Shown here: piece by piece, positions 1-52,379 of the stretch
How the letters are laid out: every line of letters starts with the position of its first letter
Numbering within the stretch: position 1 is the stretch's first letter
Program-made: the position numbers and the translations under genes
Notes under the pieces: generated by a model
Told to the model about the DNA's origin: nothing
The model's input: only the letters and a program-made list of their open reading frames with translations
The model's database searches: none
Source of the DNA: Candidatus Thorarchaeota archaeon
GTDB taxonomy: Archaea; Asgardarchaeota; Thorarchaeia; Thorarchaeales; Thorarchaeaceae
Direction: 5' to 3'
NCBI GenBank assembly: GCA_048884785.1
Contig: JBHLQM010000013.1
Location: forward strand, 1-52,379
DNA length: 52,379 nucleotides

Positions 1-431
1 AGGAATGCGACAGGGTCTTTCGTCCTAAGCTTCGCCAACTTCAATCTCAAAGAATCGTATATTGGGACATGCCCTTTCGCATTTATGCGAGCCTGCCATA
101 TCATGTCACTGACCAAGTTCATCGCGTAGTTGGTTTCTATCCCTTCCTTCACCAATGCTCTGTATATGGCTAAATCAATCAATCCACCGTATTCATTCAT
201 GTAATTTCCATAATTCTCAAAGTCCTTGAAGTATGGCATTAGTTCTTCAATATTCGATTCTGTTTGGAGAAGAATGCGTTTTATTTCTCTACGGGTGAAG
301 CGACCCACCTCTGGGAGTCCATCCCTTCTGCATCTTGATATTAGTATTTGAGAAACAGCTTTTTTCTTGGCCTTCCATATTGCTCTCCGAATGATTGGTT
401 TCACCAGTGACTTTAGGCCAATTGACCTCAT
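1..431 (-). CDS. Hypothetical protein, 3' end outside window (possibly L-2-amino-thiazoline-4-carboxylic acid hydrolase-like)
   Basis: Not in ORF track. Manual translation from ATG at 431: MRSIGLKSLVKPIIRRAIWK...GLIDLAIYRALVKEGIETNYAMNLVSD..., open to the window edge. Family guess from the LAIYRAL..eG helix only. Confidence 0.6.
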   Translation of the reverse strand, partial: MRSIGLKSLVKPIIRRAIWKAKKKAVSQILISRCRRDGLPEVGRFTRREIKRILLQTESNIEELMPYFKDFENYGNYMNEYGGLIDLAIYRALVKEGIETNYAMNLVSDMIWQARINAKGHVPIYDSLRLKLAKLRTKDPVAF

Positions 432-611
432 GTAGAAATCTCCCGATCTAGCTTGGATATTCACGAGCTTTTAGGATGTGTCATCGAAGCAAGAATATCC
501 TGCTTTTTGATGAGTTCACATGAGATGAGTAGTGGAGTAAATTGGCATTGGAAAATCTTGCTTGGATATGAATTCTTAATATTTCGAAGAAAGAGTTCGA
601 GTCGATCAAGC

Positions 612-1043
612 ATGTCCACTTCAGGTAGGGCGAGCGATGAACAGGCAATTAGCAAGGTTCTTCATGATGCCTTCGGATGGGCTCTAACCAAAGATAGGCC
701 TCTCTTTGTATCCAGCTTCGCGAATGATAGCGATTTTTTTTCATACTTCCCTGACTCTAAGAGTACTGCACAAGGTTGGGCTGAATTTGAGAAATTCCTT
801 GATGGATGGATGGACCCCCGCAATGTTGCCACCGGGTATGATATTCGGGCCCTAAGAATTGTGATTTCAAGGAACGGCGATACTGCCTGGTTCTCAGCGA
901 TAGTGGATGATGCAGGAGAGTTTGATGGGAAGCCTTGGGGTTCAAAGGATATACGATGGACTGGAGTACTCGAGAAACGTTGTGGCGGATGGAGGATTTG
1001 TCAACAGCATCTGTCAGAAGCTAATGACAGAGCCTCTCAGTAG
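612..1043 (+). CDS. NTF2/SnoaL-like domain protein
   Basis: GDTAWFSA...RWTGVLEKRCGGWRICQQHLS C-terminal pattern typical of SnoaL_3/NTF2. Start moved to ATG 612. Confidence 0.8.
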   Translation: MSTSGRASDEQAISKVLHDAFGWALTKDRPLFVSSFANDSDFFSYFPDSKSTAQGWAEFEKFLDGWMDPRNVATGYDIRALRIVISRNGDTAWFSAIVDDAGEFDGKPWGSKDIRWTGVLEKRCGGWRICQQHLSEANDRASQ

Positions 1044-1191
1044 AGTGAGCATCTTCGTACAGTGCCGTATTTCAACAATCATTCGTAACTGCTTCTAGAA
1101 ACCCCTCTGCAGGCCAATCCTTTAATGCTTAGCTCATTAACAAAGGTTTTAATTAAATTCCTCATAGCTCATTCTGAGGATACAAATTCAC

Positions 1192-1362
1192 GTGCCTTCA
1201 TTCAAATGCAAAGATATTGGAATAACATGTGGTTATAGGGCTGAGGCCTTGACCATGAAAGATCTCATGAAGAAGATAGCGATTCATGCTGAGAGAACTC
1301 ATCACATGAAGACGATTCCGCCTGACACTATGGCCAGAGTTAGGGATGCAATACACCAATAA
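1192..1362 (+). CDS. Small metal-binding protein, DUF1059 family (56 aa)
   Basis: Below ORF-track cut-off. GTG start gives MPSFKCKDIGITCGYRAEALTMKDLMKKIAIHAERTHHMK... with the CxDxGxxC...HAxxxH signature. Confidence 0.85.
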   Translation: MPSFKCKDIGITCGYRAEALTMKDLMKKIAIHAERTHHMKTIPPDTMARVRDAIHQ

Positions 1363-1468
1363 TTCATCCATTATTTCTTGACTGTGTTGAATCGACTAGA
1401 TTCTATCCTGAGGTACATGAGGGAGATATGCAATCTACCCTCATTCTTTTTCCTTTTCTAAGATATTA

Positions 1469-2080
1469 TCATTGATGTCTTCTGCGGAACCAAACTGCAA
1501 AGGTGACAGCAAAGGCAACCAGAGCCCCGATCAAAGCTATTCCTGTTGGACTTGCTAGGTAAAAGTAGATTGGAGGATTGACAAGCATATACCCTCCCAT
1601 GTAGGTCAGTACTGGACTTGTGTTCCTGTTGCCAAGAGTATCATTCGCAAACAGCTTGAAGTGGAAATTTCCTCCGGATCCCTCGGTCTGTGGGCGTCCT
1701 AGAGTATAATTCCACCACACTGCATAGGTGAAGTTACCATTATAGAGTCCTTTGGTGCTATTGCCCTCCACCAGAACGCCTGTGACATTTTTCCATTCGG
1801 TTCTTCCAATCCACATGAACATGAATATCACTGTGTCTACACCGTCAGTATCATTTACCCATATCCAAAAATCCCAATTTTCTTCTGTCTGACCCGTATA
1901 TGCGCCATCCCAAGCGATTGTTATGTTTTGAAATTCATCGTCTACCATCCAATCGATTGATGGTCCCTCTTCATCAGCCAGTGTATATTGATTCTGTGAA
2001 ATCGACACAGTTAGCATTGTCCCAGTCACATGAACCAATGAAATTGAAAACAGGAGCATAATCCCTACCGTACGATTCAT
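1469..2080 (-). CDS. Secreted/surface protein with C-terminal TM anchor
   Basis: N-terminal hydrophobic signal, beta-rich Ig-like middle (FKLFANDTLGN), many NxT/S sequons, C-terminal TM followed by RRRHQ. Confidence 0.75.
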   Translation of the reverse strand: MNRTVGIMLLFSISLVHVTGTMLTVSISQNQYTLADEEGPSIDWMVDDEFQNITIAWDGAYTGQTEENWDFWIWVNDTDGVDTVIFMFMWIGRTEWKNVTGVLVEGNSTKGLYNGNFTYAVWWNYTLGRPQTEGSGGNFHFKLFANDTLGNRNTSPVLTYMGGYMLVNPPIYFYLASPTGIALIGALVAFAVTFAVWFRRRHQ

Positions 2081-2169
2081 GCCTAATCTATTGCACCAAA
2101 TCTATAGAATCTATTCTTTGAACAGGTGGTTCTAATTTAGGAACAGTCCTTTCCCATGTTTGCGGGAAC

Positions 2170-2673
2170 CTATTGTTTCTCTTCCTGATTGTCCTTCATG
2201 GCTTTGCGAATTGCTACGACTAATTGAGTTGCACTTGTGGCTGGTATATACCACCATTTCAGAAGTCCTCTTGACTTGGTGACATGAACCCACTGTGCGT
2301 TCGGATAGAAATGCTGGAAGTTCACCCACCATGGTGCATAGCGGAGGACTTCGAGGTCCTGAATATGAGCGAGAGGAATCTTCACAGACCACGCGCCATG
2401 TTTTGAAGTAACATTTTTTCTTGTCACAGTTATTTGGCCTGGGATGATGAGTAGATACGCTATTGCAATGATGAATAGAGGGATGAATAACCAGAGGAGA
2501 ATTAGCCAACCAGCGTAGCTGGGTTCAGTATAGGCCATTAGAATGAAGACTGGTGAAAGCACAAAGAAAGCGGCAAAGGATACAGCTCTTGCCAGAACAA
2601 CATCATATGGTGGTCTATCAACAAAAAGAGCTTCATTCGAATTCATGAAAACTTCACGTAGCTTGTGTTCCAA
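2170..2673 (-). CDS. Membrane protein with bacterial PH-like domain
   Basis: Two TM helices followed by a beta-rich domain (VKIPLAHIQDLEV...YIPATSATQLVVAI). Start uncertain. Confidence 0.6.
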   Translation of the reverse strand: MEHKLREVFMNSNEALFVDRPPYDVVLARAVSFAAFFVLSPVFILMAYTEPSYAGWLILLWLFIPLFIIAIAYLLIIPGQITVTRKNVTSKHGAWSVKIPLAHIQDLEVLRYAPWWVNFQHFYPNAQWVHVTKSRGLLKWWYIPATSATQLVVAIRKAMKDNQEEKQ

Positions 2674-2693
2674 TCAGCATTTATGTCTGTCAC

Positions 2694-2942
2694 CTATTTC
2701 ATCTGCCATCTACAGAGAAATAGAACTCCAATGAATATAGCAATGCTGATCAAAGCTCCCGTCACTGCACCTCCAGGCAAAGCTGCAACCAAGTTCGGAT
2801 CTCCCAAAAGAAACGCCGCAATAAAGAGAGCAATCGATGCCACACAGTAGATTGATTGCCTGATACAATCGCTCTTCGCTTTTGCATCATAATCAAAGTC
2901 ACTACCATCGTTTCCAAGTGCTTTTGCTATTCGCCCATCCAA
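2694..2942 (-). CDS. Small membrane protein
   Basis: 82-aa ORF with two hydrophobic helices, co-oriented with neighbours. Confidence 0.5.
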   Translation of the reverse strand: MDGRIAKALGNDGSDFDYDAKAKSDCIRQSIYCVASIALFIAAFLLGDPNLVAALPGGAVTGALISIAIFIGVLFLCRWQMK

Positions 2943-3079
2943 TTCAAAGACCCATAAACTCAGCCGAGCGTTTAGTATTATTTCTTCTCTCCAACGCAGG
3001 GTTCATCGATTAATTTCAATATGGTTTCCGCTTGGTTTAACAGATGGGCATGCATCTTGGCATACATTGAGGCATTTTG

Positions 3080-3841
3080 ATGTCAAGAAAGCGCCATGAA
3101 AAGACAATTGACTATGATTATGTTTCAGGTATCTATGATCTTGTTCGCACTGGCGATTCTGAAATGGTTCACCAGCTGCTAAGAGGTGTCAGGTTATCTT
3201 CCACGTCTCGAGTCCTCGATATAGGATGCGGAACCGCAAATAATACGCTTCTCTTTTCAAGAGCATCAGGTGCCAGCGTTACAGGTCTTGATCTCTCTTA
3301 TGGGATGTTGTTTCAGGCTCAAGCAAAGGTACGAGATTTGAGTTTCATTCAGGCCCCAGCAGATATGATACCAATCGCTGATTCCTCCTTTGATTTCGTC
3401 TATATGACAGAGGTTGTACACCACCTACCTGAAGTTCAGGATGCCATGAATGAAATCTACCGTCTTTTGAAGGATTCCGGCAGAACATGCATCGTAACTC
3501 AATCACACGCCCAGATTGCAGATAGAATGACATCCAGGTTCTTCCCTTCAACAATTGCCATTGATCAGGCTCGCTATCCGTCAATCTCAGAGCTGAAGGA
3601 ATTCCTTACTGGGGCAGGTTTCACTCACGTGCAACCCAACATCTACAAATTCGCTCCAATGCGTCTTGGTGAAGAATATCTAGAAACTGTTGAGAATCGT
3701 GGATACTCTATGCTTCACAAGATAGCCAATGACGAATATATCAAAGGATTGAATCAGCTACGTAAGGCGATGTCGTCTGATGAACCTCTCACCTATGAGG
3801 CGGGTTATACATTTGTCTGGGCGTACAAGAAACACGCCTAG
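3080..3841 (+). CDS. Class I SAM-dependent methyltransferase
   Basis: VLDIGCGT motif I, GLDLS, SFDFVY, VVHHL. Confidence 0.9.
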   Translation: MSRKRHEKTIDYDYVSGIYDLVRTGDSEMVHQLLRGVRLSSTSRVLDIGCGTANNTLLFSRASGASVTGLDLSYGMLFQAQAKVRDLSFIQAPADMIPIADSSFDFVYMTEVVHHLPEVQDAMNEIYRLLKDSGRTCIVTQSHAQIADRMTSRFFPSTIAIDQARYPSISELKEFLTGAGFTHVQPNIYKFAPMRLGEEYLETVENRGYSMLHKIANDEYIKGLNQLRKAMSSDEPLTYEAGYTFVWAYKKHA

Positions 3842-3880
3842 TTAGAATGGAAGTTGTTAAAGAATTCAGGTATTGAATTA

Positions 3881-4225
3881 CTAACTGACTTCTACCTTTA
3901 TGATATGTTCACTCTCAACATCAAATCTGAATAGAACCCTAATTATCAGGCTTGTTTGTCCTGGCGTAATCCCTCGAAAGAGCCAGTATCCTCTCTCAGC
4001 ATCACCGCCAGTCCAACCCGGCTTCTTTAAATTCTCAGGATGGAGGTATTCAGTGTGCGTGTCTTCATGCGAGAGAATTGTCAAATCTTCTATCTCAAAC
4101 TCGGCATCTTCACCCACAGATCCATGCCTATGGAATCCGCACCTGAAGACTTCTCCAGTTTTGATTTTCATTGAATTCTCAGATTTCCAATCAAGTTCCC
4201 GAATTTCCTCCTTACGCGGCTTCAT
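3881..4225 (-). CDS. Chagasin/I42-like protease inhibitor domain protein
   Basis: IKTGEVF...GSVG...GWTGGDAERGYWLFRGITPGQTSLII...IIKVEV pattern of Inhibitor_I42. GGTAGGTGA SD-like sequence before ATG 4225. Confidence 0.55.
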   Translation of the reverse strand: MKPRKEEIRELDWKSENSMKIKTGEVFRCGFHRHGSVGEDAEFEIEDLTILSHEDTHTEYLHPENLKKPGWTGGDAERGYWLFRGITPGQTSLIIRVLFRFDVESEHIIKVEVS

Positions 4226-4229
4226 GTTA

Positions 4230-4982
4230 TCACCTACCAAGTTGTGCTGCTAGTCCTTTTGGTTTCTTTATCCACCTGTAGGCTAGGAATGCAACTATGA
4301 CGAATACTGCAGCCACTATTGCTACAAGCATTATTGCTGTCACATCCGTATCGGGTGGAAGGATTGTGGGCATGCCTTCAGACCATTGAGCAATCACAAT
4401 GTCTACCAAGACACTCCCAAAACTTGAGATACGAAATCTGCTGAAGTCTAGGGTTCCAGTGACCTTACTGTATCTCAACTCATAGAAGTAGCTGTATGTA
4501 GCAGCTCCAATTGTAAAACTATACTCCTCTCTCACTCCCCAATTGCTCTGGTCATCTATGAGCGATATATACTCATACTGCGATAGATTCAGTCTCTCTG
4601 TTTGGAAATCCCAATCACCAGTGGGCCTTCCGAAGACTGATGTGCCGGTCATGAGAACAAATGAGTCATTACTTCGGGTAAGTGTCATTTCTAGAGATGG
4701 AATTGGATCTTCTACTGGGATGTCAGAAGGAATTTCATCAATCTCGGTAACCAGAGCAGTGAATTTCTGACCCTCGCTGCAGTTCAGAACAAAGAGCATC
4801 CAAACCGGGACAAATGAAATGCCAGAGGGGTCGATTGTTTTTCTCTGCAGAGCATATGTGAACTCATCATCTATATTCACACTCCATACTAGTGAATGGT
4901 TTGCAGCCAAAGTTGTCGGAACTGTAATGAGTAGACACAGAACTACCACGATGATTACTTTGGAAGATTGGCTTCGTTTCAT
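4230..4982 (-). CDS. Surface protein with signal peptide and C-terminal TM anchor
   Basis: N-terminal signal (KRSQSSKVIIVVVLCLLITV), LVWSVNIDDEFTY start of ectodomain, C-terminal TM plus KKPK. Confidence 0.75.
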   Translation of the reverse strand: MKRSQSSKVIIVVVLCLLITVPTTLAANHSLVWSVNIDDEFTYALQRKTIDPSGISFVPVWMLFVLNCSEGQKFTALVTEIDEIPSDIPVEDPIPSLEMTLTRSNDSFVLMTGTSVFGRPTGDWDFQTERLNLSQYEYISLIDDQSNWGVREEYSFTIGAATYSYFYELRYSKVTGTLDFSRFRISSFGSVLVDIVIAQWSEGMPTILPPDTDVTAIMLVAIVAAVFVIVAFLAYRWIKKPKGLAAQLGR

Positions 4983-5049
4983 GCTCTATTGTCTCTCCTC
5001 ATGGCACAAATGAAAGAAACCGGACACAAGTAATGAAGATATCCATTCC

Positions 5050-5811
5050 TCAGTGAGCTTTGAAAGGTAGTATCTCATGAAGTTCCTCAAGGTGGTCAAT
5101 GATGATTGTGCCTTCTGGAGCAAGTTCTCTCTGCTCAGGGTCAATCCATGTTAATAGAATTGGAATCATACTAGCTCTCTTTGCAGCTACTACATCGTCC
5201 TCCACCTTATTTCCTACATATACACATCTTAGAGGATTCGATTTTAGTGCACTAGCGACTTCCAGCAACATGTATGGTGATGGTTTTGCGTATCCTGGGA
5301 CCGCAGAATACTCTATGGCTCCAAAGAACTCTTTGATACCATCCGCCTCAAGGTATTTCGTTGGGTTTCCGAATCTGTTTGATGCAATTCCGAGTTTGAA
5401 CCCTCGTTCATATAATCTCAGAACCTCTTCCTTACATCCATCAACAAGCTCAGGCTTCACCGTTTCATGGAAATCATCCCATTTCTCCTGATAGGCCTCA
5501 GCAAGGGTGTCGATGTCACCGCCTATACAGAGATTCTCCAAGAGCTGACGGTCATATTGTATCCAGTGTTCTCGAGATGGCTCCCACTTGGGGCCAACGT
5601 CATTGTCAAGCATGTATCGAACGAGCCAATCATTCCTCTGCTCGTCGAGAGCAGACTCGATCTCTTCGTTAGTAAGCATCTCACACCCCTCAATACCTGC
5701 GTCAATCAGGTGTTTGCGTGCCAGAGTTAGCAACCCCTCGATTGGTTTGTAGAGTGTTCCTCCCAAGTCAAATATGATGGTATCGACCTGCTCCAATGAC
5801 ATGTGCATCAC
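5050..5811 (-). CDS. HAD-superfamily hydrolase
   Basis: IIFDLGGTLY, IASN, AKPSP, YVGNKVEDD motifs. Confidence 0.9.
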   Translation of the reverse strand: MMHMSLEQVDTIIFDLGGTLYKPIEGLLTLARKHLIDAGIEGCEMLTNEEIESALDEQRNDWLVRYMLDNDVGPKWEPSREHWIQYDRQLLENLCIGGDIDTLAEAYQEKWDDFHETVKPELVDGCKEEVLRLYERGFKLGIASNRFGNPTKYLEADGIKEFFGAIEYSAVPGYAKPSPYMLLEVASALKSNPLRCVYVGNKVEDDVVAAKRASMIPILLTWIDPEQRELAPEGTIIIDHLEELHEILPFKAH

Positions 5812-5907
5812 ACAGTGTTTTCTGCGGTATGTATTTTATCTATCGGAAGCACCATTCCTGCAACTCAACTCTTTTGAATGAGTCCTGTATTGTTAGAAGT
5901 GATTCAG

Positions 5908-7053
5908 ATGAGTACGCCTGAACAGACTCTCAAGGAGATAGACGCATATCTGAAAGGAAATCCAGGAGATGCTATTGCTTGGAATTCGAAGGGAGTACTG
6001 GAGGCGACTCTGCAGCAGTTTGGTCCTGCACTTAGAAGCCTTGACCAAGCTATTCGATTGGACCCGAACATGCATCAAGCTCATACTAATCGTGGACGTG
6101 TGCTTCTTGCGCTTGGACTGGAGAAGGCCCCAGAGGCCCTGAAATCATTCGATGCTGCCCTCAAATTAAAACCAAATGATTTGGATGCTTTACGGGATAA
6201 GGCGATTGCACTTAGAGCCCTAAGTAGAATATCTGAGGAATTGAAATGCCTTGATATGATTGTGAAGGAAGCACCAGAAGAATTACGAGCATGGCTGAGA
6301 ATAGGCGACATCTACTTGGAGGAAGGAAAGTTTGAGCATGCCTCGGCCTCTTTTGCCAAGGTACTGGAAAGGGATGAGCAAAATGTCCGTGCGCTGATAC
6401 ATCAATCAATAGCACTTTCGATGCTCAAGAAGTGGAACGACGCCATCAATGCTGCTGAAACTGCCTGCAAGATTACACCAGATGATGCTGAGGTCTGGCG
6501 GGTACTTGGGGACGTCAATCTCAGGGCGGAGAAAAACAGAGCTGCAATGAAAGCCCTCAAGAAAGCATCCGAGGTTGACCCAAGCGATCCGAACGTAGAG
6601 AATACGATGGGCATGCTGCAATACAAGACCGGAAATCTCCGAGATGCAATTAGGCATTTTAGACGTGCTATCATCCGTGATAGAAAGAACAGGCGGGCGT
6701 ATCGCAATTATGCTCTCGTTTCTATGGAACTCGAAGAGTGGGAGAATGCAGCGAAAGCTTGGCAGAAATACGTTAAGCTTGAGAAGAATGATGCCATTGC
6801 GTTTGATGCACTGGGAACTACGTTTGCGAGATTAGAAGACTTTTGCGGAGCCGCAGATGCTTGGGAGAGCTCGCGAAAGCTCTTCAAGAAGAGAGGTGAA
6901 GAAAAAGAGGCATCTCGTGTAGCAGAGCTCGGAAGAGCTGCAAGAATCAACTGTGGAAGACTGAAAAAAGCATATCGTGCTCAGAGAGAACAGGAGAAGG
7001 CGACACGTTCGTTTTCTGATCGACATGAACTGAGGAGAAAGAAGAAGAAGTAG
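5908..7053 (+). CDS. Tetratricopeptide repeat protein
   Basis: Multiple 34-aa TPR units (AWNSKG...ALRSLDQAIRLDP; AWLRIG...FAKVLERD); basic C-terminal tail. Confidence 0.9.
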   Translation: MSTPEQTLKEIDAYLKGNPGDAIAWNSKGVLEATLQQFGPALRSLDQAIRLDPNMHQAHTNRGRVLLALGLEKAPEALKSFDAALKLKPNDLDALRDKAIALRALSRISEELKCLDMIVKEAPEELRAWLRIGDIYLEEGKFEHASASFAKVLERDEQNVRALIHQSIALSMLKKWNDAINAAETACKITPDDAEVWRVLGDVNLRAEKNRAAMKALKKASEVDPSDPNVENTMGMLQYKTGNLRDAIRHFRRAIIRDRKNRRAYRNYALVSMELEEWENAAKAWQKYVKLEKNDAIAFDALGTTFARLEDFCGAADAWESSRKLFKKRGEEKEASRVAELGRAARINCGRLKKAYRAQREQEKATRSFSDRHELRRKKKK

Positions 7054-7422
7054 CTAGTCAGAGCCCTCTGCCTGCTTATATGAGAATGCCGCTTTGTCTG
7101 GCAGATTCATTCTTTCGTAGACATTTCCCAGTAGAATCCATGCCTGAGGTTTGCTTGGATTCAGAAGTATTGCATGCTCCAACACTGAGTGAGCACGTGA
7201 TATTCGGTTTCTGGCCATCAGAGCTTTGGCGTAGTAGACCCAACCATCGTAGTCACCTGGCCTTAGCATGAGAAGATAGCCTACAGCCTCCAAGTGTAGA
7301 GAAGGAATGATGAATAGTATGGGCACTATGATAACTAGAATAAAGATAATCACTACCAGAGGTATCAATGCTAGTATCCTTCTATTCTTGACTGGAATAC
7401 TTAATGCACTGATGCTTATCAT
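7054..7422 (-). CDS. Membrane-anchored TPR protein
   Basis: N-terminal TM, then TPRs (AILLNPSKPQAWILLGNVY). Confidence 0.75.
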   Translation of the reverse strand: MISISALSIPVKNRRILALIPLVVIIFILVIIVPILFIIPSLHLEAVGYLLMLRPGDYDGWVYYAKALMARNRISRAHSVLEHAILLNPSKPQAWILLGNVYERMNLPDKAAFSYKQAEGSD

Positions 7423-7445
7423 CTATCCGCAATCTGCGATGCAAC

Positions 7446-8252
7446 TTATGGCGAGTCATTGATGATTGATCTGATGAAATGCTCGACTGCAAACCTCTCT
7501 TGAGTCATTCCAACATACCAGGGTGGGGTAAGCTCAAGTCTATCCATCATTTGCTGCTGATTCAATCCCTCTTCGTGCAGGTCTCTAACCTTTACTATCA
7601 TTTCTTTTAGATAGTCAATTCTCTTCTGAATATAATCGTAAGGCGACATGACTGGCCCTCTGTGGCCGTCAAATAGAATCTCCACACCCATTGTTTGTAT
7701 ATACTCCATAGTAGTAATCATACGAGGAATATTCTCTTCAGGCATAGCAAGGAATTTCCTCGAAGGCAATGGTACCGCATCCGCTGAGAACAACCATTTT
7801 CTCTCCGGTTCCAAGAAGCCAACCATATCAGCAAAATGCCCGGGTAGGTCAACTACTTCAAATGTAAAATCTCCAATTTCGAAGTTCCTCGGAAGAATCT
7901 GAACGTTATCCAAGGGAGTCGGTTGTCCCCATACAAATTGAAAGAATTCCGGAATCTCAGGTGGTCTTTTCACCAAATTGATTGAACTTCCCCACGCATA
8001 GACTGAAGCAGTTTTGGCAAAGACAGTCGCGCCTCCTGTATGATCCTCATGTGCATGAGTGAGATAGACGTTCTTAGCTGGCTTCTTGGCATTATACTTG
8101 GCAAGTTCATCATTTGCATTTGGGCAGCCTGCATCTATTAGGGAATCCAAGATATGATACGCATAGGCCCACATAATGGGTTTTCCATCATCCATAGGAG
8201 TTGCTGTCTTGATACATGTGATGTTTTTATCGTAGGGTTCAATCTCAATCAT
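7446..8252 (-). CDS. MBL-fold metallo-hydrolase
   Basis: THAHEDH, PGH, LFSAD, DGH motifs. Confidence 0.9.
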   Translation of the reverse strand: MIEIEPYDKNITCIKTATPMDDGKPIMWAYAYHILDSLIDAGCPNANDELAKYNAKKPAKNVYLTHAHEDHTGGATVFAKTASVYAWGSSINLVKRPPEIPEFFQFVWGQPTPLDNVQILPRNFEIGDFTFEVVDLPGHFADMVGFLEPERKWLFSADAVPLPSRKFLAMPEENIPRMITTMEYIQTMGVEILFDGHRGPVMSPYDYIQKRIDYLKEMIVKVRDLHEEGLNQQQMMDRLELTPPWYVGMTQERFAVEHFIRSIINDSP

Positions 8253-8338
8253 ACTAGTGGTTTTGGAAACAATGGGGTAAATGGCTTCTTCGGTGTACAG
8301 GAACTAATATGAGGGCGCATTGTGTTTTATTTGGAACC

Positions 8339-9310
8339 ATGGGAATCAAGAGGAAGATTCTGATTCAAATTATGGACAAGATTGCGATTCCGAGAATAAA
8401 GAACATAATCAAATTAGAATCGAGTACATGTCAAATGCCCGGTATGATTCTGCCAACAGAAAACTCTCCCAAACGCTTTGAGATTCCTCTTAATATGATG
8501 GAGCTAGTCAAAACTGACCCAAATATGCCCTTTCGCTCATTACCTCCATTTCGTATCTTACCATCCTTGCTGGGAAATCTGAAGAAGGTAATCAAGTCAC
8601 TTCCTCAAAATCCATCAGAACCACTAAAGGAAGCAAGTCCGGAGTTTTTGCATGAGCTGACTGAGTACGCTTATTCTCTTGGAGTGGATATAGTCGGATT
8701 CACGAAGTTGCAGCGAGAAGAAATCTTCCAGGAGAAGGGTATCCTTCATGAGAATGCCATTGTGTTGGTAATGGAGATGGACCAGGATAAGATTGAGGCC
8801 GCCCCCAGCCGAGTCACGCAGGTCATGATAATGAAGACCTATGATGATCTAGGAGTTGCAGCAAACAAGATTGCTGAGTTCCTTAGAAAGAATGGCTACT
8901 CAGCAATGGCCGGACACCCTCTCGGAGGTATGTCTCTATATCCCCCTCAAGCTATGAGTGCGGGTCTAGGATGGATTGGACGGAATGGGGTCTTGATAAC
9001 CCAAGAATTCGGTCCACGAGTTCGAATCGCCTCAGTCTTTACAAGTATTGAGAATCTGCCTTTCGCAATAAACAATAATCACTCATGGATATCAGACTAC
9101 TGTGATAGTTGCGCTATCTGCATCAGAATGTGTCCGCCTCAAGCCATTCGAGAGGAATCCATTTCTCACGATTCAGGAAGAGTAACGTATACATATCAAG
9201 ACAGGTGTTTCCGGTATTTTGCAGAGAATTACGGGTGTTCCATTTGCATCAAGGTCTGTCCCTTCAGTAGTCAGCCGTATGATCAAATAAGAAGCAGGTT
9301 TGAAACCTAA
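8339..9310 (+). CDS. Reductive dehalogenase-like / epoxyqueuosine reductase-like cobalamin and 2x[4Fe-4S] protein
   Basis: AGLGWIGRNGVLITQEFGPRVRI, CDSCAICIRMCP and CFRYFAENYGCSICIKVCP motifs; no Tat signal. Confidence 0.8.
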   Translation: MGIKRKILIQIMDKIAIPRIKNIIKLESSTCQMPGMILPTENSPKRFEIPLNMMELVKTDPNMPFRSLPPFRILPSLLGNLKKVIKSLPQNPSEPLKEASPEFLHELTEYAYSLGVDIVGFTKLQREEIFQEKGILHENAIVLVMEMDQDKIEAAPSRVTQVMIMKTYDDLGVAANKIAEFLRKNGYSAMAGHPLGGMSLYPPQAMSAGLGWIGRNGVLITQEFGPRVRIASVFTSIENLPFAINNNHSWISDYCDSCAICIRMCPPQAIREESISHDSGRVTYTYQDRCFRYFAENYGCSICIKVCPFSSQPYDQIRSRFET

Positions 9311-9329
9311 ACTGTCTGAGGTTTCATTA

Positions 9330-10247
9330 TTATAGGTGTCCTGCCTGTTCTATCATCTTGCGTAGTGCTTCACGACGCGGCCTCCTAATCTTCTTAGGTG
9401 GATAGACCATTATCGTATTCCGTAGATTTACAGAAGGCATGCTTCTAAAAAACGAAGTGATTGGTTCGGCATCCTTGATATGTTCGAGAAGGAAATCGCA
9501 CCACATAACTGGCTCAAGAGCTGAGTAGCTCAGATTATAGAACTCATTGGGATATCTATCTTGCAGGGTCTCTCTAATCTTCTCCGGTGTTATTGCCTTC
9601 GTATCCCATGTCAATCGAAATGCAATGAAAGTCGCATCGGAGGCTGACATGGCCAAAGTTACAGTGAACAAGACTGATTCTTGATTCACGAGCTCATCGA
9701 GTATTCTCCGGACACGCCTTACTGTGAGGCCTGACTTCTCTGCAATCTCTGAAACCCTCATTTTCGGATCTCCAAGTAGGGCAGCAAGTACTCTGAGCTG
9801 TAAATTCGTTAGTGGCCTGTTCTTCCCTCTCGGAGCTGGGAGTGTATGGACTTCCATATCTCTTACGCTCTCAAGTCTCCTGAGATGTGTGCTCAAATCA
9901 CTCAGCTGCTCTATTCCAGAATATTCCGCCAAGACTATACAGGTCCCAAAAGAATCGTAGTGAACCTGATAGACAAGGGGATATTCAAAGACAAGGTTTG
10001 CGAAACTATCATCATCGATTGATTTGTCAGTGTAAATCAAAATGAACGCGATTTCCGAATTCACCATTGCACGGCTTAGTTCAACAACATACTCTCGAAT
10101 TACACCTGTTTCTTCCAAGGATGCAACTCTCTTCCTAATTGCAGTAGCTGTTATACCATGATGTTCAGCAAGGTCCGAATAGGTAATCCTGCAGTTTCTT
10201 CGTAAATCAAGAAGAATCCCCCTATCGATAGAATCCATGCTGAACAC
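9330..10247 (-). CDS. Tandem (double) Lrp/AsnC transcriptional regulator
   Basis: Two HTH units: DSIDRGILLDLRRNCRITYSDLA and LTNLQLRVLAALLGDPKMRVSEIA. Confidence 0.85.
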   Translation of the reverse strand: MFSMDSIDRGILLDLRRNCRITYSDLAEHHGITATAIRKRVASLEETGVIREYVVELSRAMVNSEIAFILIYTDKSIDDDSFANLVFEYPLVYQVHYDSFGTCIVLAEYSGIEQLSDLSTHLRRLESVRDMEVHTLPAPRGKNRPLTNLQLRVLAALLGDPKMRVSEIAEKSGLTVRRVRRILDELVNQESVLFTVTLAMSASDATFIAFRLTWDTKAITPEKIRETLQDRYPNEFYNLSYSALEPVMWCDFLLEHIKDAEPITSFFRSMPSVNLRNTIMVYPPKKIRRPRREALRKMIEQAGHL

Positions 10248-10444
10248 CTATCCTGTACACATTCAGTGGTCACCATAAAAGCTTCTCTCTTCAAGTATTA
10301 GGAAAAATCGAATCGTTCGAATTAGAAAAATGCAGAATTCGTCCGGAAAAACGACCTAAACGAAACTTGCTCTTGTGACAACCATGATATTCCTACACTT
10401 GTGATATCTAAAAGACCCTCAATTCAGACTTAGGTGTAAAAAGA

Positions 10445-11338
10445 ATGTACCTATTGGAAATACCTTTGGAGATTGCAAGTACGCTGACTTTGGCAATACC
10501 AATCATAATTATTGCATTCACAGTAGTTGTAGTTCTACTACGCAATAGGCTTCAATCCCTCCGTGTAAAATCGCTTATTGAACAGCTAGTCACACCACCT
10601 TCATTTAACCTTCAGAATGTTCTTTCAATTCTGTCTCTTGCATTTCTTGGCATCCTGCTATTTGCTATAGGAAACATATTTGGTGTATTCTATACAGTAA
10701 TGGGCGATGCTGCTCAAGTAATTAACCAGGGCTCAACTGGAGATTCAAGAATCATCTTGGAAATTGTGTTTCTAGATCCGTATAATGCGGGTTGGTTAGG
10801 CACACTTCCCTGGTACGGAAGCTATCCGCTACCTCTCTCAGGGGAGATTGTCTATCATGACACATGGGAGTGGATATACTTCACAGGAATCATCAGTGAT
10901 AATCCGGGTTTCTTTAATTCAATCGCGAACAATATCATTCTGTTCACGTATGGCATGAGCCTTCTATTTCTCCTCCCTCTTATCATCCCGCACATACGAA
11001 GAAGTTTTCTCCCCTCCCTTTTCTTGTTCACATCTGGAATGTACGTGGCTTCAACTGCACTTCTACGTTGCTTTGCTCAAGTCATAAAACTAGGATACTT
11101 GGGCGAAACAATTCGATATGGATTCTATGAACTATCATATGCTGATGTCGACCCAACCGCAGTACCGGCCATAATCTACGCGATTGGTCCATATGTAGTG
11201 ATGCTCGCAGTAATCTTTACAATTTTGGGTTACAAGCTTTGGAGAGGCTTTTATCCAGAAGCCAGAAGATCTGCCGTCTGGTTTGCTGTCTATGTACTTG
11301 GAAGTTACTTTCTTACATTCCTAATTGCGCTGTGGTGA
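10445..11338 (+). CDS. Polytopic membrane protein, unknown function
   Basis: About 6 hydrophobic segments; first gene of the unit divergent from the Lrp regulator. Confidence 0.7.
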   Translation: MYLLEIPLEIASTLTLAIPIIIIAFTVVVVLLRNRLQSLRVKSLIEQLVTPPSFNLQNVLSILSLAFLGILLFAIGNIFGVFYTVMGDAAQVINQGSTGDSRIILEIVFLDPYNAGWLGTLPWYGSYPLPLSGEIVYHDTWEWIYFTGIISDNPGFFNSIANNIILFTYGMSLLFLLPLIIPHIRRSFLPSLFLFTSGMYVASTALLRCFAQVIKLGYLGETIRYGFYELSYADVDPTAVPAIIYAIGPYVVMLAVIFTILGYKLWRGFYPEARRSAVWFAVYVLGSYFLTFLIALW

Positions 11339-11342
11339 TATT

Positions 11343-12575
11343 ATGAGTTCAAGCCTTAAGATTCTAACAGCACTCATGATGCTGTGTCTACTATCCGCAT
11401 TGCTTCCAACAACGGAAGTCAGAAATATCGCTCTGGAACGAAATCACATTCCCGCCTCAGAGCGCGACTATTGGCCTACAAATGGGTGGCGCAATTCAAC
11501 ACCTGAAGAACAAGGGATGGATTCGGCTCGTCTGCAAGAAATGATCGATTATATTGAAGACAATCGTGTAGCAATTCATTCTGTAGTTGTAATCAAAAAC
11601 GGATACAAGGTTCTAGAAGAATACCCCACTGGCTTGTATGATGCAGGTTCTACCCATCTTTTATACTCTGTCACAAAGAGTTTCACATCAGCTCTAGTGG
11701 GTATCGCCATTGACAAAGGATACATTGACAATGTGAGTATCCCTATGCTCTCATATTTCCCTGAGTACAATATCACTAACGAAGATCCAAGGCGTGAGCG
11801 GATTACCATTGAACATCTCCTTCAAATGCGCTCAGGGTTGTTCTGGGACGAAAACTCTGCACCTTACACCTCTCCAGCGAATGGGGTCTATCACATCAAT
11901 ACAGGTGACGGCGTTGAATTCATGCTCAATGCAGATATGGTCGCAGAGCCCGGAACCCTATGGCATTATAATACAGGAGGCTCTCATCTCCTGTCAGCAA
12001 TCGTACAGGTTGCCACAGGAATGTCAACTCTTGAGTTTGCAGAAGAAAATCTCTTCGACCCTCTCAACATCTCTCCTGCATTTTGGTCTCGTGATTTGGC
12101 TGGCTGGTACAAAGGTGGTTATGACCTGCGAATGACAACATTAAGCATGGCAAAGTTTGGATTCCTTTTTCTTAACAATGGCACCTGGGATGGAGATCAG
12201 ATAATCTCCGAAGAATGGGTCCAAACGTCAACCTCTACAATAACACAGGTTGACAGCTATACAGGTTATGGCTACCAGTGGTGGACAACCCCGCAACTCG
12301 GCATATACAGTGCTCGTGGATTATATGGACAGTACATCTTTGTCATTCCAGAGCACGATATTGTAGTCGCCTTTTCTTCGAACATCCGTTCAGGCGCCTA
12401 TCCACATGAGGACTTGGTAGCCAGTTTCATCATACCTCAAGAAGGTTCTCAGAATAATCAAGACCTTGTCAGCAGCATCTTGACATTCGGTACTGCGATA
12501 GTACTAATTGTTCCGGTTGCGCTCGCCGGTGGATACTGGGTATTTATCTTAAGGAGAAGAACACCACAAACTTGA
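11343..12575 (+). CDS. Membrane-anchored serine hydrolase, beta-lactamase class C/NylB family
   Basis: YSVTKS (SxxK), HYN (YxN), ARGLYGQ; signal peptide and C-terminal TM plus RRR. Confidence 0.9.
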   Translation: MSSSLKILTALMMLCLLSALLPTTEVRNIALERNHIPASERDYWPTNGWRNSTPEEQGMDSARLQEMIDYIEDNRVAIHSVVVIKNGYKVLEEYPTGLYDAGSTHLLYSVTKSFTSALVGIAIDKGYIDNVSIPMLSYFPEYNITNEDPRRERITIEHLLQMRSGLFWDENSAPYTSPANGVYHINTGDGVEFMLNADMVAEPGTLWHYNTGGSHLLSAIVQVATGMSTLEFAEENLFDPLNISPAFWSRDLAGWYKGGYDLRMTTLSMAKFGFLFLNNGTWDGDQIISEEWVQTSTSTITQVDSYTGYGYQWWTTPQLGIYSARGLYGQYIFVIPEHDIVVAFSSNIRSGAYPHEDLVASFIIPQEGSQNNQDLVSSILTFGTAIVLIVPVALAGGYWVFILRRRTPQT

Positions 12576-13495
12576 TGGCCTTTCACATAGAGCACTCAAG
12601 GATTATGTCCGGCTTGAATAGGCCTGTTAGATATGCTGAACGAGATGAAGATGGAGAGTTCCTTCCTCCTTTCCCAATAGACCCTATTGCTCTCACACAG
12701 GAAACTCGAGCACAAGTTTGCAAGACTGTGAATGGTATCCCACTGAGAAAATATACTCGATTCTATGCAGTTGGTGTCTATGGCGGAATTGCCACCGCAT
12801 ACTCAGTAGGGTGTAACTATAGATGCTCATTTTGCTGGGTTGACTGGAGTAGGGATTGGCCAGAGTTGTATGGTGAGTTTTTCTCCCCTAAACAGGTCTA
12901 TAGCAATCTGAGAAACATCATGCGGCATCGAGGTCTCAGAAGAGCAAGGATTAGTGGTGCTGAGCCAACCTTATGTCCTGAACACATATGTGGGGTTCTG
13001 GACCTTGTACATCGCGATAGGCATGACTTCGATCTATTTGTCATTGAAACGAATGGAGTAGTTCTCTCTCAAGAAGAGGGACTGGCAAAACGGCTAGAAC
13101 AATATGCTTCGAGAGCTCGGGATGCAGATACTGTAGGCCATGTACGATTATCCATAAGGGGTGGTATTCCTGAGCCATTCGAAGAGAAGACAGGGTGTAG
13201 AACGGAATTCATGGAGCTTCCTTTCATTGCGGCCGAGCGCCTCTGGGATGCTGGGGTTTCTTTTCACGTAGCTGTTGTTGTAGATTCCAGATTCACTTCT
13301 GAAGAAGAGAAGCAAGCAATCTATAGAAGATTAGCAGACATTCATCCATCGATTCGAAAAGGGATTGAAGAGGAAACACTCGATCCGTATCCTCACGCTC
13401 TAGTTAGACTTCGAGCTGTCGGTCGAGAAGATGTTACTGGGACAGATATATCCAAGAAGGAAAGGTCTGTGCTGAATACAAAACCTGACAGATAA
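12575..13495 (+). CDS. Radical SAM protein (archaeal COG5014-like)
   Basis: YGGIATAYSVGCNYRCSFCW (CxxxCxxC), RISGAEPT, IETNG. Confidence 0.85.
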   Translation: MAFHIEHSRIMSGLNRPVRYAERDEDGEFLPPFPIDPIALTQETRAQVCKTVNGIPLRKYTRFYAVGVYGGIATAYSVGCNYRCSFCWVDWSRDWPELYGEFFSPKQVYSNLRNIMRHRGLRRARISGAEPTLCPEHICGVLDLVHRDRHDFDLFVIETNGVVLSQEEGLAKRLEQYASRARDADTVGHVRLSIRGGIPEPFEEKTGCRTEFMELPFIAAERLWDAGVSFHVAVVVDSRFTSEEEKQAIYRRLADIHPSIRKGIEEETLDPYPHALVRLRAVGREDVTGTDISKKERSVLNTKPDR

Positions 13496-13521
13496 ATGGA
13501 ATCCAAAGGAGTCACAATAAC

Positions 13522-14289
13522 GTGGAGCATCTTGAAACGATTTCCTCTCATGTTGCGGCAATAACATCTGGATGGAGCGGAGGAAATGCTGGTGCCGTCG
13601 CTCTGGAAAACTTCACAATTGCTATTGATACCACAAATAGCCCAGAGAGAGGAAAGACATTCAGAGCCGAACTGGACGCTCATTTTGGACTGCCTGTCAA
13701 ATATACTCTCTTGACTCATCATCACTCGGATCACGCATCTGGCTTGGATGGGTTCGGAGATACAAGCATCATCAGCTCCAAGCAGACTGCCAAGAAGATA
13801 CAGAACCTCACACGTGTCCATTTCTATCCAACAATCATTATCGATAGGATGCACCAAATTACTGATGGTGATTATGCTGTTGAGATCTATCACTCTGGAG
13901 GTCATACTTCAGATTCCAGCTACCTTTACTTTCCTCAGGAAAAAATCGTATTTGTTGGTGATTTGGTCTTCGAGGGGTACCTCTTCTTCGCAGGATATCA
14001 GAGTGACCCAAATAAGTGGATCGAGGCAATGGAACAGATCAAGAAACTGAACCCAAGAAAGATTATCCCTGGTCATGGTCCTGTTCTCGAAAAGGCTACT
14101 TCTCTTGACAAACATATCACTCTTCTCCGAGCGTTTCGTGATTCCATTCTTGATGCGGTAAGTGAGAAAAAGGACCCCAAGACAATGGATGTTCCGGAAT
14201 TTGTCTTCGAGGTTTCTAAGAGGTTACCGAAAGAGGAGCTAGTGAAATGGTTTCGGCGAACTGCAATAAGCTGGTTTCGGAAAGTGTGA
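13522..14289 (+). CDS. MBL-fold metallo-hydrolase (cyclase-like)
   Basis: THHHSDH, GGHT, FVGDL, IPGHG. Confidence 0.9.
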   Translation: MEHLETISSHVAAITSGWSGGNAGAVALENFTIAIDTTNSPERGKTFRAELDAHFGLPVKYTLLTHHHSDHASGLDGFGDTSIISSKQTAKKIQNLTRVHFYPTIIIDRMHQITDGDYAVEIYHSGGHTSDSSYLYFPQEKIVFVGDLVFEGYLFFAGYQSDPNKWIEAMEQIKKLNPRKIIPGHGPVLEKATSLDKHITLLRAFRDSILDAVSEKKDPKTMDVPEFVFEVSKRLPKEELVKWFRRTAISWFRKV

Positions 14290-14337
14290 CCATCTTCTTA
14301 AGTGACCATTCTTTATTCCCTTGAGGATTGATTATTG

Positions 14338-14955
14338 ATGGTAGAGATTACTATTTGGAGCGAAACTAAGAAGGGTGGCAAACTTCCAGAGAACTTCGAT
14401 ACAGGCACTTCAGCAATTAATTTGGGTGATAGACGAATTGGTAAGACAGATTTGGATCCGTTGAAACAGTTTACGAACCTTCAGGTTCTAATTCTCTCTG
14501 GCAACGAGATACAGCAGATTGACCTAGCTCCACTTAGAGAATGCCCTTCACTCGTGGAGCTTTCACTCGGTGGCAACGAAATTGAAATGATTGACCTATC
14601 ACCACTCGAAGCTTGCACAAACCTCCAGCATCTTGACCTCTCATTCAATAATCTCACAGAGATAGATTTGACTCCTCTCGAGAACTGTTCAGAATTGAGT
14701 GCACTTCATCTCTTTGATAACAGATTGGAAACCATTCGTATCGCATCTCTGAAAAATTGCAAGAAGCTCCGCAACTTGACTCTCACCAATAATGCCTTTG
14801 ACACTATTGACATATCATACCTCTTTCTCTTGCCTAATCTGGTACAATTAGGGCTTGACACGGATGTGAAACTGAGGGCGACATCGAAGGCTAAAGGGAG
14901 AGCAAATATCCCCTCACCGATTGTACCACTTCTAGATACGATTGAATGGATTTGA
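14338..14955 (+). CDS. Leucine-rich repeat protein
   Basis: Five to six 24-aa repeats LxxCxxLxxLxLxxNxIxxIDLxP. Confidence 0.9.
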   Translation: MVEITIWSETKKGGKLPENFDTGTSAINLGDRRIGKTDLDPLKQFTNLQVLILSGNEIQQIDLAPLRECPSLVELSLGGNEIEMIDLSPLEACTNLQHLDLSFNNLTEIDLTPLENCSELSALHLFDNRLETIRIASLKNCKKLRNLTLTNNAFDTIDISYLFLLPNLVQLGLDTDVKLRATSKAKGRANIPSPIVPLLDTIEWI

Positions 14956-15024
14956 TATCGGAATGGCTTCTTTCTTAGGTTTTATTAGCTCATCTAGAAT
15001 CTGAGGCTCTTAGAGGCGATTTGC

Positions 15025-15588
15025 TTGATTTTAGGGAAAGTTGATGGCAAGGTTCTCAGATTTGCCACACAAGAAGATTTGTCATACATAGACCAAATTA
15101 CGATAATATGCTATCGACCAATCCATGAAAGCTGGGTATCCTACCAAGGTGCTGATATTGCTGAAGGATTGTCTGCGCCCGGAGTATCCTGGGAGGAAAG
15201 GAAGACCAAACAGAATCACGATCTCTTTGCAGAACACCCTGATTGGCTATGGGTACTAGAGGAAAATAATACCCCAATTGGGTTTGTTTCATTCGTAATG
15301 CTGCCCGATAGGAAGCTGGGAATCATTGAAAATAATGGCGTTCTACCTAGTCACGCCGGAAAAGGACTAGGGAAATTCATGTATCGTCATGTACTCCAAT
15401 ACATGAGAAAGAATGGAATGAGATTTGCATTCCTTGAAACTGGTATGGATGATGCACATATTCCAGCTAGAAAAGCCTACGAAGCTGTGGGATTCGATAG
15501 AAAGTTTCCCAACATGTACTATTGGCAGAATCTGGAGGAGAATAAACCAGAGTCATTCCCTAATCATGAATCCGACAGTGAAGCGTAG
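15025..15588 (+). CDS. GNAT family N-acetyltransferase
   Basis: VLPSHAGKGLGK acetyl-CoA motif, ARKAYEAVGF. Confidence 0.9.
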   Translation: MILGKVDGKVLRFATQEDLSYIDQITIICYRPIHESWVSYQGADIAEGLSAPGVSWEERKTKQNHDLFAEHPDWLWVLEENNTPIGFVSFVMLPDRKLGIIENNGVLPSHAGKGLGKFMYRHVLQYMRKNGMRFAFLETGMDDAHIPARKAYEAVGFDRKFPNMYYWQNLEENKPESFPNHESDSEA

Positions 15589-15595
15589 AAAGGGC

Positions 15596-16723
15596 TCATG
15601 CATTTGAAATTTCATGAAGGATTGGAGGAGCGAATTTTCTCAATCGGCGCAATCCTACAATCTTGTCCTTCCTACCCAATTTTGCCTCATCGATAGCCTT
15701 CTCCATGAATTGGATCGCCTCATCATATGTTTTACGAGGAACTGGAAATGGCACTCCATCCTTTCCTCCAAAGGCGAATGTCATTCTCACGGGGTCTGAC
15801 CAAGAGGGAGCATCGCCATAGATCATCTCAGATATGAGCGAAAGGCCTCTCACTGCAGCAGGTCCTATTCCATCCATAAACAGCAGGCTTTCATAATCTG
15901 AAGGTTGGGTTTCATATGCCCGTCTTACGGCTTTCCAATCCATGCGTGTCGGAAGTACCTTGTAGCTCGGCATGACTTCTGGTTGTCCGTTTCCTTCGAG
16001 CCATGGCATGAGGGTGGTTTCGCCGTATGACTTGACATCTTCAAAGAGCCTTCGAACCTTCAACGGGTCTTCTTTCACGATATCCACTGACGTCTTTCTG
16101 CAGTCCGCTGACTCACTGGATGTCATATCTAGAGCTGAGTCCCTGATCTCTCCAGAAATCATTCCAGAATGTGGTTCATTGATGAAGCTATCAATATCTT
16201 CTGATAGCCAATGGTATCTTCTGGCGTCATTGGTCTTATGGTCCATGCCCTGTTGAACAACGGCCCAGTTCTCTTCAGAATCCACAAAGAAGACATGTTG
16301 ATACAAGCTGTATCCATCCTGAATTGCAGCATTGTCAACCTTAGCAACATTTCTGCTAAGATCTGCCAAAGCAGACCCGTCCAATCCAAAATCCTCTAAC
16401 GCCCGCAATTGTTCAGGAGTCTTCATGGATGCCAGACCTTTTCCTCCTGCTGCAACCGTATCATGTTTTTCAAAGCTAAGCACCGACCTCAATACACCGC
16501 AGGTCACAGTGGTACTTCCGCTTGAATCCCAATCATACCCTAGAACATTTGACAGTGCTTGGAACCAGACTGGATCGGCGAGACGCTTCAGTAATTCTTG
16601 TGACCCGTACTCATCAACGATGCATTCACACAGAGCACTTGCCATTGGCATCATCCGTTTCACTAGCCAGTGGGGTGCTTTACCAGGGTGGAGCTTTAGG
16701 TCAGCGACGCCTCCTCTCTTCAT
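15596..16723 (-). CDS. DUF763 domain protein
   Basis: ADLKLHPGKAPHWL, LADPVWFQ, GYDWDSSGSTT, AKVDNAAIQDGY, FAFGGKDGVPFPV. Confidence 0.92.
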   Translation of the reverse strand: MKRGGVADLKLHPGKAPHWLVKRMMPMASALCECIVDEYGSQELLKRLADPVWFQALSNVLGYDWDSSGSTTVTCGVLRSVLSFEKHDTVAAGGKGLASMKTPEQLRALEDFGLDGSALADLSRNVAKVDNAAIQDGYSLYQHVFFVDSEENWAVVQQGMDHKTNDARRYHWLSEDIDSFINEPHSGMISGEIRDSALDMTSSESADCRKTSVDIVKEDPLKVRRLFEDVKSYGETTLMPWLEGNGQPEVMPSYKVLPTRMDWKAVRRAYETQPSDYESLLFMDGIGPAAVRGLSLISEMIYGDAPSWSDPVRMTFAFGGKDGVPFPVPRKTYDEAIQFMEKAIDEAKLGRKDKIVGLRRLRKFAPPILHEISNA

Positions 16724-16788
16724 ATCTTATATCCCACAAAGAAGTTCATTGCTTTCTATAATAAGCATAACAGCTAGCCGAAACTAAT

Positions 16789-17139
16789 CTAGTTCAATGA
16801 AGCGCGAATTGATTCGAGGGTACTTCGAGCATACTCTCCTAGAATATCCAGATTTTTCTTGAGTTTCTCACAGGCATAATCAGAGCAATGAGCACAGGTC
16901 TTTACTCCTCTCTGGCTTGCGCACTGTCGTACATCACACTTTGCACAGTACTTGAAGTGAGTACCACCTGCAGTCCTGCAGCCATCACAGTTCACCTCTT
17001 CTGGCAAAACTGCAAATTCGGGAGTGCTCCATTCAACTGCAGTGACCTTCCTTAGCTCGTAGTCATTGTTGGCTTTAGCCAATAAGGCTCCACACTTTGA
17101 GCAATCAAGACCGCAATAGGCGATTTTGTCTTCCTTCAT
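16789..17139 (-). CDS. DUF3795 Cys-rich protein
   Basis: AYCGLDCSKC...CDGC...CDVRQCA...CAHCSDYACEKL. Confidence 0.88.
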   Translation of the reverse strand: MKEDKIAYCGLDCSKCGALLAKANNDYELRKVTAVEWSTPEFAVLPEEVNCDGCRTAGGTHFKYCAKCDVRQCASQRGVKTCAHCSDYACEKLKKNLDILGEYARSTLESIRASLN

Positions 17140-17196
17140 GACATCTAATTATGAACAACGCCATCATAAAAATGGTTCTCGGAATCTGTGAGCTAG

Positions 17197-17880
17197 TCAT
17201 ACCTTCTTACTTGCCTCTTTTAAGACAAGAGGTGTCATCTTCTCACGATTCTTCTGGATGAAATCTTTGGCCAATTTTGGCTCACGTTTGGACAACTCTC
17301 TCAAAACCCACCCTGCTGCTTTCCCAACGAAAAATTCTGCATCATCAATGTGAGGTTCGATTGCCTTGAATATTCTCTCTGCAAAATCCTTCCGATAGTT
17401 CCTTTTCAGCGATAAATACAGGTATGGTAGAATGCTTGCCCGTCTTCTCCAAAAGTTGTCTGATTTTCCCCACCTTGCATACAAAGCCTCTAACTCAGGG
17501 CGACGCAACAAGAGCTCACCCTGACAGTTTGAACCAATAGGATCCATTAGGGCCCAAGTGTCCATGTCGTTTATCCAACCATCTATTATTCCAATGGAAG
17601 TATCTATGTCTCCTGCTACAACGTACTTTTTCAAAACATCAATCGCACCGCGTCTAGATTCAAAGATAGGCTCCATCCATAGTTCTCTCATCAGAGTCAG
17701 TAATTCTTCTGACGTATGCCCTCTGATATGCCTCGTTACTATCTTTCCAATTTCCGGAATCTTGACTCCAAGAAACTCAAGCTTGGAGGTCTTCAAGTAC
17801 CCTGCAATAATCTTGGCTTGTTCTGAATCTCCCACTGCCCGAAGGTCGCTCAGAATCGTATCCTTCAGTGCTGATGTCAT
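17197..17880 (-). CDS. DNA alkylation repair protein (AlkD-like HEAT-repeat glycosylase)
   Basis: FLGVKIP, FESR, DTWALMD, NFWRRRA, EFFVGKAAGWVLRELSK. Confidence 0.88.
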   Translation of the reverse strand: MTSALKDTILSDLRAVGDSEQAKIIAGYLKTSKLEFLGVKIPEIGKIVTRHIRGHTSEELLTLMRELWMEPIFESRRGAIDVLKKYVVAGDIDTSIGIIDGWINDMDTWALMDPIGSNCQGELLLRRPELEALYARWGKSDNFWRRRASILPYLYLSLKRNYRKDFAERIFKAIEPHIDDAEFFVGKAAGWVLRELSKREPKLAKDFIQKNREKMTPLVLKEASKKV

Positions 17881-18011
17881 GTAGAATAGAACTCATTCTT
17901 TCGTTATATTTGTTGATTTCTGGGCTAGCAATGCTTTTATTCAAATTCACAATTATGTACATGAAATTTTGCCGAATGCTAACCAAATCTACTGTCAGAG
18001 AAGTGGTAAGT

Positions 18012-18548
18012 ATGACTGAGATTGCCGAGTGGAAAGATGCAATTAGTTACACTGATTTCCTGAAGAAAGCACGAGAGAATGTTGAGCTTATGAAGGCTCG
18101 TTTCTCTGATTTTATTCTTAGTGAGGAAGATGAAGACATGTTGAGAAGAATCCAGAATCCTATCAACATACTAGTAATTGGCAATGATCGATGCAATGAC
18201 ACTGCAGGGAATCTACCTGTTCTTGCGAAGATGGAATCCATGTCAAAGAATATTAAGTTGAGGATTCTTGATAGCGACAAGTACGCACGCTTCCATGAGC
18301 AATTTCGAGTAAATGGAAAGAGAAAGACACCAGTCGTCCTCTTTCTCAGTTCAGAATTGAATGAGCTCTGCAGATGGGTGGAACGCCCCAATGCGGTGTA
18401 TCAGTTCGTCAATGAGACGAATCTGAGTATGGACGATCGACGTGGAACCCTGCGTAAATTATATAGCGATCCCGAGATTCTTCGCCAAAGCTTCACAGAG
18501 CTCTCAGACCTTCTGATGAGAGCAGATTTATTGCTTGGACGAAAATAA
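18012..18548 (+). CDS. Thioredoxin-fold protein (Thioredoxin_9-like, single active-site Cys)
   Basis: ILVIGNDRCNDTAGNLPVL, NGKRKTPVVLF, ELCRWVERP. Start moved to ATG 18012. Confidence 0.8.
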   Translation: MTEIAEWKDAISYTDFLKKARENVELMKARFSDFILSEEDEDMLRRIQNPINILVIGNDRCNDTAGNLPVLAKMESMSKNIKLRILDSDKYARFHEQFRVNGKRKTPVVLFLSSELNELCRWVERPNAVYQFVNETNLSMDDRRGTLRKLYSDPEILRQSFTELSDLLMRADLLLGRK

Positions 18549-18549
18549 G

Positions 18550-19212
18550 ATGGATGACTTGTCGAAGAATGACTGGCACGACCCAGAGAAAGCTATGCAT
18601 TTTGCCAAGAATTACGACCAAAGATATGGGGATGTCTTCTGGCAAACATTCGATGAGCTTATTGGTTCAGTGAGCGATGTGGTCATTGCAGACTTTGGTT
18701 GTGGCCCGGGTCTTTGGCTACGAGATGCTGGTATCAGGTTACATGCACGCAAACTGATAGGTATCGATGCAAGCCCTGCAATGCTAGAATATGCTGAAGG
18801 CGCGCTCAATTCATCTGAAGCTCCTTCATTTCAGCTGCACCTTGCAGATTTTGACATAGAGGGGATACCATTGAGCGATTCGACTGTGGATTTGGGGTTT
18901 TCAGGCTATTTTCTACATGAGCTGAAGAACCCTCGGGCATTCATCATACAACTTTTCGAGAGGCTTAATGCTGACGGATTGTGTGTAGTTCTTGATTTTG
19001 TATCTGGGCATCCAGATGAGTTTGCTAGACAGCTTCAGCAGGCTGGCATGAATGAAGATGAAGCCAGAAGACGTTATCCTCATATGTGCAAGCACTCTGT
19101 AGAAGATATCGAGAGAATCCTTGGGTCTGCAGGATTCGAAGAGGTTCGATCAAAGAAGATACAGCAGACTCGCGCACTAATAGTGGGTGAAAAAAAGCTA
19201 AAGCACGAATAG
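18550..19212 (+). CDS. Class I SAM-dependent methyltransferase
   Basis: IADFGCGPG, GIDAS, FLHEL. Confidence 0.88.
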   Translation: MDDLSKNDWHDPEKAMHFAKNYDQRYGDVFWQTFDELIGSVSDVVIADFGCGPGLWLRDAGIRLHARKLIGIDASPAMLEYAEGALNSSEAPSFQLHLADFDIEGIPLSDSTVDLGFSGYFLHELKNPRAFIIQLFERLNADGLCVVLDFVSGHPDEFARQLQQAGMNEDEARRRYPHMCKHSVEDIERILGSAGFEEVRSKKIQQTRALIVGEKKLKHE

Positions 19213-19225
19213 TAAGGTGACTAGT

Positions 19226-20347
19226 ATGTCAACCAGGGTTCAACTACTTAAGTATCCCTTCTCTGCAGACGCAAGACAGGCAGCACAGCGAATTGCTAGG
19301 GATATCGGAGACCTAATTCGGGTCGTTGAGGAACCCAGTGCCCACTATGTTATCCATGAGGCTCAAAATAGAATCCTTTTAGCATTGGAGCAAAAGGAAA
19401 TTGCTCCTCCCAGTAACACTGATGATCGATCTCTTCTCATTTACTCAACTGCTCGGCTGATTGTGGAGAAAATTGGTGATAACAGACTGAAGCAGTACCA
19501 AGCAGAGGCTGAATCAAAAGCCGTCAACAAGAACTTGGGGACGGAGAAAGACGATTTCGTCTATGAACTCTGTAACAGATCATTTGGCTGGTCAGTTGAG
19601 CCAATTGGGAAAGGCGGGTACAAATCCGATTTGCCAATGTACCTTCAGAGTTTCGACGCATGGATACCATTTGTCCCGTTTCTTGAAGTTGCCCCCAGAT
19701 TTCATTCTGATGAATGGAAGCTTGTAAATCGCTACGTTGAGGATGGTCTTGTTCCAATCAGAAACTCAGAGCTGCGAAGACTAATGTCCGAGAAGTTCAA
19801 GACACTGATACTCAATAGCACTATGAATGTGCCCACACTTCCAGGCAATCTGACCCTTGCTGTTGAGAGGATCGAATCAGAACTCCGCAGCAAGGTGAAG
19901 AGGACAGAACCGCTCAAGATCACTGAAACAACCGTTAATGCATTTCCGCCCTGCATCTCATCTATGCACACAGACGCTCTCCAAGGGAAGAATCTTTCAC
20001 ATGAAGCAAGATTCACCCTTGCGGCATTCCTCCTGAAAATTGGGATGTCTCAGACTGAGGTGCTTGGTGCTTTCAAAGCAGCACCAGATTTCATTCGAGG
20101 GCTTGCAGAATATCAGGTGCAACACATTGCTTCAAAGTCCGGCGGTGAGGGGTACACACCGCCTTCATGTAGAAAACTTAGAGGCAACAGTCTATGCCCA
20201 GTCTATATGGGCAATGTTTTCGATCCTCTATGTGAATACATCCTTCATCCGTTGGCATTCTACGAAACTCGTGCATGGGAGATATCAAAGAATCTTCAAG
20301 ATCACTCTTGGTACGCAAAGAAGCGGCGGAAAGTGCAAAACTTCTAG
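19226..20347 (+). CDS. priL: DNA primase large subunit
   Basis: KYPF N-terminus, WKLVNR, FPPCI, NLSHEARF, YQVQHI, YTPPSC and Fe-S cysteines. Confidence 0.92.
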   Translation: MSTRVQLLKYPFSADARQAAQRIARDIGDLIRVVEEPSAHYVIHEAQNRILLALEQKEIAPPSNTDDRSLLIYSTARLIVEKIGDNRLKQYQAEAESKAVNKNLGTEKDDFVYELCNRSFGWSVEPIGKGGYKSDLPMYLQSFDAWIPFVPFLEVAPRFHSDEWKLVNRYVEDGLVPIRNSELRRLMSEKFKTLILNSTMNVPTLPGNLTLAVERIESELRSKVKRTEPLKITETTVNAFPPCISSMHTDALQGKNLSHEARFTLAAFLLKIGMSQTEVLGAFKAAPDFIRGLAEYQVQHIASKSGGEGYTPPSCRKLRGNSLCPVYMGNVFDPLCEYILHPLAFYETRAWEISKNLQDHSWYAKKRRKVQNF

Positions 20348-20357
20348 CGTAACTTGG

Positions 20358-21206
20358 CTACGCTAATTTCTTGACATTCTGTGCATTTCTAGAGAAGTAG
20401 TAGAGATATTCTTGAGCATAGCCTGCGTATCTGCCAAAATATTCCCTTGCAGCCGCTGACTTTCTTTTGTATGAATTTCCTGCCGATTTGAAGATGTTGT
20501 AGTGTTTCTGAATGATTCTTTCAATCCACACATCAATTGGGAATGCCTCAAGATGTCCAAGAGCAAAGAGGGAGACGCAATCAGCAACCTTGTTTCCAAC
20601 TCCGTGTAATCTCATGAGTTCTGAATGCGCCTCTTCATAGGGCACTCTCTGTAGACCATTGAGATCAATCTCCCCGTTCACAATATCATTAGTGGACTTG
20701 GCGATGAATTCAGCCCTCCATGCAAGTCCTAGGGATTTCAAGTGAATGAGTTCAATTTCGCACAACTGTTCTGGGGTAGGCATCCCGTAGTAGGTTTTAT
20801 CCCTAAATTCATACTGAGGTCCGCAGGTTTCTCTAATTCTCTGGACCATTGTCTTGATAGCTGGGATGTTCTTCCAAGTGGCACAAAGAAATGATACAAG
20901 ACAGGGATAGACTGGGTCACGGATGATTCTCAAGCCAGGAGCATAGTCGATACAAGAGCGCATGAAACTGTCTCTATCAATCTCGAGATGTATATCTTTC
21001 AAAGGGTCTCCAAGTCGAAATAGATCAGCTATTGGTGCTGTCCGATCTGATGATTCCCATCGTAGTTTCTTGCCTATTTGCTCAACATAGACAGCTTGCC
21101 CAATGTCGGCATTGATATAGCCATTCCCCTCTGGTATCCAACAGAATGTCTGACCACACTCAATTGTGTCTCGAAGACTGAATTGATTGACTTCGACCTC
21201 GTTCAT
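20358..21206 (-). CDS. ogg: 8-oxoguanine DNA glycosylase/AP lyase (OGG1-type)
   Basis: TIECGQTFCW OGG_N motif, HhH GVGNKVADC, AFPIDVW, YAGYAQEYLY. Confidence 0.88.
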   Translation of the reverse strand: MNEVEVNQFSLRDTIECGQTFCWIPEGNGYINADIGQAVYVEQIGKKLRWESSDRTAPIADLFRLGDPLKDIHLEIDRDSFMRSCIDYAPGLRIIRDPVYPCLVSFLCATWKNIPAIKTMVQRIRETCGPQYEFRDKTYYGMPTPEQLCEIELIHLKSLGLAWRAEFIAKSTNDIVNGEIDLNGLQRVPYEEAHSELMRLHGVGNKVADCVSLFALGHLEAFPIDVWIERIIQKHYNIFKSAGNSYKRKSAAAREYFGRYAGYAQEYLYYFSRNAQNVKKLA

Positions 21207-21244
21207 TAGGAGGCAAGTTTTCGAATGTAAAGAAGAGTATTGTG

Positions 21245-22111
21245 TTAGGGGTTATTTGCTATGATAGAGATACGCTCAATATAACTCTGAATTTTCTCGG
21301 TTTGTTCAAGTCTTTGTGCATGCTCTAGCGCTTCGGAATAATGCACACGGACTCTATCCTCCACCTCTACCCCAATGAGTTCATCTACGAGTGTCATTAG
21401 AGCGTAAAGGTGGACCCTCAGGGCTCCCTCAGTTAGTGTACCGATATCGACCTTCCACTCCCTGAACTTCTCTAGGTGGGTGATGTTACTTCTCACTAGG
21501 CTGCTATCATATTGTATGGCACCATGACCCGGAACAAGTGCAATCCAATCCTTTTGAAGATAGGAGTTAAGCGATTTGATATACGAGTCAAAGTTCAGAT
21601 GATTGACATATGGGATATCTGCTTCAACATTATCACCAACAAACAGGACTTTATCCTGATGGTCATAGCAACTTGATGAATCGATGGTATGGCCGGGGGT
21701 ATGATAGAACTCGACGCCATCGTCAGCGTAGATCAACTTCGTATCAAACAAAAGATTGGGCGGAATGAGAGTGACTTCTCCTTCGACATATTCGCCCCAT
21801 TTTTTCAGGTCATTCTCTCCATCCTCAAGCACTCTTTTCCTAGATGATGAATGAGCTGCAATTAATGAGGCCGTAAAGTAACAGTTTCCCCAGATATGGT
21901 CCCAATCTGCATGCGAGTTGAAAACAACAATCGGTCTATTTGCTGCTCCTTCTCTCTCCAATAGCTTCGAAACCTCCTGCATTGGCAGTGGACCTAGGTA
22001 CGTATCACAGACATATACTCTGTTTTCTCCGATTATGATATGAGTAGTTGTGGGCATATCTTCGCCAAAGGCTATTCTAATGTTCCTCTCGCCTAACTTC
22101 TCAATCTGCAT
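21245..22111 (-). CDS. MBL-fold metallo-hydrolase
   Basis: NSHADWDHIWGN, PGHT, FVGD, VPGHG. Confidence 0.9.
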   Translation of the reverse strand: MQIEKLGERNIRIAFGEDMPTTTHIIIGENRVYVCDTYLGPLPMQEVSKLLEREGAANRPIVVFNSHADWDHIWGNCYFTASLIAAHSSSRKRVLEDGENDLKKWGEYVEGEVTLIPPNLLFDTKLIYADDGVEFYHTPGHTIDSSSCYDHQDKVLFVGDNVEADIPYVNHLNFDSYIKSLNSYLQKDWIALVPGHGAIQYDSSLVRSNITHLEKFREWKVDIGTLTEGALRVHLYALMTLVDELIGVEVEDRVRVHYSEALEHAQRLEQTEKIQSYIERISIIANNP

Positions 22112-22248
22112 TGTAATTCCTATGTGGCGCTAGGCAACTCACACTTGAAGTTCTCCATCAGCGCGTTTCCAATCCAGAGGGTTTGATGACCCTCAAATTA
22201 TGAAGGCATTTGGAAAGAGTAAAAGCCAGCTATTCATCATCGATACAT

Positions 22249-22315
22249 GCGGTGATGATGAGTATCCTCTGAGTGAGTATGAACAGATGAACGACCCAAG
22301 GGGTATCTGAGCCGC
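22249..22315 (+). ncRNA. Candidate K-turn / box C-D-like small RNA
   Basis: GCGGU/GCCGC closing stem, box C ATGATGA (22255-61), internal CTGA (22269-72), box D CTGA (22307-10), canonical K-turn geometry, in a 289-bp intergenic gap. Confidence 0.55.
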
Positions 22316-22400
22316 CCTACTCTTTGAGAGCCAAGAAGGCAGACTAGTCTACTGGTCAACTGTTAGAATATCGTGTGGGGTGCGAGAATAGTACTTCTCC

Positions 22401-24389
22401 CTAATCTGGACGTTTGTAAATCCTCAGTTTGAAGAAGGAGTAACTCATCAACAGCATGATTACACTCAGCAGTGTGACCGGTGAAACAACTGTAATCCAG
22501 TGTTCTCTCGGGTCCCAGTCAATGCCATCGGGAATTCCATCCTGGTCCGTATCTGCGCTCGTTGGCGACATACAATACTCAACTTCGTAGGCATCACTCC
22601 ATCCATCTGCGTCTGTGTCTGAGGTGAATGGGGACAGGAGGTTGAGTATTTCAAAGAGGTCACTCAGAGAGTCTTCATCTGTATCTGGCGAGAGTGGGTT
22701 GAGACCCATCTCATACTCAAAACCATCTTCAAGTCCGTCTCGATCCGAATCATCGCTGAGTGGGTCTGTTCCGATAACATAAACTTCGAGGTAGTCATCG
22801 AGACCGTCCGAATCCGTATCAGCAGATATGGGATTAGTGCCCAATTCCGCCTCAGTCCCATCTCCAATCCCATCGTTGTCAGTATCATTGGACACAAGGC
22901 TTGAGCCCCATGTGAACTCGTTTAGGTCGGATGCACCATCTCCATCAGAGTCACTCGAAGCAGGATTCGTTCCTAGTTCAAGTTCAAAATCGTCATCTAG
23001 TCCATCTCTGTCAGAATCCCGAAGATATGGAGAAATACCTAATGAAACCTCAACTGGATCAAATAGTGTATCACCATCGGCGTCCTCAAGTGCAGTGATT
23101 ATGAGTGAATAGTTGGTGGGATTTGAACCAACGTTTGTAACATTAAAGGAATAGCTGCCGTAGCTGAGGACAAGGTATTTCATGACAATTACGCCGTCAT
23201 CCTCGGTTCTTTGATAGAGGACTTGGCCTGATGTGGGATTGAAAATAACAGCATTGATGGTTGTATCGGCATCCCATGATATTGTAGCATTAAGGTACCC
23301 TACTGTCGTAACGGTAGTTCTTACTACTGCACTCTCGTCGACTTGAAGTACATCGCTTCGATATCTCTCAGCCGCAACACCTGTTCCCAGAAAGCCAATA
23401 TAGGCAACAACTGCAGCAGTGGATGCAACAAGCTCAGCGGCCTTGGCGAAGCTGAAGTCCGGGTTACTCCATAAGTCGTTTGCAGTGCTTGATATTGGAT
23501 CATAGATGTAACCTTGTGAGATATGCATAGCGGGTCGTCCTACCATCCACATCTCATGAGCTAATGACCTCTCTGCAATTTCAAGATCCATGACACGCTG
23601 AATGAAACCATTGCCGTAATTTGATGAATACTGCACCAAGAAATCTGGTATCCAGAGTTCATCATGAAATAGGCCCTCCTGCGAATCACTTCTGATGGAT
23701 ATTTTGAGGCCATAGAGGTATCCTGACCGATGGAAGAGAATTCTATCAAATGCGATGCCTGAGAATGTATCTATCTCATTCTCATCGAGCCACTGAACAA
23801 ATGCTCTTCCCCCATAGTCAATATCCTCGTCAAGATGTACACCATTTAACAGCACATAGTAAACATCATATGCGAGAGAATAATTATGAAGCAATCGAGC
23901 CAGTTCTAGTACAGCTGCAACACTCGCTCCTGCATCATTTGCACCGGGTGTCGTTTCTGAATCAATTATCCCTGATAGAGCAAATGCTGGTCTAGGACTA
24001 GGTCCTGTACCCTCTTTAATTGCCAGAAGACTCTGATATTCAGTAACCTGAGAGAATGCAAGTTCATTCTGCGTGTTGGTCTTTAGTGTGGCATTTGCCC
24101 ACGCCCAGGCATCAATCAGATTCTGACTTGGTCCTTCATCCCATATCCTAGAGGGATAATCTTCGCAGAGGTCTCTTGTATAATTACCGATATTATCTAT
24201 AGATTTTGCAGACCAAATTTCCTCAAAGAGTTCTGTAGCATTGAAGTATAGTTGGTCAGAGGGAACTGCTCTGGATTGAAGTACACCTTGGCTGAAATAA
24301 ATGCCGCCACCAGAGGCAATAATTGATTGTCCGAGAAGCAACGAGGTAATTAGGAGAATGGATGCGCCTCTGAACCTAATACTTCTCAT
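22401..24389 (-). CDS. Surface protein: degenerate M28 peptidase domain + PPC-like domain + TSP3-type Ca-binding repeats + TM anchor (paralogue B)
   Basis: Signal peptide from ATG 24389 (MRSIRFRGASILL...), SGIIDS...PGANDAGASVAAVLELARLL, nine DxDxD repeats, C-terminal TM plus KLRIYKR. Confidence 0.8.
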   Translation of the reverse strand: MRSIRFRGASILLITSLLLGQSIIASGGGIYFSQGVLQSRAVPSDQLYFNATELFEEIWSAKSIDNIGNYTRDLCEDYPSRIWDEGPSQNLIDAWAWANATLKTNTQNELAFSQVTEYQSLLAIKEGTGPSPRPAFALSGIIDSETTPGANDAGASVAAVLELARLLHNYSLAYDVYYVLLNGVHLDEDIDYGGRAFVQWLDENEIDTFSGIAFDRILFHRSGYLYGLKISIRSDSQEGLFHDELWIPDFLVQYSSNYGNGFIQRVMDLEIAERSLAHEMWMVGRPAMHISQGYIYDPISSTANDLWSNPDFSFAKAAELVASTAAVVAYIGFLGTGVAAERYRSDVLQVDESAVVRTTVTTVGYLNATISWDADTTINAVIFNPTSGQVLYQRTEDDGVIVMKYLVLSYGSYSFNVTNVGSNPTNYSLIITALEDADGDTLFDPVEVSLGISPYLRDSDRDGLDDDFELELGTNPASSDSDGDGASDLNEFTWGSSLVSNDTDNDGIGDGTEAELGTNPISADTDSDGLDDYLEVYVIGTDPLSDDSDRDGLEDGFEYEMGLNPLSPDTDEDSLSDLFEILNLLSPFTSDTDADGWSDAYEVEYCMSPTSADTDQDGIPDGIDWDPREHWITVVSPVTLLSVIMLLMSYSFFKLRIYKRPD
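22518..23084 (-). repeat. Coding tandem repeat: 9 x ~22-aa TSP3-type units
   Basis: DxDxDGLxDxxExxxGTxPxxx units, ~66-nt period. Confidence 0.9.
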
Positions 24390-24454
24390 ATTTATTTTCA
24401 GCATCCCATTCCGATTAAATACATTATTGACAAAGCAGCCACTTTTTGTCATGG

Positions 24455-26458
24455 TTATCCCCCTCGCAGATATGCTCGGCGTTTGAGAAGTAAGACCAAT
24501 AGAATGATGACTGAAATCACTCCCAAACCAGCAAAGGGTATTATGTTGATCCAATGTTCCCTCGGTGCCCAGTCAATGGCATCTGGTATTCCATCTCGAT
24601 CTGTATCAGGATCAAAAGGCATGAGACAATGCTCAATCTCGTATGAATCACTGAGACCATCTTGGTCTGTATCAGCTGAGAGGGGGTTGAGTGCGTTAAG
24701 GGCCTCAAAGAGGTCACTGAGCCCATCCTCATCAGAATCTGGCGAGAGCGGATTTGTACCAAGGTTAACCTCTTCAGAGTCTTCGAGTCCATCTCGGTCA
24801 GAATCAGGAGATAGCGGATCTGTTCCTATCTCAATCTCGATATTATCCATGAGCTGGTCTTGGTCAGTATCGCTATCTGTCGGACTCAGACCATTAGCAA
24901 TCTCAAACCCATCAAAAAGGGTGTCGCCATCAGAATCTTGAATGAGTGGGTCACTTCCATATTGCACCTCAATGCCATCAAATGCTCCATCCAGGTCCGA
25001 GTCTTGGATGCGGGGGTGAGTACCATATACTATCTCCAAATCGTCACTCAGAAAGTCCGAGTCTGTATCAGACGATAGGCTATCAGTTCCATATATGAAC
25101 TCGTGATAGTCGTCCAAGGTATCCCAATCAAGGTCTTGATAGTGTGCAAAAGAATACGTTATAGTTGCAGCATTGTCGCCAATGTTTTCAACACGAAGTG
25201 TATATGACCCTCGAATAGGGGGGAGATAGCTTATGTGGATCAAATTGTCGTTCTCAACTCTCTGATAGACGAGCTGACCTGCTGGGCCACGAATTTGAGC
25301 ATCAAGGGTTGTATTTGTACCCCAAGCAAGTGTAACATTTACATAAGACTGTCCTGTAAGAGCCATAGGTGTCTGAAACGTGGCATTGACTGCAAGGCCC
25401 GCGGACCCAGTGAGTACAGGAGCATCACCTCTTGCCAAAACCCCGATGGTGGCAACAAACGACGCAGCGACTCCTGCTGCTTCAGCGATATTGCCATAGT
25501 CATAGAACCAGCGGTCCCAACTGTCTTCCATTGTTTGCCAAAGGTAATCATCATAGTACTGCCCTAAGCTGATACTGGCAATTCCCCTCCGGCAACTGGA
25601 GTACGCTCCGGATTCAGTCCATAGGCCTCCAACGGTGACATTAGAAACCACGAGGTCGTTTGTCCCTGACTTGGTAGTAATCTGCGTCGCTATTTCCTTT
25701 GCCCATCGTATAGGATCAAAGGGAAATGCAAGGTAATCATAATCCATTCTGATCTTATCGCCATTCGGATCTAATGTTGTATAGAGAAGCCGATTAAACC
25801 AAATCACAGCCGCTGGACGCCTACCCATTTCTTCAAGCTCATCAAGCAGGTATTCAAATCCCAGATTTCCGTAATCCTGGGCCCCGTATCCTCCTATGAT
25901 TGTGTTAGAGAGGACAAAATACACATCATTGGTTAGGTTGAATCCATGAAGGATGTTGGCACATTCTAATACTGCAGCAGCCGTAGAGGCAAATCCATTT
26001 GCGCCTTGAGTATATCTGCTTGCAATGGTCCCTCCAATAATAATGGGGGCGAGATTGGAGTCAGAACCCTCCTTTATCGCAACAAGATTAAGCTGTTCTG
26101 TCCTGAAGGTGAAATATATCTCATTGCCAGTATAGGCCTTGATGGTGTCATTGACAAAAGCCCAGGCTGCGCGTAATTGATTTGATCCATCCTTGTCAAT
26201 TGGAAACCAGACCCTCTGACCATATGTCGTGGCTAGAGTGTGAACAAGGTTTTCTGTCCTAGTTTCATCAACAATTGAAAAAACTGTATCCCAGATTGTT
26301 TCCATGGAGAATGTATCTGCCGGAGCCATTCGTACACTCGGTTTTAGAACTTCATGCGATAATTCCGTAGTACTGATTATTCCTCCGCCAGGACTCTGAA
26401 GAGTGGTGGATAGAATAAAAACCAGGAATATGCATGAATTAACTAGGCTCCGTTTCAT
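24455..26458 (-). CDS. Surface protein: degenerate M28 peptidase domain + PPC-like domain + TSP3-type repeats + TM anchor (paralogue A)
   Basis: Signal peptide, NLVAIKEG...IIIGGTIAS...GANGFASTAAAVLE, nine DxDxD repeats, TM plus KRR. Confidence 0.8.
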   Translation of the reverse strand: MKRSLVNSCIFLVFILSTTLQSPGGGIISTTELSHEVLKPSVRMAPADTFSMETIWDTVFSIVDETRTENLVHTLATTYGQRVWFPIDKDGSNQLRAAWAFVNDTIKAYTGNEIYFTFRTEQLNLVAIKEGSDSNLAPIIIGGTIASRYTQGANGFASTAAAVLECANILHGFNLTNDVYFVLSNTIIGGYGAQDYGNLGFEYLLDELEEMGRRPAAVIWFNRLLYTTLDPNGDKIRMDYDYLAFPFDPIRWAKEIATQITTKSGTNDLVVSNVTVGGLWTESGAYSSCRRGIASISLGQYYDDYLWQTMEDSWDRWFYDYGNIAEAAGVAASFVATIGVLARGDAPVLTGSAGLAVNATFQTPMALTGQSYVNVTLAWGTNTTLDAQIRGPAGQLVYQRVENDNLIHISYLPPIRGSYTLRVENIGDNAATITYSFAHYQDLDWDTLDDYHEFIYGTDSLSSDTDSDFLSDDLEIVYGTHPRIQDSDLDGAFDGIEVQYGSDPLIQDSDGDTLFDGFEIANGLSPTDSDTDQDQLMDNIEIEIGTDPLSPDSDRDGLEDSEEVNLGTNPLSPDSDEDGLSDLFEALNALNPLSADTDQDGLSDSYEIEHCLMPFDPDTDRDGIPDAIDWAPREHWINIIPFAGLGVISVIILLVLLLKRRAYLRGG
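24572..25135 (-). repeat. Coding tandem repeat: 9 x 22-aa TSP3-type units
   Basis: DSDRDGLEDSEEVNLGTNPLSP-like units, 66-nt period. Confidence 0.9.
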
Positions 26459-26506
26459 AGGTTGGAGAGTCCATCGAACTCCAGTTATATGTTGCGAAAG
26501 GCGCTA

Positions 26507-27010
26507 TCATAAATCTGCGATTTGATTGATGTCAATTGATGATTGCTTTACGATATCTACAAGCCGAGTGATATTCGCGTTGGAAATTATTGGAATATCC
26601 TTCTTTGTTGTATCTAGTGATGTTCCTTCCCAGATTACGATTGCCTTCACATCTCTTGGTAGAACATCTACCTCCTGTGATTTCTCACCCACGCACCAAA
26701 ACTTGGGCACTTCGAGTTCCTTGAATCCTTCGAGCAAAAGAAAATCTGCTGAGAGGGACTGTGTCAAATCCCTAATCTTGATTCGTTTGTTATGCCAGAC
26801 AGTTGTTGTATTTGGACCCAAAAGGACCGTCGGGGTCGCTCCGGCTTCGCTATGACGCCATGTGTCGGTACCTTCGGGGGCTTTTATGTCTTCCATTGAA
26901 TTCTTGATACTAACCACCGAGAGTCCCTCTGAAGTCAATTGCTGGATTATTTGTTCAAGTAGGAAGGTTTTTCCAGAAAATGAGAATCCTGATACTGCAA
27001 ATACGCGCAT
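26507..27010 (-). CDS. mobB: Molybdopterin-guanine dinucleotide biosynthesis protein B
   Basis: VSGFSFSGKT P-loop, EGTDTWRHSEAGA, DFLLLEGFK..VPK. Confidence 0.85.
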   Translation of the reverse strand: MRVFAVSGFSFSGKTFLLEQIIQQLTSEGLSVVSIKNSMEDIKAPEGTDTWRHSEAGATPTVLLGPNTTTVWHNKRIKIRDLTQSLSADFLLLEGFKELEVPKFWCVGEKSQEVDVLPRDVKAIVIWEGTSLDTTKKDIPIISNANITRLVDIVKQSSIDINQIADL

Positions 27011-27157
27011 GATTGCATCGTGTCAGGTCAATCGCGAAGGTTTTTGGTGTTTTCGATACTCCGAGAGGTAGCTTTACATATGGAACAAGTTGGTTGCTGC
27101 TGTCGCAACCTTAAAAATTGCCATTTGATGGATAGCATTTAGCTGGAGACATTCCAC

Positions 27158-27937
27158 TTGGCGCTAGAAAAGGAACCTGCAGTAGTCTGCCACGAGGTGT
27201 ATCGGGAGTTCGAGGATGGTACAAGAGTCATTAAGGTCCTTAGAGGTACTGATCTTATTGTTCGACGCGGTGAATTTGTTGCAATCGTTGGTGCATCCGG
27301 ATCAGGGAAAACCACTTTGCTGAATCTTATAGGAGGTCTTGACAGACCAACATCAGGAAGCATCCTTGTGGACAATACTGAAATCACATCTCTCAATGAT
27401 GACGAAATGTCAGAAATGCGGCGTCACAAAATTGGAGTTCTCTTTCAGGACCAACACCTTCTGCCAATTTTCACAGCGATAGAAAATGTACAGGTTCCCA
27501 TGCTTCTGGACGAAGTGAGGGCGCAGAAGCGTCATGAGAAGGCAATGAAACTTCTGGCTGCTGTTGGTGTTGACCACCGAGCACACCATATGCCTCATGA
27601 GCTCTCTGGCGGAATGCGGTCAAGAGTTGCTCTGGCGCGAGCTCTAGCTAATGACCCAATTGTCCTGCTATGTGATGAGCCAACAGGCGACCTCGACCAT
27701 AAAACAGGAGGTGAGGTCATTCGACTCATGAGAAACCTTGCCAAGAAAGAGAACCGCGCAGTGATTACCGTTACACACGATCCTGAAACTGCAAAAATGG
27801 CCGATCGAATTCTACTTTTGCGTGATGGAAAGCTTGTAGATGAGATGATTGGTGAATTCTTTAGGGCCAGTGGGGTTGACATGGAATCTAAGTCTGTTGA
27901 TGAAACCAAACCCGATGATGTTCCCACGGCGGGGTGA
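27158..27937 (+). CDS. ABC transporter ATP-binding protein, LolD/MacB family
   Basis: GASGSGKT, LSGGMR, LLCDEPTGDLD, VTHD. Confidence 0.93.
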   Translation: MALEKEPAVVCHEVYREFEDGTRVIKVLRGTDLIVRRGEFVAIVGASGSGKTTLLNLIGGLDRPTSGSILVDNTEITSLNDDEMSEMRRHKIGVLFQDQHLLPIFTAIENVQVPMLLDEVRAQKRHEKAMKLLAAVGVDHRAHHMPHELSGGMRSRVALARALANDPIVLLCDEPTGDLDHKTGGEVIRLMRNLAKKENRAVITVTHDPETAKMADRILLLRDGKLVDEMIGEFFRASGVDMESKSVDETKPDDVPTAG

Positions 27938-27941
27938 TTAG

Positions 27942-30830
27942 TTGGGGAAGAAGACAAAGAACGGCAAACAACTTCCAGGAAATCGCCTCTATGCTTTCTC
28001 ATATGCTGTAAGCTCCATGAGGGCATATCCCTTCAGAGCCCTTAGTCTAGCTTTAACACTCAGTCTTGGAGTTTCTCTCATCGGATCTGTACTTATATGG
28101 GCAGATACAGGTGTTCAAGTCAGTGTCGATGATTATTTTGATAATAACGCATTTCAGATGCTCTTGAAGAATCCCGCTGGACAAACACCGGCACTAGCTT
28201 CTGCGCAGACATACATGACCAACAGTCCGTTGATTGATTCAGCATACCGGGTGAACTCGACTGTTGGATTAGTATTTGGAACACAACTGCCTGACGATAC
28301 AGAATATGGGATAAATCAGCCGCTGTATACAGATGGAATGAAAGACTGCGAGGTAATAGTTGTCAGTAACGAGTTTCTTGATATCGCTAAAACACAATTC
28401 AGGATTGAAGGAGATTTTCAGCTAAATCCTGGTGAAACTCTTGTTTCAACACAATTTGTAAACTATGTGTATGAAGTGTTTGGTCTTACTCTAACCATCA
28501 ATTCAACCCTAGACGTGGAGGTGTTGACACGCAGGCCAACCGGACAAACTGGACTTCTTGAGGATTTGGGTCGCACAAGCATGAAATCACTGAGAATTGT
28601 TGGTATCTATGAGATTGAAGGATACAACTCTCTGATAGAAATTGCCTTTGAATCAATGATGCGAAATAATTACGTCTATATCCATTACTACCAGCCTGTT
28701 TTGGGAATTCGTGACAGCATCATGGTCCTTCCGAACGAATTTCCCTCCTCTGCCCTGTCACAGACTGGATTCTTCGGACCTCGTTCTTTCCTTCGTGCGT
28801 CCAGTCAGAATCTTATTGCAGCCGGCGTTGACTCAATGGACGAGAATCTCTTGACCCTAAAAGCCAGAGTTGACGAGGGCTATGATGTAACAGTTGAAGG
28901 CTTGGGAGAAATACTATATCTTCAGAGCATTGTCGATACGTATGTAGAAACCATGCCTCTCGTACTTCTCAATCTGCCCATCTTCATTTTAGCACTTTTC
29001 CTCTCAGTGTTTGCGGCAGATACTTTCATGGCCACTAGAAATATTGAAGTCAGTGCTTTGAGGTCAAAAGGATCGAGCTCCAATCAGGTCTATGGAATTT
29101 TCTTTGCGGAGTCTGTTGTTATTGCGGCATTTAGTACAATTGCAGGAGTTATTCTCAGTATTCTCTTTGCAGCATTGATACCCTCTGCCACGGGTTTTAT
29201 GATGTTTGACTGGGAGATGTACAACTTCTTTCTAGCTAATACAGTTTTGAAACCAGAATCAATAGTGATGTCAATCCTTCTATGCATAGTTCCACCACTG
29301 CTCTTCATTCTGAACTCAGCTAGAAAGGCTGCAATGACTGAAATTGGCATGCAGCTAATGGAGGTTTCAGAACCAATTTCGCAAGGCGGAGAGGCGTACG
29401 GATTCACTATTGGGGCCTCTATAGTCCTACTGGCAATGGTTGTCGGTTCAGTGCTATTCCTTCCTTCAAATCCAATCATGCTTTTGCTTGAGCTTGGCCT
29501 TGGCACTGCTGCGTGGTTCTTTATGGCCTATAATGGATCTCGATTCTCAAGAGTCGGGTTCGCAAGAATAACATCAAAGATGTCCTTTGTACTTGGTGAG
29601 AAAAACCTAATATCTGCAGGAAACCTCAGAATGAGAAAGGGCCGAATTGTACCCTTAATGGTTGTTCTAGCTCTAACAATGTCTTCCACAATTGCATTTA
29701 CTGTTCAGGCTGATAGCTTTAAGGCAGACCTGGACAAAGAGATTCGTTACGCAGTTGGTGCGGATCTTCGTGTTAGCACCACGCCTAGACCTTTTAGTTT
29801 CAATGAAACCATTGAGGAATATCCTGGAGTAAATAGAGCGACTCCAATTCTTAGAACTTGGGGGGGCATAGGTACAGAACGCGTCACGCTTGCAGGCATT
29901 GATGCAATTGAGTATTCGTTGATTGGTAATTTTGATGATTCCAGTTTTCCTGGGCAGGAAGCAAGCTTTATCCTATCAAGACTCGCAGCAACTCCGGATG
30001 GTATTTTACTCAGTCAATATCACGCTAACAGATGGAACAAATCAATCGGCGATTCTATAAATCTAAACGTTGGAGGACGGCTCTCTTCAGTCCTTATCAC
30101 ATTCACAGTTGTGGGCATTGTATATAGCTCACCCGGGTTTGGCTATGCTTCTGCAGAGGATATTCCGCCTGCGCGATTGGGAGCTGGCTTTGGCTTTCAG
30201 GTTGGTTATTCTGGGCTGGCTTTGGCAAATATTGATTATGTATCTGAATTCACAGATATCTCATCAGCTACCATGTTCCTTGCTGATTTGGTATGCGTCA
30301 CAAATCAGGAGATGGTTCTCCGTGCCCTTCGTGATATTACTGGTGTTTCGGCAACCACTCCGGAAACATTCGATTTGACAGGCTTTTCGTTTGGTACTGC
30401 CTTGTTTCTAAGTACTATAGAAGGTCTTTTCTCAATTGGTTTTGCGATGTCATTAATCCTCAGCATGTTTGCCCTTACACTCTTTTTGGGGTCAATTGTT
30501 CGGGAGAGGAAGCGAGATTATGCTATACTGCGTGCAGTAGGAGGTTCGAAGCAGCAAATAGTGAGAGTAGTTCTATCAGAATTTACAGGAATTGTGTTTG
30601 CATCACTTACTCTCAGTCTTGTTCTAGGTACTCTATTTGGCTATGTAATGAGTACAATCATCTTTTCCATGAGTCCTTTTGCACGAACACTTGCAGCCTT
30701 TATTACATTCCCAATCGGTTTCCTCACAATAGTTCTGTTGGTAGAGATAATTGCGATGATTGCTGGTGCCTACATACCTGCCAAGGAGGCTTCAAAGACT
30801 GATCCTGCGATTGTGTTACGAAATCTATGA
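27942..30830 (+). CDS. FtsX/MacB-like ABC permease (duplicated architecture), subunit 1
   Basis: Two large extracytoplasmic domains; RNIEVSALRSKGSS and ERKRDYAILRAVGGS coupling motifs; VGADLRV; PAKEASKTDPAIVLR. Confidence 0.9.
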   Translation: MGKKTKNGKQLPGNRLYAFSYAVSSMRAYPFRALSLALTLSLGVSLIGSVLIWADTGVQVSVDDYFDNNAFQMLLKNPAGQTPALASAQTYMTNSPLIDSAYRVNSTVGLVFGTQLPDDTEYGINQPLYTDGMKDCEVIVVSNEFLDIAKTQFRIEGDFQLNPGETLVSTQFVNYVYEVFGLTLTINSTLDVEVLTRRPTGQTGLLEDLGRTSMKSLRIVGIYEIEGYNSLIEIAFESMMRNNYVYIHYYQPVLGIRDSIMVLPNEFPSSALSQTGFFGPRSFLRASSQNLIAAGVDSMDENLLTLKARVDEGYDVTVEGLGEILYLQSIVDTYVETMPLVLLNLPIFILALFLSVFAADTFMATRNIEVSALRSKGSSSNQVYGIFFAESVVIAAFSTIAGVILSILFAALIPSATGFMMFDWEMYNFFLANTVLKPESIVMSILLCIVPPLLFILNSARKAAMTEIGMQLMEVSEPISQGGEAYGFTIGASIVLLAMVVGSVLFLPSNPIMLLLELGLGTAAWFFMAYNGSRFSRVGFARITSKMSFVLGEKNLISAGNLRMRKGRIVPLMVVLALTMSSTIAFTVQADSFKADLDKEIRYAVGADLRVSTTPRPFSFNETIEEYPGVNRATPILRTWGGIGTERVTLAGIDAIEYSLIGNFDDSSFPGQEASFILSRLAATPDGILLSQYHANRWNKSIGDSINLNVGGRLSSVLITFTVVGIVYSSPGFGYASAEDIPPARLGAGFGFQVGYSGLALANIDYVSEFTDISSATMFLADLVCVTNQEMVLRALRDITGVSATTPETFDLTGFSFGTALFLSTIEGLFSIGFAMSLILSMFALTLFLGSIVRERKRDYAILRAVGGSKQQIVRVVLSEFTGIVFASLTLSLVLGTLFGYVMSTIIFSMSPFARTLAAFITFPIGFLTIVLLVEIIAMIAGAYIPAKEASKTDPAIVLRNL

Positions 30831-30839
30831 GGAACAAAG

Positions 30840-33749
30840 ATGATAGAAGAGAGGAGATCAATCCAACTCAAAGGAAGTCCATTATGGGCACTAAGCTATG
30901 CCATGACATCGTTGCGAAACTATCCAATTCGAAATATGGGAATAGCTGTGGTATTGGCCATTGGTATTGCCCTTCCTACTACTGTTTTTGTTTGGGCCGA
31001 TACTGGGACGAATATGGTGGTGCACGATTACTTTGATGAGTCTACTTATCAAATGAGTCTACAGCTAAAACCATCAGCGCTCTACGATTGGAGAATGCTG
31101 GATGATATTATTGCCACTGCGCAGAACAACCCTTTTACACAATATGTTCACAGAGTTGTTTCGACTGTCGGAATACTGTCAAATGAAACATTGCCCTTCT
31201 GGAATACATATGATATTAATGGACTGAATTACATATATGGCATCAAGGATACTCGTACAATCTTTGTGGACAACCATCTTCTTGGCAACTGGTCACGGGA
31301 GTTCGATTATCAGGGCAAATTCGAATTGGAGCTTGGCGAGGTTTTGGTCTCGCAGGGATTTATCGACTACACCTATGAAGTTCATGGTATACTGCTCAAG
31401 ATTGGCGATCAGATTGATTTTGATATACTAGCACATGCGCAGCTCACAGCTGGACGAAAACCGTGGCAAGAACTGCATGTAGTTCGCTCTGAGAACCTCA
31501 CAATCGCAGGGGTCTATCAAGCGAAACTCATCAGGTCCCAACTAGTCGATGCCTTTCCAAGCATAATGCGGAAGAATTGGGATCCGCTGGCGCTTGAGAG
31601 TGATCCTGTTCTCGGAATAGACGATTCAGTAATGATTCGTATTGATGATGTCACACAAGAAGTAGTTGACGAGATTGGATCTTGGGGCTATTTCAAATTC
31701 GCAATACTAATCAGAGCATCTGAATCTGCTCTCCTACAGGCAGGGGCAGTAAATATTGGAGATAATCTGATTACATTCAAAACTCAATACGAAGAAACCT
31801 ATCCTTCCTATCAAGTGAGTGGACTACGCGATATCTGGAGGCTTGAAGCTGCAATAAACACCTTTCTTCAGAGTCAAATACTAACTGTCGTGGCATTTCC
31901 GGTGTTGATAATGAGCCTTATGTTGACAGTTTTCACATCTGAAACTTCGATCTCTAGAAGAAAGGGAGAAATCAGTGCACTGAGGTCAAAGGGAGCATCG
32001 TTTAACCAAGTTTTTGCCACATTTATGTGGGAGTCACTATTTCTCAGTCTTCTTGGACTTGCTCTAGGTATAGGCATATCCTTTATTCTAGGTCCTTTAA
32101 TTGGAGCATCAATCAACCTATTCCTGTTTGACTTCAATCTCTATGGTCAGTTTATTACGAATCTGACAATTTCACCCCTTGCATTAATAATCGCCACTGC
32201 TATCGCCATGTATCTCCCGGCTGCCTACTTGCTACATGTTGCTCGAAGGATTGATGTTTCAGAGGTTGGTCAACCCATCTCTGAACAGGCTGAGGAAGGC
32301 GCTGAGATGGGCAGCGTCTGGCCATATGCACTTGGACTTGGTGCTGTATTGTCTACTCTTATTGCATTGCCAGTAATCTTCATTCCAACAGGAATCCTGG
32401 CTATAGGTCAGATACTAATATCGACTCTCCTGCTCTTTGTGGCGTCATATCTTGGATCTCGAACAATGCGACTCGTAACGGCCAAGCTTTCCGGCAGTAC
32501 GAACTTCCTTCTTGGAGAAAAATCGCTCTACCTGAGCCAAAGCCTGAGAAAACGAAAGGGACAATTCATTCCCCTTCTAGTCATTCTCACAATAACACTT
32601 ACTACAACTACCATGATGCTTGTCCAAACGGCAAGTTTTGAAGCCACAATGCAAAACGAATTGGCATATTCGATTGGAGCGGATATGAGGATTGAGTCGG
32701 ATCCCAAACCCTTGAACTTCAATGAAACCTTAAGACATTATCCTGGAGTGATTTCATCCACACCAGTGATTGAAACATGGGCACAAGTTGGCACGAATAG
32801 ATTCTTCCTCGAGGCTGTAGATGCCCTGAACTATTTGAGAATTGGGTCGTTCTCAGATGACAGCTTTTTTGGAAATGACTCAACATCAGTTTTAACGGCT
32901 CTCAACGAGCAACCGAATGGGATTGTTATAAGCAAATATTATTCGGAGCTTTGGAACAAAACAGTAGGCAATAGCATCTTGGTCTACTTCGGAGGTGCAA
33001 ACGGAACACGTATCGTTTCATTCGAGATAGTAGGGATTGTCCTGAGTGCGCCTGGATTTGGTGTAGCGTCGACTGAAGATCTCACAGGTGCTTCCTTTGC
33101 CTCACAATTTGGATTCCAGGTTGGCCAGGGTGGATTTGCGCTTGTAAATCTGCGATTCATCTCTGAGATTGGCTCACTCCATATGTCTGACCTAACTTTT
33201 GTTGATGCCACCTGCTACGCCGATATACAACCAGTCATTGTATCGCTTCAACAGGAAAAGAACCTCAATGTCTATACTCCTCAAACATTTGATATAAAGA
33301 CTCAATCCGTTTCAATACGGCTGTTTCTATCAGGAATCCAGGGCTTAACGACAATCTCATACCTCCTTTGTGCAGCAATGGGTCTGTCGGCAATAGCTCT
33401 CTTCCTAGGCTCTGCCGTTCTTGAGCGACGTTCCGAATACGCACTATTCAGAGCGCTGGGTGGCACTCAGAGGCAAGTGATCTCGATGGTCTTTGGAGAA
33501 TTCGCGGGGTCAGTGGTCGCAGCCATCTCGATTAGTGTCATTTTGGGCTTCTTCTTTGGGTACGCACTGAGCATCATGACTTTTGGTATCTCGCCGTTCA
33601 CACCAGTACTGCCTGAGGTCCTGGCGTATCCATTCATGATGATGCTAGTGACGATTGCTGCTGAGAGCGCGGTTATGCTTGCATCCTGTTACATTCCTGC
33701 AAAGCGCGCAGGCGCAGTGAATCCTGCAACCGCATTAAGAAACTTGTGA
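30840..33749 (+). CDS. FtsX/MacB-like ABC permease (duplicated architecture), subunit 2
   Basis: Paralogue of the upstream gene: RRKGEISALRSKGAS, ERRSEYALFRALGGT, IGADMRI, PAKRAGAVNPATALR. Confidence 0.9.
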   Translation: MIEERRSIQLKGSPLWALSYAMTSLRNYPIRNMGIAVVLAIGIALPTTVFVWADTGTNMVVHDYFDESTYQMSLQLKPSALYDWRMLDDIIATAQNNPFTQYVHRVVSTVGILSNETLPFWNTYDINGLNYIYGIKDTRTIFVDNHLLGNWSREFDYQGKFELELGEVLVSQGFIDYTYEVHGILLKIGDQIDFDILAHAQLTAGRKPWQELHVVRSENLTIAGVYQAKLIRSQLVDAFPSIMRKNWDPLALESDPVLGIDDSVMIRIDDVTQEVVDEIGSWGYFKFAILIRASESALLQAGAVNIGDNLITFKTQYEETYPSYQVSGLRDIWRLEAAINTFLQSQILTVVAFPVLIMSLMLTVFTSETSISRRKGEISALRSKGASFNQVFATFMWESLFLSLLGLALGIGISFILGPLIGASINLFLFDFNLYGQFITNLTISPLALIIATAIAMYLPAAYLLHVARRIDVSEVGQPISEQAEEGAEMGSVWPYALGLGAVLSTLIALPVIFIPTGILAIGQILISTLLLFVASYLGSRTMRLVTAKLSGSTNFLLGEKSLYLSQSLRKRKGQFIPLLVILTITLTTTTMMLVQTASFEATMQNELAYSIGADMRIESDPKPLNFNETLRHYPGVISSTPVIETWAQVGTNRFFLEAVDALNYLRIGSFSDDSFFGNDSTSVLTALNEQPNGIVISKYYSELWNKTVGNSILVYFGGANGTRIVSFEIVGIVLSAPGFGVASTEDLTGASFASQFGFQVGQGGFALVNLRFISEIGSLHMSDLTFVDATCYADIQPVIVSLQQEKNLNVYTPQTFDIKTQSVSIRLFLSGIQGLTTISYLLCAAMGLSAIALFLGSAVLERRSEYALFRALGGTQRQVISMVFGEFAGSVVAAISISVILGFFFGYALSIMTFGISPFTPVLPEVLAYPFMMMLVTIAAESAVMLASCYIPAKRAGAVNPATALRNL

Positions 33750-33755
33750 GGGACA

Positions 33756-33813
33756 TGCTATGATGAAAACTAAGACCAGTGCGCAGCTCACAACTCTTAT
33801 TTGCGACATAGCA
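33756..33813 (+). other. Intra-operon stem-loop
   Basis: TGCTATG/CATAGCA 7-bp closing stem plus AAACTAAGA/TCTTATTT inner stem, just upstream of a GGAGG SD. Confidence 0.45.
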
Positions 33814-33826
33814 AAATTGGAGGTTA

Positions 33827-34849
33827 GTGACTAAGATGGTCAGTGCCGAATCGCTTGATTTGTATGGGGCATACCCTGATGATGTTGTGGTAAGCGTCGA
33901 GAACGTGTACAAGATATTCAAGACGCACGAACTCGAAGTTGTAGCCCTTAGTGGCGTGTCCCTTCAGATTCTCGAAGGCAAAATAATGTGCATGGTTGGT
34001 CCCAGCGGGTCTGGAAAGACCACATTGACAAACATAATCGGCGGCATAACAAAGGCTACTGTTGGAAAGGTCTACTGGGCGAATCTTCGTTCCGACATCA
34101 CCAAGCTGAGCGAACGGATACTGACAGAGGCGCGAAGGAGTTTCATTGGTTTCATCTTTCAGGTGAATAACCTCCTTCCACATCTAAATGCTTGGCAGAA
34201 TGTAGAGCTTGCAGCAAGGATTGCAGGAGTGCCGAAGAAGGTTCGGCAGGAACGCGTTGATCGGCTCATTAAGCTTGTTGGACTTGAAGAACGAAAGCGT
34301 AACAAAGCCACAACTCTCTCAGGTGGTGAACGTTCACGAGTAGCTATTGCAAGCGCTCTGGTCAACTTAATCGATACAGAAGGCAAAGGGCTTGTGCTTT
34401 GTGATGAGCCCACGGGAGACCTCGACCCGGAAACTGCACAACGTATCCTTGAGCTCTTCAAAGAGCTCAATGAAACCCTTGGAACATCATTCTTCATCGT
34501 TACACACAGTCAGCAGGTCGCCTCAATGGCAGACGTGACTGTGGAGATTCGTGATGGTATCGTTTCAGGATTCCACCAGACTGGCATCGACCTTGACGAG
34601 CTTGGCGGGACACGAATTGTACGGCTCGATAACAACTATCGACTTCCGATGCCTACTGACCTTCTCGAGCTTGCTGGGAATCCATCTGAGTTCAGCATAA
34701 GCTATGACAACAATCGATTCATCCTTGTACCTCAGACAGGTGAAGTTGTTGATGCCATGAGAGTTCAGAAGACGCGAACATGTAGAGTCTGTGGTAACGA
34801 AATCGCTCAAGGCAAGTTCATATGTTCTAACTGCGGCAGCACAGTATAG
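33827..34849 (+). CDS. ABC ATP-binding protein (LolD/MacB family) with C-terminal AbrB-like domain and Zn ribbon
   Basis: GPSGSGKT, LSGGER, VLCDEPTGDLD, VTHS; tail VRLDNNYRLPMP... and CRVC...CSNC. Confidence 0.9.
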   Translation: MTKMVSAESLDLYGAYPDDVVVSVENVYKIFKTHELEVVALSGVSLQILEGKIMCMVGPSGSGKTTLTNIIGGITKATVGKVYWANLRSDITKLSERILTEARRSFIGFIFQVNNLLPHLNAWQNVELAARIAGVPKKVRQERVDRLIKLVGLEERKRNKATTLSGGERSRVAIASALVNLIDTEGKGLVLCDEPTGDLDPETAQRILELFKELNETLGTSFFIVTHSQQVASMADVTVEIRDGIVSGFHQTGIDLDELGGTRIVRLDNNYRLPMPTDLLELAGNPSEFSISYDNNRFILVPQTGEVVDAMRVQKTRTCRVCGNEIAQGKFICSNCGSTV

Positions 34850-34868
34850 AAGCTGTGGTGTCGAGAGG

Positions 34869-36701
34869 ATGGACAGGATACAGTCTGCAGTATTTGTCCT
34901 ACTGCTATTCATATTCATAGGCAGTCTGATGTCCCTGCTATTCTCTCTTGCTTTTCAGTATCCCATAGCAAGAACTGTACCAATGACAGAGGATCAATAT
35001 GACACATCATTCTGGGATTTGACTACAGCAACAACAGATCCTCTCAACGTCATGAACATGTCTGATGAGACTAGCACCATTCAGACCGATGAAGGCCTTG
35101 TTCAGCTAAAGAGTTGGCAGTTTTCTTACTACAGTGAAACATTCCATGACATTGAGATACGAATCAACTCAATTCTTGTCAGACCTGCAACTCTTGTGTC
35201 CGAAGCTCCTGCAATCCTGGTTCTGCATGGGTATGGTAGCAGCTCCATGGGCTTCATAGATTTCATCAATCAGATTGCATCTGCTGGTTACTATGTATTG
35301 GGGATAGATGCTCCTGGTGCCGGTATATCTACTCCATATCCCCCGTTGAATCCCTATACGTTCTTCGATGTATCTGATGGGCCAGAGTCATCACATATTT
35401 TTCATTCTGTGTGGTCAGCAGCCAGGGCAATCACATTCCTTGAGTCATTGCCCTACGTAAACTCTACAATACTGCTCGGTGGCTCGATGGGCGCACTTGA
35501 AACATTCATACTCTCCGCTATAGATTCGCGTGTGGATGGTTCGATCCCGATGATTGCTGGAGGCAATCTTCATGAGTCCATTTATTCTGGGTCTCTCTTG
35601 AATAGTCTAATCAATCCTAACTATGAGATTGGATCCGATGAGCTTGAGGACTTGCAGAGGTGGTTTGACCCCATAGCCTATGCTAGACTACTCACCCGTC
35701 CTATCTTTATGCTCTATGGGACGAACGACCCATTCTTTGTCCTTTCTGGCATTCAGCAGACAGTGGATGCGATAGAAGCCCCTCTCACGCTAAGCATTCG
35801 ACCAAATTCAGGTCATGTGATCGATATGTCATGGAGTAGGCTGGTGGCTAGATGGCTGGATGAAAACTTTCGGGGTGGTATTGCCTATCCGAGAGTTAGC
35901 ACCCGAGCGAGTCAATTGCTCACGCTTCAAGGTTGGACTCTACATATATCTGCAAACTCTTCTGAGAATGTGCCACTCCAAGTATTCTGGCGTACGGCTG
36001 ACCCCGGATCCGTCTGGGCGACCACCCCAATGAGAAGAGTTGGTGATTCCTATGAGATTGACATCACTCCTCTGCATCTCGGTAAAGTTACCTATTTTGT
36101 CTGCGCGGTCGAAATGGAATACATCTGGGCATCAACAAAAATCTCTGAGGGAAGTGGCGGCAGCTTCTTCATGCCAGCCCTTGCGGCAATATCAGGGATA
36201 GGAGTATACCTGATATCTGGACTGACTGGATGGCGTTTGACGAAGGCACTCATTATCAGAGAATTTCCCATGTTTACTGGATTGATAATGATCGCACTTG
36301 GATTTCTCTTGCCCTTCTACGGTATCACTGGACGTGTTCAATTATCAATCCTTGAATTCGTTGAAGTCTACGGGATGATTCTAGGATTGGGTGGCTGGTT
36401 TTTATCTCTGACTCTACTTGTTTTGTGCTATATTATAGCCGTTTCTGCTCTGCGTCATCAGTTATCATTCAGACTAGTATTGCTTGTATGGTTTCCACTC
36501 CTTGTCATTATCACTATAGCATACATCTTTTTTGCAGGAGTCTTCGCAGTCGCAGGGGGCTTGACATCAGTGTACAGTGGCATTGGAGCATTCCTCCTCC
36601 TTTTTGCAGTTCCTGTTATGATGATTCTAGAGTCTTTCTTTAACAAGATCGTTTTTAGTTCTACGAATATCCTTCCGGTTCCGGAGAGTCTACCCTCCTA
36701 A
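34869..36701 (+). CDS. Membrane-bound alpha/beta hydrolase (acetylxylan esterase/peptidase S9-like)
   Basis: LHGYG, GGSMG nucleophile, GTND, SGH triad; N-terminal TM, Ig-like linker and ~5 C-terminal TMs. Confidence 0.82.
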   Translation: MDRIQSAVFVLLLFIFIGSLMSLLFSLAFQYPIARTVPMTEDQYDTSFWDLTTATTDPLNVMNMSDETSTIQTDEGLVQLKSWQFSYYSETFHDIEIRINSILVRPATLVSEAPAILVLHGYGSSSMGFIDFINQIASAGYYVLGIDAPGAGISTPYPPLNPYTFFDVSDGPESSHIFHSVWSAARAITFLESLPYVNSTILLGGSMGALETFILSAIDSRVDGSIPMIAGGNLHESIYSGSLLNSLINPNYEIGSDELEDLQRWFDPIAYARLLTRPIFMLYGTNDPFFVLSGIQQTVDAIEAPLTLSIRPNSGHVIDMSWSRLVARWLDENFRGGIAYPRVSTRASQLLTLQGWTLHISANSSENVPLQVFWRTADPGSVWATTPMRRVGDSYEIDITPLHLGKVTYFVCAVEMEYIWASTKISEGSGGSFFMPALAAISGIGVYLISGLTGWRLTKALIIREFPMFTGLIMIALGFLLPFYGITGRVQLSILEFVEVYGMILGLGGWFLSLTLLVLCYIIAVSALRHQLSFRLVLLVWFPLLVIITIAYIFFAGVFAVAGGLTSVYSGIGAFLLLFAVPVMMILESFFNKIVFSSTNILPVPESLPS

Positions 36702-37092
36702 AAAGAGCCACAAGTTCCTCAATGCACCTCCAGTTGCCCATGAGATTTCTAATGCGCAATCGAAGACGCCTTAACATCTTCACCTTTTTCAGTTCCAATG
36801 CGCGTTCCAATGATTTGCATAGTTCGATGCCTTCTGCATCAAAATCGGTTAAAATCAGTACATTTCCCTTTGGCCCTGAATAGTCAGCAATGGAATCAAT
36901 GAGTTGTTCCCTTGTTTTCAATGTCTGAGTCTTTATGATTTGCCCCTTCACACCAAGATTTCTTAGGATTGCTTCATCTCTATTTCCCTCAACAATGATG
37001 AGCAAGGGGTCATATTTGATTTCTATACTACGAAGCAATTCTATCAATGTTCGTTCATTATCTCTGAGTGGCCTATCACTTCTATAGTCCAA
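36661..37092 (-). CDS. Small TOPRIM domain protein
   Basis: IIVEGNRD and ILTDFDAEG motifs. Confidence 0.88.
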   Translation of the reverse strand: MDYRSDRPLRDNERTLIELLRSIEIKYDPLLIIVEGNRDEAILRNLGVKGQIIKTQTLKTREQLIDSIADYSGPKGNVLILTDFDAEGIELCKSLERALELKKVKMLRRLRLRIRNLMGNWRCIEELVALFRRVDSPEPEGYS

Positions 37093-37118
37093 TCAGTTCA
37101 TCTCCATTCCGTTTCTCA

Positions 37119-38162
37119 TCAGGGAATAATAGCTACCTTCATACTCTCTCCCGAGCTCATCATATTTAATGCTTCAACTATTTCTTTCAGACCCATTTCA
37201 TGCGTGATTAGCACATCGGTCTTCACATCACCCGCGCTGAGTAGGTGAAGAGCCTGTTCTACATGTTTAGGTGTGAGATGGAAGACACCTTTGATCGTTA
37301 GTTGTCCGTAGTGAAAACGAACTGTATCGATTTCAAACTTAGTTCCTGCAGCGGCACCTCCAAAAAGAACAGTTGTTCCCGCATCTCTGGTCATGTCGAT
37401 AGCTTGTTCCCAAGTCGCTGGTAACCCAACTGCTTCGATTACAACATCTGCCCCATAGCCTGCTGTTTCTTCCCGAACTCTCTGAACAGGGTTCTCCTTT
37501 GATGGATCGATAATCAAATCAGCTCCAGCTTTTAGAGCATATTTTCTCCTCAACTCAGATAGGTCCGATGCGATTACCGTGGATGCGCCTGCATGTTTTG
37601 CTAGCATTATCAACATCTGCCCAATTGGACCTGCGCCTATCACAGCGACCGTGTCCCCCAGTTCAATATTGGACTCTTCTATGCCATGAACAACACATGC
37701 CAAAGGCTCTGTAAGAGCAGCATCTTTGAATGACAGGCTATCTGGGATTTGATGGGTGTTCCATTTCACTACCGGTGCTGGAACCTGTATATACTCCGCG
37801 TATGCGCCATTAACAAGTGATGTCTTTAGCTGTTGGCATAGATTTGGCTTATTTCGCTTGCAGAAGAAGCATGTTCCACAAGGTGCTGAATTTGTAGAAA
37901 CTACCCGCATTCCCCTTTCAAATCTCTCGGCCCCTTCTCCAACCTCTTCAATTGTACCTGAATACTCATGACCGAAAAGAGTAGGTGCATTCTGAATTAA
38001 CACAGGATGTCCTCGTTTGTAGGTCTTCACGTCAGTCCCACAGGTAAGAGCCGCACCCACTTTTATGAGGAGTTCACCAGGTCCTATCTTTGGAACATCA
38101 ACCTCTTCATATCTGATATCACCGATATCATGGAAAACTGCAGCCTTCATTCTTCTTGTCAT
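37119..38162 (-). CDS. Zn-dependent alcohol/polyol dehydrogenase (MDR; threonine/sorbitol DH-like)
   Basis: CGTD, GHE, CGTCFFC...C, EPLAC, GAGPIG. Confidence 0.9.
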   Translation of the reverse strand: MTRRMKAAVFHDIGDIRYEEVDVPKIGPGELLIKVGAALTCGTDVKTYKRGHPVLIQNAPTLFGHEYSGTIEEVGEGAERFERGMRVVSTNSAPCGTCFFCKRNKPNLCQQLKTSLVNGAYAEYIQVPAPVVKWNTHQIPDSLSFKDAALTEPLACVVHGIEESNIELGDTVAVIGAGPIGQMLIMLAKHAGASTVIASDLSELRRKYALKAGADLIIDPSKENPVQRVREETAGYGADVVIEAVGLPATWEQAIDMTRDAGTTVLFGGAAAGTKFEIDTVRFHYGQLTIKGVFHLTPKHVEQALHLLSAGDVKTDVLITHEMGLKEIVEALNMMSSGESMKVAIIP

Positions 38163-38277
38163 CTAAAGCGACCACAGTATCGACCGTAAGGTCTGTATAA
38201 ATCACTTGCTAACTGTTGCTAATGTATCCACCATAACGCTTAACGCATACTTCTCCTCGCCGCTACACGGATCTAGA

Positions 38278-38730
38278 ATGAAACCTAAACCACGCTATCC
38301 GGAAACCATTGTGTATACATCGGAGGCAATATGGGATGGAAATACAGGCGGCACAGCAACTGTTTCTGATGGCCGAACTATCGCATTCGACACTCCTAAG
38401 ACATTTGGTGGAAGTGGGGAGGGTGTATGTCCAGACGAGATGTTTGTGTCGTCCGTTATTGGATGCCTAATGAACACCCTCCTCGATTTTCAGCGAAAAA
38501 TGCTATTGGAAGTACGCTCGCTACAGTTGAAAGGCTCTGCTGTTGCGAAATTTGATAATGAAGGATATAGAATTGTAGGCATTAGAGTTGAGGGGAAATT
38601 AGTTGTAGATGCCGATGACAATGATGACGCTCTGCGGGCAATTGAGATTATGAAGAAATACTGTCACCTTACTAGGTCTATCAAGGATTGTATTCCAATT
38701 GAGTATGAGATAGAAATTGAATCTGGCTGA
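38278..38730 (+). CDS. OsmC/Ohr-like protein
   Basis: FGGSGEGVCPDEMFVSSVIGC...KYCHLTRSI, two conserved Cys. Confidence 0.88.
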   Translation: MKPKPRYPETIVYTSEAIWDGNTGGTATVSDGRTIAFDTPKTFGGSGEGVCPDEMFVSSVIGCLMNTLLDFQRKMLLEVRSLQLKGSAVAKFDNEGYRIVGIRVEGKLVVDADDNDDALRAIEIMKKYCHLTRSIKDCIPIEYEIEIESG

Positions 38731-39222
38731 TTAATGCTCCTCCAAACCTCGAATCATTTCTGAGATTCGATTCATATAGTTCTCAATATTCTCCCAATAA
38801 CCACCTTGAAAGTATACACTGTCGCAATCTTTGCATAACCAAAAGATGTCATAGTGATTGAATGTGTTTTCAAATACAAGGTGTTTTACTCGCTCTATTT
38901 CATTTCCTGTCAATTCCTCTAGTTCGCCATTGCATTTGGAGCATCTTGCTGTTGAGGGATTGACCTCTGCCTGAATTGCATATCTGTGAAAGACACTGGC
39001 GACTTCATCATCAACTGTACCCCTTACCAACATCGAATCAAGTCCTCTTTCGCAGGCTCTACTGTATAATGCTTCATCCGACGTCAGCAAAATACGGTCT
39101 TCATTCATCGCAATTTGAATAGCATCATCATCTTCAAGATACGTGGAATAAATCGTATCATTGCCAGTGAGTCTTAACCAGAGGGCTACTTTCCCTAGCA
39201 TAGCATCTACCACGAATTTCAC
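38731..39222 (-). CDS. Mut7-C RNase domain protein (PIN-like + Zn ribbon)
   Basis: KFVVDAMLGKVALWLRLTG, RILLTSD, RCSKCNG, CKDC..VYFQGGY. Confidence 0.9.
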   Translation of the reverse strand: MKFVVDAMLGKVALWLRLTGNDTIYSTYLEDDDAIQIAMNEDRILLTSDEALYSRACERGLDSMLVRGTVDDEVASVFHRYAIQAEVNPSTARCSKCNGELEELTGNEIERVKHLVFENTFNHYDIFWLCKDCDSVYFQGGYWENIENYMNRISEMIRGLEEH

Positions 39223-40124
39223 GGGGGTTCACCAAATATTATTCTTGCAGCATTTTTCCACATCACATGCTCGATATCTTCCTTTGATACTTGTGCATAT
39301 CCTTGCTCAATAAGAAATTTCGGAAGACTGAGATTACTAAAGAAATCAGCCCATTTCTCAAGGGGCATACTCTGCTCGAATAATGGAAAATCACTACCCC
39401 ATAACATCCGTCTTGGAAAGACTCGGGCAATCATCGCATCAGCTACCATTTCATAGAGTTTCATGGGGGCTCGTGCTGCGAACAATTGCCAGCCTGATAT
39501 ATCTACAGACACATTTGGATTCTTGGCCGCAACCATCAAAGCTTCTTCAACCCATGGAGTTCCAACATGTGCCAAGACAATCTTCAAATCAGGGAAGTCA
39601 GCAGCCACTTTGTCGACATAGACAGGTCTTGCATACTTCACATGTTTGAATCGAGATGTGAATCCCTGATGGATTACTATTGGAATCCCCAACTCTCTGG
39701 CTTTTTCATAATACGGGTAGAATTCATCCGAATCAGGATAGAAACCATTTGGGGGATACATTTTCCAACCTCTACATCCCTTCTCTAGAATAGCACGTTC
39801 CATCTCAAGTATCCCTGCCTCTCCTCTTCTCGGATCCAATCCGACAAACGTGACAAGTGATGGGTCTCCCTGAATTTCATCTACATGCCAATCAGTTTTT
39901 TCGTGGAGTGAGAGGGGCATCTTCTGATTTATCCCACTATCTATAGGAAGAATCACAGCCCTTTCAATTCCTGCAGTATCCATTGCAGTTCTTAGAGTGC
40001 TAACGGGGGAATCAAGCAACGGTTCAGTATTCTCTCTCTGAGCAGCAATTCTTCTTGCTTCTAGATCCTTCTCTCCAATCATCTCTCTGGTCCAAGTATG
40101 AACATGGGCATCAATTATTCTCAC
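39219..40124 (-). CDS. Amidohydrolase family 2 protein
   Basis: IIDAHVH, GWKMYP, IHQG, VLAHVG, LWGSDFP. Confidence 0.9.
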   Translation of the reverse strand: MRIIDAHVHTWTREMIGEKDLEARRIAAQRENTEPLLDSPVSTLRTAMDTAGIERAVILPIDSGINQKMPLSLHEKTDWHVDEIQGDPSLVTFVGLDPRRGEAGILEMERAILEKGCRGWKMYPPNGFYPDSDEFYPYYEKARELGIPIVIHQGFTSRFKHVKYARPVYVDKVAADFPDLKIVLAHVGTPWVEEALMVAAKNPNVSVDISGWQLFAARAPMKLYEMVADAMIARVFPRRMLWGSDFPLFEQSMPLEKWADFFSNLSLPKFLIEQGYAQVSKEDIEHVMWKNAARIIFGEPP

Positions 40125-40163
40125 CTGAAATCACTCCAATAGCGATACTTTGAATTCACACAA

Positions 40164-41033
40164 TCAGGTCTCCCAGCTATAGATATCTCCTCCGAGTTCT
40201 TCCGCAGCTTTCCTTAGTTCATCAATCACTCCAACTGAAACTCCAATACTTCCAAGGGCGATTCTCCATCCGTCACCATGGTAGTCGGTTCCTCCAGTGG
40301 CAATTAGACCCAGCTCTTTTGCAGCTTCTCTAACAGCCTCTGGTCTCTCGGAGATTTCCAAGTGCGAATAATCATACACTGTTTCAACACCCATGAGTCC
40401 TTCCTCCTTGAGATCCTTCAGTGCTTCTTTCACTTTTGGAACACCTATGTCTAGTGGGTGAGCTAGGATTGGTACAGCTCCAACCGAACGAAGGGTGGAA
40501 ATTGCCTCATTGACACTCAGCCTCTCCTTCCCTACATATAGCGGCTTTCCTTCAGCAAGATACATGTCAAATGCCTCGTTCATATCTCTGACAATGCCTC
40601 TATCTATCAGTATCTTTCCAATGTGCGGCCTGCCTGGACTGATCACTCCTTTAAGCAGAATTTCCAGCTCTTCGGCGCTAACTGAGATACCAATTTCCAT
40701 CATCTTTTTTATCATCTTGGGAAATCGCTTCTCTCTTTCTTCTCTCAGCCAAGAGAGTTTGGCAGAGAGAGTTGTGTCTTCTTTGGGGACATAGTATGCA
40801 AGTATGTGCGCTTCCTTTGAATTAAAATCAGTGCTAATTTCTAATCCTGGGACTCTGATTTGAGTGGGAGGGCCCGGAGCAGACATAAATCTCGAAAGAC
40901 CATCGGTTGTGTCATGGTCAGTTAATGCGAGTCCTCCGAGGCCAATCTCAATTGCCATTTCAACCAGTTTCTCAGGCTTCTCTGTTCCATCTGAGACTGA
41001 GGAATGAATATGCAGATCAGCAAGGCCCGTCAT
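40164..41033 (-). CDS. PHP domain phosphoesterase (YciV/TrpH-like)
   Basis: DLHIHSSVSDG, LTDHD, GLEIST, GRPHI, LAHP, TGGTDYHG. Confidence 0.92.
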   Translation of the reverse strand: MTGLADLHIHSSVSDGTEKPEKLVEMAIEIGLGGLALTDHDTTDGLSRFMSAPGPPTQIRVPGLEISTDFNSKEAHILAYYVPKEDTTLSAKLSWLREEREKRFPKMIKKMMEIGISVSAEELEILLKGVISPGRPHIGKILIDRGIVRDMNEAFDMYLAEGKPLYVGKERLSVNEAISTLRSVGAVPILAHPLDIGVPKVKEALKDLKEEGLMGVETVYDYSHLEISERPEAVREAAKELGLIATGGTDYHGDGWRIALGSIGVSVGVIDELRKAAEELGGDIYSWET

Positions 41034-41433
41034 TATGCGCAGCCTCCTTCATTAGAGTTTCAACAAGCCGCCTAACTCGATGGCAAACTTTCCTGATTTC
41101 TGCTCTTGACATAGTTTCCCTTGAAGGACAATCCGTATCAACAATACACTTTCGTTTCTTTACATCATAGATGATTGGATAATACCTGCACCCTTCTGGT
41201 CGGTCTTCGTACACTCTACATGTCTTTGAATTCGTGTCATAGAAGTAGCAATGCCCATCCACGTTGCGTAGCTCGCAGTAGCCATCACTAGTCTTTACGA
41301 GATAATCAGATCTGTTGTGCCCTAGGGTGTCTATTCGTTCTGCATCCTTCTTGGTTAGAGTCATTTCTGTATCCACACAGCAGATACGTACCTTTTCGCA
41401 CGAACCATCGTGATTGCAGTCAAATGGTGTCAA
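41017..41433 (-). CDS. YkgJ family cysteine-cluster protein
   Basis: CC..TEM.LT..D, GHCYFYD...CRVYEDRPEGCRYYP. Confidence 0.88.
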   Translation of the reverse strand: MTPFDCNHDGSCEKVRICCVDTEMTLTKKDAERIDTLGHNRSDYLVKTSDGYCELRNVDGHCYFYDTNSKTCRVYEDRPEGCRYYPIIYDVKKRKCIVDTDCPSRETMSRAEIRKVCHRVRRLVETLMKEAAHNDGPC

Positions 41434-41575
41434 TGGTGGGTTTCTCCCGCGAGTCGGAATAAACGGACGTCATCAATCATTTTTTGTGATGTGATAACTT
41501 CCTTCTCTCGCATCTTTTCGACATAGCTGCTAGGATAGGTAGTGAGTTAAATTAGTCGATTCCAAAATCCTCGAA

Positions 41576-41821
41576 TCAAAGTTCTCGACGCAACAATCGT
41601 CTTGAGGGTGAAAGATCTCTTGTAGAGTCAGAAAGCTCTTTTCCAGTATCTTTCAGAAGAAGACTATCCTTTGGGCTAAGTGCTTTTCCAGTCAGTTTCA
41701 AAAACGCTCTGGCTCGGACTGCATACAAATATGTCATTAGATTGTCGGGCTGATCCACAGCCCCAAGGAGCGTTCTTCTTCTAGCTCCAAATAAATCCAG
41801 AAGGCGGTTAAATATCTTCAT
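41576..41821 (-). CDS. Small hypothetical protein
   Basis: Longest ORF in the gap. ATG 41821 (MKIFNRLLDLFG...) leaves room for the divergent ABCE1 promoter. Confidence 0.4.
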   Translation of the reverse strand: MKIFNRLLDLFGARRRTLLGAVDQPDNLMTYLYAVRARAFLKLTGKALSPKDSLLLKDTGKELSDSTRDLSPSRRLLRREL

Positions 41822-41960
41822 TTGAGTTCTTTCCGAGACTTCCTTCACCAGTTCATACAAAAGGTTTTCCAAGTAGTCAATTACAATGTTGTCATAGCCA
41901 AAAGGACTAAAATGGAGTGGTCCATTCGGCGTCACGAACTCGCTTCAGGTGTTGAAATCA

Positions 41961-43775
41961 ATGCGTATAGCAGTACTTGATAGTGCTCGTTGCAGACCAA
42001 AGGATTGCACTCATGAATGTCAGAGGTTTTGTCCCAGAGTGCGTACTGGAGATGAAACTGTTGTATTTCCAGATGGGCCGGATAAGCCTCCAGTCATTGT
42101 AGAGTCTCTGTGTTCCGGTGAAGCAATCTGCGTAAAGAAATGCCCATACCATGTCATTAGCATTGTTAATCTGCCAGAGGAATTGGAGAGCGATACCAGC
42201 CATAGATATTCAGTCAATGGATTCAAACTGTTTAGACTTCCTATCCCAAAGGAAGGTCGTGTGCTTGGACTTATTGGTCCCAACGGTGTGGGAAAAACCA
42301 CGGCAATCCAAATTCTTGCAAGTGAATTAAAGCCAAATCTTGGGCGGGTACAAGACCCTCCTGACTGGGATGAGATAATACGAGAATTTCGAGGCTCCGA
42401 AATACAACCCCTGTTTGAGCGAATTCAGAATGGCGATATCGTACCTATACACAAACCGCAGACAATCACTGACCTACCCAAAATCAAGGCAATTGCGGAT
42501 AAATCAATTAGCGACCTCCTAGAGAGTGCCGATTCGTCAGGGCGTCTGAAGGACCTGAAGGATGGTATGAATCTTGCTGAAATCTGGAGCCGTCCCATAA
42601 AAGTCCTGAGTGGTGGCGAGCTCCAGAGAGTCGCAATAACTGCGGCAATTGTGAGAGAGGGTGACATCTATTTCTTCGATGAGCCAACCGCCTATCTAGA
42701 TGTTAGAGAAAGATTACGAGTTGGACGAGCAATCCGTCATCTTGCAGAATTGGGCAAGACTGTTGTGGTAGTTGAACACGATTTGTCCATTCTAGATTAT
42801 GTTTCTGATCTTGTGTGTATGTTCTATGGTGATCCTGGTGTCTATGGTATTGTATCACATCCACATGGGACACGAGTTGGTGTTAACATCTTCTTAGATG
42901 GATTCATCCCTGATGAGAACATGAGGTTCCGCGATACCGTCATCTCATTCAAAGGTATGACCTCGCAGGATGAGGAGTACATATCTTCTGAAACTCTTAT
43001 CGAATACGGTGATATGAAGAAGAAATTCGAAGACTTTGAGCTAGAGGTCCGTGGAGGACGAGTTATGAAGGGCCAATTGGTAGGCATTCTTGGTCCTAAT
43101 GGAATAGGCAAGACGACCTTTGTAAGAATGCTTGCTGGGGAACTAGAACCCGATGAAGGAGAAGTGCCAAGACAAACAGCTTCAGGATTCGAACTTCGCA
43201 TTAGCTACAAACCACAATACATCGAACAGAACTATCCGGGGTCTGTAAGAATGTATCTCCGGGAGGCCGGTGGAAATAATGTTGATACTGCCGACTTCAA
43301 GACTTCAGTGACTAGAAAACTCGGCCTCGAACATCTCTTGGATCACTCTGTTACAGACTTAAGCGGTGGTGAATTGCAGCGAGCTGCCATAGCTGCATGC
43401 CTAGCCAAGGATGCTGACATCTATCTGTTTGACGAGCCATCAGCCTTCTTAGATATTGAGCAAAGGCTTGCGAGTTCTGATGCAATAAGAAAACTGATTC
43501 AAGGTCGACAAAAAACAGCATTCATAGTAGAGCATTCAATCTTAATGGCGGACTACCTAAGCGATAGTATGGTCGTCTTTAGTGGTTCGCCCGGGAAGAA
43601 AGGTAAGGCTTCAAGTATTACTACTCTCAGAATTGGCATGAATGCATTCCTCAAGCAGATGGGTGTGACCTTCAGACGTGATCCTCAATCTGGACGCCCC
43701 AGAGTGAACAAAGATGGAAGTCAACTTGACCAACAGCAAAAAGCAAGCGGTGATTATTACTACGTAGGAAAATAG
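41961..43775 (+). CDS. rli1: Ribosome recycling ATPase ABCE1/Rli1
   Basis: N-terminal Fe-S domain, HRYSVNGFKLFRLPIP, two NBDs (GPNGVGKT, GPNGIGKT, LSGGELQR twice), TFRRDPQSGRPRVNK. Confidence 0.97.
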   Translation: MRIAVLDSARCRPKDCTHECQRFCPRVRTGDETVVFPDGPDKPPVIVESLCSGEAICVKKCPYHVISIVNLPEELESDTSHRYSVNGFKLFRLPIPKEGRVLGLIGPNGVGKTTAIQILASELKPNLGRVQDPPDWDEIIREFRGSEIQPLFERIQNGDIVPIHKPQTITDLPKIKAIADKSISDLLESADSSGRLKDLKDGMNLAEIWSRPIKVLSGGELQRVAITAAIVREGDIYFFDEPTAYLDVRERLRVGRAIRHLAELGKTVVVVEHDLSILDYVSDLVCMFYGDPGVYGIVSHPHGTRVGVNIFLDGFIPDENMRFRDTVISFKGMTSQDEEYISSETLIEYGDMKKKFEDFELEVRGGRVMKGQLVGILGPNGIGKTTFVRMLAGELEPDEGEVPRQTASGFELRISYKPQYIEQNYPGSVRMYLREAGGNNVDTADFKTSVTRKLGLEHLLDHSVTDLSGGELQRAAIAACLAKDADIYLFDEPSAFLDIEQRLASSDAIRKLIQGRQKTAFIVEHSILMADYLSDSMVVFSGSPGKKGKASSITTLRIGMNAFLKQMGVTFRRDPQSGRPRVNKDGSQLDQQQKASGDYYYVGK

Positions 43776-43784
43776 TAAACACAA

Positions 43785-44612
43785 TCATACCTTGCGGAAC
43801 CAGTATTTCTTGCCGCTCTTTTGCTTTTCTTGGTCCATTTCAGAGAGAATCTTGATAGCCTCGTTCCCGCATCTGATGACTTCCCGTTCTCCCTTCACCT
43901 CAAATTCATCTCTTACCCTATTAGCATAAACCGCACATACCGCTCCAGTTCTGAAACCATAGATGTTTCCAAGTGTGAATAGGGTTGCGGCTTCCATCTC
44001 AAAGTTTACGACATTCGCCTTTTGCATATCCTCAATGAGAGTGACACTGAAGCTCTGAGTATATCCATCAAAACCCGGCCGTGATTGTCCCAAATAGAAA
44101 GAATCAGTCGAAGCCGAAATACCCAGATGGTACTTAACACCCAGAGAATCAGCAGCTTCAATCAATGCGAGCACGACTTCATATGATGGAGATGCTGGGT
44201 ATTCAGGGCGAACATATTGTTTGCTTGTACCGTCGAGCCGGACCCCTCCTGTAGAAATAATGAGGTCACCAATCTCAATCTCTTCCTTGAGGCTTGCAGT
44301 CGACCCGACACGTAGGAAGGTATTGGCTCCAACATTGGCAAGCTCCTCAATAACAATGGCTGTACCTGGTCCTCCTATTCCTGTTGAGCAAGCTGATATG
44401 GGTGCTCCCTTGAACTTGCCCGTATGAGTTACAAACTGCCTATGGACTGCAACTTCGCGTCTTTCATCCCATTCACTACTAATCCGTTCAACTCTCTGAG
44501 GGTCTCCAGGAATGATTACTGATTCCGCAACATCTCCCCTCTTAACTTCAAGGTGGTATTGTTTCCTATCCATTGTTTCTGGACGCTTAGCTGAAACCCT
44601 CTTTCCGGTCAT
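43785..44612 (-). CDS. udp: Uridine phosphorylase (PNP/UDP family)
   Basis: QYHL, IPGDPQR, HRQF, STGIGGP, RVGST, DSFYLGQSR, NFEMEAA. Confidence 0.9.
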   Translation of the reverse strand: MTGKRVSAKRPETMDRKQYHLEVKRGDVAESVIIPGDPQRVERISSEWDERREVAVHRQFVTHTGKFKGAPISACSTGIGGPGTAIVIEELANVGANTFLRVGSTASLKEEIEIGDLIISTGGVRLDGTSKQYVRPEYPASPSYEVVLALIEAADSLGVKYHLGISASTDSFYLGQSRPGFDGYTQSFSVTLIEDMQKANVVNFEMEAATLFTLGNIYGFRTGAVCAVYANRVRDEFEVKGEREVIRCGNEAIKILSEMDQEKQKSGKKYWFRKV

Positions 44613-44729
44613 TTTCATTCCCTTTTTATTATTCTTAACCCGGATTTTATACTTTCGAACATATGGGCGACATGCATTTAACAATACATGCCCTTCGAGA
44701 ATCGAAGGATAAGTGGAAGGTTCATAGGA

Positions 44730-45620
44730 ATGACAGAGAGGCTTGATGAATTGGATTTTCTAAGTTTGGGAAAACGAGTTCGTATTCATAGATTGATGTA
44801 TGAACATGGGCCCGGAAATGGAACTATGCTGATACTTCCAATTGATCAAGGTCTAGAACATGGTCCATCAACATTCTTCCCAAATCCTGAATCAGAGAAT
44901 CCTGATTTTCAATTCCGTTTGGCGGCTGAAGGAGGCTATTCTGGAATTGCGTTGCACTTGGGCCTAGCTGAAAAACACGCTCGTAAATATGCTGGTCGAG
45001 TTCCTATCGTTTTGAAGCTCAATGGAAAGACACGGATTCCCTCGGACGCGCATGCTCTTTCCCCTATGACAGGTTCAGTAGAAGACGCTGTCCGAATTGG
45101 AGCCGATGCAGTAGGATATACCCTGTATGTAGGTAGTCCAAATCAAGTTGCAGATATCAATCAGTTCCGAGCAGTAAAGGCAGATGCAGAGAGGTATGGC
45201 ATGCCTATCATAGTCTGGTCCTATCCAAGAGGTGAAGCAGTTGAGGCCAGCGGAGGCAAGAATTCTCTATACGCCATTGACTACGCGGCAAGGGTTGCCA
45301 ATGAATTGGGTGCAGACTTTGTCAAACTAAATGTACCAAAAGATGAACCTGAACGAAAAAGCCAGCAGCCTTCTCCATATGACTCACTTGAATTATCCTA
45401 TGATGAAATGGTGAGAAAAGTGGTACGAACTGCAGGCAAAGCAAAAGTGCTATTCTCAGGTGGAAGTATGTTAAGTGACGAAGACCTACTCCATCGGGCA
45501 AGTGTTTGTATGAAAGAAGGTGCAATTGGCCTTCTCTTCGGTCGAAACCTCTGGCAGCGTCCCTGGAAGGATGCACTTAGAATCACAAAGAAGCTAAAGG
45601 AAATGATGCTGACATTCTAG
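44730..45620 (+). CDS. fba: Class I fructose-bisphosphate aldolase (archaeal/DhnA type)
   Basis: LPIDQGLEHGP, LKLNGKT, WSYPRG, YAARVANELGADFVK (Schiff-base Lys), SGG, GRNLWQR. Confidence 0.92.
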   Translation: MTERLDELDFLSLGKRVRIHRLMYEHGPGNGTMLILPIDQGLEHGPSTFFPNPESENPDFQFRLAAEGGYSGIALHLGLAEKHARKYAGRVPIVLKLNGKTRIPSDAHALSPMTGSVEDAVRIGADAVGYTLYVGSPNQVADINQFRAVKADAERYGMPIIVWSYPRGEAVEASGGKNSLYAIDYAARVANELGADFVKLNVPKDEPERKSQQPSPYDSLELSYDEMVRKVVRTAGKAKVLFSGGSMLSDEDLLHRASVCMKEGAIGLLFGRNLWQRPWKDALRITKKLKEMMLTF

Positions 45621-45700
45621 GCTCGGCAAACCTCTTAAGAGCCTCTCAAAGCTGGTATCGACACTATTATATGGGTAGAGAATAGTTCAATGACCACTAT

Positions 45701-45787
45701 CGAGCTTGGTTTATCGTCGCCATCCGAAAGGGCTATATCAATCCCTTTTCGTGACCCGAGCTCGTGTGGGGTGTTCTTCACACACCC
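45701..45787 (+). promoter_or_regulatory. Structured 5' leader of fbp
   Basis: TATA-like TTATAT at 45667-72; long interrupted hairpin 45701-45764; second hairpin 45769-45787; AGGAG SD at 45800. Confidence 0.5.
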
Positions 45788-45815
45788 AAAATCATTCATA
45801 GGAGCGAGTTTAGTA

Positions 45816-46964
45816 ATGGTTGAAACCACTATCAGCGTAATTAAAGCTGACATTGGATCACTTGCTGGGCATGTTATTGTCCCAGATTTCCTCCTTGAAC
45901 TAGCAAGGAGGGAATTGAAAGCAGCTGTTGAGAAGAAGATTATTAATGACTTTCACGTGTCAAATGCAGGCGACGACCTTGAGCTTATCATGACTCATCA
46001 TAGAGGAGAGAATAGTGAAGAGGTCCATAGACTGGCTTTTGAAACATTCATGAAGGGTACTGAATTAGCCCGTGAAAAGAAAATTTATGCAGCAGGGCAA
46101 GATATTCTCTCTGATACATTCAGTGGGAATGTAAAGGGAATGGGTCCTGGCTCTGCTGAGATGACAATTGAAGAACGCAAGTCCGAACCAATTGCTGTAT
46201 TCATGGCCGACAAGACTGAACCGGGTGCATTCAATCTCCCACTATTCAAGGTTTTTGCGGATCCATTCAATACTGCTGGGCTAGTTATTGACCCCAATCT
46301 CCATGATGGATTCTCATTCGTCATTCAGGATATAATGAAGAGTGTGCCCTGTTTTGTTGAAATGAAGGCTCCAGAAGAGATGTATGATATCCTCGCCTTG
46401 CTAGGCAGCACCGGCAGGTTCACAATAAAGAAGGTCTATCGTGCAGACGGGTTGGTTACAGCATCAGTTAGTACAGACAAGCTCCATGCTGTAGCAGGTA
46501 AGTATGTAGGAAAGGATGATCCTGTTGCCATAGTTAGGACACATTCAGGTCTTCCTGCAATGGGAGAGGTTCTAGAGGCTTTCACACTACCACATCTTGT
46601 GTCAGGTTGGATGAGGGGCTCTCATACCGGTCCTCTGATTCCAGTTGGTATTAAGGACTCTCGATGTACGCGTTTTGACGGTCCTCCTCGTGTAGTTGGA
46701 CTTGGATTCCAAGTGAGCAACGGAATGCTCATTGGACCTGTTGACCTCTTTGAAGATGTTGCATTTGATATAACAAGACAGCGTGCGATGGAAGTGGCTG
46801 ACTATCTTAGACGACACGGTCCATTTCAACCACATCGATTATCAGATGACCAAATGGAGTATACAACTCTTCCAAAGGTTCTTACATCCTGCGAAAACCG
46901 ATTTGTCGAAAAGGAAATTGTTCCTTCTGGAAAAAGCAAGGACACCTCAGGATCTGCTGAGTGA
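45816..46964 (+). CDS. fbp: Bifunctional fructose-1,6-bisphosphate aldolase/phosphatase (FBPase class V)
   Basis: ISVIKADIGSLAGH, GDDLELIMTH, AAGQD, DKTEPGAFN, GKYVGKDDP, GWMRGSH, RRHGPFQPHRL, MEYTTL. Confidence 0.97.
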   Translation: MVETTISVIKADIGSLAGHVIVPDFLLELARRELKAAVEKKIINDFHVSNAGDDLELIMTHHRGENSEEVHRLAFETFMKGTELAREKKIYAAGQDILSDTFSGNVKGMGPGSAEMTIEERKSEPIAVFMADKTEPGAFNLPLFKVFADPFNTAGLVIDPNLHDGFSFVIQDIMKSVPCFVEMKAPEEMYDILALLGSTGRFTIKKVYRADGLVTASVSTDKLHAVAGKYVGKDDPVAIVRTHSGLPAMGEVLEAFTLPHLVSGWMRGSHTGPLIPVGIKDSRCTRFDGPPRVVGLGFQVSNGMLIGPVDLFEDVAFDITRQRAMEVADYLRRHGPFQPHRLSDDQMEYTTLPKVLTSCENRFVEKEIVPSGKSKDTSGSAE

Positions 46965-46970
46965 AATCGC

Positions 46971-46994
46971 GAATGGGATTCAATTATCCCATTC
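46971..46994. terminator. Hairpin between convergent fbp and ppiC
   Basis: GAATGGGAT-tcaatt-ATCCCATTC perfect 9-bp stem 6 nt after the fbp stop, followed by a pyrimidine-rich tract. Confidence 0.55.
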
Positions 46995-47029
46995 TGCATT
47001 CCTTTCTCACAAACTTAGAAGTAACATAA

Positions 47030-47320
47030 TTAGCCAGTTCGCTTTATGATGTGATATCCGAATTCTGTTTTCACAGGGTCATTGGTCATCTGTCCCACAT
47101 TCAGAGCAAAAGCCGCTTTCTCAAATCCAGCTACCATTTGCCCTTTACTGAAATAGCCGAGGTCCCCACCCCTTTTCTTGGATGGACAAGAGCTGTAGTT
47201 TCTTGCCATCTCTGCGAAATTCGCTCCTTCGCGTATCTTGGTGATGATTTCCAACGCTTCACTATGCTTTTCAACAAGAATGTGACTTACTCGAGCTTTC
47301 CCTGGTTTTCCTTTTGCCAA
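47030..47320 (-). CDS. ppiC: Parvulin-type peptidyl-prolyl cis-trans isomerase
   Basis: SHILV, FAEMARNYSSCPSKKRGGDLG, QMVAGFEKAAF, VKTEFGYHII. Confidence 0.93.
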   Translation of the reverse strand: MAKGKPGKARVSHILVEKHSEALEIITKIREGANFAEMARNYSSCPSKKRGGDLGYFSKGQMVAGFEKAAFALNVGQMTNDPVKTEFGYHIIKRTG

Positions 47321-47475
47321 TCTTCATTCCTCGTTGCTTCTCTGAGAAACAATATCCTGTTTATGAATGCTCTGAATCCAAGAGCACTCATTAAGCAGTT
47401 GCACCTACTTGGTATAATAGAAGGATTTTATCTTCATGTTTGTCGTATGTTTCCACGCAGGAGGAATGAAAGAAC

Positions 47476-48516
47476 ATGAGAGCCAGTCTTTTTCACAGGC
47501 ATGGTGGTCCTGAAGTCTTGGAATATACTGAATTTCCGACACCCGAACCGACGCCGTCTCAAGTTTTAGTCGAGGTCAAAGCTACTGCATTGAATCATTT
47601 GGACCTCTTTGTGAGGAATGGTATTTCAGGTTTAAATTTGGAGATGCCACATATTCTTGGTAGTGATATTTCTGGGATTGTCAAACAGGTTGGAAAATCG
47701 GTTGATCATGAGATAGATGTGGGTGAGAAAGTGATCATCGACCCTGGGCTTTCCTGCGGCAAGTGTGAGTTTTGTAGAATGGGTGAAGAATCCCTGTGTC
47801 CGTCGTACCAAATCATTGGAGAACATGTTCGCGGTGGTTATGCAGAGTACATAGCTATAGACGCTCAGAATATAATACCTGTTCCAGTATACAGCGGACT
47901 AGATTATGTAGAGTCTGCCGCAGTTCCGCTCACTTTCTTGACTGCTTGGAGGCTTCTGGTTTCAAAGGGCAGAATCAAACCCGGTGATGATTTATTAATC
48001 ATCGGAATTGGCGGTGGAGTCGCAGTTGCGGCACTTCAAATCGCAAAAACCGCGGGTGCTCGAGTTTATGTAACAAGCTCATCAGATACAAAGCTTGAGA
48101 GTGCACGGCTTCTTGGTGCAGATTTTGTAATCAATCATATCACAACTCCAGAATATCATAAAGAAGTAAAGAAGCTGACAGATGGTCGCGGTGTTGATAT
48201 CGTGTTAGACTCAGTGGGTAGTGCAACATGGGAAAGGAGCTTGAAGAGTCTTAGAAAAGGTGGAAAGCTAGTCACTCCTGGTGCAACTTCAGGTCCATTG
48301 GCGACAACAAATATTAATCTCGTATTTTGGAACCAACTAGAAATACTAGGCAGCACAATGTCCTCTCGTTCAGAGCTACGAGATGTACTGAAGCTAGTGT
48401 GGAGTAAGCGAGTTAGACCTATTGTTGATAGAGTCTTCCCTCTTTCAAAAGCAGCTGAAGCGCACAGAGTATTAGAGAGGGGTGAACAGTTCGGGAAGCT
48501 GATTTTGCGACCTTAA
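47476..48516 (+). CDS. MDR-family oxidoreductase (quinone reductase/ADH-like)
   Basis: ALNHLD and LGSD replace the catalytic Zn ligands; structural-Zn CGKCEFC..C retained; GIGGGVA. Confidence 0.88.
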   Translation: MRASLFHRHGGPEVLEYTEFPTPEPTPSQVLVEVKATALNHLDLFVRNGISGLNLEMPHILGSDISGIVKQVGKSVDHEIDVGEKVIIDPGLSCGKCEFCRMGEESLCPSYQIIGEHVRGGYAEYIAIDAQNIIPVPVYSGLDYVESAAVPLTFLTAWRLLVSKGRIKPGDDLLIIGIGGGVAVAALQIAKTAGARVYVTSSSDTKLESARLLGADFVINHITTPEYHKEVKKLTDGRGVDIVLDSVGSATWERSLKSLRKGGKLVTPGATSGPLATTNINLVFWNQLEILGSTMSSRSELRDVLKLVWSKRVRPIVDRVFPLSKAAEAHRVLERGEQFGKLILRP

Positions 48517-48621
48517 TATCACGCCATCTGAGTATGAGATAAACCTAGTATTACCCTGATACTCATCTCAATCAGACACCCTTTCATTATCATGTAATGT
48601 CAGCAATGTGCTGGTGCATAA

Positions 48622-48852
48622 ATGAGAGTAGTAACTATCTGCATGCCTGAGTCCTATGTCGATGGCGTTGATAAACTCATCAAACAGGGCATGTATCCAA
48701 ATCGCTCAGAAGTGATTCGAATAGCAATACGAGACCTTCTTGTAGAAGAACTCTGGGGCGAAAGAAAACAGAGTAACTCGCTTCCCCTGCTTGCACAGAT
48801 TGAAAAAATCACGGCAAAAGTCCCTGAAGGTATGCCAGGGCCCTCTCAATAA
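48622..48852 (+). CDS. Ribbon-helix-helix regulator (CopG/CdrS-like)
   Basis: MRVVTICMP...GMYPNRSEVIRIAIRDLL. Confidence 0.9.
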   Translation: MRVVTICMPESYVDGVDKLIKQGMYPNRSEVIRIAIRDLLVEELWGERKQSNSLPLLAQIEKITAKVPEGMPGPSQ

Positions 48853-48932
48853 TAGGTATGGCCGAATTAGCTTTTTCTATGGATATGAGAATGCAAGTTT
48901 CGTAAATGGGACCATAAATTGCGGCATACCTA
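48853..48932. other. 80-nt intergenic fold-back element
   Basis: TAGGTATGGCCGAATT / AATTGCGGCATACCTA near-perfect inverted repeat. Confidence 0.55.
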
Positions 48933-48965
48933 ACTGCTTGCAAGTGTGACGTGGTGACATCAAAA

Positions 48966-49544
48966 ATGATGAGAAAGATATTCGGCAGAAAGAAGGACGA
49001 CAAGGAATCCAAAGAGGAAATTGAAGAAGCTCCAGCTGAAGACATTAAGATAGAAGACGAACCAGAAGAAGAACCTGCTATCGAAGAGGTACAAGATGCC
49101 GCTGAAGTTGAGGAGACCAAGCCAACTACTGTGAGCTCGAAACTAACAATACCGTATCACGCCTCATTTAAGGATCGACTGAAATTCATGCTCACAGATG
49201 AAACCTTTTCTTCGTCTATTGAAGCGCCTGATGAGTTCAAACTTGAATTCATGGCTATGGGGGAGAGATTTATGGTTTCGAAGAAACCAATGGGCCAAAT
49301 CGAGATTGCATCTGGCGCAGCACCTGATGAAGATGTTTTCATAAGAGTTGCAAACGACGTAGTATCCGAGCTGCTAAACGCTGCGACATTCTCGGAATTT
49401 TCAGCAGTTTATCTGAAGTACTACAAGAATGCGGAGCCTGGTAAATTTGTGAAGATTGAGCTTCGAAAACCCATAACTGAATTGAATCGACGGGGATATG
49501 CTCGAATTCCGACTCTCAAGCTCTTAATTGGCGCAGCGAGATAA
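48966..49544 (+). CDS. Hypothetical protein: basic amphipathic N-terminus, acidic linker, SCP2-like domain
   Basis: MMRKIFGRKK + E/D-rich linker + ERFMVSK..GQIEIASGAAPDEDVFIRV..VVSELL. Confidence 0.6.
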   Translation: MMRKIFGRKKDDKESKEEIEEAPAEDIKIEDEPEEEPAIEEVQDAAEVEETKPTTVSSKLTIPYHASFKDRLKFMLTDETFSSSIEAPDEFKLEFMAMGERFMVSKKPMGQIEIASGAAPDEDVFIRVANDVVSELLNAATFSEFSAVYLKYYKNAEPGKFVKIELRKPITELNRRGYARIPTLKLLIGAAR

Positions 49545-49576
49545 TGAAACAAGTTTAATATTGGCGTACCAGTAGG

Positions 49577-50307
<731 letters not shown>

Positions 50308-50363
50308 TACCTTCCGGCGGATTTTTCACTATGCTAGAATAGCGATTTTAAGGCGGTATTTAG

Positions 50364-51245
50364 GTGAAGGTAGGTCTAGAGTGCGCACATTGTCTTCTTG
50401 ACAGAGCAATAAACCAGGTGAAACTAGCCACAAATGATGAAGCAGTTCGAATGAGAGTCACTGCAGAAATGTTGAAGATGCTTGGTGAGAAATTCGACTC
50501 GAATTCTGTACCAAGTCACATTGGAACAGAGAGAGACCTTCTTGTTCAGGAGATGACGGGGATTGATCCCTACGCAGAACTCAAACGCATTTCAAACGCC
50601 ATGGCGCTCTCTATTCTTCCCGAGCTCCTAAGAATAGTTGATGAGGAAACTGATGCTGAGATTAGGTTTCGAAAGGCAACCCTGATTGCTGCTGCGGCGA
50701 ATGCAATAGAGTTTGACGTATCCGGACGCAAATTCAATCTTGAGGAGCTTCGAAACATTCTCGAACGGGTTGAATCAGATTTAGCGATTGACCATATTGG
50801 CCGTTTCTTTGATCTATGTCAAAAGACCTCTGAAGTTCTTTATCTGATGGATAATGCTGGAGAAATAGTTCTGGATGTCATTCTAATTCGTGAGATACGA
50901 AAATTGGGTCCAAAAGTGTATGCAGTAGTCAAAGGCGGCCCTGTGCTCAATGATGCAACAAGGATTGACGCTGCAGAAATCGAATTAGAGAAGCATGTTG
51001 ATGCTGTCTATGATACCGGCGGTGCAGCAATCGGAGTTAATCGCGAAAGAGCCTCACAGGAGTTTCTCCATCTCTTTGATTCTGCAGAGCTTATCATTGC
51101 AAAAGGCATGGGGAATTATGAATCACTGACTGAGTTCTCGCCATCTGTTCCTACAGTTCACATAATGAGAACAAAATGCATGCCAGTGGCAAATCACGTT
51201 GGAGTTGAGAGGGATAAGAATGTCATCATGATTCGTGAACCATGA
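50364..51245 (+). CDS. Damage-control phosphatase, DUF89/ARMT1 family
   Basis: ECAHC, DPY..LK..SN, DNAGEIVLD, LNDAT, AKGMGNYESL, KC.PVA. Confidence 0.92.
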   Translation: MKVGLECAHCLLDRAINQVKLATNDEAVRMRVTAEMLKMLGEKFDSNSVPSHIGTERDLLVQEMTGIDPYAELKRISNAMALSILPELLRIVDEETDAEIRFRKATLIAAAANAIEFDVSGRKFNLEELRNILERVESDLAIDHIGRFFDLCQKTSEVLYLMDNAGEIVLDVILIREIRKLGPKVYAVVKGGPVLNDATRIDAAEIELEKHVDAVYDTGGAAIGVNRERASQEFLHLFDSAELIIAKGMGNYESLTEFSPSVPTVHIMRTKCMPVANHVGVERDKNVIMIREP

Positions 51246-51250
51246 AATGA

Positions 51251-52081
51251 CTATTTTCTATCATCTTTGTAGGGTCTGAGTATATGTGTGATCTGATCTG
51301 TTTCAGCGAATTCTATCTTCATTTCGGGGTATTCTGTGCTCAACTGATGTCTGAACCGTTTCATGCCTGGCTCCTCAGTGACAAAGGCCCCCATCTCGAA
51401 CACGTTCACTCCCAACTTGCTTGCTAGAATATGGTCTTTTGGGCATAGCTCTCCAGTGACAATGGTTTTCATTCCATCTTGGAGTGACTGCATCAGCATA
51501 TCTCTTGAGAGAACACTGCCAGCAACAACGAGGACTTCATTGACCTCATCGTCTAGAGACCCTGTGAAACGTATGTTAGGGATGCCTGACTTGCTAGCGA
51601 TATAATTGGCAAAACCTGAATGATTCATCTTGCTCGGAGTTTCACAGACTCTCCCAATGGGGATAAGACTAGAATCGAGTCCACGAATGTTGAATTTTTT
51701 AGAAATGGAGAGATTGAGCAAATCTGAAAGAGCATCTGACAGCCCACTATTGCTTCCTATCCAAGATGTTCCAATAACATAGGTTGAGATATAGTTCTTT
51801 GCGAGGAGTCGAACTTTTACTAAGTCTTGCCCGAATAGTTGTTTAGTTGGGCCTTCGAACATTGGGAGAAAGGAAATAATCAGATTTGCCTTTTCTTGCG
51901 ATGCCTTTGCTATTACCTTGGCTGAAGGAAAGACGGTCACCAATATTCGGTTTATTGTTGTGTTGCTCTGTTCCGCCTTTGTAATCGGTCCAACCTCAAC
52001 ATAGCCCTCTCGGTCAGGAAGTGAGTATTCTTTTGGTGAAATTATGTCAATATGTTTTAGAATATCAAGAAGACTTGTCAT
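51251..52081 (-). CDS. NIF3/YbgI-like protein, degenerate metal site
   Basis: Overall NIF3 layout (INRILVTV, ANLII, IGRVC, VLVVAGS, IVTGE, TEEPGMK) but no HH motif. Confidence 0.75.
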   Translation of the reverse strand: MTSLLDILKHIDIISPKEYSLPDREGYVEVGPITKAEQSNTTINRILVTVFPSAKVIAKASQEKANLIISFLPMFEGPTKQLFGQDLVKVRLLAKNYISTYVIGTSWIGSNSGLSDALSDLLNLSISKKFNIRGLDSSLIPIGRVCETPSKMNHSGFANYIASKSGIPNIRFTGSLDDEVNEVLVVAGSVLSRDMLMQSLQDGMKTIVTGELCPKDHILASKLGVNVFEMGAFVTEEPGMKRFRHQLSTEYPEMKIEFAETDQITHILRPYKDDRK

Positions 52082-52269
52082 TTTCCTCACCTATGCCCAT
52101 CATTCATCAATCAATCTGAATTTCTAACCTCTACCTCTAAAGGGTTCCTGTTTTAAATAAACACTCAATTTGACTATTATCCTATGAATCCTAGAATAGC
52201 CTTGGTTTGTGTGATGAGTTACACTGTAGCATCAAGAACTAGCAAGCTTGTTGGTTGTGTCTGCTAGTA

Positions 52270-52379
52270 CTAATCTGAATCTTCCTCATCTATGTCATCA
52301 TCGAAATCGTAGAGCTCTTCAAGTTCTTCATCAATGACTTCCAGCTCTGGTTCTTCGTCGATTACTTCTAGCTCTGGTT
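52270..52379 (-). CDS. C-terminal acidic tail of a protein starting outside the window
   Basis: Translates ...PELEVIDEEPELEVIDEELEELYDFDDDIDEEDSD*. Confidence 0.7.
   Translation of the reverse strand, partial: PELEVIDEEPELEVIDEELEELYDFDDDIDEEDSD
52324..52377 (-). repeat. 27-nt coding tandem repeat (PELEVIDEE x2, may continue past the edge)
   Basis: ttcttcatcaatgacttccagctctgg / ttcttcgtcgattacttctagctctgg, differing only at synonymous sites. Confidence 0.8.

Follow-up and report, generated by a model that had tools for sequence, protein, structure and literature searches.

To our knowledge, nearly all known type VII ABC systems are bacterial, and YbbAP, structurally the closest relative of the machine described here, was reportedly characterised only in 2025. 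These systems are typically paired with an extracytoplasmic partner (PMC12646458). In YbbAP-TesA, a 10-TM duplicated permease, YbbP, with ectodomains between TM1-2 and TM7-8, has a divergently encoded hydrolase as its partner (PMC12646458). The BceAB-type permease, also a 10-TM duplicated protein, is thought to be monomeric and to act with two ATPase subunits (PMC8277102). In FtsEX, the ABC controls EnvC, a catalytically dead LytM/M23 protein.

The locus compared here with these systems lies at positions 22401-36701 of the window, i.e., the whole analysed stretch of 52,379 nucleotides from a Thorarchaeota (Asgard archaeon) chromosome. Relatives were searched in 87 genomes, all of one order, in which g-numbers denote genera and G-numbers denote genomes. 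With a probability of about 0.6, three separable modules form a mosaic here, inside a block whose gene order is shared across the family, and the functional unit is a four-gene ABC operon. A single large envelope system, coupling the ABC machine to a pair of surface proteins and an esterase, is unproven.

The ABC unit of the plus strand

The plus strand begins with ATPase1 (27158..27937; 259 aa, TTG start), followed after 4 nt by permease1, a duplicated FtsX permease (27942..30830; 962 aa). Its paralogue permease2 (30840..33749; 969 aa) comes next and, after 77 nt, ATPase2 (33827..34849; 340 aa). Both ATPases are LolD/MacB-type nucleotide-binding subunits. The gene order, A1-P1 and then P2-A2, is equally compatible with two separate homodimeric transporters. 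The initial annotation had placed the ORFs of the locus correctly, including the LRNL ends of both permeases, and the pairs that it called paralogous are true paralogues, with identities of 35% for the permeases (full length), 36% for the ATPases and 37% for the surface proteins (E 2e-109).

The same annotation had proposed a type VII (MacB/FtsX) ABC system with two ATPases and two permeases, and the comparison of relatives agrees. The four genes were found together in every examined family locus that has them. In the sister-family genome G037 the unit is reordered as P-A1-A2-P, with overlapping A1 and A2 genes. ATPase2, by whose presence the ABC unit was scored, was a single-copy gene in 75/87 genomes of the order. 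These results support the plus-strand arm as a doubled type VII ABC system, conserved as a four-gene unit.

In Pfam search, two FtsX stretches were found in each permease (E about 3e-20). The AF2 model of permease1 (pLDDT 84.9, pTM 0.76) showed 10 TM helices in two FtsX modules, with ectodomains at TM1-2 and TM7-8, both flanked by long helices. The top Foldseek match of this model was E. coli YbbP over the full length (9GE6_A, E 3e-21; 9GE7_A was also a full-length top match), and LolE/C, BceB, MacB and HrtB came next. The ectodomains matched the isolated periplasmic domains of LolC, LolE and MacB (5UDF, 5NAA, 3FTJ) with a probability of 1.00.

E. coli YbbAP-TesA (PDB 9GE6-9GE8) shares with this locus a duplicated FtsX fold of 10 TM helices and two Porter/Sabre ectodomains, LolD/YbbA-like ATPases, a serine hydrolase gene adjoining the transporter, and the lack of a membrane-fusion or outer-membrane partner. 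However, YbbP and the Thorarchaeota permeases have only 12% sequence identity, and the latter are ~160 residues longer. In place of YbbA2-YbbP, this locus encodes a pair of paralogous permeases and a pair of distinct ATPases, of which one carries a Zn-ribbon tail, and the host is archaeal, with ether lipids in its only membrane. Orthology to YbbP and YbbA was rejected because the NCBIfam scores were under the equivalog cut-offs, i.e., 20-21 bits against 999 for the permeases (NF041854) and 192 and 136 bits against 336 for the ATPases (NF007879). The permeases are YbbP-like in fold only.

The BceAB and ADOP systems have a 10-TM duplicated permease as well, and ADOP-style paralogues occur without ATPases, but the NCBIfam duplicated-permease model of ADOP gave a weak match (64 bits vs a cut-off of 622), and BceB, with only one ectodomain, passes its signal to a histidine kinase. 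FtsX also differs: it has 4 TM helices and a single ectodomain, and it forms dimers.

The ABC_tran domain was found in both ATPases (Pfam; ATPase1 E 6.5e-36), in which the Walker A, LSGG signature, Walker B glutamate and H-loop are intact. Their best NCBIfam matches were LolD, MacB, DevA, YbbA and FtsE, all under equivalog cut-offs. ATPase2 has a C-terminal tail of ~90 aa, with a weak MraZ/AbrB-like segment and a C4 Zn ribbon, whereas ATPase1 has no tail. The tail is conserved in G037, and in a sister-family orthologue it is kept at 49% identity.

The 147-bp divergent gap of the initial annotation exists (27011..27157), but it borders mobB and not a surface-protein gene. It contains an inverted repeat GTTGC-N7-GCAAC (27093-27109), a TATA-like TTAAAAAT (27111-27118) and, before the TTG codon at which ATPase1 starts, a GGAG (27145-27148). 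The palindrome-plus-TATA element was conserved upstream of ATPase1 at 15 loci of 13 genera, and this composite motif had a single occurrence in the 3.6-Mb genome. Judged from these motifs, the four-gene ABC operon has its own conserved putative promoter and operator.

The surface-protein arm and its distribution

The minus-strand arm starts with a gene of a mobB-like P-loop protein (26507..27010), 48 nt before surfB (24455..26458; 667 aa), and ends with surfA (22401..24389; 662 aa counted from an internal ATG). The first gene was identified by Pfam MobB (1.3e-23) and TIGR00176 (87.8 bits vs a cut-off of 76.2). It was present in most genera and was not found in g2, g7 and g12; in g5 and g10 its slot holds another ORF without a MobB match.

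SurfA is composed of a signal peptide, an M28-like domain, a beta-sandwich, ~9 TSP3 Ca-binding repeats, a DWDPREHW motif, a C-terminal TM and a basic tail, and surfB has the same architecture. PF18884 (TSP3_bac) was above the cut-off in both proteins. The Asp columns of the DxDxDG-type repeats are invariant and in register over 25 sequences, and the repeat region matched lanmodulin and EF-hand chains. The Peptidase_M28 (PF04389) match of surfA was weak (24 bits vs a cut-off of 21.3), and a profile of 25 orthologues matched PDB structures of M28 aminopeptidases (E 6e-6 to 3e-5).

The two-zinc site of M28 (His, Asp, Glu, Asp/Glu, His) and its catalytic Glu were incomplete in the aligned surfA and surfB orthologues. 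In the 25-orthologue alignment, surfA has I in place of the His and N-G in place of the EE pair, with the GAND Asp retained, and surfB has substitutions at the His, at the bridging Asp and at the EE pair. Compared with YwaD and related enzymes, the HxD His is I or T, EE is N-x, and only the surfA clade retains the bridging Asp of GAND. Because the metal ligands and the EE pair are replaced, surfA and surfB are, on the alignment, M28-like pseudo-peptidases.

In having extracytoplasmic pseudo-peptidases encoded beside a type VII ABC, the locus resembles FtsEX-EnvC. EnvC, however, is a soluble coiled-coil/LytM protein, whereas surfA and surfB belong to another clan and carry a TSP3 stalk and a membrane anchor, and their link to the ABC is unproven. 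The murein amidase targets of FtsEX-EnvC are absent in archaea.

It may be considered that the locus encodes an integrated '2+2+2(+1)' envelope machine, in which the permeases act on the pseudo-M28/TSP3 pair, as FtsEX acts on EnvC, and the esterase modifies the same substrate. An extracytoplasmic partner would be typical of type VII systems (PMC12646458). The surface pair was found in 36/87 genomes of 13 genera, always together with the ABC unit (36/36), and a pair without the ABC unit was never found in the 87 genomes. The divergent two-arm arrangement is kept in 13 genera, and the two arms were never unlinked where both occur. In G019, which reads OGG-mobB<>hydrolase-Toprim, neither the surface pair nor the ABC unit is present, mobB is retained and the esterase sits in the same slot. 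This implies two deletions in one lineage, around the kept mobB.

Against this machine, the unrelated flanks, PriL-OGG and Toprim-ADH-OsmC-Mut7C, are equally syntenic across the family. Because these housekeeping genes keep the same order, the adjacency of the modules carries little information. The pair was absent from the two largest genera (0/45), i.e., 0/28 in g6 and 0/17 in g3, although ATPase2 was present in 27 g6 and 8 g3 genomes, which makes at least 35 genomes with the ABC unit and without the pair. The two arms are thus in part independently distributed in related genomes, which counts against the initial proposal, and they are linked wherever both exist. Since g3 and g6 are placed at the base of both permease clades, the surface pair looks like a single later insertion, and the mobB/pseudo-M28/TSP3 arm, a lineage-specific addition, was probably gained once. 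In addition, g12 and 3/4 g10 genomes have only surfA, and the ABC operator element was not found before the surface-protein genes.

Evolutionary rates were compared by pairwise distances, with housekeeping distances regressed out. The N-domains of both surface proteins were correlated with the permease2 ectodomains (partial r 0.5-0.8, permutation p <= 0.01). However, the unrelated cytoplasmic Mut7-C gave 0.38-0.49, and the ATPase-permease and ATPase-ATPase pairs, which are expected to interact, gave about 0.1, so the test was non-discriminating. The rate correlation and the one co-loss are weak hints of coupling between the pair and the ABC unit.

The integrated machine is therefore considered unlikely. 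The pair, the ABC unit and the esterase each occur without another module, and for this reason the initial claim that the surface pair and the hydrolase are parts of one machine was not upheld; the three modules vary independently in the slot, and their adjacency is accounted for by inherited synteny. A fuller version is likewise doubtful. It would make the dead M28/TSP3 pair mechanically driven clients of the YbbP-like permeases, the esterase an optional client, and the ATPase2 tail a source of feedback on the palindromic operator. If it is true, the locus would be an archaeal counterpart of FtsEX-EnvC, with ATP-powered switching or release of Ca-stalked pseudo-peptidases at the Asgard cell surface. 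In the mosaic, the mobB/pseudo-M28/TSP3 arm could be either one of the machine's clients or a mere neighbour.

The membrane esterase and its possible tie to the ABC unit

The last gene encodes a membrane-anchored serine esterase of the alpha/beta hydrolase type (34869..36701; 610 aa), and its ATG at 34869 lies 19 nt after the ATPase2 stop, as annotated initially. AXE1 and PhoPQ_related matches were found in Pfam, of which AXE1 was borderline (22.1 bits vs 21). The protein consists of an N-terminal TM, an extracytoplasmic alpha/beta hydrolase domain, a beta-sandwich and a helical C-terminal membrane domain with about six helical segments (model residues 434-599).

In structural comparison of the AF2 model (pLDDT 89.4), the best folds were CE7 acetyl-xylan esterases and cephalosporin C deacetylase (target-normalised TM about 0.7), which share the Ser-Asp-His triad at a sequence identity of 15-19%. 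The CE7 enzymes differ from it in that the N-terminal anchor, the extra beta-sandwich and the C-terminal membrane domain are found here. The signatures of CE7 are GxSQG and HE. The nucleophile motif GGSMG and the His motif, i.e., SGHV here and PNxGH in the orthologue consensus, differ from them.

A closer analogue of YbbAP-TesA would be formed if the ABC unit and the CE7-like esterase were an obligate extraction-and-hydrolysis complex, to which the surface pair is irrelevant. YbbAP-TesA itself is a precedent. The esterase gene follows ATPase2 by 17-19 nt on the same strand in g1, g2, g7, g8, g9 and g12, the triad (Ser206, Asp287, His316) is invariant in 14 orthologues, and the catalytic domain is predicted from the model to face outward and to be membrane-tethered. 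Moreover, the permease paralogue at C17 is followed by an SBBP beta-propeller and a carboxylesterase. However, seven genera with the ABC unit and the surface pair yielded no esterase. In g3 and g6 it is encoded at another genomic site without a MacB-type transporter beside it, and in G019 it is kept without the ABC unit. Clusters of the same Pfam families and of comparable length (575-594 aa) exist in other archaeal phyla, i.e., Bathyarchaeota/Thermoproteota, and the predicted structure of the 594-aa cluster aligns over residues 14-587. TesA, besides, is a soluble SGNH enzyme, whereas the CE7-like enzyme here has its own membrane domain and is dispensable in many relatives. An obligate complex is thus quite unlikely. 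By analogy with YbbAP-TesA, it is still reasonable to regard the esterase, where present, as the most plausible extracytoplasmic partner.

Proposed action of the ABC unit

Mechanotransmission, stoichiometry and any partner are proposed here by inference from the established gene set, folds, topology, conservation and presence/absence patterns. By homology with YbbAP, LolCDE, MacB and BceAB, the effect of binding and hydrolysing ATP in the cytoplasmic ATPases would be relayed to the ectodomains by the stalk helices. The permeases are YbbP-like pseudo-dimers, each with two Porter/Sabre-type ectodomains on helical stalks. On the outer side, an amphiphilic molecule, or one embedded in the membrane or anchored to it, would be extracted or passed on by the ectodomains. 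For stoichiometry, we infer as most likely one ATPase1/ATPase2 heterodimer per permease.

Permeases without ATPases were also found in this genome, at C2, C17 and C79/C93, and these orphans derive from the permease2 lineage. The operon of one relative has three permeases, and in another relative two orphan permeases lie in tandem at a different site. Permease1, permease2 and the orphan paralogues may be alternative membrane modules that differ in specificity and use a common ATPase pair. The propeller beside the C17 permease is conserved in G016, and in G037 a YbbP-like permease adjoins a gene of a BNR-like protein. Because other YbbP-like permeases adjoin secreted-protein genes in this way, an extracytoplasmic partner encoded nearby is a recurring theme.

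Two independent transporters placed tail to tail, (ATPase1)2-permease1 and (ATPase2)2-permease2, e.g., pumps of the Bce or MacB kind that serve detoxification or export and lack a dedicated protein partner, would suit the abutment of each ATPase gene on one permease gene, the single ATPase-permease pairs of this family in other lineages (G040, G047) and the YbbA homodimer of YbbAP, but are very unlikely, as the two kinds of ATPase are conserved together throughout the order, each in single copy, the adjacent overlapping ATPase genes of G037 lie between two permeases, and the orphan and extra permeases have no ATPases of their own.

For the mosaic with its four-gene ABC operon, the main value is negative, i.e., a divergent order conserved within one family is no evidence for a common system if all of the surrounding genes are syntenic as well. 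The locus also brings the YbbP-like architecture to Asgard archaea, in an unusual form with two permeases, two different ATPases, a Zn-ribbon tail, a dedicated putative operator and an orphan permease family. The surface pair and the esterase are its two candidate extracytoplasmic partners. If one of them is confirmed, the role of mechanotransmission in cells bounded by only one membrane, made of ether lipids, would be revealed.

Gene content and predicted products

The locus is part of a 56-kb contig in an archaeal genome bin of 3.6 Mb (91% complete, 5.4% contamination). Two surface-protein genes, surfA (22401-24389, 662 aa) and surfB (24455-26458, 667 aa), were found on the minus strand, separated by 65 nt, and a mobB gene (26507-27010, minus strand) lies 48 nt from surfB. 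The plus strand carries the genes of ATPase1 (27158-27937), permease1 (27942-30830, 962 aa), permease2 (30840-33749, 969 aa), ATPase2 (33827-34849, 340 aa) and a hydrolase (34869-36701, 610 aa), with gaps of 4, 9, 77 and 19 nt, respectively. These ORFs are as described in the initial annotation, and the doubled components are genuine paralogues, with identities of 37% for surfA and surfB, 35% for the permeases and 36% for the ATPases. The divergent gap of 147 bp also exists, but it separates ATPase1 from mobB, which was left unmentioned in this finding of the initial annotation, and not from a surface-protein gene.

Both ATPases have intact motifs. Their best matches were the LolD, MacB, DevA, YbbA and FtsE families, with every equivalog cut-off unreached. 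The tail of ATPase2 (34574-34849) consists of a MraZ/AbrB-like segment, a very weak match, and a C4 zinc ribbon, CxxC-x10-CxxC. The AlphaFold model of permease1, built with 41 aligned sequences (pLDDT 84.9, pTM 0.76), has ten TM helices, and its two ectodomains are inserted between TM1-2 and TM7-8. The top PDB match of the model was YbbP of E. coli, aligned over the full length (9GE6_A, E 3e-21), followed by LolE/C, BceB, MacB, HrtB, YtrF and the isolated periplasmic domains of LolC, LolE and MacB. YbbAP-TesA is described with the same topology (PMC12646458). These results support a type VII ABC machine whose components are doubled, as proposed, and narrow it to a YbbAP-like one. No paper joining Thorarchaeota and FtsX was found in the literature search.

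In the hydrolase model (pLDDT 89.4), an N-terminal anchor precedes an alpha/beta domain, which is followed by a beta-sandwich and, at the C-terminus, by a helical membrane domain. The alpha/beta domain was most similar to CE7 acetyl esterases in predicted structure, and Ser206, Asp287 and His316 were invariant in 14 orthologues.

The products of surfA and surfB share one architecture. Each begins with a signal peptide and continues with an M28-like domain, a beta-sandwich and approximately nine TSP3 calcium-binding repeats, after which come a conserved DWxPREHW motif, one TM helix and a basic tail. The profile of 25 orthologues matched M28 aminopeptidases of known structure. However, in these orthologues the His of the HxD motif is replaced by I or T and the EE pair by N-x, whereas the bridging Asp is kept in the surfA clade only. 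Because the catalytic positions are replaced, the label of pseudo-peptidase is justified. The pre-TM DWxPREHW motif of the pair (22401-26458) was found in most of the 25 orthologues and in both paralogue clades, with REHW, QEHW, RNHW and other variants, and in no other ORF of at least 150 aa in the same genome. When the surface N-domain and the ATPase2 tail were used in word-based homologue searches, the named matches were from Thorarchaeota, save one ATPase labelled Hodarchaeota, and carried hypothetical or generic ABC annotations.

An inverted repeat, GTTGC-N7-GCAAC, abutting a TTAAAAAT box was found at 27093-27118, approximately 40 nt before the ATPase1 start. This element was kept upstream of ATPase1 in 15 loci of 13 genera, and in genera g3 and g6 it was replaced by TGCTCAAAGCA-like repeats. 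The composite of palindrome and box occurs once in the whole 3.6-Mb genome. No second copy of the composite was found there, and a further bare palindrome that was inspected, on contig C14, is within coding DNA. The element is a putative operator of the ABC operon.

Presence and absence of the modules across the order

The comparison covered 60 relatives first and then 87 genomes of the order, and 35 loci were fetched from related genomes. The family-wide gene order was PriL-OGG-(MBL)-surfA-surfB-mobB, then, across the divergent gap, ATPase1-permease1-permease2-ATPase2-(hydrolase)-Toprim-ADH-OsmC-Mut7-C-amidohydrolase-PHP. The surface pair and the ABC operon were divergent neighbours wherever both shared a contig (13 genera). 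Conserved adjacency was rejected as a sign of function, since the flanking PriL, OGG, Toprim, ADH, OsmC and Mut7-C genes keep their arrangement as well. With gene order retained throughout this neighbourhood in the family, adjacency carries no functional information here, and the informative signal is presence or absence inside the fixed slot.

All three modules, i.e., pair, ABC unit and hydrolase, occupy the slot in genera g1, g2, g7, g8 and g9. In g4, g5, g10, g11, g13, g15 and g16 the slot holds the pair and the ABC unit, and the hydrolase was not found. In g12 and in three of the four g10 genomes, surfA is the only member of the pair. The mobB gene was not found in g2, g7 and g12, and in g5 and g10 it is replaced by an ORF that does not match MobB. 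The slot of g3 and g6 reads OGG-mobB, then divergently ATPase1-permease1-permease2-ATPase2-Toprim; the pair and the hydrolase are absent from it, and the hydrolase is located elsewhere in genomes G011, G023 and G032. The surface N-domain was found in none of 28 g6 genomes and none of 17 g3 genomes, against ATPase2 in 27 and 8 of them, respectively. Order-wide, ATPase2 was present in 75/87 genomes and the surface N-domain in 36/87, all 36 of which have ATPase2.

Genera g3 and g6 were basal in the permease1 and permease2 clades alike in a permease tree rooted on outgroup genomes, and formed one clade in the flanking-marker tree. The surface pair thus seems to have been inserted once, next to a divergent mobB-ABC arrangement that already existed, and to have been inherited thereafter.

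In genome G019 (g14, 91% complete), the slot holds OGG-mobB, then divergently hydrolase-Toprim. The pair and the ABC unit are both lost and the intervening mobB is kept, which indicates two deletions. The promoter region of this hydrolase has a different palindrome.

Two local rearrangements were also observed. In G035, the region directly upstream of ATPase1 lacks mobB, OGG and PriL and has a TnpB/Cas12f-like gene and an ORF of 1037 aa instead (L035:3302-5467), so that a rearrangement breakpoint lies in the divergent gap. In G016, a metallo-beta-lactamase-fold gene on the opposite strand (L029:3588-4445), with 35% identity to 21245-22111 of the window, lies between ATPase2 and permease2 and breaks the operon there.

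Permease copies and possible extracytoplasmic partners

Several observations, among them the conserved element upstream of ATPase1, indicate that the four ABC genes form a unit. The same four gene types were found in the sister family (G037) in the order permease-ATPase1-ATPase2-permease, with the two ATPase genes overlapping. Its ATPase2 orthologue keeps the tail, with 49% identity over the full length. Across the family ATPase2 is single-copy (79-93% identity), and the number of permeases varies with no change in that of the ATPases. The operon of G020 has three (ATPase1-permease1-permease2-permease2'-ATPase2, L032:2010-12640), two orphans stand in tandem in G005 (L056:8040-14047), and permease2-derived orphans without ATPases are present on contigs C2, C17 and C79/C93 of the genome studied here. 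This fits one ATPase1/ATPase2 pair that would serve several alternative 10-TM permeases. Duplicated 10-TM permeases are thought to function singly, each together with two ATPase subunits (PMC8277102; PMC12646458).

Contig C79, of 12 kb, also encodes a bacterial-type NAD-dependent DNA ligase with LigA domains and BRCT (L043:8450-10573), flanked by a 2,229-aa TSP3-repeat protein and the orphan permease fragment. This ligase could be the result of horizontal transfer or of bin contamination (5.4%).

On C17 (L042:5878-12181), the orphan permease2-like gene is followed by a secreted SBBP beta-propeller gene with overlapping stop and start codons, and then by a 597-aa carboxylesterase. The permease-propeller pair, with overlapping stop and start codons, was also found in G016, of another genus (L057:6645-11194, 28% identity), and a secreted BNR-like protein precedes the ABC operon in G037. 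Permeases of this kind thus repeatedly have an extracytoplasmic partner encoded in their vicinity, which is also seen in bacterial type VII systems (PMC12646458).

Relation of the surface pair and the esterase to the transporter

The pair was never found without the ABC unit. Genera g3 and g6 have the ABC unit without the pair, and the flanks are equally syntenic. Because the ABC unit is present in 16 of 17 genera, the constant company of the pair is weak evidence. The loss of both modules around a retained mobB in G019 and the recurrence of nearby extracytoplasmic partners also speak for a link. In the genome studied here, three further M28/TSP3 paralogues (C55, C51, C2) showed no adjacency to the three to four further permeases (C2, C17, C79/C93).

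In the mirror-tree test, i.e., a partial Mantel test on pairwise distances with housekeeping distances regressed out, both surface N-domains correlated with the permease2 ectodomains (r 0.5-0.8, permutation p <= 0.01). However, the control Mut7-C, an unrelated cytoplasmic protein, gave r 0.38-0.49, whereas the ATPase-permease and ATPase-ATPase pairs, which are expected to interact, gave r of approximately 0.1. Therefore, the correlation is not discriminating as proof of coupling and was taken as a hint only in favour of a link. Ectodomain and TM divergence showed no clear difference in the pair-less lineages.

In six genera the esterase gene follows ATPase2 in the same orientation, at a distance of 17-19 nt. 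A machine that handles calcium-binding surface proteins with the help of the esterase is unsupported by the comparative data and is the less likely reading. In the most likely one, the core of the locus is a four-gene transporter that is conserved and works by mechanotransmission. The esterase would be its facultative partner, plausibly in physical contact with it, and the surface pair a lineage-specific neighbour.

Follow-up and report, generated by a model that had tools for sequence, protein, structure and literature searches.

Two adjoining genes on the minus strand, here called A and B, lie within the window, the whole 52,379-nt stretch of Candidatus Thorarchaeota archaeon contig JBHLQM010000013.1 that was analysed, and their open reading frames and translations describe each product as a membrane-anchored surface protein. 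Gene A (24455..26458) encodes 667 aa, has 29 orthologues and matches a TSP3 Pfam model at 8.7e-13; gene B (22401..24452) encodes 683 aa counted from the ATG at 24452, and its product is 37% identical to that of A. Both follow a single domain order, namely a signal peptide, an M28 fold of ~300 aa, a beta-sandwich, nine TSP3 calcium repeats, a WxPREHW motif and a transmembrane anchor, with a KRR tail closing A. The A signal peptide (residues 1–26; 26381..26458) is predicted from a basic N-terminus followed by a hydrophobic run, read with the orthologue N-termini aligned. It precedes an M28A-fold domain (about residues 49–341; 25436..26314; AF2 model m38452cab5e3d and residue map), an eight-stranded beta-sandwich (residues 346–438; 25145..25423; DSSP of the model) and a stalk of nine TSP3-type calcium-binding repeats of the form DxDxDxxxD (24581..25135; motif count and Pfam PF18884), after which the stretch 24485..24571 encodes WAPREHW (24551–24571), whose H635 and W636 do not vary among 19 sequences, and the transmembrane helix (24485–24544), both placed by translation and orthologue alignment. 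The corresponding parts of B are an M28A-fold domain (ORF residues 103–389; 23388..24248; AF2 model mc0e8705e8770 and residue map), a beta-sandwich (ORF residues 394–488; 23091..23375; DSSP of the model), a stalk of nine TSP3-type repeats (22527..23084; Pfam and motif count) and, within 22431..22517, WDPREHW (22497–22517) and a transmembrane helix (22431–22490), again from translation and orthologue alignment. The repeat period is 22 residues in A and B alike, and PF18884, which describes the stalk, scored 48.3 bits in A and 33.1 bits in B, both above the cut-off of 25. A description of A and B as single-pass type-I membrane proteins with an M28-fold ectodomain is supported. The B ATG starts 2 nt past the A TAA stop and is preceded by GAGGGGGA; upstream of A, the spacer (26459..26506, minus strand) carries a TATA-like ATATAA ~27–32 nt before the ATG and is a candidate promoter of an A–B operon.

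An earlier note on this DNA had assigned an M28 fold to both proteins, and structure prediction bears this out. The AlphaFold models (pLDDT 94.0 for A and 93.4 for B) each show an uninterrupted ~295-residue fold followed by an all-beta domain, and both superpose on bacterial aminopeptidases, which places them in family M28 of clan MH; the least confident part is the Glu-Glu loop of A (pLDDT 69, model residues 151–160). A VIA structure search returned Z scores of 30.7 to 2ek8, 30.2 to 1rtq and 30.1 to 5gne, with positions 10..304 of the A model aligned to 3..291 of 1rtq (rmsd 2.6 Å, 269 of 291 residues), and Foldseek gave TM scores to 1amp of 0.76–0.78 across both models (0.78 for B; E about 1e-14 for both), LapA, LapB, AAP and SGAP being the best matches listed for either. 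Among the matches listed, the closest solved structures are bacterial M28A aminopeptidases (Aeromonas/Vibrio proteolyticus AAP, 1AMP/1RTQ; Streptomyces griseus SGAP; Legionella LapA/LapB; Aneurinibacillus 2EK8), with which A and B share the compact fold (Z 30, rmsd 2.6 Å, 257–269 residues) and the core motifs of the PGAN loop, the LE helix, the DxYF strand and the final D of yHTxxD, but from which they differ in having lost ligands (five in A, both His in B), in replacing the catalytic Glu151 and SDH, and in being fused to a beta-sandwich, TSP3 stalk and transmembrane anchor. At the sequence level, PF04389 (M28) matched B at 23.8 bits against a cut-off of 21.3 and gave no match for A at E up to 1; a family profile that included active members reached 2ek8 at 4.7e-27 (98 bits, 200 residues), and a profile of A/B-type sequences alone reached AAP at 4e-4. 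Capsid matches of B in a single-sequence PDB search were rejected as spurious, caused by the acidic repeats. The highest-scoring inactive M28 protein among the structure matches listed is TfR1 (Z 26.8), a dimeric receptor whose framework is an inactive peptidase fold; however, M28B proteins (TfR1/GCPII) are type-II with inserted apical (PA) and helical dimerization domains, whereas A and B are type-I and have no such insert. The alignment to the Aeromonas enzyme, a compact M28A protein of 291 residues, spans 269 residues and so leaves no space for an apical (PA) domain, and neither model has the apical insert and C-terminal helical domain that membership of M28B would entail.

The active-site reference comprised His97, Asp117, Glu152, Asp179, His256 and the general base Glu151 (AAP numbering), with ligand identities confirmed against PMC7522609; ligands were located by residue count on 1amp, and the mapping is a profile-to-structure sequence alignment. 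In A these ligand positions read T144, G155, D195 (a position that varies across the clade), N222 and Q308, with Q194 at the base position, so none of the five metal ligands is left and the catalytic Glu is gone too. In B they read I196, D207, E243, D270 and S356, with D242 at the base position: both His are lost and three carboxylates are kept, comprising D207 (the bridging Asp, in GANDAG), E243 and D270 (the Asp179 position), and the Asp99 equivalent (D198) is also retained. The Asp117 equivalent is the residue after GAN in both proteins, and the fifth ligand, His256, sits in yHTxxD rather than in the SDH motif (Ser228-Asp229-His230 in 1amp). Neither A nor B has the five ligands and base of an active M28 metallopeptidase. 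His97 and His256 are missing from 29/29 A-type and 9/9 B-type sequences, with a His at the fifth-ligand position in 0/38 orthologues, whereas the full H-D-E-D-H set is kept in 29/43 more distant relatives; the absence is not due to chance or to a single sequence.

These assignments refine what had been read directly from motifs. The six motifs quoted in the earlier note do occur in the translations where it placed them (A: GGTIAS, 26018–26035; GANGFA, 25988–26005; SNTIIG, 25892–25909; B: SGIIDS, 23958–23975; GANDAG, 23928–23945; NGVHLD, 23829–23846), and its statement that the zinc-binding His is gone from both proteins extends to all 38 orthologues. The Glu-Glu equivalents, however, had been wrongly located in SNTIIG and NGVHLD; they lie past a short insertion, at Q194-D195 (variable) in A and D242-E243 in B. 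The proposed absence of the catalytic Glu-Glu consequently holds for A and for most B orthologues but not for the B studied here, which has Asp-Glu, and the proposed loss of ligands is total in A but partial in B, which retains D207, D270 and D198. Clade A has no alternative conserved His/Cys/Asp/Glu set beyond residues that are conserved in active enzymes too; conserved residues gained clade-specifically are Q300/Q347 and a Glu two residues past the SDH position, and the B clade has gained H344 (8/9) and D246 (8/9) near former active-site elements. Since the zinc-binding histidines are lost, A and B are probably binding proteins and not enzymes. Judged from sequence, neither would be able to bind zinc canonically, and a non-proteolytic binding or scaffold role, much as the earlier note had proposed in preferring receptors or scaffolds to proteases, appears most likely.

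Outside the A/B clade, the proteins closest in sequence are stalked active M28 proteins of Thor- and Lokiarchaeota (MBD3407434.1, TFG07411.1 and two paralogues in the same genome, on contigs 55 and 2), which are 24–30% identical to A and B. Annotated as Thor/Lokiarchaeota M28 peptidases of ~610 aa, the active relatives share the order of signal peptide, M28 domain, beta-sandwich, acidic TSP3-type repeats and C-terminal transmembrane segment with A and B but, unlike them, keep H-D-E-D-H, have fewer repeats and are without WxPREHW. The contig 55 paralogue has the complete H-D-E-D-H set and the catalytic Glu151, and the contig 2 paralogue is missing only the non-ligand His of the SDH motif (the His230 equivalent is Leu). 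In a rapidly searched tree of non-eukaryotic sequences, some of them on long branches, the A clade (support 99) and the B clade (97) are sisters (99) and sit together beside these active proteins. We conclude that active peptidases of the same archaeon gave rise to A and B, and that the two are not kin of eukaryotic nicastrin or nicalin, a link that is not supported beyond analogy.

The pair is limited to one Thorarchaeota family, in which intact A/B frames occur in at least 13 genera, and was found in 0/224 genomes from 29 other Asgard families. A is followed by B in tandem in 12/12 loci examined, where the genes overlap by 4 nt or are separated by short gaps, and the two genes are translationally coupled in 12 genomes. 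In three species of one genus, A and B are fused in a single ORF of 1356–1359 aa, at whose junction the A transmembrane helix is followed by a basic linker and then the B signal-anchor, an order that leaves both heads outside the cell. B occurs without A at the same locus in genus g12 (3 genomes) and in at least one genome of g10 (G161), which shows that the A–B pair is not obligatory, and B is the copy present wherever the locus is filled. Genus g6 has an identical MobB/OGG/primase/ABC backbone from which both A and B are missing. What is new here is this A–B coupling in 12 genomes, together with one-frame fusions in three, B-only genera and one genus with an empty locus. Functional coupling to the adjoining doubled FtsX/MacB-type ABC cluster or to MobB was considered and rejected as unsupported: the region is syntenic family-wide and the g6 backbone is intact without A–B.

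We consider it likely, from sequences and models, that A and B are a lineage-specific pseudo-peptidase pair that arose from a duplicated stalked surface aminopeptidase and that resembles nicastrin, nicalin, TfR and GPAA1 by convergence. They would be a co-expressed type-I surface pair in which a beta-sandwich and a stalk of nine calcium-binding repeats carry a dead M28A head and a C-terminal helix serves as the anchor. A stalked surface aminopeptidase would have duplicated and diverged within one Thorarchaeota family, with active copies persisting in the same genome; by parsimony, both His were probably lost before the A/B duplication, after which A would have lost all remaining ligands and B would have kept three carboxylates. 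We infer a loss of activity in A and B: the heads would no longer hydrolyse peptides and may instead bind a ligand, which might be a peptide, a protein or a cation. Gene coupling and the fusions suggest that the two proteins interact on the cell surface, B presumably as the core component and A as an accessory.

An alternative interpretation is that B has remained a metallo-enzyme, by itself or together with A, with a histidine-poor, carboxylate-rich site, possibly completed by H344 and D246. B keeps D207, E243 and D270 and has D242 at the base position, its clade is Asp in 7/9 sequences at the Asp117 position and acidic in 9/9 at the Asp179 position and conserves H344 and D246, and B is present in every lineage with a filled locus. 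GPAA1 (7W72) shows the same pattern as B, with no canonical His and carboxylates kept at the Asp117, Glu152 and Asp179 positions, and zinc binding has been modelled at its site of Pro, Asp, Asp, Glu and Tyr (PMC7522609). GPAA1 matches the A/B head at Z 19.4 but, unlike A and B, is a multi-pass eukaryotic protein in a five-subunit complex, and no sequence-level link to it was detected. We consider a metallo-enzyme unlikely because both His ligands are missing in all nine B-type sequences, of which just three have an acidic residue at the Glu152 position and three have Asn at the base position, and because the SDH motif of B reads S-L-A.

A more specific form of the binding-protein reading, which we regard as quite doubtful, is that A and B form a heterodimeric surface receptor whose remodelled pocket (the conserved Gln and Glu and, in B, His344, Asp246 and the carboxylates) captures a specific ligand, which could be a peptide N-terminus or a metal; as a subunit of a membrane machine, the receptor might recognize its substrates. 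In that case an Asgard archaeon would have arrived independently at the eukaryotic innovation of a dead M28 domain as receptor. It is highly improbable that the heads are instead functionless, with A and B playing a structural part in the envelope or as stalks and their M28 domain a decaying remnant. Former active-site positions are variable in clade A, the Glu-Glu loop of A is its least confident part, and g6 is without the whole A–B unit at an otherwise identical locus; however, the head remains 37–56% identical across genera with core residues invariant, the only frame disruption across orthologues is a single TGA in one genome, both models were predicted with very high confidence, and conserved residues (Q300/Q347 and the Glu past the SDH position) have been gained.

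Shared ancestry with eukaryotic proteins was also weighed. Nicalin (7TM3, 6W6L) and nicastrin resemble A and B in being type-I proteins that cross the membrane once and carry an M28-fold ectodomain lacking catalysis, and the host is an Asgard archaeon. Nicalin was matched by the mixed profile at E 1.8e-6 (30 bits), but over just 50 residues of the generic GAxD-SG-helix motif, and the match was gone with the pseudo-only profile, which found neither nicalin nor nicastrin at E up to 10; no nicastrin chain of the PDB appeared with either profile at that threshold, and PF05450 (Nicastrin) matched neither A nor B at E up to 1 and nothing genome-wide at E up to 0.1. The specific relation to nicalin, beyond generic M28 motifs, was thus not found. 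Neither protein is among the best 50 matches listed for either structure search (lowest Z 18.1), which shows just that many active enzymes are closer. PF01080 (presenilin family) gave one weak sub-threshold match on contig 6 (24.5 bits against a cut-off of 34.3), PF06550 (SPP-type presenilin) gave none in the genome, which is 91% complete, nothing presenilin-like or resembling nicalin/nicastrin partner genes was found next to A and B, and the TMEM147 model (PF09767) matched neither here nor in any control genome. A specific ancestry with nicalin or nicastrin, with A/B acting as the substrate receptor within an intramembrane or translocon complex, is extremely improbable, given that bacterial aminopeptidases resemble A and B far more closely, in sequence as well as in structure, and that the pair is confined to one Thorarchaeota family and sits beside active Asgard enzymes in the tree. 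Of the architecture claimed earlier, the single-pass, dead-M28 topology stands, but neither a specific kinship with nicastrin, nicalin or the transferrin receptor nor a match to their architecture is supported, and where the earlier note had left open whether the resemblance was convergent or related, profiles, tree and distribution favour convergence and an independent origin. The tempting inference of a Thorarchaeota nicastrin/nicalin ancestor relevant to the origin of eukaryotes is thereby removed.

The use of dead M28 folds as receptor or scaffold has been studied extensively in eukaryotes, which have made a receptor of a dead M28 domain at least four times (TfR, nicastrin, nicalin and GPAA1). 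Literature searches on Asgard or archaeal nicastrin, nicalin and M28 returned no characterized archaeal dead-M28 case and nothing on the A/B proteins. The convergent pseudo-peptidase pair offers a tractable system for a surface peptidase turning non-enzymatic, through its natural A–B fusions, its B-only lineages and a series held in one genome, which runs from an active stalked peptidase through a copy without the SDH His and the carboxylates-only B to the ligand-free A.

The adjoining minus-strand paralogues A and B are a real and well-supported pseudo-peptidase pair. Gene A (24455-26458, minus strand) encodes 667 aa, while the reading frame of gene B, on the same strand, is open from 24554; translation of gene B most likely begins at 24452, with an ATG that lies 2 nt past the TAA stop of gene A and 6 nt past a GAGGGGGA purine tract and gives a protein of 683 aa. 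The two proteins are 37% identical over their whole length (E = 6e-109) and have a common build: an N-terminal signal sequence leads into a head of ~295 residues and a beta-sandwich of eight strands, followed by repeats, the sequence motif W-x-P-R-E-H-W, a single transmembrane helix and a basic tail. Both carry nine DxDxDxxxD repeats with a 22-residue period, matched by Pfam TSP3_bac at 48 bits in A and 33 bits in B (cut-off 25). The W-x-P-R-E-H-W motif (24551-24571 in A, 22497-22517 in B) directly precedes the transmembrane helix and is kept in A- and B-type proteins, its H and W unchanged across 19 sequences. The active stalked paralogues encoded on contigs 55 and 2 of the same genome lack it, and it may serve as a signal for sorting, processing or pairing. 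A TATA-like ATATAA (26485-26490, minus strand) sits ~27-32 nt upstream of the gene A ATG, where no obvious leader was seen, which would suggest a leaderless A-B transcript.

Pfam M28 matched B barely over its cut-off (23.8 bits versus 21.3) and gave no match in A. Structures of head plus sandwich, predicted separately for each paralogue from a 64-sequence alignment, had mean pLDDT values of 94.0 (A) and 93.4 (B) and pTM values of 0.93 and 0.92. When the A model was compared exhaustively with 48,161 PDB representatives, the best match was the Aneurinibacillus aminopeptidase 2ek8 (Z 30.7), with Aeromonas aminopeptidase (AAP; 1rtq) at Z 30.2 (rmsd 2.6 Å, 269 of 291 residues aligned), Legionella LapB at Z 30.1 and Aspergillus LapA at Z 29.5. 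For each model, Foldseek ranked its matches in this same order, placing 1amp at TM 0.76-0.78 and, after it, SGAP and glutaminyl cyclases. These matches bear out the M28 fold proposed for both heads in the earlier note and indicate that, as modelled, it is of the compact M28A type, with no room for an apical insert.

Catalytic residues were mapped by counting along 1amp in an alignment of PDB sequences to the family profile, a count that agreed with PDB mutant titles (E151H, D118N, M180A and S228A all fell at the counted places). In AAP, Zn1 is bound by Asp117, Glu152 and His256, and Zn2 by His97, Asp117 and Asp179 (PMC7522609). The equivalents in A and B, respectively, are T144 and I196 for His97, A146 and D198 for Asp99, G155 and D207 for Asp117, Q194 and D242 for the base Glu151, D195 and E243 for Glu152, and N222 and D270 for Asp179; the conserved S-D-H motif (Ser228-Asp229-His230) has become S-G-A in A and S-L-A in B. 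The loss of catalytic residues claimed previously is correct overall, but B itself keeps three carboxylate ligands, and the true Glu-Glu equivalents lie further downstream, by a few residues, than the strings that had been quoted for them. The fifth ligand, His256, which had gone unmentioned, is also lost in A (Q308) and B (S356).

This pattern extends to the orthologues. A-type proteins have no His at either position (0/29), no Asp at 117 (0/29) and an Asp at 179 in 1 of 29; B-type proteins likewise have no His at either position (0/9), and keep Asp117 in seven of nine, an acid at position 179 in all nine and at position 152 in only three. The complete H-D-E-D-H set is present in 29 of 43 more distant relatives. 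The conserved Asp and Glu residues of clade A are only those that active enzymes also keep outside the site, and therefore do not point to a substitute set of ligands. The A segment that replaces Glu-Glu contains a 7-residue insertion, and model confidence is lowest there (pLDDT 69, model residues 151-160).

The B head, scanned against 1.84 billion representative proteins, returned only 72 relatives at E < 1e-3, falling into three groups: A-type, B-type, and ~610-residue proteins with intact sites, labelled by NCBI as M28 peptidases of Thor- and Lokiarchaeota. Homologues bear the name Candidatus Thorarchaeota, which makes the host an Asgard archaeon. Two members of the third group, with the same domain order as A and B, are encoded elsewhere in the window's own genome (G000). 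The one on contig 55 (G000:C55:22294-24159; L015 1189-3054) has all five metal ligands and the catalytic Glu151. In the one on contig 2 (G000:C2:54614-56326; L016 1123-2835) the five ligands are likewise intact, and the sole loss is the SDH-motif His (equivalent to His230, not a ligand), which is Leu. The contig 55 paralogue, the contig 2 paralogue, B and A thus form a graded degeneration series inside one genome. A quick IQ-TREE phylogeny built from 79 heads recovered both A (SH-aLRT 99) and B (97) as monophyletic and the two as sisters (99) on a long stem. Both histidines are missing from both clades and so, on parsimony, were probably lost ahead of the A/B duplication, after which A would have lost the remaining site residues.

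We consider it likely that A and B are non-catalytic surface proteins derived from a stalked aminopeptidase, with heads that would act as binding modules, held off the membrane by a calcium-stiffened stalk, and that A and B probably associate. Their pocket does not appear to be simply decaying, since it has a clade-shared Gln and Glu and, in B-type proteins, a gained and conserved His344 and Asp246. The Gln (Q300 in A, Q347 in B) is absent from active enzymes and does not vary in an alignment of 19 sequences comprising 17 A-type proteins, B and P0020. The Glu, two residues past the SDH position, is present in nine of nine B-type proteins and is acidic in 26 of 29 A-type proteins, the window's own A having Ser287 there. 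His344 of B aligns with AAP Met242, which we take to line the S1 pocket. An alternative interpretation is that B has residual or new metal-dependent activity, for which the shared Gln and Glu, His344 and Asp246 would be the candidate site residues, but we consider this unlikely. As non-catalytic binding proteins, A and B would be a new archaeal variant of the known dead-M28 theme, one whose graded series is informative and which includes natural fusions.

The suggested link to eukaryotic nicastrin and nicalin is unsupported, with profile and Pfam searches against it. A mixed profile of active and dead members matched 2ek8 at 4.7e-27 and AAP at 3.7e-19, with nicalin at only 1.8e-6 over 50 residues round the generic GAxD-SG-helix motif; a profile built from the dead members only matched AAP at 4e-4 and, up to an E of 10, no nicalin or nicastrin. 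The Nicastrin Pfam family had no match in A, B or anywhere in the genome, and a language-model look-up returned prokaryotic M28 clusters only. The best-scoring inactive M28 protein against the A model, among the matches listed, was TfR1 (Z 26.8); GPI-transamidase chain 7w72_A scored Z 19.4. The likeness is therefore of kind, not descent: nicastrin, nicalin, A and B each combine a dead M28 head with a single-pass anchor. GPAA1, according to its tabulated site residues, is closest to the B pattern, His-less with carboxylates kept (PMC7522609). No SPP-type presenilin was found in the genome, and a TMEM147 search gave no match, but its control matched nothing anywhere either. A 300-aa frame on contig 6, unlinked to the A/B locus, weakly matches the C-terminal portion of Presenilin family PF01080, below threshold (G000:C6:18588-18821; 24.5 bits versus a cut-off of 34.3), and may be an archaeal presenilin/SPP-like protease.

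Strong A and B matches, sought in 31 relatives and then in 301 genomes across the phylum, occurred only in the window's own family, with none in 224 genomes from 29 other Asgard families. B directly follows A on the same strand in all 12 fetched loci, with 4-nt overlaps in four and short gaps or overlaps in the rest. Three species of the window's genus carry A and B fused into one reading frame of 1356-1359 aa (G003:C52, L033 3069-7139; G005:C33, L034 6479-10552; G006:C305, L035 5192-9271), and one of these fusions is NCBI MDF1538913.1, annotated 'M28 family peptidase'. The junction runs from the A transmembrane helix through a basic linker of ~35 residues (..YAKNNAFN..) to the hydrophobic signal-anchor of B, an order predicted to leave both heads extracellular. 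Fusion and translational coupling are the usual genomic signature of proteins working together, and from them, short of proof, we infer that A and B do so.

At the A/B locus, B stands without A in three genomes of another genus, g12 (96-99% complete), and in at least one genome of g10 (G161); the g10 contig of G015 ends just upstream of B and is not countable as A-less. A further genus, g6, has an identical backbone (ABC/FtsX cluster, MobB, OGG, primase) and neither gene (L050). B would thus be the core member and A the accessory one, and the whole A-B unit is dispensable. The G161 B orthologue contains one in-frame TGA (G161:C13:33935-34819; L049 5901-7688), which could reflect disruption of the gene, an error in sequencing or recoding of the codon.

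The genes adjoining A and B are housekeeping genes, encoding the primase large subunit, an OGG glycosylase, a metallo-beta-lactamase-fold protein, MobB and the ABC/FtsX cluster. A is flanked by the MobB-like P-loop gene (26507-27010, minus strand) and a divergent cluster of an ABC ATPase, two ~965-aa FtsX-type permeases and a second ATPase (27158-34849, plus strand). Adjacency to this cluster was rejected as evidence of shared function because g6 retains the backbone without A-B, and the position beside the ABC machine looks like inherited synteny.
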